Translations under genes and position numbers: made by a program
Notes under the pieces: model-generated
What the model was told of the DNA's origin: nothing
Databases searched by the model: none
Seen by the model: only the letters and a program-made list of their open reading frames with translations
From: a virus
Taxonomy: Duplodnaviria > Heunggongvirae > Uroviricota > Caudoviricetes
IMG/VR virus record: IMGVR_UViG_3300029516_000112
Reading direction: 5' to 3' (one strand)
DNA length: 7,582 nt
Part shown: positions 1-7,582 of the stretch, in pieces
Position numbering within the stretch: the first letter of the stretch is position 1
Layout: the number at the start of each line of letters is the position of its first letter

Positions 1-2
1 AA

Positions 3-167
3 AACGCCAGACTGTTAGCCGGGTATCAGTTAGCGGGAGAAATTTTTAAATACTTCACAATTCAGGCGGTTGACTGTTCTCTGGTTTGCGGGGAGTTTGT
101 TAAAAGAAACTGGCATGGTGAATCCCCCTGTGCGGAGGGGCAATCAGCGAGTAGGTATATGGGATAA
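3..167 (+). CDS. Possible 3' end of an upstream CDS (5'-truncated by window edge); candidate late-gene antiterminator Q by position only
   Basis: Frame 3 is open from the window edge to TAA at 165-167 (about 55 codons), ending ...AVDCSLVCGEFVKRNWHGESPCAEGQSASRYMG. It sits immediately upstream of the late/lysis region, where Q lies in lambdoid phages. An open frame this short is weak evidence and I do not recognise the sequence. Confidence 0.25.
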   Translation, partial: NARLLAGYQLAGEIFKYFTIQAVDCSLVCGEFVKRNWHGESPCAEGQSASRYMG

Positions 168-325
168 TCGCGGATTCAGGTGCTGGTACTGAATTCACCG
201 GGAGGCACCCGGCACCATGCACTTCAATAGATTCTCTCCACATTATGGATATTCTTTCAGAATATCCCACGCAGACTTTGTGTAAATGTTAACAAATGTG
301 CGTTTTATTTGATCTGATTCGCTGT

Positions 326-355
326 TTGAGCGTCCAAAACAACGGTATATATAAT
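326..355 (+). promoter_or_regulatory. Candidate sigma70 promoter (TTGAGC, 18-bp spacer, TATAAT) upstream of the first TolA-like lipoprotein gene
   Basis: -35-like TTGAGC at 326-331 and a perfect TATAAT at 350-355; the downstream CDS starts at 385 after GAGG at 377-380. Hexamer match only. Confidence 0.35.
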
Positions 356-384
356 CCTTTACTATATGACATATGTGAGGAAAA

Positions 385-813
385 ATGGGTTTTCGTAGCG
401 CATCAATTCTTACGTTGATTATTAGTGGGATTATTATCGGGTGCACTGATGCTGTATCGACAAATTATCATGACCGTACATCATCTTACTCCGATAAAAC
501 AATAGAGACACAGTATGTGAGTTCATCTGAACGTACTTCTGATGTTAGTGAGGATATCCGTCTGTATGCCCATCAAATCAAGAGCGCCATCGAAAAACAG
601 TTCGGGGATGCGAGTAAGTATTCAGGAAAAGAGTGTACACTGAGAATGCATATGGCCCCGAATGGCCTTCTACTGGAGGTTAAAAGAGAAAGTGGAGACC
701 TCGATTTATGTCGTGAAGCGATGAATGCGATAAAGAATGCTGATATACCTGCCCCCCCTTCGCCGGAAGTATATAAAGTATTTCAAAATGGGGTGCTGGA
801 TTTTAAACCCTGA
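385..813 (+). CDS. Lipoprotein with TolA C-terminal (TolAIII)-like domain
   Basis: 142-aa ORF. N-terminus MGFRSASILTLIISGIIIG|C has a signal peptide plus lipobox-like IIGC; residue after Cys is Thr (not Asp), suggesting outer-membrane sorting. A Ser/Thr-rich linker follows. The C-terminal ~85 aa (HQIKSAIEKQFGDASKYSGKECTLRMHMAPNGLLLEVK...IPAPPSPEVYKVFQNGVLDFKP) aligns colinearly with the E. coli TolA C-terminus as I recall it (...AGQIKSAIESKFYDASSYAGKTCTLRIKLAPDGMLL...IPKPPSQAVYEVFKNAPLDFKP), including both Cys and the terminal DFKP. Confidence 0.8.
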   Translation: MGFRSASILTLIISGIIIGCTDAVSTNYHDRTSSYSDKTIETQYVSSSERTSDVSEDIRLYAHQIKSAIEKQFGDASKYSGKECTLRMHMAPNGLLLEVKRESGDLDLCREAMNAIKNADIPAPPSPEVYKVFQNGVLDFKP

Positions 814-963
814 TATTTATTGTTTTGTAATAAACGGTTTCGGCTTAGGTTTGTTCTGACACAACTACGGCACTGAGCTAAATTTAGCGGATAGTCAGCT
901 CTGAGCCAGTGGCGGACGTAACAACTACTATTGCTGAGATTTTAATGGATTGAGGAGCAAGAA

Positions 964-1359
964 GTGGGATTAAAGAAAATCGTTATGTTGACTTTTTGGG
1001 TCGGTTTTGTTGCGGGATGCACACCTTTACACCCTTCAGATTGCCACAAAACTACTGCTACAGGTAGTTGCAGTTCAGGACGCTGGGATGATCAGGATGA
1101 ATGGGGGGCGCAAGCGCGGGGAATCAGAGCTGCAATTAATGCCAAACTTGATGAGCCGCATAACTGGAAAGGGAAAAAATGCAGGTTGCATATGGAATTC
1201 TCTCAGGATGGCACGGCGTTAAAAATATCTACCAGTAACGGTGATAAAGCCTATTGCGAAGCGATAAAGTCCGCAGCTCATAAAGCCAAATTTCCGGCCT
1301 TCAACAATCCGGAAGTCTACAGAGATTTTCAGAAATCTGGCTTTGACATGCGAGGTTAG
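964..1359 (+). CDS. Second, divergent TolAIII-like lipoprotein (paralog of 385..813)
   Basis: 131-aa ORF with GTG start at 964 preceded by GAGGAG (952-957). Signal peptide with lipobox VAGC, Thr after Cys. The C-terminal domain keeps the TolAIII pattern (KKCRLHMEFSQDGTALKI...YCEAIKSAAHKAKFPAFNNPEVYRDFQ) but is more divergent. Start could instead be the downstream ATG at ~985. Confidence 0.75.
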   Translation: MGLKKIVMLTFWVGFVAGCTPLHPSDCHKTTATGSCSSGRWDDQDEWGAQARGIRAAINAKLDEPHNWKGKKCRLHMEFSQDGTALKISTSNGDKAYCEAIKSAAHKAKFPAFNNPEVYRDFQKSGFDMRG

Positions 1360-1484
1360 CTCTTCAATTACTATATCTCATTCATAGCAAACTGACAGAT
1401 TTGATGATGTTCTATATACGAAACCTGTGATGTCAAGTCTGAGCTAATACAAATAAACATAATATCAGAGAAATACATTTTATT

Positions 1485-1507
1485 AGCTCGCTACGGCGAG
1501 CTTTTTA
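1485..1507 (+). terminator. Rho-independent terminator upstream of the holin gene (candidate tR'-equivalent)
   Basis: Perfect 7-bp GC-rich stem AGCTCGC (1485-1491) / GCGAGCT (1496-1502) with UACG tetraloop, followed by a T-run (1502-1506). Confidence 0.6.
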
Positions 1508-1610
1508 TATTGCATCGTCTCCAGCATATATATCAATTAAGGCTCTGATTGATGTGTCTGGAAGCCTACACATAATAACTATGCCATCCGTTCCGTGCGG
1601 AGGTGAGGCT

Positions 1611-1826
1611 ATGAAATCCATGGACAAAATTTCAACAGGCATTGCCTACGGCACCTCCGCAGGCAGTGCTGGCTACTGGTTTTTACAGCTGCTCGATAAA
1701 GTCACGCCCTCACAGTGGGCAGCAATAGGTGTGCTGGGTAGCCTGGTATTTGGCCTGCTGACGTACCTGACAAATCTTTATTTCAAGATTAAAGAAGACA
1801 GGCGTAAGGCTGCGAGAGGAGAGTAA
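1611..1826 (+). CDS. essQ: Class II holin (pinholin), phage 21 S-type, with dual-start motif
   Basis: 71 codons starting [26 protein letters not shown]...[12 protein letters not shown], matching the S21 pinholin I recall, including the Met1-Lys-Ser-Met4 dual start (ATG at 1611 and 1620; antiholin and holin forms). SD GGAGGTGAGG just upstream. The ORF-track start at 1554 is an upstream extension with no SD. Symbol assigned by Qin-like synteny. Confidence 0.9.
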
Positions 1827-1830
1827 TCCA

Positions 1831-2138
1831 ATGACTCAAGACTATGAACTGGTTGTGAAAGGAGTCCGTAATTTTGAGAATAAAGTTACGGTAACTGTAG
1901 CCTTACAGGACAAAGAACGCTTTGACGGTGAAATTTTTGGCCTGGATGTCGCCATGGACCGTGTTGAAGGAGCTGCGCTGGAGTTTTATGAGGTAGCAGC
2001 CAGAATGAGCGTCCGGCAAGTCTTCCTGGAAGTAGCAGAAAAATTGTCAGAAAAAGTTGAGTCTTATCTGCAGCATCAGTACTCCTTTAAGATTGAAAAT
2101 CCTGCCAATAAGCACGAGCGTCCTCATCATAAATATCT

Positions 2139-2142
<4 letters not shown>
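1831..2142 (+). CDS. ydfR: Small protein of unknown function between holin and endolysin (YdfR/DUF1327-like)
   Basis: 103-aa ORF with SD GAGGAGAG 7 nt upstream of the ATG. Its stop overlaps the endolysin start (ATGA at 2139-2142). Position between holin and lysozyme matches ydfR in K-12 Qin; family assignment is from memory and synteny. Confidence 0.7.
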
Positions 2143-3166
<1,024 letters not shown>

Positions 3167-3417
3167 ATTAATATTAAATCGGATTATTTTTAGCGCTGAA
3201 TGTGAAATTTAAATAAAAAGGACTCTTCCATGAGTCAAAATCCTTGAAATCTTAAGGGTAAGATAAAAGGTCATTAGACAGAATGACACGTTTTATTAAT
3301 AAATAAAGCTATTGTTTCATTCGTGTGTTTTTCTTTACAAAAGTAATCCTTGCTATGGTTGGTTAATCATGCGTTAATGGTGTTCTGGTTTGTTACAAAA
3401 TTATCTGAAGCAGTCAT

Positions 3418-3426
3418 TGTTATAAT
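3418..3426 (+). promoter_or_regulatory. Candidate extended -10 element (TGT-TATAAT) upstream of cspI
   Basis: TGnTATAAT at 3418-3426 in an AT-rich region about 100 nt upstream of the cspI start; no good -35. Sequence match only. Confidence 0.25.
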
Positions 3427-3529
3427 TTTATTATTTGTACCTCTTGAGATTTCCTTGTTGGTTTTTCTCTCTGATATTTTTTTTCGGACCATTCTGCCCA
3501 AGGGCTAACTTCTTCAAAAGGTAATAATG

Positions 3530-3742
3530 ATGTCTAACAAAATGACTGGTTTAGTGAAATGGTTTAACCCTGAAAAAGGTTTTGGTTTCATCACGCCGAA
3601 AGATGGTAGCAAAGATGTGTTTGTGCATTTCTCAGCTATTCAGAGCAACGATTTCAAAACGTTAACTGAGAATCAGGAAGTCGAATTTGGTATTGAGAAC
3701 GGACCTAAAGGCCCTGCAGCTGTTCATGTAGTGACACTTTGA
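3530..3742 (+). CDS. cspI: Cold-shock protein, CspA family (CspI-like)
   Basis: 70 aa [38 protein letters not shown]... with RNP1/RNP2-type cold-shock-domain motifs (KGFGFI, VFVHF). Start taken as the second ATG (3530), SD AAAGGT 7 nt upstream; the ORF track begins one codon earlier at 3527. Confidence 0.9.
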
Positions 3743-3946
3743 GGTAGAAAATATTACAAACCATATTCACTTTAGATGCCCGTGTTGCCATGGTTCTCAG
3801 TATAGAACATCATCTTTTGATGTTTCTGACAGAAATCCTTTCGGGGCAAAATGTATCTTTTGTAAATCAATGATGATTACATTTGATAATATTTCACAAT
3901 ACTTAAATGTTAGCCATCTGTCGTTAGATTTAAGAAAGTGAAAATG

Positions 3947-3969
3947 AAGGCTCCTTCGGGAGCTTTTTT
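3947..3969 (+). terminator. Rho-independent terminator
   Basis: Stem AAGGCTCC (3947-3954) / GGAGCTTT (3959-3966) around a UUCG tetraloop, core GCTCC/GGAGC perfect, followed by TTTTTT (3964-3969). Confidence 0.65.
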
Positions 3970-4013
3970 GCTTAGTGTCTAGTCGATGGATACTCACATA
4001 TTACGGTAACATT

Positions 4014-4244
4014 ATGAAAAAAATAATAGTTTTTTTTAACTCTGAACCAGCAATGGTAGTGCCAGTGATGACCGGAGTTAACACCATCATGCGTGAATAT
4101 CCAAATGGCGAAACAACACACCTCACTGTAATGGCTGCAGGGTTTCCATCTCTGACCGGAGATCATAAAGTCATTTATGTAGCAGCGGATCGACATGTAA
4201 CTTCAGAAGAAATTCTGGAAGCAGCAATGAGACTCTTGAATTGA
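4014..4244 (+). CDS. ynfN: Small hypothetical protein (YnfN-like by position)
   Basis: 76 codons from ATG 4014 (MKKIIVFFNSEPAMVV...); the ORF-track GTG start at 3975 would overlap the terminator. Lies between cspI and gnsB as ynfN does in K-12 Qin. No recognisable SD; I cannot confirm the sequence identity from memory. Confidence 0.45.
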   Translation: MKKIIVFFNSEPAMVVPVMTGVNTIMREYPNGETTHLTVMAAGFPSLTGDHKVIYVAADRHVTSEEILEAAMRLLN

Positions 4245-4416
4245 TTTGATTCTAATGCATTGATAATAAATGATAATCATCTTTATCTGTTTGTGTGAAA
4301 TTTAGACCGTCGTATGTTGATTATTGCGATGTTTCATCTTATCTTTTATACGTTTGCTCCATATAATTGACACTACTGTGTACCAGGACAGTCATAACAG
4401 ACTAAAAGAGGAAATG

Positions 4417-4590
4417 ATGAACATTGAAGAGTTAAAAACAAAAACAGAAGCAGATATTTCTGAATATATAACAAAAAAAATCATTGAGCTTAAGAAAAAG
4501 ACCGGGAAAGAAGTTACCAGTATCCAGTTTACTGCACGGGAAAAAATGACTGGTCTTGAAAGCTATGATATCAAGATTGATTTAATCTAG
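4417..4590 (+). CDS. gnsB: GnsA/GnsB-family small protein
   Basis: 57 aa MNIEELKTKTEADISEYITKKIIELKKKTGKEVTSIQFTAREKMTGLESYDIKIDLI, colinear with GnsA/GnsB as I recall them (MNIEELKKQAE...FTAREKMTGLESYDVKI...). SD AGAGGA upstream; the ORF track starts at an earlier in-frame codon (4324) that lacks an SD. Confidence 0.8.
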   Translation: MNIEELKTKTEADISEYITKKIIELKKKTGKEVTSIQFTAREKMTGLESYDIKIDLI

Positions 4591-4655
4591 CATGTTTATA
4601 GTATTAGCATCAATTTCTCATCAGATGCTATTCAACAATACAAATTACCCATAAA

Positions 4656-4676
4656 CCTCGTTTTTACGGGGTTTTG
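4656..4676 (+). terminator. Possible weak rho-independent terminator after gnsB
   Basis: CCTCG / CGGGG stem (one G-U wobble) with a 6-nt loop, followed by TTTTGTT. Confidence 0.3.
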
Positions 4677-4743
4677 TTATATTTAAACATTACCGAATAG
4701 ATATAAATCTCGATTGTCGATGGTATTGGTTGTGTGACAATAC

Positions 4744-4747
4744 CTAG
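4744..4747. repeat. CTAG target-site duplication, left copy, flanking the miniature IS5-like element
   Basis: CTAG immediately outside the left terminal inverted repeat; an identical CTAG abuts the right end at 4857-4860. Confidence 0.55.
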
Positions 4748-4856
4748 GGAAGGTGCGAATAAGTCACCAAACGCAAAAAAACGCCTATGTAAGTGATTGA
4801 ATTTAATTGACTAAAAGTTTCATTTTCGTTGCGGAGGGTACTTATTCGCACCTTCC
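4748..4856. mobile_element. Miniature non-autonomous element (MITE-like, 109 bp) with IS5-type terminal inverted repeats
   Basis: Perfect 17-bp inverted repeats GGAAGGTGCGAATAAGT (4748-4764) and ACTTATTCGCACCTTCC (4840-4856). The first 16 bp equal the IS5 left terminal repeat as I recall it. Flanked by direct CTAG repeats, consistent with IS5's 4-bp duplication at YTAR targets. The 75-bp interior is AT-rich with no ORF. Confidence 0.6.
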
Positions 4857-4860
4857 CTAG
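4857..4860. repeat. CTAG target-site duplication, right copy
   Basis: Direct repeat of 4744-4747 immediately outside the right terminal inverted repeat. Confidence 0.55.
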
Positions 4861-4998
4861 TCTTTCCGGTATGCCTGAAGAGAATACAAACGACAGATTA
4901 TGTAAGGGAAACGCGCTGAAACTTTCACTCTTTCATGCTGAGTGATTTGACGTTATATTTTTAGCCGCAAGTGAAGAGCAAACGAATGGAGCGACAAA

Positions 4999-5205
4999 AT
5001 GCATAAAGATCAATACACTGATGCCCCCTCCCAGGAGCAGGTTCGTGTAAAAACTATGCTTAATAGCACCATTTCGATGGGTTACCCGGATGTTGTAATT
5101 GCATGTATAGAACATCAAGTATCTCTGGAAGCATTCAGGGCAATTGAGGCCGCGTTAGTAAAGCACGATAAGAATACGAAGGATTATTCCCTGGTGGTTG
5201 ACTGA
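4999..5205 (+). CDS. Hypothetical small protein
   Basis: 68-aa ORF with GGAG 8 nt upstream of the ATG; no recognisable motifs. A minus-strand ORF (4933-5118) overlaps it; the + ORF is preferred because all neighbouring genes are on + and it has an SD. Confidence 0.4.
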
Positions 5206-5571
5206 TCACCATAACTGCTAACCATTCTGACCATTTCACAAGTGACAGAGTCAATATCGTATTCTGTCACTGTAAGGCTAATACAGTACTGCAATTCAAC
5301 TACAGCAATGCCTCGTATTTAGGTGAATTTACAATATCGTCCAGTTCGGATGCCGGCTGCATTTCTGAAGATAAGGCATTTCGGTTCGCGTATTTTCCCC
5401 TCATGCTCGTCAGTCCTGCGCGTAGTAAGAAACAGGACACTCACACTAATTTGTGTGGGCATGCTGTGATGTCCTTCTGAATTATCCCCATGCCATTATG
5501 TAACGCTCTGTTTCAGATGCTCGTCACGGTTGTCAGGCTGTCGGGTCCTCCCAGTGGGGGTCCCTGCCACG

Positions 5572-5583
5572 GGGCGGGAGCGT
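5572..5583. other. Candidate cosN (cohesive-end site) within a lambda-like cos region (~5540-5600)
   Basis: CGGGTCCTCCC...CACG GGGCGGGAGCGT CGCGG parallels the lambda junction as I recall it (ACGGGTCCTTTCC...TTACG GGGCGGCGACCT CGCGG); 9 of 12 positions of the lambda cohesive end are shared. It lies ~185 bp upstream of the small-terminase gene, as cos does in lambda. Confidence 0.4.
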
Positions 5584-5766
5584 CGCGGAAAAAGACTAGT
5601 TTTTGCATTTCCATGGCGGCGGCAGCATGTTTGGTAATTTATTGATAATTAAAAGTTATTTCTCTTTTCACCTGTACAATATTTTTTCTCCCTGTCATTA
5701 GACCAGTTTGCAATTAATTGAAATATATAAATAAACCTGATTTTCACCTGCCAGATGGAGTTGCTT

Positions 5767-6294
5767 ATGTCAAATGTGAGCGGGATCGGTGATGCTTATT
5801 ACTGGAGTGTTTTTAAAATCGCCGAGGCCTTTGGGCTTCACCGGGACACAGTAAAAAAACGGCTCCTCGCGGCCAACACTCCTGTGGCTGCGACTGTCAG
5901 GGGGAACCCCGTTTACGCCCTGCAGCATGTCGGGCCCGCCCTGTTTAGTGTGAAGCATGAGGCAGCAGACTCTGTTCATGATCCATCCCGTATGGAGCCG
6001 AAAGAGAGAAAAGACTGGTACCAGTCTGAAAATGAAAGGATCAAGCTGGAAAAGGAGCAGCGAAAACTCATCCCAGTTGATGAAGTAGTCATCGTCTATT
6101 CGTCCATGAGAAAGGCTGTCGTCCAGGTTCTGGAGACAATTCCGGATGTTCTTGAACGCGATTGCGCCCTGACTCCTCAGGCCGTCGGCGTTGTACAGCA
6201 GGCCATTGATGACCTGCGATACACTCTTCAGGAAAAATCCTACGAGGCTTGTGCTGCTGAATTAATTCCTGATGAGGAAGGAGAGAGTCTCTAG
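5767..6294 (+). CDS. Terminase small subunit (DNA-recognition subunit)
   Basis: ORF directly upstream of, and almost abutting, the large terminase gene. Start taken as ATG 5767 (MSNVSG..., GGAG 6 nt upstream); in-frame alternative at 5755. The N-terminus (YWSVFKIAEAFGLHRDTVKKRL) looks like a helix-turn-helix and the C-terminus is acidic. Not lambda Nu1 by sequence. Confidence 0.7.
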   Translation: MSNVSGIGDAYYWSVFKIAEAFGLHRDTVKKRLLAANTPVAATVRGNPVYALQHVGPALFSVKHEAADSVHDPSRMEPKERKDWYQSENERIKLEKEQRKLIPVDEVVIVYSSMRKAVVQVLETIPDVLERDCALTPQAVGVVQQAIDDLRYTLQEKSYEACAAELIPDEEGESL

Positions 6295-6302
6295 GAGGAA
6301 TA

Positions 6303-7582
6303 ATGGGTTTTTCATCAGCCCGAAATTTGGGAAGGGACATATCGGCAGGATTTTCCCCACCACGTCGCATGCCGATTTCGGAGGCTGTTAAAAAATTCAT
6401 GCGTGTTCCCAAGGGGGCTGGTAACTCGGTGCCATGGGATCCTGAACTGACACCCTACATCATTGAGCCCATGAACTGCCTGGCATCGCGTGAATACGAT
6501 GCGGTGATTTTTGTTGGTCCTGCGCGAACAGGGAAGACCATTGGTCTGATCGATGGATGGATTGTCTATACCATCGTTTGCGATCCTTCGGACATGCTCG
6601 TTGTGCAGATGACCGAAGATAAGGCCCGCGAGCATTCTAAAAAGCGCCTCGACAGAACGTTCAGAAGCAGTGCGGCGGTAAAGAAAAGAATGAGTCCACG
6701 TCGTAACGACAATAATGTCCATGATAAGACGTTCAGGGATGGCTCGTTCCTTAAAATTGGTTGGCCCTCGGTCAACATTATGTCGTCGTCGGATTACCGG
6801 TTTGTCGCCTTAACCGATTACGACCGTTTTCCGGAGAATATCGACAGCGAGGGTGATGGTTTCTCCCTGGCCTCAAAACGTACCACCACATTTATGTCCG
6901 CCGGGATGACTCTGGTGGAGAGCTCGCCGGGACGTGACATCTGCGACAGCAAATGGCGACGTAAGTCGCCTCATGAAGCGCCACCGACGACTGGTATTCT
7001 TTCCCTTTACAATCGTGGTGACCGCCGCCGCTGGTACTGGCCATGTCCGCACTGCGGTGAATATTTTCAGCCAGCTATGGATGCCATGACCGGCTACCGT
7101 AATGAACCGGATCCCTTTAAAGCCAGTGAGGCGGCGTATCTACTTTGCCCGCACTGCAGCGGCATTATCACTGCGGAGAAAAAGCGTGAGCTCAATAGTG
7201 CAGGAGTCTGGTTACGTGAAGGTCAGGTCATTGATCGTAACGGCAACGTTTCCGGTGAACCGCGCCGCTCCCGTATCGCCAGTTTCTGGATGGAAGGGCC
7301 AGCTGCTGCGTATCAGACCTGGGCGCAACTGGTTTACAAATTACTGACTGCAGAACAGGAGTATGAAGCGACAGGAAGCGAAGAAACACTCAGGGCGGTT
7401 ATCAACACCGACTGGGGATTACCTTATCTTCCTCGTGCCAGCATGGAGCAACGAAAAAGTGAACTGCTTGAGCAGCGGGCAGAGCCAGTTCCTTCCCGCA
7501 GTGTTCCGGATGGCGTTAATTTCCTTGTGGCGACAGTGGATGTGCAGGCGGGACGTCATCGCCGTTTTGTGGTTCAGGTAAC
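6303..7582 (+). CDS. Terminase large subunit, lambda gpA family (3'-truncated by window edge)
   Basis: Open frame from ATG 6303 (AGGAGG 4 nt upstream) to the window end, at least 426 codons. Contains Walker A VGPARTGKT and a CPHCGE motif comparable to lambda gpA ACPHCGEE. The minus-strand ORFs at 6089-6778 overlap it and are taken as spurious. Confidence 0.9.
   Translation, partial: MGFSSARNLGRDISAGFSPPRRMPISEAVKKFMRVPKGAGNSVPWDPELTPYIIEPMNCLASREYDAVIFVGPARTGKTIGLIDGWIVYTIVCDPSDMLVVQMTEDKAREHSKKRLDRTFRSSAAVKKRMSPRRNDNNVHDKTFRDGSFLKIGWPSVNIMSSSDYRFVALTDYDRFPENIDSEGDGFSLASKRTTTFMSAGMTLVESSPGRDICDSKWRRKSPHEAPPTTGILSLYNRGDRRRWYWPCPHCGEYFQPAMDAMTGYRNEPDPFKASEAAYLLCPHCSGIITAEKKRELNSAGVWLREGQVIDRNGNVSGEPRRSRIASFWMEGPAAAYQTWAQLVYKLLTAEQEYEATGSEETLRAVINTDWGLPYLPRASMEQRKSELLEQRAEPVPSRSVPDGVNFLVATVDVQAGRHRRFVVQV

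Follow-up and report, generated by a model that had tools for sequence, protein, structure and literature searches.

Several phages encode small lipoproteins of the outer membrane that exclude other phages or benefit the host, namely Cor of phi80 and N15, Llp of T5 and Bor of lambda; two of them, Cor and Llp, act by binding FhuA, an outer-membrane receptor, which is thereby blocked. A description of Llp is given in bioRxiv 10.64898/2026.03.26.714494. In lambdoid phages, the interval between the antiterminator gene Q and the lysis gene S holds lysogenic-conversion genes, including those for Shiga toxin, and cataloguing this interval shows what temperate phages offer to their hosts. In phage 933W, stxAB lies between the tRNA genes (ileZ/arg) and an element of the STnc100/PasD family (bioRxiv 10.64898/2026.05.13.724894), and nanS-p/L0105-L0106 follow STnc100. 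On the host side, the L417-P421 strand and helix alpha2 of TolA form the site for g3p, ColN and TolB (PMC4339652), K379, K396 and the beta2 strand form the colicin A site (PMC3365938), and the complex of IF1 g3p with TolA is represented by PDB 2X9A. A passage in PMC6195910 (citing Levengood-Freyermuth 1993, Wan & Baneyx 1998) states that E. coli leaks periplasmic proteins upon periplasmic over-production of TolA domain III (TolAIII).

The window analyzed here, a stretch of 7,582 nucleotides of viral DNA (Caudoviricetes; IMG/VR record IMGVR_UViG_3300029516_000112), belongs to a Qin/mEp460-like lambdoid prophage of E. coli. Its upstream context was taken from a 100%-identical prophage of E. coli PI7 (L001), in which position 1 of the window corresponds to position 9001. 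The order in that prophage is DUF968, RusA, Q, pR′, a terminator, tRNA(CAU), tRNA-Arg(UCU), an unannotated ORF, DUF3927, STnc100, two TolA-like genes and the holin, which bears out the preliminary description in placing the segment in the Q-to-S interval of a lambdoid phage. The Q protein (273 aa) is of the lambda family (Pfam PF03589, E 6e-55; 31% identity to lambda Q, E 2e-39), and its gene ends 1006 bp before the window. Q had been suspected immediately upstream of the cassette; it does lie upstream, but farther away, and the true neighboring gene is the DUF3927 ORF, which ends at position 18. By direct string comparison and pattern search, pR′ of the PI7 prophage (8000-8042; TTGATT-16-TAAATT-CGTCAT-AACGATGGG) was compared with that of lambda (TTGACT-17-TAAATT-TGACTC-AACGATGGG), and the core TAAATT-N6-AACGATGGG, including the AACGAT pause element, is the same in both. 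A tR′-like terminator (8075-8094 plus a U-tract) is located approximately 50 nt 3′ of pR′.

The elements of a Q-dependent late operon, namely Q, then pR′ with its -10-like pause element, then a terminator, are thus all found outside the window. The position of the lambda-family Q, the lambda-like pR′, the tR′-like terminator and the two tRNAs, 0.6-1.8 kb 5′ of the window in the identical prophage, places the cassette, by prediction, within the Q-dependent late transcript. The preliminary description had left it open whether the late promoter lies upstream or downstream of the cargo; the upstream branch is upheld, the pR′ core following Q, and this position settles the matter in favor of a predicted regime of an own promoter in the lysogen with a Q boost upon induction. 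The architecture as a whole (Q, pR′ and tR′ 1-1.8 kb upstream, two tRNAs, two small ORFs, STnc100, a 1.35-kb cassette and the holin) is, as far as it can be read from the DNA, highly probable, and the regulatory layout is that of an ordinary phage moron. A prophage cut off after the small terminase was rejected, the large terminase ORF running past the end of the window. Table 1 collects the features of the window.

Table 1. Features of the Q-to-S cassette and its flanks (window coordinates unless a genome is named).
Feature	Position	Strand	Evidence
DUF3927 / TciB-like small ORF (42 aa), 3′ end	1-18	+	PGAP CDS L001 8890-9018; Pfam DUF3927 E 4e-25; phrog_1470, category 'moron'
STnc100/PasD-family sRNA element	84-274	+	Rfam RF02076, 114 bits vs gathering score 47, full model length
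Inserted cargo module, ~1350 bp	225-1574		blastn vs cassette-free relative PhiR49_2
Sigma-70 promoter-like site TTGAGC-18-TATAAT	326-355	+	10/12 match, best in 1.9 kb; function suggested solely by position
TolA-domain-III lipoprotein 1 (142 aa)	385-813	+	Pfam PF06519 E 2e-23, 82.6 bits
TolA-domain-III lipoprotein 2 (131 aa, GTG start)	964-1359	+	Pfam PF06519 E 1e-14, 54.6 bits
Intrinsic terminator, cassette end (predicted)	1485-1507	+	hairpin 1485-1502 + U-tract; 104 nt before holin start
S21-type holin, essD/essQ-like, dual-start MKSM	1611-1826	+	Pfam PF04971 E 5e-36; PGAP essD
ydfR (DUF1327)	1831-2142	+	Pfam, PGAP
Endolysin	2139-2672	+	Pfam, PGAP
Rz-like DUF2514	2669-3166	+	Pfam, PGAP

The left flank of the cassette is a block conserved over lambdoid and Stx phages (approximately positions 15-221), for which homologs occur in 279 phage records, mainly those of Stx2 phages. 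A possible upstream gene end had been seen at 167, but this position falls inside the STnc100 element; no coding gene ends there, the stretch being an sRNA-family element, and the minus-strand “pseudogene” that PGAP places in it is spurious. An assignment of the block to AsxR was also rejected, since AsxR of 933W is a separate minus-strand match beside STnc100; AsxR has no match within the window. In place of the consensus 3′ terminator hairpin, the STnc100 element here has an AU-rich hairpin without a U-tract (247-267, -9.5 kcal/mol). On the right, the PF04971 match agrees with the holin start given earlier, and the holin gene, with which the lysis cassette begins, anchors the slot on its right-hand side.

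The borders of the cassette follow from blastn against PhiR49_2 (L003), in which window 43-224 corresponds to 3501-3682 and window 1575-1900 to 3871-4196 (shared flanks 96% and 86% identical), with 188 unrelated bp in place of the 1350 bp found in the window; the left border is also backed by the left-flank alignment. The limits of 168 and 1610 given in the preliminary description are replaced by approximately 225 and 1574. The segment is thus extra DNA between elements that are adjacent in a relative, its base composition differs modestly from that of its neighbors (36-48% GC; Q and the lysis genes have 45-52%), and it has a predicted factor-independent terminator of its own, all of which are features of a moron. 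The cargo varies among related prophages, as had been anticipated: the same interval holds nanS-p in 933W, JLK-2012 and PhiR5_1, nothing in PhiR49_2, and a TolA-like variant elsewhere. The view that the cassette sits in the toxin slot of Stx phages is right as to the Q-to-S interval, but its sub-slot, 3′ of STnc100, is that of nanS-p. The toxin sub-slot itself, from the tRNAs to STnc100, is occupied only by a variant of gene 1 with 65% identity, which lies exactly there in E. coli JNE170426 (L010). The promoter-like site of this variant is weak, and it lacks its own terminator ahead of the next STnc100. Of 5426 complete E. coli genomes, approximately 780 (about 1 in 7) contain the cassette, in copies at least 99% identical; it is also present in the sequenced phage genome mEp460_ev081. 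We read the segment as a moron that was gained by horizontal transfer, is largely self-contained and occupies the variable part of the late operon between Q and S, and assign to this reading, taken jointly with the function proposed below, a probability of roughly 0.55.

The signals within the cassette differ in weight. The promoter-like element noted earlier is present on the right strand, with 29 nt from the end of its -10 element to the ATG of gene 1 and a Shine-Dalgarno sequence (GAGGAA) at 376-381, yet it is not significant by count: a match of at least 10/12 occurs in approximately half of random sequences of the same size and composition (approximately 0.75 expected per 1.9 kb), so that only position and strand favor this site. 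A further, weak promoter-like site lies at 1549-1576. The terminator at the end of the cassette has a 7-bp stem (5 GC pairs) and a 4-nt loop followed by TTTTTATATT, and its fold of -13 kcal/mol (z = -4.35; none of 200 shuffles as stable) justifies the earlier epithet “strong”; by number, terminators in the region are at the level of chance (1 found vs. 1.3 expected). The suggestion that it stands where tR′ would be fails, and its identity with tR′ is ruled out, because pR′ and tR′ were found beside Q. In PhiR49_2, the same holin flank is present without this terminator. As the copies of the cassette are nearly identical and the diverged variant has other flanks, comparison lends support to neither the promoter nor the terminator.

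The description of two TolA-like lipoprotein genes is confirmed by matches of both products to PF06519 above the gathering score (25 bits) and by a lipobox in each. Protein 1 comprises a signal peptide, the lipobox IIGC (Cys20, +2 Thr), an S/T-rich linker (21-53) and a TolAIII domain (54-142; AF2 pLDDT >90), which Foldseek matches to 2X9A_B with an rmsd of 0.6 Å and a TMt of 0.96. It shares 59% identity with E. coli TolA 334-421 and retains both cysteines, the beta3 LDFKP (L417-D418-F419-K420-P421) and most of helix alpha2 of the g3p/ColN/TolB site, as well as K379, K396 and a similar beta2 strand of the colicin A site. Protein 2 comprises a signal peptide, the lipobox VAGC (Cys19, +2 Thr), a conserved Cys-containing linker and a TolAIII-like domain (46-131), over which AF2 is confident; its identity to TolA 334-421 is 31% (PDB phmmer E 5e-9). 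It is divergent at both known binding surfaces (FDMRG; K368E, K396H) and may bind a partner other than that of protein 1. Both proteins have the TolAIII fold (AF2 pLDDT >90) with the conserved cysteine pair (C363/C388) invariant, and both conform to the lipobox pattern [LVI][ASTVI][GAS]C and lack Asp at +2 (IIGC followed by TD, VAGC followed by TP), the lipobox Cys being invariant in 17 homologs across both protein families. Under the Lol rule of E. coli, a lipoprotein without Asp at +2 goes to the outer membrane. Each gene product thus has a signal peptide and lipobox, a low-confidence tether and the fold of TolA domain III, and is a predicted outer-membrane lipoprotein.

Neither protein is a TolA proper, as both lack the transmembrane anchor, the helical domain II and a full-length score. 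Against NF007065, they reach 108 and 54 bits (cut-off 213) and cover only profile positions 293-386 of 387. Protein 1 exceeds the TIGR02794 cut-off of 59.45 with 75.9 bits, through the C-terminal ~100 positions (261-362 of 362) only, and protein 2 falls under it with 47.2 bits. The PGAP/RefSeq name “tolA” for the cassette proteins is therefore misleading. A comparison with full-length TolA accounts for the PGAP label at L001 9553-9813 (“tolA, incomplete, missing N-terminus”), which gene 1 bears there; in other genomes it is annotated as intact. Substitution patterns show both to be genuine genes that evolve under purifying selection (dN/dS 0.08-0.36), with values of 0.28-0.36 for gene 1 (against the L010 variant) and 0.08-0.11 for gene 2.

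The two genes have different relatives. Among the 5426 complete E. coli genomes, 888 contain gene 1, the product of which is nearly confined to prophages of Escherichia and Shigella. Gene 2, whose GTG start aligns with the ATG of its plasmid homologs, is approximately 88% identical at the nucleotide level to the gene that follows nikB on pO157 and on the IncB/O/K/Z (IncI-complex) plasmids, the similarity being limited to the ribosome-binding site and coding sequence (window 934-1362). The family of protein 2 is also found on the chromosomes of Enterobacter kobei and Citrobacter amalonaticus, in a non-mobile context with ordinary metabolic neighbors, which suggests a physiological rather than a defensive role. 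More widely, 72 of 130 representative hits have a length of 100-170 aa, and 46 of these 72 have a lipobox, which points to a broad family of stand-alone TolAIII lipoproteins. Both cassette proteins fall in phrog_5772 of PHROGs (“unknown function”), and neither has a match in PADLOC-DB 2.0 at E <= 0.01. A literature search found no study of prophage or plasmid TolA-domain lipoproteins; the TraDIS paper on I-complex plasmids does not discuss the nikB-adjacent TolA-domain gene, and a 2026 preprint on host factors of ssDNA phages reports no hit for over-expression of a TolA fragment.

A feasible model is as follows. An uninduced lysogen would transcribe the cassette, if at all, from the cassette's own promoter or through read-through from STnc100, which here lacks its usual terminator; this transcript would halt at 1485-1507 and leave the lysis genes off. 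Once the prophage is induced, RNA polymerase that starts at pR′ and is modified by Q would pass all terminators and boost both the cassette and the lysis genes. The proteins, tethered on the periplasmic face of the outer membrane, would mimic the C-terminal hub domain of TolA and act as decoys that capture TolA ligands through beta-strand addition. The translocation domains of group A colicins and the N1 domain of filamentous-phage g3p would be captured, rendering the lysogen tolerant, and at high late-phase levels the N-terminus of TolB would be captured too, loosening the outer membrane. We propose this function, that of outer-membrane-tethered TolA-hub mimics capturing colicin and g3p ligands and, at high levels, TolB, only tentatively and at somewhat less than even odds; within it, the proteins may be periplasmic TolA decoys or Tol-Pal modulators. 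It would be a bolder and rather doubtful extension to see in the tethered TolAIII proteins of prophages (this cassette and its variant in the stx sub-slot) and of conjugative plasmids (IncI-complex, pO157) a kind of immunity, not described before, that works by mimicking a co-receptor. Tol-dependent invaders (group A colicins, pilus-specific filamentous phages) would then be intercepted in the periplasm before they meet energized TolA, and the two paralogs would cover different ligands.

In favor of decoys, the same family adjoins the relaxase gene on conjugative IncI-complex plasmids, the pili of which are targets of TolA-dependent filamentous phage, and periplasmic over-production of TolAIII is used to make E. 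coli leak periplasmic proteins. On the other side, Ff and If phages infect only cells that bear conjugative pili, and a TolAIII decoy should be costly because the outer membrane becomes leaky. The divergence of protein 2, its chromosomal relatives, the chance-level promoter match and the lack of a PADLOC match also count against the reading as a whole.

The perturbation of Tol-Pal might instead serve the phage itself. Q-driven TolAIII could act late as an accessory of lysis or release, titrating TolB and blocking Tol-Pal so that the spanin step or vesiculation is aided, in which case the element at 326-355 would be irrelevant. The location of the cassette directly 5′ of the holin within the Q-dependent transcript is consistent with such a role, as are the leaky outer membrane upon TolAIII over-production, the use by TolB of the beta3 site conserved in protein 1 and the statistically unremarkable promoter match. 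However, a strong terminator between cassette and holin fits transcription at a time when the lysis genes must be off, the phage already has a holin, an endolysin and Rz/Rz1, related phages lyse without the cassette, and the plasmid and chromosomal homologs have no lysis context; we therefore regard a lysis role as unlikely. A different arrangement of the signals, left open by the preliminary description, would put the late promoter downstream of or inside the segment, make 1485-1507 tR′ and leave the cassette on its own promoter only. The strong terminator approximately 100 nt before the holin and the weak site at 1549-1576 could be understood in this way, but a near-exact lambda-type pR′ core with AACGAT and a terminator stands right after Q, 1 kb upstream, and PhiR49_2 keeps the holin flank without the terminator, which renders this arrangement very improbable.

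Alternatively, the genes may be hitch-hikers from envelope physiology, captured from plasmids or other enterobacteria, with a housekeeping or stress role (tuning of Tol-Pal or TolB-Pal, vesicles) and a benefit to the lysogen that is unrelated to colicins or phages. The chromosomal occurrence of the protein 2 family in Enterobacter and Citrobacter at a dN/dS of ~0.08-0.1, the breadth of the stand-alone lipoprotein family and the divergence of protein 2 at the colicin and g3p contact sites point in this direction. Such an origin is nonetheless rather improbable, since protein 1, which mimics TolAIII closely (59% identity, with an intact binding strand), is hardly seen outside the prophages of Escherichia and Shigella, and since capture on several occasions, by phages as well as conjugative plasmids, is characteristic of cargo involved in conflicts. 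Finally, the PGAP label on gene 1 might be taken to mean that the genes are decaying fragments of tolA; this is scarcely credible, given a complete ORF (Shine-Dalgarno sequence, ATG, signal peptide, lipobox) annotated as intact in other genomes, a dN/dS well under 1 and a confident AF2 domain.

Roughly one complete E. coli genome in seven thus carries the cassette, relatives of which occur on pO157 and the widespread IncI-complex resistance plasmids. Should the proteins be TolA decoys, some of the insensitivity to colicins seen naturally in E. coli isolates would be accounted for. The proteins would then also be relevant to colicin-based and phage-based antimicrobials, and copying a co-receptor of the periplasm would join the exclusion strategies already known. 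Should they perturb Tol-Pal instead, they would provide a natural means of influencing the stability of the outer membrane and the formation of vesicles.

Compared with the known systems, the cassette resembles stxAB of 933W in being cargo inside the Q-dependent transcript, in the stretch from Q, pR′, tR′ and tRNAs to the S holin with STnc100 in the interval, and a boost upon induction is predicted for it likewise; unlike stxAB, which is 5′ of STnc100, it lies 3′ of this element and encodes an exported lipoprotein pair and no toxin. It shares the sub-slot between STnc100/PasD and the holin with nanS-p (L0105, a 9-O-acetyl sialate esterase)/L0106 of 933W, JLK-2012 and PhiR5_1, but the proteins are unrelated, the esterase being a secreted enzyme and the cassette proteins receptor-domain mimics. 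The gene after nikB on the IncI-complex (IncB/O/K/Z) plasmids and pO157, with 88% amino-acid identity to protein 2, lies beside the relaxase/oriT region as a single gene without protein 1. Like Cor, Llp and Bor, the cassette products are small phage lipoproteins outside the structural program with outer-membrane sorting (predicted here); unlike the plugs Cor and Llp, to which they have no sequence relationship, they copy a periplasmic co-receptor domain, presumably as a decoy. They have the same fold as E. coli TolA domain III (PDB 1S62, 1TOL, 2X9A, 3QDP/3QDR), and protein 1 keeps its disulfide cysteines and beta3. In contrast to TolA, they have no transmembrane anchor and no helical domain II, and thus no coupling to TolQR or the proton-motive force, and they are predicted to be lipid-anchored in the opposite membrane. 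Like recombinant periplasmic TolAIII, which makes cells leaky and reportedly also renders them tolerant to colicins, they are an isolated, exported C-terminal domain of TolA; whereas the recombinant form is artificial, soluble and over-expressed, the cassette proteins are natural and, by prediction, lipid-tethered.

The two small TolA-domain genes of the window (genes 1 and 2, encoding proteins 1 and 2) form a cargo cassette that, judging from its flanks and predicted signals, is inserted in the Q-dependent late transcript of a prophage and closed by a terminator, predicted to be strong, immediately ahead of the holin, an architecture to which we assign a probability of roughly 85%.

In its 7.6 kb, the window covers the late-early junction of an E. 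coli prophage of lambdoid (Qin/mEp460-like) type. Several complete E. coli chromosomes match bases 1-1700 at 100% identity and phage mEp460_ev081 matches them at 99.9%; the sequence 5′ of the window was read from the matching prophage locus of E. coli PI7 (L001; window 1 = L001 9001), where the order is DUF968, RusA, antiterminator, promoter, terminator, two tRNAs, an ORF unannotated by PGAP, DUF3927 and the window. Of that ORF, the 92 aa scanned from an internal GTG (start VNIDEASG) match phrog_2873 (E = 1e-57) and gave no match in a Pfam search. Farther 3′, beyond the lysis cassette, a cspA-type thermoregulator 5′ UTR (Rfam RF01766, 107 bits) and the cspI cold-shock gene occupy 3372-3788. 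The expected o-spanin, Rz1, is the ORF at 2820-3116 that lies in the +1 frame inside Rz (2669-3166) and has a lipobox (LIVLTSC) and a tail rich in proline; it makes a third lipoprotein gene here. An insert of about 108 bp at 4748-4855, missing from PI7 and mEp460_ev081, carries 19-bp terminal inverted repeats (AGGGAAGGTGCGAATAAGT / ACTTATTCGCACCTTCCCT) with TA on either side and resembles a miniature inverted-repeat transposable element.

Table. Features of the window, of the PI7 prophage locus 5′ of it, and of loci carrying protein 2 homologues
Feature	Locus	Position	Strand	Remark
Gene 1 (small ORF)	window	385-813	+	142 aa
Gene 2 (small ORF)	window	964-1359	+	131 aa, GTG start
S21-type holin	window	1611-1826	+	
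ydfR/DUF1327, then endolysin, then Rz-like gene	window	3′ of holin	+	
cspI with cspA-type 5′ UTR, small Qin-type genes, DUF1441 small terminase	window	3′ of Rz-like gene		
Antiterminator	L001	7173-7994		273 aa
tRNA	L001	8138-8213		anticodon CAU
tRNA-Arg	L001	8314-8390		UCU
ORF unannotated by PGAP	L001	8501-8854		up to 117 aa; between tRNA-Arg and DUF3927
DUF3927	L001	8890-9018		
Protein 2 homologue	L008 (pO157)	5964-6395		88% aa identity
Protein 2 homologue	L009 (IncB/O/K/Z plasmid)	5964-6395		88% aa identity
Protein 2 homologue, chromosomal	L011 (Enterobacter kobei)	6001-6435		non-mobile surroundings
Protein 2 homologue, chromosomal	L015 (Citrobacter amalonaticus)	6001-6450		non-mobile surroundings

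The preliminary description had placed the cargo between Q and S, asking whether the adjacent upstream gene is Q and whether the late promoter lies upstream of the cargo. The annotated 5′ neighbour is a 42-aa DUF3927/TciB-like ORF that ends at window position 18; Q lies farther upstream, as the antiterminator of the PI7 locus is a lambda Q family member (PF03589, E = 6e-55; 31% identity to lambda Q over the full length, E = 2e-39). Six bases 3′ of its stop codon stands TTGATT-16 nt-TAAATT-CGTCAT-AACGATGGG, for comparison with TTGACT-17 nt-TAAATT-TGACTC-AACGATGGG at lambda pR′. L001 and the lambda locus each contain the motif TAAATT-N6-AACGATGGG a single time, the 16 other loci lack it, and mEp460_ev081 contains the pR′ 43-mer of L001 with one mismatch. 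In lambda, sigma-70 polymerase is retained at +16/+17 by the −10-like element AACGAT, which lets Q load. A hairpin with a U-tract, of a stability not unusual for its composition, follows the pR′-like site (L001 8075-8094). The pR′-like core and this hairpin, both adjoining Q, place a predicted late promoter and tR′-like terminator directly 3′ of Q and some 1 kb 5′ of the window, hence upstream of the cargo; the segment from the tRNAs through the lysis genes, cassette included, would fall inside the Q-dependent transcript. On these grounds, tR′ was rejected as the identity of the terminator at 1485-1507, which had earlier been taken to stand where tR′ would be.

At the upstream end, where a gene end at 167 had been suspected, bases 84-274 instead align with the complete model of the Rfam STnc100 sRNA family (114 bits; gathering score, 47), and a conserved block, window 15-221, is shared by 279 phage records, most of them of Stx2 phages. 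A minus-strand “hypothetical protein” pseudogene overlying this element in RefSeq (L001 9103-9243, window 103-243) is an artefact. The STnc100 copy keeps the model body, and the GC-rich terminator hairpin of the consensus is swapped for an AU-rich hairpin at 247-267 (−9.5 kcal/mol) that lacks a U-tract; therefore, we infer that any STnc100 transcript might continue into the TolA-like genes. Phage PhiR49_2 matches window 43-224 (96%) and 1575-1900 (86%) with just 188 unrelated bases between, and therefore the inserted module comprises about 225-1574. Within it, the promoter-like element TTGAGC-18-TATAAT at 326-355 scores highest (10/12) among the sigma-70-like matches across the first 1.9 kb, and the gene 1 ATG lies 29 nt past the end of its −10 element with a GAGGAA ribosome-binding site in between; because a 10/12 match arises in about half of simulated random sequences of equal size and composition, the site counts solely through its position. 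The predicted terminator, a hairpin at 1485-1502 followed by UUUUUAUAUU, is as strong as had been supposed (−13 kcal/mol, z = −4.35; 0 of 200 shuffles fold equally well). This regulatory layout is that of an ordinary moron.

By sequence and structural model, the cassette encodes two selected, lipobox-bearing proteins with a predicted TolAIII fold. Each ORF has a hit to the Pfam TolA C-terminal domain (E = 2e-23 for protein 1 and 1e-14 for protein 2) and begins with a signal peptide that ends in a lipobox (IIGC, Cys20, and VAGC, Cys19, respectively), which bears out the two lipoprotein genes described from the sequence. Under the E. coli Lol rule, Thr at +2 directs outer-membrane sorting; both proteins carry Thr directly behind the lipid-modified Cys and are predicted to go to the outer membrane. 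Residues 54-142 of protein 1 share 59% identity with E. coli TolA 334-421 (E = 5e-28 in phmmer against 1S62, 3QDP, 2X9A and 1TOL); AlphaFold gives pLDDT >90 for these residues and <50 for most of 1-51, and the model superposes on TolA of the IF1 g3p complex at 0.6 Å (TMt 0.96). Protein 2 is 31% identical to TolA and 29% to protein 1, with a confident fold from residue 46, and the two disulfide cysteines are retained in both. Its “linker” (residues 20-45; window 964-1100), PLHPSxCHKTTAxGSCSSGRWDDQDEWG, has two extra cysteines and is strongly conserved across genera despite low AlphaFold confidence; it may act as a functional element and not just as a passive tether. Purifying selection acts on both genes (dN/dS of 0.28-0.36 for gene 1 against a variant in E. 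coli JNE170426, and 0.08-0.11 for gene 2 against plasmid and chromosomal homologues). Against full-length TolA models, the proteins match no more than the C-terminal ~100 positions, and protein 1 exceeds the TIGR02794 cut-off (75.9 vs. 59.45 bits) by a partial C-terminal match alone. PGAP/RefSeq labels gene 1 “tolA, incomplete,” an N-terminally truncated pseudogene (L001 9553-9813), because it was compared with full-length TolA; the ORF is complete, and that reading was rejected.

Of 5426 complete E. coli genomes, 888 carry gene 1 (780 with at least 99% identity), 782 carry gene 2 with its 3′ UTR and 775 carry the whole of 1-1700; among 50,697 deposited phage genomes, the cassette occurs in one. 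Window 934-1362, the gene 2 CDS and ribosome-binding site and nothing more, is about 88% identical to a plasmid gene located directly 3′ of the relaxase gene nikB on plasmids of IncB/O/K/Z and related types, and on pO157 3′ of the nikB remnant. This nikB-adjacent homologue occupies 525 plasmid places in E. coli, and homologues of protein 2 at 80-90% aa identity are found on about 600 PLSDB plasmids. The family (80-88% identity) is also chromosomal in Enterobacter kobei and Citrobacter amalonaticus, among ordinary metabolic genes; the neighbours are either glutathione peroxidase, RidA and TetR genes or ars genes. A second, distant plasmid family annotated “tolA” shares about 35% identity with protein 2 across the domain (~310 mostly Klebsiella plasmids in PLSDB). 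An exhaustive phmmer search returned 130 cluster representatives, 72 of them of 100-170 aa, and 46 of these 72 have a lipobox; thus, stand-alone TolA-domain lipoproteins are a broad family. PHROGs assigns both proteins to phrog_5772 (“unknown function”), PADLOC gave no match for either, and a literature search found no papers on them or their relatives. The cargo is a common, catalogued protein family with an attractive, easily testable functional hypothesis.

That hypothesis concerns the contact sites of TolA. TolB, g3p-N1 and colicin N all dock on strand β3 (A415-K420) via β-strand addition, with D418 and K420 supplying key backbone bonds, and g3p additionally contacts helix α2 (Ridley and Lakey, 2015, PMC4339652; Szczepaniak review); colicin A binds L375-P380 plus K368, K379 and K396 (Li et al., 2012, PMC3365938). 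In protein 1, LDFKP of β3 is identical to TolA, as are 11 of 16 α2 residues, and at the colicin A site LLEVKR replaces LLDIKP, K379 and K396 are retained and K368 is His. Protein 2 has FDMRG and ALKIST, with Glu at 368 and His at 396. In a lysogen, the cassette would be transcribed from 326-355 or through STnc100 read-through, and transcription would halt at 1507, sparing the cell holin expression; upon induction, Q-modified polymerase would override all terminators and raise cassette expression. A tether of 25-35 residues would hold the proteins at the inner face of the outer membrane, where they would offer a TolA-like docking surface, a decoy that might capture the translocation domains of group A colicins or the g3p of filamentous phages, with Tol-Pal interference as a dose-dependent side effect or late-phase bonus. 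Tentatively, such a decoy may be the most likely function, because β-strand addition is promiscuous, invaders bind TolA about 40-fold more tightly than TolB does (~1 μM for ColN vs. 40 μM for TolB; PMC4339652) and exported TolAIII disturbs the envelope (PMC6195910). The plasmid homologue lies beside transfer genes of plasmids with pili that attract TolA-dependent filamentous phage, a location that fits a decoy; caution is warranted because protein 2 has diverged at the contact sites and its family has a housekeeping-like chromosomal context.

The preliminary description, largely real as an observation, was right in outline about a Q-to-S cargo with the late promoter upstream and wrong about the gene end, about which terminator is tR′ and about the precise Stx sub-slot. 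In 933W, Q is followed by pR′, terminators, tRNAs, stxA2B2, an STnc100 element (207 bits, beginning 75 nt past stxB), L0105 (nanS-p), L0106 and S; the esterase is likewise 3′ of the conserved block in JLK-2012 and PhiR5_1, and a preprint places PasD/STnc100 upstream of a sialate esterase and the holin-lysozyme operon (bioRxiv 10.64898/2026.05.13.724894). Cargo thus varies across relatives, from nanS-p/esterase in these three to the unrelated bases of PhiR49_2. From these orders, the window cassette fills the esterase sub-slot, not the toxin sub-slot: stxA2B2 of 933W lies 5′ of STnc100, whereas the cassette lies 3′ of it, where 933W has nanS-p, and the toxin-equivalent position in the window's prophage holds the phrog_2873 ORF and DUF3927. 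The E. coli JNE170426 prophage has four STnc100 copies (L010 5468-5680, 7439-7634, 7698-7907 and 7969-8170; three in tandem), which sit between a TolA-like variant, an AraC-type HTH gene and a SASA esterase. This variant, a 142-aa lipoprotein 65% identical to protein 1 (this 80-90% variant occurs in ~97 genomes), is encoded directly 3′ of two tRNAs and 5′ of the first STnc100 copy. Hence, the Stx-phage cargo region is indeed used by TolA-like genes; the cassette of the window is off by one sub-slot, whereas the JNE170426 variant occupies exactly the position of stxAB in 933W.

Follow-up and report, generated by a model that had tools for sequence, protein, structure and literature searches.

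A Prophage-Borne Pair of Lipoproteins with TolA C-Terminal Domains and Their Possible Role as Decoys for Tol-Dependent Invaders

The Locus and Its Prophage Setting

The window, by which we mean the whole stretch of 7,582 nucleotides analyzed here, contains two open reading frames on the + strand, ORF1 and ORF2, whose positions agree with those given in an earlier note on this DNA. Their features and those of their surroundings are the following.

326..355, + strand: promoter-like site 5′ of ORF1 (TTGAGC-18 nt-TATAAT, 10 of 12 consensus matches)
385..813, + strand: ORF1, open reading frame with ATG start for a 142-aa lipoprotein with a TolAIII domain
442-444 (Cys20), + strand: signal peptide and lipobox IIGC of ORF1, MGFRSASILTLIISGIIIG-C20-TD
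Residues 21-54 of ORF1: linker, Ser/Thr-rich and disordered
547-810 (residues 55-142), + strand: TolAIII domain of ORF1
856..884, + strand: weaker promoter-like site 5′ of ORF2 (CTGACA-17 nt-TAAATT, 9 of 12, consensus match only)
952..957, + strand: Shine-Dalgarno GAGGAG of ORF2, 6 nt 5′ of the GTG start, as read from the sequence
964..1359, + strand: ORF2, open reading frame with GTG start for a 131-aa lipoprotein with a divergent TolAIII domain
1018-1020 (Cys19), + strand: lipobox VAGC of ORF2, MGLKKIVMLTFWVGFVAG-C19-TP
Linker of ORF2: conserved motif C27-HKTTATGS-C36-SSGRWDDQDEWG
1099-1356 (about residues 46-131), + strand: TolAIII domain of ORF2
1485..1510, + strand: intrinsic-terminator-like hairpin between ORF2 and the holin gene, AGCTCGC-TACG-GCGAGCT, then TTTTTATATT
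2820-3116: embedded o-spanin ORF with lipobox LTSC

PGAP places the start of ORF2 at position 985 (ATG); we favor position 964 because plasmid homologues carry an ATG there and the MG[LV]KK n-region is conserved, and the PGAP choice looks like an annotation artifact.

The host element is a lambdoid (Qin/mEp460-like) prophage of Escherichia coli. Chromosomes of E. coli hold 100% identical DNA across the ORF1/ORF2 region with the same flanks, namely the Q antiterminator and tRNA-Ile/Arg on one side and the lysis genes essD-ydfR-rrrQ-rzpQ on the other, which bears out the prophage location proposed earlier; with such neighbors, the two genes lie outside the tol-pal operon. The adjoining lysis cassette is complete, comprising holin, endolysin and i-spanin together with the embedded o-spanin ORF. 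A consensus scan of positions 1-1700 returned 7 promoter-like sites versus 4.5 ± 1.6 in shuffles, a difference that is suggestive only, and a single terminator-like site, the hairpin at 1485..1510, which is a consensus match only. These candidate promoter-like sites and the terminator-like hairpin suggest that ORF1 and ORF2 may form an independent transcription unit; expression in the lysogen is putative, promoter and terminator being consensus matches only.

As is characteristic of morons, ORF1 and ORF2 are extra genes inserted between conserved modules, and their presence varies among related phages: At the same post-Q site, other lambdoid prophages carry an ORF1-like gene alone, unpaired with ORF2, with nanS-type or other cargo. 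The two genes are independently acquired cargo ("moron") genes.

Predicted Lipoprotein Anchoring and the TolAIII Domain

Both N-termini conform to the lipobox pattern [LVI][ASTVI][GAS]C, with IIGC in ORF1 and VAGC in ORF2, and the lipobox cysteine is invariant among the aligned homologues of either family. Of 120 clusters in the ORF2 family, 118 have a lipobox; in the ORF1 family the figure is 33 of 46, most but not all of the other 13 being truncated or start-shifted. Residue +2 after the lipid-bearing Cys is Thr in both proteins; throughout the two families it is A, S, T, G or V and not Asp, which occupies this position in one of 51 related short lipoprotein clusters. Because Asp is absent from +2, the E. 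coli rule predicts sorting to the outer membrane, in line with the earlier proposal of a lipoprotein signal with Thr after Cys, and ORF1 and ORF2 are accordingly predicted to be outer-membrane-anchored lipoproteins.

The same note had assigned a TolA C-terminal domain to both proteins. Pfam PF06519, with a gathering score of 25, recognizes this domain in ORF1 (E 2.3e-23, 82.6 bits) and in ORF2 (E 1.3e-14, 54.6 bits), and phmmer against the PDB matches E. coli TolAIII with E 5e-28 for ORF1 and 5e-9 for ORF2. AlphaFold2 models the two domains with pLDDT of about 85-95, and the best Foldseek matches for both models are 3qdp, 2x9a and 1tol, at TM (target) 0.92-0.94 and rmsd 0.9-1.1 Å (0.92 and 1.1 Å for ORF2); the structural comparison with TolAIII that had been suggested therefore supports the assignment. 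Among these top matches, together with 1tol, is 2x9a, which shows the g3p of phage IF1 bound to TolAIII. The disulfide pair of TolA, Cys363/Cys388, aligns with C84/C109 in ORF1 and C73/C98 in ORF2, and these cysteines are invariant across 28-29 homologues.

Neither protein is a bona fide TolA. The N-terminal transmembrane anchor (domain I) is absent, the N-termini being lipoprotein signal peptides, and so is the long helical domain II; profiles of full TolA are matched at C-terminal positions only (261-362 of 362 and 293-386 of 387). The NF007065 scores of 108 bits for ORF1 and 54 bits for ORF2 both fall below the cut-off of 213, and the cut-off of TIGR02794 (59.45) is passed by ORF1 alone (75.9), through domain III only. 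Without the membrane anchor and long helical domain of TolA, the two proteins are therefore not energizable by TolQR.

The domain of ORF1 is 59-60% identical to residues 334-421 of E. coli TolA and retains the C-terminal strand that g3p, ColN and TolB use (NGVLDFKP vs. NAPLDFKP in TolA). With the TolAIII residues contacting colicin A taken from PMC3365938, ORF1 keeps two of the three contacting lysines (K379 and K396), and the contacting strand LLDIKP, which reads LLEVKR in ORF1, was counted as retained. ORF2 is 31-32% identical to TolAIII, lacks all three lysines (E78, S89 and H106 occupy their positions) and ends in a strand that differs from that of TolA, SGFDMRG. Because the contact lysines are lost and the C-terminal strand is changed, the ligand of ORF2 may be no ligand of TolA.

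Selection, Origin and Distribution of the Relatives

Both genes are under purifying selection, with dN/dS of 0.25 for the ORF1 domain (vs. a 65%-identical homologue) and of 0.08-0.11 for ORF2 (vs. plasmid, Enterobacter, Serratia, Citrobacter and Klebsiella homologues). Identity ranges from 65% to 99% within the ORF1 family and from 65% to 89% between genera among ORF2 homologues.

The two copies are divergent, as had been noted, sharing 29% identity. A tandem duplication was rejected, ORF1 being 59% identical to TolAIII versus 29% to ORF2; because ORF1 is far closer to TolA than to ORF2, the pair is better explained by two separate acquisitions than by an old tandem duplication. An obligate two-gene system was likewise rejected, since each gene is found alone elsewhere.

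The genes are common: Roughly 14% of the complete genomes of E. coli contain the pair, and a homologue of ORF2 at 80-90% protein identity occurs in about 600 plasmids of PLSDB, pO157 included. They are not typical phage genes, a reading that was discarded because mEp460_ev081 is the sole carrier among 50,697 sequenced phage genomes. The ORF1 family was found in E. coli and Shigella only, and every ORF1-type locus inspected lies in a lambdoid prophage, at the same post-Q site. The earlier description of a phage-encoded pair consequently stands insofar as both genes lie in a prophage; it does not extend to phage specificity, as the ORF2 family is mainly plasmid-borne and chromosomal and ORF1-like genes are unpaired elsewhere.

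The lineage of ORF2 is mostly not phage-borne; it belongs chiefly to the backbone of conjugative plasmids of the I complex. An ORF2-like gene lies 3′ of the relaxase genes nikA-nikB in all four sampled plasmids with intact nikA-nikB, which have I-complex replicons (IncI1/B/O or IncK2/Z); three of them are typed MPF_I, while one, an IncF/IncI1 cointegrate, is typed MPF_F. A fifth plasmid with transfer genes of the IncI1 type has its ORF2-like gene likewise 3′ of nikA-nikB, and in pO157 the nikB that precedes the gene is truncated. TraDIS data for pMS7163B give a logFC of +0.39 for the gene directly 3′ of nikB, identified by position only, versus -5.7 for nikB, and this gene is dispensable for conjugation. 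Conjugative IncF plasmids of Klebsiella carry another TolAIII lipoprotein; a profile search starting from distant short lipoproteins, limited by its word index, reached this Klebsiella plasmid type only.

Many Enterobacterales also have a homologue of ORF2 as a standalone chromosomal gene. A conserved chromosomal operon partner was considered and rejected, since the flanks have barely anything in common among 30 species, and no neighbor hinting at function was found in these species. One Serratia locus adjoins GmrSD/HEPN genes, a single case.

Possible Function of the Pair

Group A colicins enter by the same handle as filamentous phages, Ff, If1 and CTXphi among them: the tip domain of TolA, TolAIII. 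Phage If1 has I pili as its receptor, and I and F pili are receptors of filamentous phages with a TolAIII-binding g3p. Moreover, periplasmic TolAIII in wild-type E. coli reportedly leads to colicin tolerance and leakiness, as Levengood-Freyermuth, Click and Webster are said to have described in 1993.

What, then, could two lipid-tethered copies of this domain do for their carrier? The explanation that we rank first, at a probability a little short of even, is that ORF1 and ORF2 act as outer-membrane-tethered decoys of TolAIII, uncoupled from TolQR, which intercept Tol-dependent invaders; we infer that an entry-blocking role of this kind is the most likely because relatives of the two genes are carried by conjugative plasmids and by chromosomes. 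A tether of 25-35 residues would keep domain III, free of the rest of TolA, in the outer part of the periplasm, where the translocation domains of colicins threading through porins, or the N1 domain of g3p, would meet the tethered copy first. The invaders targeted would be colicins of group A and filamentous phages that depend on a specific pilus. By binding them through the usual beta-strand augmentation, the decoy would make engagement of the real, energized TolA fail, and a cell carrying the prophage or plasmid would gain tolerance. The two copies would probably differ in target: ORF1 closely imitates the TolAIII of E. coli, and ORF2 is a divergent, strongly conserved version common to conjugative plasmids and chromosomes.

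Published affinities bear on the dose that such a decoy would need, as a colicin A fragment binds TolAIII at 1.3 µM (PMC3365938) and TolB binds it at 40-200 µM (PMC7391070). Because the ligands of parasites bind TolAIII much more tightly than TolB does, a modest dose of decoy could trap invaders while sparing Tol-Pal. The plasmid and prophage distribution fits host-protective cargo, and the link with plasmids lends new circumstantial support to the idea of exclusion. Several points nevertheless weigh against the decoy explanation. No known defense family was matched, the search of PADLOC-DB 2.0 at E <= 1 returning zero families whether the query was ORF1, ORF2 or the homologue from the Klebsiella plasmids. 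ORF2 has lost the contact lysines, and its standalone chromosomal homologues in many genera also fit a housekeeping role in the envelope. Carriage in a single sequenced phage genome is not a common phage strategy, and the leakiness caused by overproduced TolAIII would be a cost to carriers.

A broader version of the decoy explanation, which we advance only tentatively and consider possible though doubtful, is that short tethered (and some soluble periplasmic) TolAIII domains constitute a widespread, hitherto unrecognized form of immunity by co-receptor decoys that shields piliated donors, the prophage pair being a set with two specificities. If this were true, prophages, conjugative plasmids and chromosomal islands would be the carriers, Tol-dependent bacteriocins would be neutralized, and plasmid donors would be protected from the very phages to which plasmids expose their hosts, If1 through I pili and Ff through F pili.

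An alternative that we regard as unlikely, while giving it real weight, is that the proteins modulate Tol-Pal: At the outer membrane, tethered TolAIII would engage host TolB by its N-terminus, or some other physiological partner of TolA, and damp or retune the system, possibly with more vesiculation, an altered envelope or a tol-like weakening that aids lysis and virion release. Periplasmic TolAIII is indeed said to make wild-type cells leaky. The lysis-aiding variant presumes strong expression from the Q-antiterminated late transcript, and high-level late transcription would be expected because the genes lie 3′ of Q and 5′ of the lysis cassette; the promoter-like sites and terminator-like hairpin would instead point to an independent unit, and the cassette already has its holin, endolysin, i-spanin and o-spanin. 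The finding of the ORF1 family in E. coli and Shigella only, at the lambdoid post-Q site wherever loci were inspected, agrees with modulation, as does retention in ORF1 of the strand used by TolB (PMC7391070). However, homologues of ORF2 reside on plasmids and chromosomes, where lysis is irrelevant, and since the affinity of TolB for TolAIII is weak, competition for TolB would need a high copy number. The weakening of the envelope at lysis raised in the earlier note is, for ORF2, disfavored by this distribution and by the presence next door of a full holin/endolysin/spanin set; for ORF1 it may apply.

Somewhat less probable again is the re-use of a TolA/TonB-type fold for a partner other than TolA, or for an unrelated role in the envelope; an example would be binding to a TonB-box-like periplasmic strand of an outer-membrane receptor or porin, blocked in the manner of Cor or Llp to give superinfection exclusion. 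ORF2 invites such a reading, given its 31% identity to TolAIII, the loss of the lysines that contact colicin A, an additional and strongly conserved Cys-loop motif within the tether and a degree of conservation (65-89%, dN/dS about 0.1) exceeding what a simple mimic of host TolA would need. ORF1 also matches the TonB_2 family (E 5.6e-5), and the blocking of receptors from their periplasmic face by small outer-membrane lipoproteins is a known prophage strategy, exemplified in a preprint on Llp and FhuA. On the other hand, no candidate partner was identified, the nearest structures are all TolAIII and none is TonB, and with ORF1 so similar to TolAIII, altered specificity is not the simplest thing to assume for it.

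Finally, it is highly improbable that the genes are mere relics, pieces of the 3′ part of tolA that were captured and serve no role, as the 59% identity of the ORF1 domain to tolA and the NCBI PGAP label for ORF1 (tolA pseudogene, incomplete, N-terminus missing) might suggest. Neither reading frame is interrupted, both genes have a ribosome-binding site and encode a signal peptide with a conserved lipobox, and the family identities and dN/dS values given above speak for constraint. The pseudogene call was rejected on dN/dS and the conserved lipobox, and the "partial tolA" label looks like an annotation artifact with a simple cause, the passing of TIGR02794 by domain III alone.

Comparison with Known Systems and Implications

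The earlier remark that no characterized function was known for such proteins agrees with our full-text literature searches, in which we found no functional study or published characterization of these TolAIII lipoproteins. Mentions are passing annotations as "TolA protein" in lists of prophage genes, and a Cronobacter genome paper speculated that a prophage TolA aids phage entry. The PHROG scan matched PHROG 5772, which is labeled "unknown function"; the family is thus already annotated in databases, with no function assigned there.

To return to the decoy explanation, what ORF1 and ORF2 share with E. coli TolAIII (1s62, 3qdp, 1tol and 2x9a) is the Pfam family, the fold to within about 1 Å and the disulfide pair, and for ORF1 also the C-terminal strand and most residues contacting colicin A. 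They differ from E. coli TolA in lacking domains I and II and the coupling to TolQR and the proton motive force, in a predicted lipid anchor in the outer membrane instead of a helix in the inner membrane, and in deriving from a prophage rather than the tol-pal operon. The exported TolAIII of the 1993 work of Levengood-Freyermuth, Click and Webster was reportedly likewise a free periplasmic TolAIII beside TolA; it was a soluble, overproduced laboratory construct, whereas ORF1 and ORF2 are natural, under selection, carried by mobile elements and, by prediction, tethered by lipid.

Llp of T5, Cor of phi80 and N15, and TraT of the F plasmid resemble the pair in being small lipoproteins of mobile elements that protect their carrier from phages, colicins or DNA. 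No relationship with Cor, Llp or TraT emerged from the Pfam, NCBIfam and PHROG scans, where the matches were to TolA/TonB_2 and PHROG 5772. Llp and Cor inactivate a receptor, whereas ORF1 and ORF2 would work by mimicking a co-receptor and thereby titrating the invader.

Were tethered TolAIII a routine cargo of mobile elements, this would be a new and simple form of envelope immunity, in which the co-receptor is imitated rather than removed or masked. It would offer an explanation for the unexplained tolerance of natural isolates to colicins and phages, and a plasmid counter-measure against plasmid-dependent phages that bears on the use of such phages against resistance plasmids. The family would also supply natural variants of TolAIII with which ligand specificity could be mapped.

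Other morons of lambdoid phages between Q and the lysis genes (stx, bor, lom and others) belong to different protein families, and no virulence role is known for ORF1 and ORF2. They occupy the same niche, 3′ of Q and the tRNAs and beside the lysis genes, at a site whose content varies between related prophages. Such morons have promoter-like and terminator-like signals of their own, for which the pair has putative counterparts by consensus match.

The g3p of filamentous phages, when expressed by the host, titrates TolA and confers colicin tolerance and superinfection immunity. Here, as proposed for ORF1 and ORF2, it is the interaction between g3p and TolAIII that blocks Tol-dependent entry, with the opposite polarity: The ligand of the invader saturates the TolA of the host, whereas the copies of TolA encoded by ORF1 and ORF2 would saturate the ligand of the invader.

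Architecture and coding status of ORF1 and ORF2

The earlier note had proposed that two tandem lipoproteins carrying a TolA C-terminal domain are encoded at 385-1359. This is borne out by the following two genes, whose products both combine a lipobox having Thr after the Cys with a match to domain III of TolA (TolAIII; Pfam TolA_C, PF06519):

385..813, ORF1, 142 aa
964..1359, ORF2, 131 aa

Both N-termini have a short charged n-region and a hydrophobic stretch followed by the lipobox, IIG-C20 in ORF1 and VAG-C19 in ORF2, the Cys of which is invariant across the aligned homologues of both proteins. The lipobox is present in 118 of the 120 clusters of the ORF2 family and in 33 of the 46 clusters of the ORF1 family, the other 13 being mostly start-shifted or truncated sequences. 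Asp at position +2 occurs in neither family, and the lipoprotein signals predict sorting to the outer membrane. Profile searches matched PF06519 with E-values of 2.3e-23 (ORF1) and 1.3e-14 (ORF2), and phmmer against the PDB retrieved E. coli TolAIII at 5e-28 and 5e-9, respectively. The likeness to TolAIII is supported also by AlphaFold2 models of the domain (pLDDT about 85-95 for ORF1 and about 90-97 for ORF2), for which the best Foldseek matches were 2x9a, 3qdp and 1tol with ORF1 (TM-score on the target 0.94, rmsd 0.9 A, 59-60% identity to TolAIII) and 3qdp and 2x9a with ORF2 (0.92, 1.1 A, 31-32%). The disulfide cysteines of TolA are invariant in both families. As judged from sequence, each protein is a TolAIII domain without domains I and II, namely the membrane anchor and the long helical part of TolA. 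The tether of ORF1, residues 21-54, is Ser/Thr-rich and predicted to be disordered; that of ORF2 contains a strongly conserved motif, C-HKTTATGS-C-SSGRWDDQDEWG, which is modeled with moderate confidence as a small hairpin.

In RefSeq/PGAP, ORF1 is labelled a pseudogene (partial tolA), and the start of ORF2 is placed 21 nt too far downstream (8553-8813 and 8985-9359 in the compared locus L001); these calls look like annotation artefacts that mask the lipoprotein nature of the products. The pseudogene label arises because domain III alone exceeds the TIGR02794 cut-off (75.9 vs 59.45), and with the ATG at 985 that PGAP chose for ORF2, the signal peptide loses its charged n-region. The likely start is GTG at 964: GAGGAG precedes it at 952-957, the codon homologous to it is ATG in the plasmid copy, and the MG[LV]KK n-region is shared. 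Pairwise Nei-Gojobori estimates of dN/dS were 0.08-0.11 for ORF2 (vs plasmid, Enterobacter, Serratia, Citrobacter and Klebsiella homologues), and 0.25 for the domain and 0.52 for the signal peptide plus tether of ORF1 (the domain vs a 65%-identical homologue). These values show purifying selection on both genes, which speaks strongly against remnants or pseudogenes.

Prophage setting

The window comes from an E. coli prophage of the lambdoid type and represents its late region. Several E. coli strains have chromosomal DNA that is 100% identical to it except for one 108-bp insertion, and phage mEp460_ev081 is 99.8% identical. In an annotated genome, the gene order is DUF968, RusA, antiterminator Q, tRNA-Ile, tRNA-Arg, DUF3927, ORF1 and ORF2, followed by holin essD, ydfR, lysozyme rrrQ, spanin rzpQ, cspI, ynfN, gnsB, terminase and then head and tail genes. 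The two ORFs occupy the site at which Stx phages carry stx. Around them lie these candidate signals:

326-355, sigma-70-like promoter site upstream of ORF1, 10/12 consensus match
856-884, sigma-70-like promoter site upstream of ORF2, 9/12 consensus match
1485-1502, terminator-like hairpin between ORF2 and the holin gene, the sole such site in the first 1.7 kb

As consensus matches only, these putative sites would fit a moron; the antiterminated late transcript should read the module too, since it lies downstream of Q. Within rzpQ (2669-3166), an embedded +1-frame ORF (2820-3116, plus strand), whose lipobox is LTSC and whose tail is rich in proline, is an Rz1-type o-spanin, so that the lysis cassette beside ORF1 and ORF2 is complete.

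Two RNA elements were also matched on the plus strand: the STnc100 sRNA of Rfam at 84-274 (114 bits vs a gathering score of 47), directly upstream of the ORF1 promoter-like site, and a cspA-type thermoregulator 5'UTR at 3372-3788 (107 bits), preceding the prophage cold-shock gene cspI (3527-3742). The 108-bp insertion, at 4748-4855 (site 4744-4859), has terminal inverted repeats of the IS5 type (GGAAGGTGCGAATAAGT) and a duplicated CTAG target. Strain PI7, whose locus is otherwise 100% identical, lacks it, and among 5,426 complete E. coli genomes just 32 have it, the highest copy number in a single genome being 31. It has the appearance of a rare miniature element that derives from IS5 and was active recently.

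Distribution of the pair and its relatives

The pair was found in 776 of the 5,426 complete E. coli genomes (coverage of at least 80%) and is nearly clonal, with 98-99% identity. At 79 of 80 ORF2 loci in IMG/VR prophage contigs, ORF1 lies 154 bp upstream and a holin gene about 255 bp downstream. Among 50,697 sequenced phage genomes, the pair occurs in just one. ORF1 and ORF2 differ in their histories: genes of the ORF1 type were found in E. coli and Shigella only, and a 65%-identical relative stands alone at the same post-Q site of other lambdoid prophages, beside different cargo.

ORF2-type genes occur at 525 sites on plasmids of the E. coli set (about 87% DNA identity) and in about 600 plasmids of PLSDB (80-90% protein identity), homology to the window running from 30 nt before the ORF2 start codon to the stop codon. 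The homologue is found 67 nt downstream of nikA-nikB in each of the four intact plasmids sampled. All of these have I-complex replicons: three belong to the types IncK2/Z or IncI1/B/O and have MOBP and MPF_I, and the remaining one, typed MPF_F, is a cointegrate of IncFIA/FIC and IncI1/B/O. The gene order is the same in a fifth, untyped plasmid, where IncI1-type trbA-trbC genes are adjacent, and in pO157 the gene follows a truncated nikB. The plasmid homologue (88% amino acid identity; loci L085 5965-6396, L083 7995-8426 and L130-L132) bears the GO label 'bacteriocin transport' by electronic inference only. Two contigs assigned to MAGs of Lachnospiraceae and Treponemataceae (L101, L102) contain an IncK-type nikB/TolA-like region at 89% identity and are almost certainly mis-binned enterobacterial plasmid contigs.

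Standalone chromosomal ORF2-type genes are present in Enterobacter, Citrobacter, Klebsiella, Raoultella, Leclercia, Serratia, Rouxiella, Pantoea, Kluyvera and others, in mutually unrelated, mainly metabolic neighbourhoods. In Serratia marcescens (L090, 6001-8736) the homologue adjoins GmrSD_N and HEPN-domain genes, a defence-island-like setting seen in this genus only.

Possible function

The primary receptors are I pili for phage If1 and F pili for Ff phages, TolAIII being the co-receptor of both. TolQR force reaches TolAIII solely through domains I and II. An un-energised TolAIII tethered just under the outer membrane would be well placed to catch the ligands of invaders ahead of the real TolA, and such capture would render the cell tolerant. 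TolAIII is a hub that binds the TolB N-terminus, the g3p N1 domain of Ff and IF1, and colicins A and N, all by beta-strand augmentation (PMC7391070, PMC3365938). In alignment, ORF1 retains the strand for g3p, colicin N and TolB (NGVLDFKP vs NAPLDFKP in TolA), that for colicin A (LLEVKR vs LLDIKP) and, of the three lysines that contact colicin A, two (contacts from PMC3365938); 2x9a and 1tol, moreover, are among the best structural matches. Because a colicin A fragment binds TolAIII at about 1.3 uM (PMC3365938) and TolB at 40-200 uM (PMC7391070), a decoy could trap parasites while largely sparing Tol-Pal. On the I-complex plasmid pMS7163B, TraDIS gave the gene directly after nikB, equated with the TolA-like gene by position, size and orientation only, a logFC of +0.39 vs -5.7 for nikB, so that it is dispensable for conjugation.

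Searches of the literature and of defence catalogues found no experiment, paper or catalogue entry supporting a function for ORF1 or ORF2; what is already known is the annotation of the family by domain. A decoy or exclusion function is the best available hypothesis, strengthened by the circumstantial plasmid link, and would make the two proteins exclusion lipoproteins that act at the envelope and are built on a co-receptor domain. For ORF2 the ligand may be other than those of TolA, since the protein has diverged in its last strand and at the positions where colicin A makes contact (E78, S89, H106), and varies less between genera than imitation of the TolA of each host would require. ORF1, found only in E. 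coli and Shigella and located in prophage contexts at all inspected loci, may instead exert a late-expressed dominant-negative effect on Tol-Pal. A direct role in lysis is made less likely by the neighbouring lysis cassette, which is complete and includes the Rz1-type ORF.

Other short TolAIII proteins

When 1.8 billion cluster representatives were searched exhaustively with phmmer, 130 clusters matched, 70 of which are 105-170 aa long, 51 of these with a lipobox and a few with a plain signal peptide; only 14 resemble full-length TolA. Hence, short exported TolAIII proteins form a broad and diverse architecture. A third lipoprotein type (144 aa, lipobox ITAC) is carried by about 310 IncFIB/FII conjugative plasmids of Klebsiella. 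In one such locus (L086, 5217-6246) its gene directly follows that of a secreted thioredoxin-fold (CxxC) protein, with which it may form a two-gene unit.

Follow-up and report, generated by a model that had tools for sequence, protein, structure and literature searches.

The stretch of DNA analyzed here (7,582 bp, hereafter the window) comes from a lambdoid prophage of Qin-like type, of which it forms the late region. Its first part comprises two ORFs with a TolA C-terminal domain, followed by genes encoding a holin, a DUF1327 protein, a lysozyme, and an Rz/DUF2514 protein, while its second part comprises cspI with its 5′-UTR thermoregulator, ynfN, gnsB, a 109 bp non-coding element (nt. 4748–4856), an ORF encoding a 68 a.a. 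ybcW-like protein, and a DUF1441 gene. At its left edge, upstream of both TolA-like ORFs, the window strongly matches the Rfam model of the sRNA STnc100 (nt. 84–274, + strand; 114 bits compared to a gathering score of 47). Next to the holin, on its upstream side, the two TolA-like ORFs (nt. 385–813 and 964–1359, + strand; Pfam E = 2e-23 and 1e-14, respectively) form a tandem pair of paralogs; both show an N-terminal hydrophobic stretch ending in a cysteine, and their products may be lipoproteins. Such TolA mimics, coming from a prophage, could have a bearing on the entry of colicins or phages. The thermoregulator is of the cspA type (nt. 3372–3788, + strand; Rfam, 107 bits) and spans the cspI-like cold-shock gene (nt. 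3527–3742). Further downstream, ~550 bp (nt. 5206–5754) lack a convincing ORF ahead of the DUF1441 gene (nt. 5755–6294), which in the related E. coli FDAARGOS_497 genome is followed by the large subunit of the terminase; this interval is a plausible place for the cos/packaging site.

The element itself displays a 17 + 75 + 17 architecture. The left terminal inverted repeat (17 nt, GGAAGGTGCGAATAAGT; nt. 4748–4764, + strand) is the perfect complement of the right repeat (ACTTATTCGCACCTTCC on the + strand; nt. 4840–4856, − strand), and the core between them (nt. 4765–4839) is non-coding, partly self-complementary, and AT-rich, with 36% GC compared to 44% in the window. Each repeat is bordered on its outer side by a CTAG tetranucleotide (nt. 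4744–4747 and 4857–4860), and a repeat finder accordingly reported arms (nt. 4744–4764 and 4840–4860) that are 100% complementary over 21 nt with the CTAG, or 17 nt without it, around a 75 nt spacer. The ORF list of the window holds no ORF of 40 a.a. or more inside nt. 4748–4856 and none that fits the core, and the coding of a transposase is impossible within 109 bp. The perfect 17 bp repeats, the AT-rich non-coding interior, and the direct CTAG repeats had all been described in an initial annotation made from the sequence alone, and each was confirmed here.

The outermost 16 nt of both ends correspond to the IS5 16-mer GGAAGGTGCGAATAAG, which occurs exactly twice in the window (nt. 4748–4763, + strand; nt. 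4841–4856, − strand). In shuffled versions of the window, the mean number of matches to this 16-mer with up to three mismatches was 0.04, and two matches were seen in 0 of 200 shuffles. A rough analytic expectation puts the chance of a perfect 17 nt inverted repeat with arms less than 200 nt apart in 7.6 kb at ~1e-4. Given that the 16-mer pair lies at both ends and was unmatched in 200 shuffles, the element is not a chance palindrome.

To find the empty site, 5,426 complete E. coli genomes were searched with an 801 bp query spanning the element. About 600 of these genomes cover at least 80% of the query, with the best match being an allele shorter by 113 bp; the top genomes align in two pieces that cover 87% of the query at identities of up to 100%, over a length of 688 bp rather than 801 bp. 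The alignment to E. coli FDAARGOS_497 reads GACAATAC-CTAG-TCTTTCC, base for base the empty allele that the initial annotation had predicted, with CTAG present once compared to twice in the window. The filled and empty alleles are exactly 113 bp apart, corresponding to the 109 bp element and one CTAG, and the CTAG repeats are therefore a true target-site duplication, as had been claimed. The filled allele at this site was found in 0 of the 5,426 E. coli genomes and in none of the viral and metagenome contigs retrieved. As the window copy is 100% identical to copies elsewhere and its site is filled in no other genome searched, these comparisons indicate that the insertion in the window is recent.

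The insertion struck neither neighboring gene. The upstream gene gnsB (nt. 4417–4590, + strand; GnsA/GnsB family, Pfam GnsAB_toxin, E = 2e-33), also present at the FDAARGOS_497 locus, is undisrupted, and the intrinsic-terminator-like hairpin and T-tract that follow it (nt. 4653–4684, + strand) are intact, ~60 bp upstream of the insertion. Downstream, the ORF of the 68 a.a. hypothetical protein (nt. 4999–5205, + strand), for which no Pfam family was found, starts 139 bp past the right CTAG, in keeping with the location first given to the element, between the gnsB terminator and the next ORF. The accompanying idea that the element could affect expression found no sign in its favor, as a promoter and terminator scan returned no consensus promoter or intrinsic terminator inside it. 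Fold prediction, which had been proposed as a check, showed that either strand, taken as RNA or single-stranded DNA, forms a long hairpin (about −41 kcal/mol, z about −7); this stable fold is expected of a MITE (an inverted-repeat transposable element of miniature size) and is not evidence for an RNA function. An Rfam scan of the element at a permissive threshold produced only noise (plant miRNA hairpin models, E = 0.1–0.4, far below gathering scores). A read-through transcript, if any, would gain a stable 109 nt hairpin. Given that no gene or terminator was struck and no consensus promoter or terminator is carried, the window insertion is probably neutral. It matters little in itself, being a clean polymorphism in a prophage intergenic region, and is of use chiefly as a strain or lineage marker.

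The relation of the element to IS5 was assessed against the annotated IS5A copy of E. coli K-12, whose ends begin GGAAGGTGCGAATAAGC... and GGAAGGTGCGAACAAGT..., as do those of ISKpn26. The ends of the element (GGAAGGTGCGAATAAGTCACC... and GGAAGGTGCGAATAAGTACCC...) are identical at 16/16 positions to the first IS5A/ISKpn26 end and at 15/16 to the second, which upholds the description of the ends as IS5-type. Position 13 is T in both arms of the element, whereas the two IS5 ends differ there, one having T and the other C. The initial annotation had named the matching IS5 end the left one; the match is exact, but left depends on convention, and when IS5A is oriented by its transposase gene, the exactly matching end lies downstream of insH. 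Both arms of the element are indeed of this one type, with T13 in each, but this is not peculiar to it. The ends of an IS5-group IS in Vibrio scophthalmi (1189 bp; its transposase shares 80% identity with InsH and has the domains DDE_Tnp_1 and DUF772) are symmetrical too, both of them being the same as the element ends over 18/18 nt, so that T13 on either side is nothing unusual for the IS5 group. The published left inverted repeat (IRL) of ISEc68 likewise equals the 17-mer of the element at 17/17 positions, while its right inverted repeat (IRR) differs from the element end at 2/17 positions (both taken from PMC6763765 alone). In the literature, the 16-mer was found in a single paper, in the context of ISEc68.

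Beyond nt 17–18, no similarity was seen to IS5A, ISKpn26, the Vibrio IS, or the 268 IS5-type ends listed. IS5 and ISKpn26 thus resemble the element in the 16 nt terminal repeat, the 4 bp duplication, and the YTAR target (including CTAG), whereas IS5 is 1195 bp long with a transposase gene and the element, at 109 bp, lacks such a gene and is unrelated to IS5 in its interior. The Vibrio IS and ISEc68 are also full-length autonomous elements that share the ends, with the interior of the Vibrio IS being unlike that of the element. As its interior matches no IS examined, the element is a MITE rather than a deleted IS5, which bears out the original reasoning. Internal IS5 sequences have been implicated in the activation of neighboring genes; with an interior unrelated to that of IS5, the element lacks these sequences. 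None of IS5A, ISKpn26, the Vibrio IS, and the 268 ends listed shares its subterminal or interior sequence with the element as a parent IS would, and descent by internal deletion from a parent IS is therefore only hypothetical.

The element is very probably an IS5-group MITE that was put into CTAG by an IS5-type transposase from elsewhere in the cell. Its 17 nt ends would be the sites recognized and cleaved by an IS5-type DDE transposase that a full-length IS at another location in the cell would have supplied in trans; candidates are the IS5 enzyme InsH and its near-identical counterparts from ISKpn26, ISEc68, and relatives. The target would have been a CTAG tetranucleotide of the Qin-like prophage, with the gnsB terminator on one side and the next small ORF on the other, and filling in of a 4 nt staggered cut would produce the CTAG...CTAG duplication. 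Which enzyme acted, and its action in trans, we infer solely from the identity of the ends and the type of target. The putative mobilization in trans is supported by the co-residence of ISKpn26 with 15 copies of the element on an Enterobacter kobei plasmid (see below). Among the matches listed, a search of plasmids with the InsH protein returned IS5 and ISKpn26 at 97–100% identity.

The reading that survives best beside this one, though we consider it improbable, is that of a genuine MITE moved by another enzyme, the candidate being an IS of the IS5 group that comes from aquatic Gammaproteobacteria, of the Aeromonas, Vibrio, or Shewanella type, and resides on the same plasmids. Scanning species-representative genomes for the 17-mer, we found it, among the matches listed, to be very common and always beside YTAR in Shewanella, Marinomonas, Amphritea, Aeromonas, Vibrio, and relatives, on full-length ISs as well as on several unrelated MITEs (~57 to 263 bp). 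These listed matches came mostly from marine taxa and included one copy of an Aeromonas sub-family of the element, with neither a parent IS nor a copy of the sub-family in the window among them. The existence of a sibling sub-family in Aeromonas would also fit an aquatic enzyme, as would positions 17–18, which are matched by the Vibrio IS and the ISEc68 IRL but not by the otherwise exact IS5 end. However, within E. coli chromosomes, and on a plasmid of Enterobacter that also bears ISKpn26, the element has been amplified, its first 16 nt are the canonical IS5 inverted repeat, and its target and duplication length are exactly as known for IS5.

Far less credible is an internally deleted IS5 formed in place, i.e., a remnant rather than a member of a MITE family. 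While the 16 nt terminal repeats are identical to an IS5 end, the comparison of interiors refutes this origin, with no similarity to IS5A or ISKpn26 past nt 17 at either end; furthermore, T13 stands in both arms compared to T/C in IS5, identical 109 bp copies occur at a minimum of 51 different sites in many genera, and a sibling of the same length with 72% identity exists in Aeromonas. The weakest proposal, that the prophage natively possesses the element as a structured feature, for example a regulatory hairpin, a terminator, or a gene for a small RNA, with a coincidental likeness to IS5 ends, draws on the very stable hairpin formed by either strand and can be dismissed almost entirely, given that the locus lacks the element in ~600 genomes otherwise up to 100% identical there, that copies lie in unrelated genes, plasmids, and genera, and that neither an Rfam match above noise, a T-tract terminator, nor a consensus promoter was found.

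The existence of other copies, anticipated from the IS5-group MITE interpretation, was amply verified. The 117 bp segment (the element with both CTAG copies) was found at 134 places in 32 of the 5,426 E. coli genomes, on chromosomes and plasmids alike, with a median of one copy per positive genome and a maximum of 31 in strain 24AR0357, followed by 19 each in ECONIH5 and MMC-J-0020. Among plasmids, 89 carried it, at 120 places altogether, and these belong to nine genera (Enterobacter, Escherichia, Aeromonas, Salmonella, Klebsiella, Vibrio, Citrobacter, Providencia, and Raoultella), and the same search showed a second tier of matches at 80–90% identity. The copy on an Aeromonas caviae plasmid (97% identity) belongs to the enterobacterial sub-family. 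The element was also present in seven IMG/VR viral contigs and 28 metagenome contigs. On this sequence evidence, the element is real, mobile, and multi-copy. It crosses genera on resistance-type plasmids and is amplified to 15–31 copies in some replicons.

Several copies lie within genes, namely yibH, gspC, a terminase gpA, a DUF5507 gene, and a TPR gene, all of which are annotated as frameshifted or partial pseudogenes, while further inspected copies adjoin yiaA and ptsP. The element inactivates genes in clinical and livestock E. coli, and it is unannotated in every inspected record, including that of phage HK97; therefore, annotation pipelines report "frameshifted" pseudogenes without naming the cause.

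An amplification was seen on the 278 kb E. kobei plasmid NZ_AP022447.1, with 15 copies reported, 14 of which were extracted. All 14 share a private T-to-C change at element position 106 (T106C; position 4 from the right end, GGAGGG...), and therefore appear to descend from a single master copy in one amplification burst. Perfect duplications are kept by 12 of the 14 T106C copies, from which it follows that the imperfect right repeat remains transposition-competent and that position 106 tolerates change. This plasmid also holds two copies of ISKpn26, one of them intact with its own CTAG duplication.

Elements of this kind are ordinary and have already been described. A "novel MITE" with a 75 bp core, 17 bp terminal inverted repeats, and 4 bp direct repeats was reported on the Aeromonas plasmid pAC3 (Kim et al., mSphere 2017; PMC5444012) and found in other Aeromonas plasmids and chromosomes, in Aeromonas only; the term "IS5" occurs 0 times in the text of that work, and the MITE was not linked to IS5 (PMC5444012). 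We located the pAC3 copy at nt. 11202–11310 of NZ_KM204147 (109 bp, with CTAG repeats). It is colinear with the window element at 71–72% identity over the full length, without net length change, and the two share a conserved central block (ATTGA..TTAA.TGACTAAAA.TTTCATTTT). The dimensions and the left repeat are identical, whereas the two cores differ in most of their left half, and the pAC3 MITE is reported in Aeromonas, while the sub-family of the window is mainly found in Enterobacterales. The shared colinearity, dimensions, and central block make the window element a sibling of the pAC3 MITE, with 71–72% identity being low enough for a separate sub-family. By these comparisons, the window element is an unnamed enterobacterial sub-family of a described MITE family, with the insertion site being new. 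No name for the enterobacterial form was found in the literature, and the element is not listed in a 2024 MITE review. By tying the 2017 Aeromonas MITE to the IS5 group, our comparison provides a candidate transposase for the pAC3 MITE.

Other MITEs share less with the element. Those of Marinomonas, Amphritea, and Neptuniibacter (ten loci among the matches listed) bear the terminal 17-mer of the element as inverted pairs flanked by YTAR, but range from ~57 to 263 bp with unrelated cores; the same end on unrelated cores shows repeated, independent births of MITEs from IS5-group ends in marine Gammaproteobacteria. MITESen1/TIMEs and ERIC (MITEEc1) are, like the element, small non-autonomous inverted-repeat elements of Enterobacterales. 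ERIC, however, is not known to carry IS5-type ends and occurs in almost every E. coli, compared to 32 of 5,426 genomes for the element. MITESen1 was considered as a name for the element and rejected, as it is by description Tn3-derived (PMC13367494), in contrast to the IS5-type ends and 4 bp duplication seen here; the Tn3-family ends that this description implies are absent from the element.

Target sites were surveyed at the junctions of 51 distinct insertion sites among the extracted loci, giving 102 flanking 4-mers. Perfect 4 bp duplications were present at 31/51 sites (CTAA at 13, CTAG at 12, TTAG at four, and TTAA at two), and 91/102 flanking 4-mers fit YTAR, compared to 1.1% of the 4-mers in the window. 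A 4 bp duplication at YTAR is a hallmark of IS5. At the other 20/51 sites, the two flanking 4-mers differ, although nearly all are still YTAR; taken alone, such unequal flanks are unexpected for simple transposition. In metagenome contigs they may reflect assembly chimerism. Among finished replicons, imperfect flanks were found at 6/25 sites, including one in gspC. This copy, which splits gspC in E. coli EA7 (locus L171, nt. 604–712), shows an apparent 5 bp duplication (CTTAG) rather than a flank mismatch. Point mutation was considered as an origin of the mismatched duplications and rejected, since the 109 bp bodies are 99–100% identical, which makes mutation an unlikely cause.

Two copies with mismatched flanks were examined further. 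In E. coli PK13 (locus L168, nt. 605–713), the element is flanked by CTAG and CTAA and abuts a truncated O-antigen ligase gene; the same junction recurs in four more genomes and one metagenome contig. Other genomes hold only the right flank (part of the O-antigen ligase gene), never contiguous with the left flank, which suggests that the PK13 copy marks a deletion or recombination joint. In phage HK97, an unannotated, 100% identical copy (nt. 2504–2612 of the extracted locus L001; nt. 19046–19160 of the phage genome) lies between J and stf, flanked by TTAA and CTAA. On the J side, homology to the J genes of other phages begins 6 to 8 nt from the element, while on the stf side, homology to HK022-type phages ends 80 bp before it, and no other phage in the collection searched has both flanks contiguous. 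The HK97 joint coincides also with the J/stf gene boundary, which leaves a causal role of the element there unproven.

Both of the mismatched-flank copies tested are thus located at recombination or mosaic joints, consistent with an exchange between two copies at different sites. The initial suggestion that the element may seed rearrangements thereby gains indirect support from the PK13 and HK97 joints, but none from the copy in the window. Tentatively, and with considerable doubt, the enterobacterial sub-family could be an unnamed, active MITE that spreads between genera on plasmids and phages in bursts of 15–31 copies per replicon or genome, with its copies serving as portable homology for recombination between replicons. 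Were this the case, the element would both knock out genes and promote recombination at its copies, accounting for the location of the tested copies with mismatched YTAR flanks at joints. It is the tie of the 2017 Aeromonas MITE to the IS5 group, the evidence for recent bursts and for spread across genera, and the mismatched-flank copies at rearrangement joints that are worth keeping from this analysis. More speculatively, some mismatched duplications could arise from transposition itself, by carry-over of flanking bases from the donor site.

Follow-up and report, generated by a model that had tools for sequence, protein, structure and literature searches.

Where does the virion chromosome of a lambdoid prophage begin and end, and which sequences would direct its terminase to that place? 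Both questions are raised by a stretch of 7,582 nt, here called the window, that belongs to the late part of a lambdoid prophage from E. coli. Its genes are arranged as follows.

Leftmost in the window: Qin-like lysis cassette (class II holin, ydfR-like gene, lysozyme, Rz-like gene)
Between the lysis cassette and 5767: cold-shock genes, then ynfN- and gnsB-like genes, then a non-coding stretch
5767–6294, plus strand: small terminase subunit of the DUF1441 family, with a GGAG ribosome-binding site at 5758–5761
6303–7582, plus strand: large terminase subunit of the lambda gpA family, running off the window end

The small terminase gene and then the large terminase gene stand directly right of the non-coding stretch, and within the window neither carries a frameshift or a stop. 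Among the 15 matches listed, at least seven complete E. coli chromosomes, from different hosts, agree with the window at every base of 5300–6300, and at least 80% of that stretch is present in 627 of 5,426 genomes. A scan of genome contigs for the small terminase gave two loci only, one of them on a contig that resembles E. coli and was assigned to a Veillonella MAG.

The sequence-only reading of this DNA had placed a lambda-like cos site just upstream of the terminase genes. Here, we find that the segment 5543–5766 is very probably the cos of an E. coli prophage that is lambda-like and of the cdtI/Tritos type. It is a cos of the ordinary lambdoid-prophage kind, and as such was already implied by the public records of the phages cdtI and Tritos.

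The cosQ–cosN junction

In lambda, cosQ is the packaging-termination element. A heptamer identical to it opens the segment and is followed by cosN and its right flank:

5543–5549, plus strand: cosQ-like heptamer GGGTCCT, identical to the lambda termination heptamer, 22 nt left of the predicted top-strand nick
5570–5585, no strand assigned: cosN, with predicted staggered nicks at 5571/5572 (top) and 5583/5584 (bottom)
5584–5606, plus strand: conserved right flank of cosN, CGCGGAAAAAGACTAGTTTTTGC, in the place of the lambda cosN-to-R3 spacer

The 12-mer GGGCGGGAGCGT lies within the segment that had been claimed, at 5572–5583, and GGGTCCT is at 5543–5549. The 12-mer is the predicted 5' cohesive end. 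CG dinucleotides flank both predicted nicks, CGCGG stands directly right of the 12-mer as in lambda, and the left half of cosN (GGGCGG) together with both flanks is that of lambda and Gifsy-1. Rotational symmetry extends over 8 of the 16 bp of cosN, compared with 10 of 16 in lambda, and the spacer from cosQ to the nick is 22 nt in the window and 23 nt in lambda and Gifsy-1; lambda-like cos sites are characterised by a conserved 7-bp cosQ some 20–25 bp left of the nick.

Aligned without gaps, GGGCGGGAGCGT differs from the lambda end GGGCGGCGACCT at four of 12 positions (7, 8, 9 and 11) and not at three, as had been counted before. Positions 1–6, 10 and 12 are those of lambda, and every difference lies in the naturally variable right half. 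Because the true count is four, a search of the window with the lambda 12-mer at up to three mismatches did not recover the site at 5572–5583. The 12-mer alone is not above chance, given that 3.1 matches at up to three mismatches are expected in the window. The significance of the motif comes from the cosQ–cosN context rather than from the 12-mer: the window has a single instance of the composite pattern GGGTCCT-N22-GGGCGG-N6-CGCGG, and 200 dinucleotide-preserving shuffles gave none. In a global alignment of the junction with lambda cos, which had been suggested as a check, 32 of 51 columns are identical.

A near-identical end is that of Gifsy-1, which is listed among the lambda-like phages, defined by 12-base 5' extensions, and whose end differs from lambda at positions 8, 9 and 11 (Feiss et al. 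2015, PMC4669245). In its record, cos reads GGGTCCT, 23 nt, then GGGCGGCAGCGT, which differs from the window at position 7 only. The remainder of the Gifsy-1 system is different, with a Nu1-type small terminase and a lambda/21-like cosB. The differences from the lambda end had been expected to matter for packaging compatibility, which is only partly right. Variation at bp 7–12 of lambda-like cohesive ends is common and tolerated (Feiss et al. 2015, PMC4669245), and packaging specificity resides in the interaction of cosB with the small terminase, not in cosN (PMC4669245, PMC9026076). Therefore, the differences should affect the annealing of mixed ends rather than packaging.

The same cosQ–cosN architecture and right flank are found in other lambdoid phages with DUF1441 small terminases, namely mEp213/mEp043/LLS, mEp460/PhiR40_1, Gifsy-2, Fels-1 and VT1-Sakai, and the architecture is kept across phages of this terminase family from many genera. 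The predicted cohesive ends of mEp460 and PhiR40_1 are GGGCGGGAGCGT, identical to the window; in the same frame, mEp043 and LLS have GGGCGGCGCGCT, Fels-1 has GGGCGGCAGCGG and the Providencia phage PSTCR8lys has GGGCGGCGTGCT. What sets the mEp213/mEp460/Gifsy-2/Fels-1/VT1-Sakai group apart from the window is the small terminase, only 35–42% identical, and a cosB with other repeats (CATCATC runs, GTCGAA inverted repeats).

Conservation and mosaic boundaries

For a column analysis we used 80 IMG/VR prophage loci with a 99–100% identical small terminase, which gave 59 unique upstream sequences. Homology among these starts a few bp left of GGGTCCT, and further left they fall into several unrelated classes. 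The cosQ heptamer is invariant in the set and the cosN core nearly so.

A wider view is given by the exact cosN 22-mer CCACGGGGCGGGAGCGTCGCGG, of which at least 119 viral contigs have a copy. On its right it adjoins four or more different cosB/small-terminase modules (mEp460-type at 42 loci, window-type at 26 in the clustering, PhiR40_1-type at nine, and one further type), and on its left roughly a dozen upstream classes, some of them related (the clustering threshold chosen gave 12). In these loci, too, the left boundary of homology is at cosQ. The cosB types diverge about 35–40 nt right of the start of the cohesive end, which is the position of lambda R3, and up to there the right flank CGCGGAAAAAGACTAGTTTTTGC is common to phages that differ in cosB and small terminase. 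The situation is the same as between lambda and 21, which have cosQ and cosN in common and a different cosB.

Four IMG/VR loci (L186, L239, L271 and L296) carry a window-type cos at about 95% identity and have no small-terminase gene. Their homology to the window runs from GGGTCCT to a few bases past the terminase start codon (5543 to about 5778), and both flanks are unrelated to the window; in three of the four, cos has an SSB gene on one side and a protease-capsid fusion gene on the other. These copies suggest that the segment 5540–5766 behaves as one portable unit.

The four loci may also be relevant to a comparison with phage-inducible chromosomal islands (PICIs), satellites that hijack lambda-like helpers and whose cos sites have helper-like cosQ and cosN (PMC9026076). 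PICI cos sites are without helper-type cosB repeats and are followed by an rpp gene, with no terminase genes, in islands that bear an integrase, whereas in the window the small and large terminase genes come directly after cos. A PICI origin of the window itself was considered and is ruled out: both terminase genes follow cos and a phage lysis cassette precedes it, so the window is phage DNA.

Candidate elements in cosB

To the right of the shared flank, four features stand in the region that corresponds to cosB, with offsets given from the start of the cohesive end:

5612–5631, no strand assigned: block at the lambda R3 position (about +41 to +60), CATGGCGGCGGCAGCATGTT; relatives have CATGCTGTCAGCAGCAGGTG
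5635–5647, minus strand: exact match (TATCAATAAATTA) to the IHF consensus WATCAANNNNTTR, in the place of lambda I1
5665–5674, plus strand: TTTTCACCTG copy 1, candidate small-terminase recognition element, CACCT core at +98
5741–5750, plus strand: TTTTCACCTG copy 2, candidate small-terminase element in a lambda R1-like place, CACCT core at +174

To compare this region across more distant relatives, the Providencia homologue of the small terminase (56% identical) was used as query, which returned 80 loci with 58–95% identity to that query. Together with the window and the Providencia phage PSTCR8lys, 62 of those loci make up a set of 64 sequences. In all 64 regions the cohesive end lies exactly 195 nt before the small-terminase ATG, and the constant spacing means that they align without gaps up to the ATG. 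The same spacing makes ATG 5767 a likelier start codon than ATG 5755; GGAG stands 6 nt upstream of it, and the PGAP and Tritos annotations agree. The distance from cohesive end to small terminase, which had been put at about 185 bp, is thus nearly right for ATG 5755 (183 nt) and too short for the likelier start (195 nt). In lambda the distance is 190 nt.

The IHF consensus has two matches in the window where 0.54 are expected, and at +64 on the minus strand it is present in 43 of the 64 related cos regions, the window included. By its consensus match, 5635–5647 is a candidate IHF site, and, as in lambda, it lies between the R3-position block and the later repeats.

R3 is the critical cosB site in lambda. 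In the window, the AGGTG core of the block at this position is degenerate (ATGTT), and the block is the first part to diverge between cosB types. The core position +56 of the relatives corresponds to the part of lambda R3 that contacts Nu1 (bp 55–63; PMC9026076).

The direct repeats of TTTTCACCTG had been noticed before and are indeed present, at 5665–5674 and 5741–5750, both on the plus strand. The repeat by itself is only mildly unusual, given that a repeated exact 10-mer arises in a 183-bp AT-rich stretch in 2.6% of mononucleotide shuffles and in 9% of first-order Markov simulations. The CACCT/AGGTG cores are much more distinctive in the family as a whole: the 64 relatives have a mean of 3.9 cores per 183 bp against 0.24 in shuffles, a 16-fold enrichment, and the cores occupy fixed positions (+174 on the plus strand in 63 sequences, +188 on the minus strand in 62, +99 on the minus strand in 59, +125 on the plus strand in 33 and +56 on the minus strand in 29). 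Relatives have four to five cores in both orientations, whereas the window has two only, both direct, and is without cores at +56, +125 and +188.

The two cores of the window, at +98 and +174 on the plus strand, coincide with two of the three most conserved core positions. The core at +174 is kept in 63 of 64 relatives despite diverged neighbouring sequence. The core at +98 is inverted with respect to the AGGTG found at +99 in 59 of 64, by a 2-bp central change (CACCTG for CAGGTG). Over the whole of cosB, the window agrees with 74% of the columns that are conserved in the family and with 45% of the others. In close relatives, copy 1 contributes three of the more variable columns.

The proposal that the TTTTCACCTG copies are small-terminase elements is plausible, with reservations. 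Both copies sit on core positions that are conserved in the family and are thus candidate small-terminase sites; copy 1 is variable in part and inverted relative to 59 of the 64. A literature search returned no characterisation of cosB recognition by DUF1441 small terminases.

A different view of the same region accepts a lambda-type cos and denies that the repeats are bound by the small terminase. Copy 2 would then be conserved as sequence 17 nt upstream of a start codon, through translation or other local control, copy 1 would be a chance repeat in AT-rich DNA, and the small terminase would recognise some other sequence, for example the R3-position block (5612–5631). The frequency of repeated 10-mers in randomised 183-bp sequences of the same composition (2.6–9%) is in keeping with this, as are the three variable columns and the inverted core of copy 1, the overlap of the most conserved cores (+174 and +188) with the ribosome-binding region and the early divergence of the R3-position block between cosB types. 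On the other hand, the cores are 16-fold enriched and fixed among the 64 relatives, some of them far from the start codon (+56, +99 and +125), and the four cos copies without a terminase gene, where its translation can play no part, have kept both repeats intact. Moreover, CACCTG and CAGGTG differ in the central 2 bp only, so the inversion in the window keeps the core position. We regard this alternative as a serious possibility, although one held at distinctly less than even confidence.

A scan of 5200–5900 found no promoters or terminators, and a reading of the TTTTCACCTG repeats as promoter elements was dropped because the promoter scan was empty.

Terminase genes

The protein encoded at 5767–6294 matches Pfam PF07278 (DUF1441; E = 1.6e-44) and phrog_141, 'terminase small subunit' (E = 4e-65), with a cross-match to phrog_57, the family of lambda Nu1 (E = 1e-9). 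Conversely, phrog_57 includes lambda Nu1 (E = 1e-76) and the small terminase of Gifsy-1 (E = 3e-58), each of which cross-matches phrog_141 (E = 6e-8 and 4e-7, respectively). The pairwise BLASTP alignment with Nu1 is not significant (E = 4.6) and places KIAEAFGLHRDTVKKRL...RGNPV on the helix-turn-helix and wing region of Nu1; a PDB sequence search gave no significant solved structure. In our reading, these profile matches make the DUF1441 small terminase a probable distant relative of Nu1. The putative recognition helix reads LHRDTVKKRL in the window and LNRGTVKKRL in relatives, and it is a matter of speculation that this change of two residues could accompany an altered DNA site. The large terminase has both expected domains, an ATPase (Pfam GpA_ATPase, E = 1.6e-81) and an endonuclease (GpA_nuclease, E = 1e-25).

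Phage records and genome ends

In a megablast search of phage genomes with 5300–6300, the small terminase was 100% identical in three phages. The matches of cdtI (AB285204.1 / NC_009514.1) and Tritos (OV696610.1) run from query base 273 at record position 1, so that base 1 of both records corresponds to window 5572. Both records begin GGGCGGGAGCGTCGCGG and end ...GCCACG, and both were cut by their depositors exactly at the nick that the sequence-only reading had predicted. The cos DNA of the two phages is about 99% identical to the window and departs from it by a few substitutions, a G-to-A change at 5594 among them, and by 1 nt in a run of T; left of cosQ, the cdtI sequence has no relation to that of the window. 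Each record opens, at its left end, with the terminase genes and has the lysis genes at its right end, and the right end of Tritos has the same cspI, ynfN and gnsB genes and Qin-like lysis genes as the window. The orientation proposed earlier, with lysis and accessory genes at the right end of the virion DNA and terminase genes at the left, is thus the layout of these records.

Tritos is a prophage of E. coli LF82 that makes virions and plaques and has been imaged (PMC9928086), so a phage with a packaging module of this type is functional. The Tritos paper makes no statement on cos or on how the ends were set (PMC9928086), and the literature covered, which included the Tritos and LLS papers, contains no experimental end mapping for a cos of the cdtI/Tritos type. 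In the record of LLS, the opening 12 nt carry the annotation '5' extended single-strand cohesive site'. In the corresponding paper the cohesive ends of LLS and mEp213 are called 'inferred' and 'putative', the former being derived from the putative mEp213 cos (PMC12315714). A literature search for the cohesive-end sequence gave unrelated matches apart from the LLS paper.

Metagenome contigs add one coincidence of ends. A single viral contig of the window's small-terminase subgroup (L163) begins exactly at the base equivalent to 5572. At least 120 metagenome contigs with the cohesive end were found, and among the 80 listed none ends exactly at the nick. Several of them end 8–21 nt from it, probably at assembly breaks in a repeat.

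Many E. coli lambdoid prophages are defective, and the cos could look intact in a prophage that never makes these ends in this genome. The window covers only 7.6 kb of the prophage, and the related Stx and cryptic prophages VT1-Sakai and CP-1639 have 11 and 10 nt, respectively, where cosN needs 12. However, the viable phages Tritos, cdtI and HannyBb have the same or almost the same cosQ, cosN and small terminase, the terminase genes are free of frameshifts and stops, and at least seven complete chromosomes have 5300–6300 without a single change. A defective prophage is on this evidence unlikely.

It is also conceivable that the DNA is cut at this site in another register or with an overhang other than 12 nt. 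The 12-nt frame is drawn from analogy and from record cuts made by depositors, and other spacings between CCACG and CGCGG do occur (14 nt in Gifsy-2, 11 in VT1-Sakai and 10 in CP-1639); the record of mEp460_4F5 opens 5 nt to the left of the predicted nick and has 3 nt missing in cosN. Nevertheless, the frame in which the nicks separate CG from GGGCGG on the left and precede CG on the right is that of lambda and Gifsy-1, both described with 12-base 5' ends, the spacing from CCACG to CGCGG is exactly 12 nt in most relatives of the window's small-terminase subgroup, and contig L163 begins at the equivalent base. We consider another register very unlikely.

Headful (pac) packaging with a coincidental likeness to cos, for which nothing was found, is so improbable as to be dismissed, given the gpA-family large terminase, the composite motif that no shuffle reproduced and an architecture kept across many genera.

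Discussion

The segment 5543–5766 resembles lambda cos in its GGGTCCT cosQ, in the GGGCGG left half of the 12-nt end and in the CG flanks at both predicted nicks, and it is likewise followed by a gpA-family large terminase in a genome with lysis genes at the right end. It differs in the small terminase, which is related to Nu1 at the profile level only, and in an unrelated cosB that has two direct CACCTG elements where lambda, in the order R3-I1-R2-R1, has three 16-bp R sites with R2 inverted.

By analogy with lambda, and from the conservation of its elements, the site would work as follows. The DUF1441 small terminase, through its putative N-terminal helix-turn-helix, would bind repeated elements in cosB (5584–5766), and IHF bending at 5635–5647 may assist this binding. 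The bound small terminase would position the gpA-type large terminase on cosN, and the large terminase would nick the top strand at 5571/5572 and the bottom strand at 5583/5584 and leave the 12-nt 5' cohesive ends GGGCGGGAGCGT. Packaging would proceed rightward from the terminase genes and stop at the next cos, where cosQ (5543–5549) would be needed for the final cut. Virion DNA made in this way would begin on the left with the terminase genes and finish on the right with the lysis and cold-shock genes.

A joint reading of these comparisons, which we offer tentatively and hold at somewhat short of even confidence, is that DUF1441 small terminases may define several packaging-specificity groups apart from those of lambda, 21 and N15. 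The group of the window would recognise CACCTG/CAGGTG cores at fixed distances from cosN, and the window would be a variant of it with a re-oriented +98 core, a degenerate site at the R3 position and a putative recognition helix altered at two residues where it starts. As a portable unit, the 235-bp cos module (5543 to about 5778) would have been captured, without the terminase gene, by other elements that this type of phage might then package.

For the prophage itself, the location of cos sets the orientation and the ends of the virion chromosome and places the lysis, cold-shock and gnsB genes rightmost in it; it also predicts which co-resident prophages or satellites may be packageable by the same terminase. 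The added value is comparative and modest, in that one cosN core is common to several cosB/small-terminase modules. The pattern of CACCTG cores gives a testable lead on a specificity of DUF1441 small terminases that may be different from those of lambda, 21 and N15.

The longest ORF for the small terminase in the window begins at ATG 5755, but we favour ATG 5767 as the start, because of the GGAG at 5758-5761, the PGAP annotation and that of phage Tritos, and the distance from cosN, which is fixed at 195 nt in relatives. The record of phage cdtI annotates the gene from the upstream one of these two ATGs.

Other features in the window and at the cos sites of compared records
Window 385-813 and 964-1359: two ORFs upstream of the holin
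Window 5490-5645: 51-aa ORF running across cosQ, cosN and part of cosB
Window 5584-5606: right flank of cosN, CGCGGRAAANGGCNNNTTTTT, a block of 20-25 bp with equivalents in L009-L016 and L102-L181
L163 1-12: start of a 19.7-kb metagenome viral contig (IMGVR_UViG_3300038809_000004), first bases GGGCGGCGGACT
L098 1-30 and L099 170-200: linear record mEp460_4F5 (LR595868.1), whose first base is 5 nt to the left of where the nick is predicted
L013 ~468-500: VT1-Sakai cosN, 11 nt between CACG and CGCGG (12 in the family)
L014 ~516-545: CP-1639 cosN, 10 nt in the same interval

The CGCGGRAAANGGCNNNTTTTT block is kept among phages that differ in cosB and small terminase and is possibly a large-terminase contact or bend element; its place is analogous to that of the cosN-R3 spacer of lambda. 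Spacing within cosN varies in the Stx or cryptic prophages VT1-Sakai and CP-1639, and in Gifsy-2, where the CACG-CGCGG interval is 14 nt as opposed to the 12 of the family; such cosN sites may be damaged or cut differently.

Two records begin at or near cosN. Base 1 of L163 is the equivalent of the first base of the predicted cohesive end in the Providencia-type subgroup, and this contig start may be a physical DNA end. The offset start of mEp460_4F5, together with the 3 nt missing within its cosN, which reads GGGCGGGAGCGCGG, looks like an assembly error at physical ends.

ORFs equivalent to the 51-aa one are labelled 'hypothetical protein' in the HannyBb, PhiR40_1 and mEp460 records, and these cos-spanning ORFs are probably spurious gene calls. 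As for the two ORFs before the holin, the late region of the prophage may carry them as accessory (moron) genes; in E. coli MLI023K1, which is not collinear with the window in this part, genes placed similarly upstream of the holin have the annotation TolA C-terminal-domain protein. The cos of this E. coli prophage, with a small terminase that is 99% identical, also turns up on a contig assigned to a Veillonella parvula MAG (JAGZPX010000007.1), almost certainly through binning contamination.

A window-type cos module, ~95% identical, occurs without the small-terminase gene in the IMG/VR locus L186 (8194-8440) and likewise in L239, L271 and L296. These modules contain cosQ, cosN and cosB with both copies of the 10-mer TTTTCACCTG, homology ends a few bases beyond the terminase start codon, and a terminator-like hairpin follows. 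In L186, L239 and L296 the module has an SSB gene on one side and a gene for a protease-capsid fusion on the other, with a second cos-like site and a DUF1441 gene further along; upstream in L186 are genes of the integrase, Bro-N and AAA_25 types. Such loci could represent a satellite that borrows the packaging signal of a window-type phage, or a deletion derivative.
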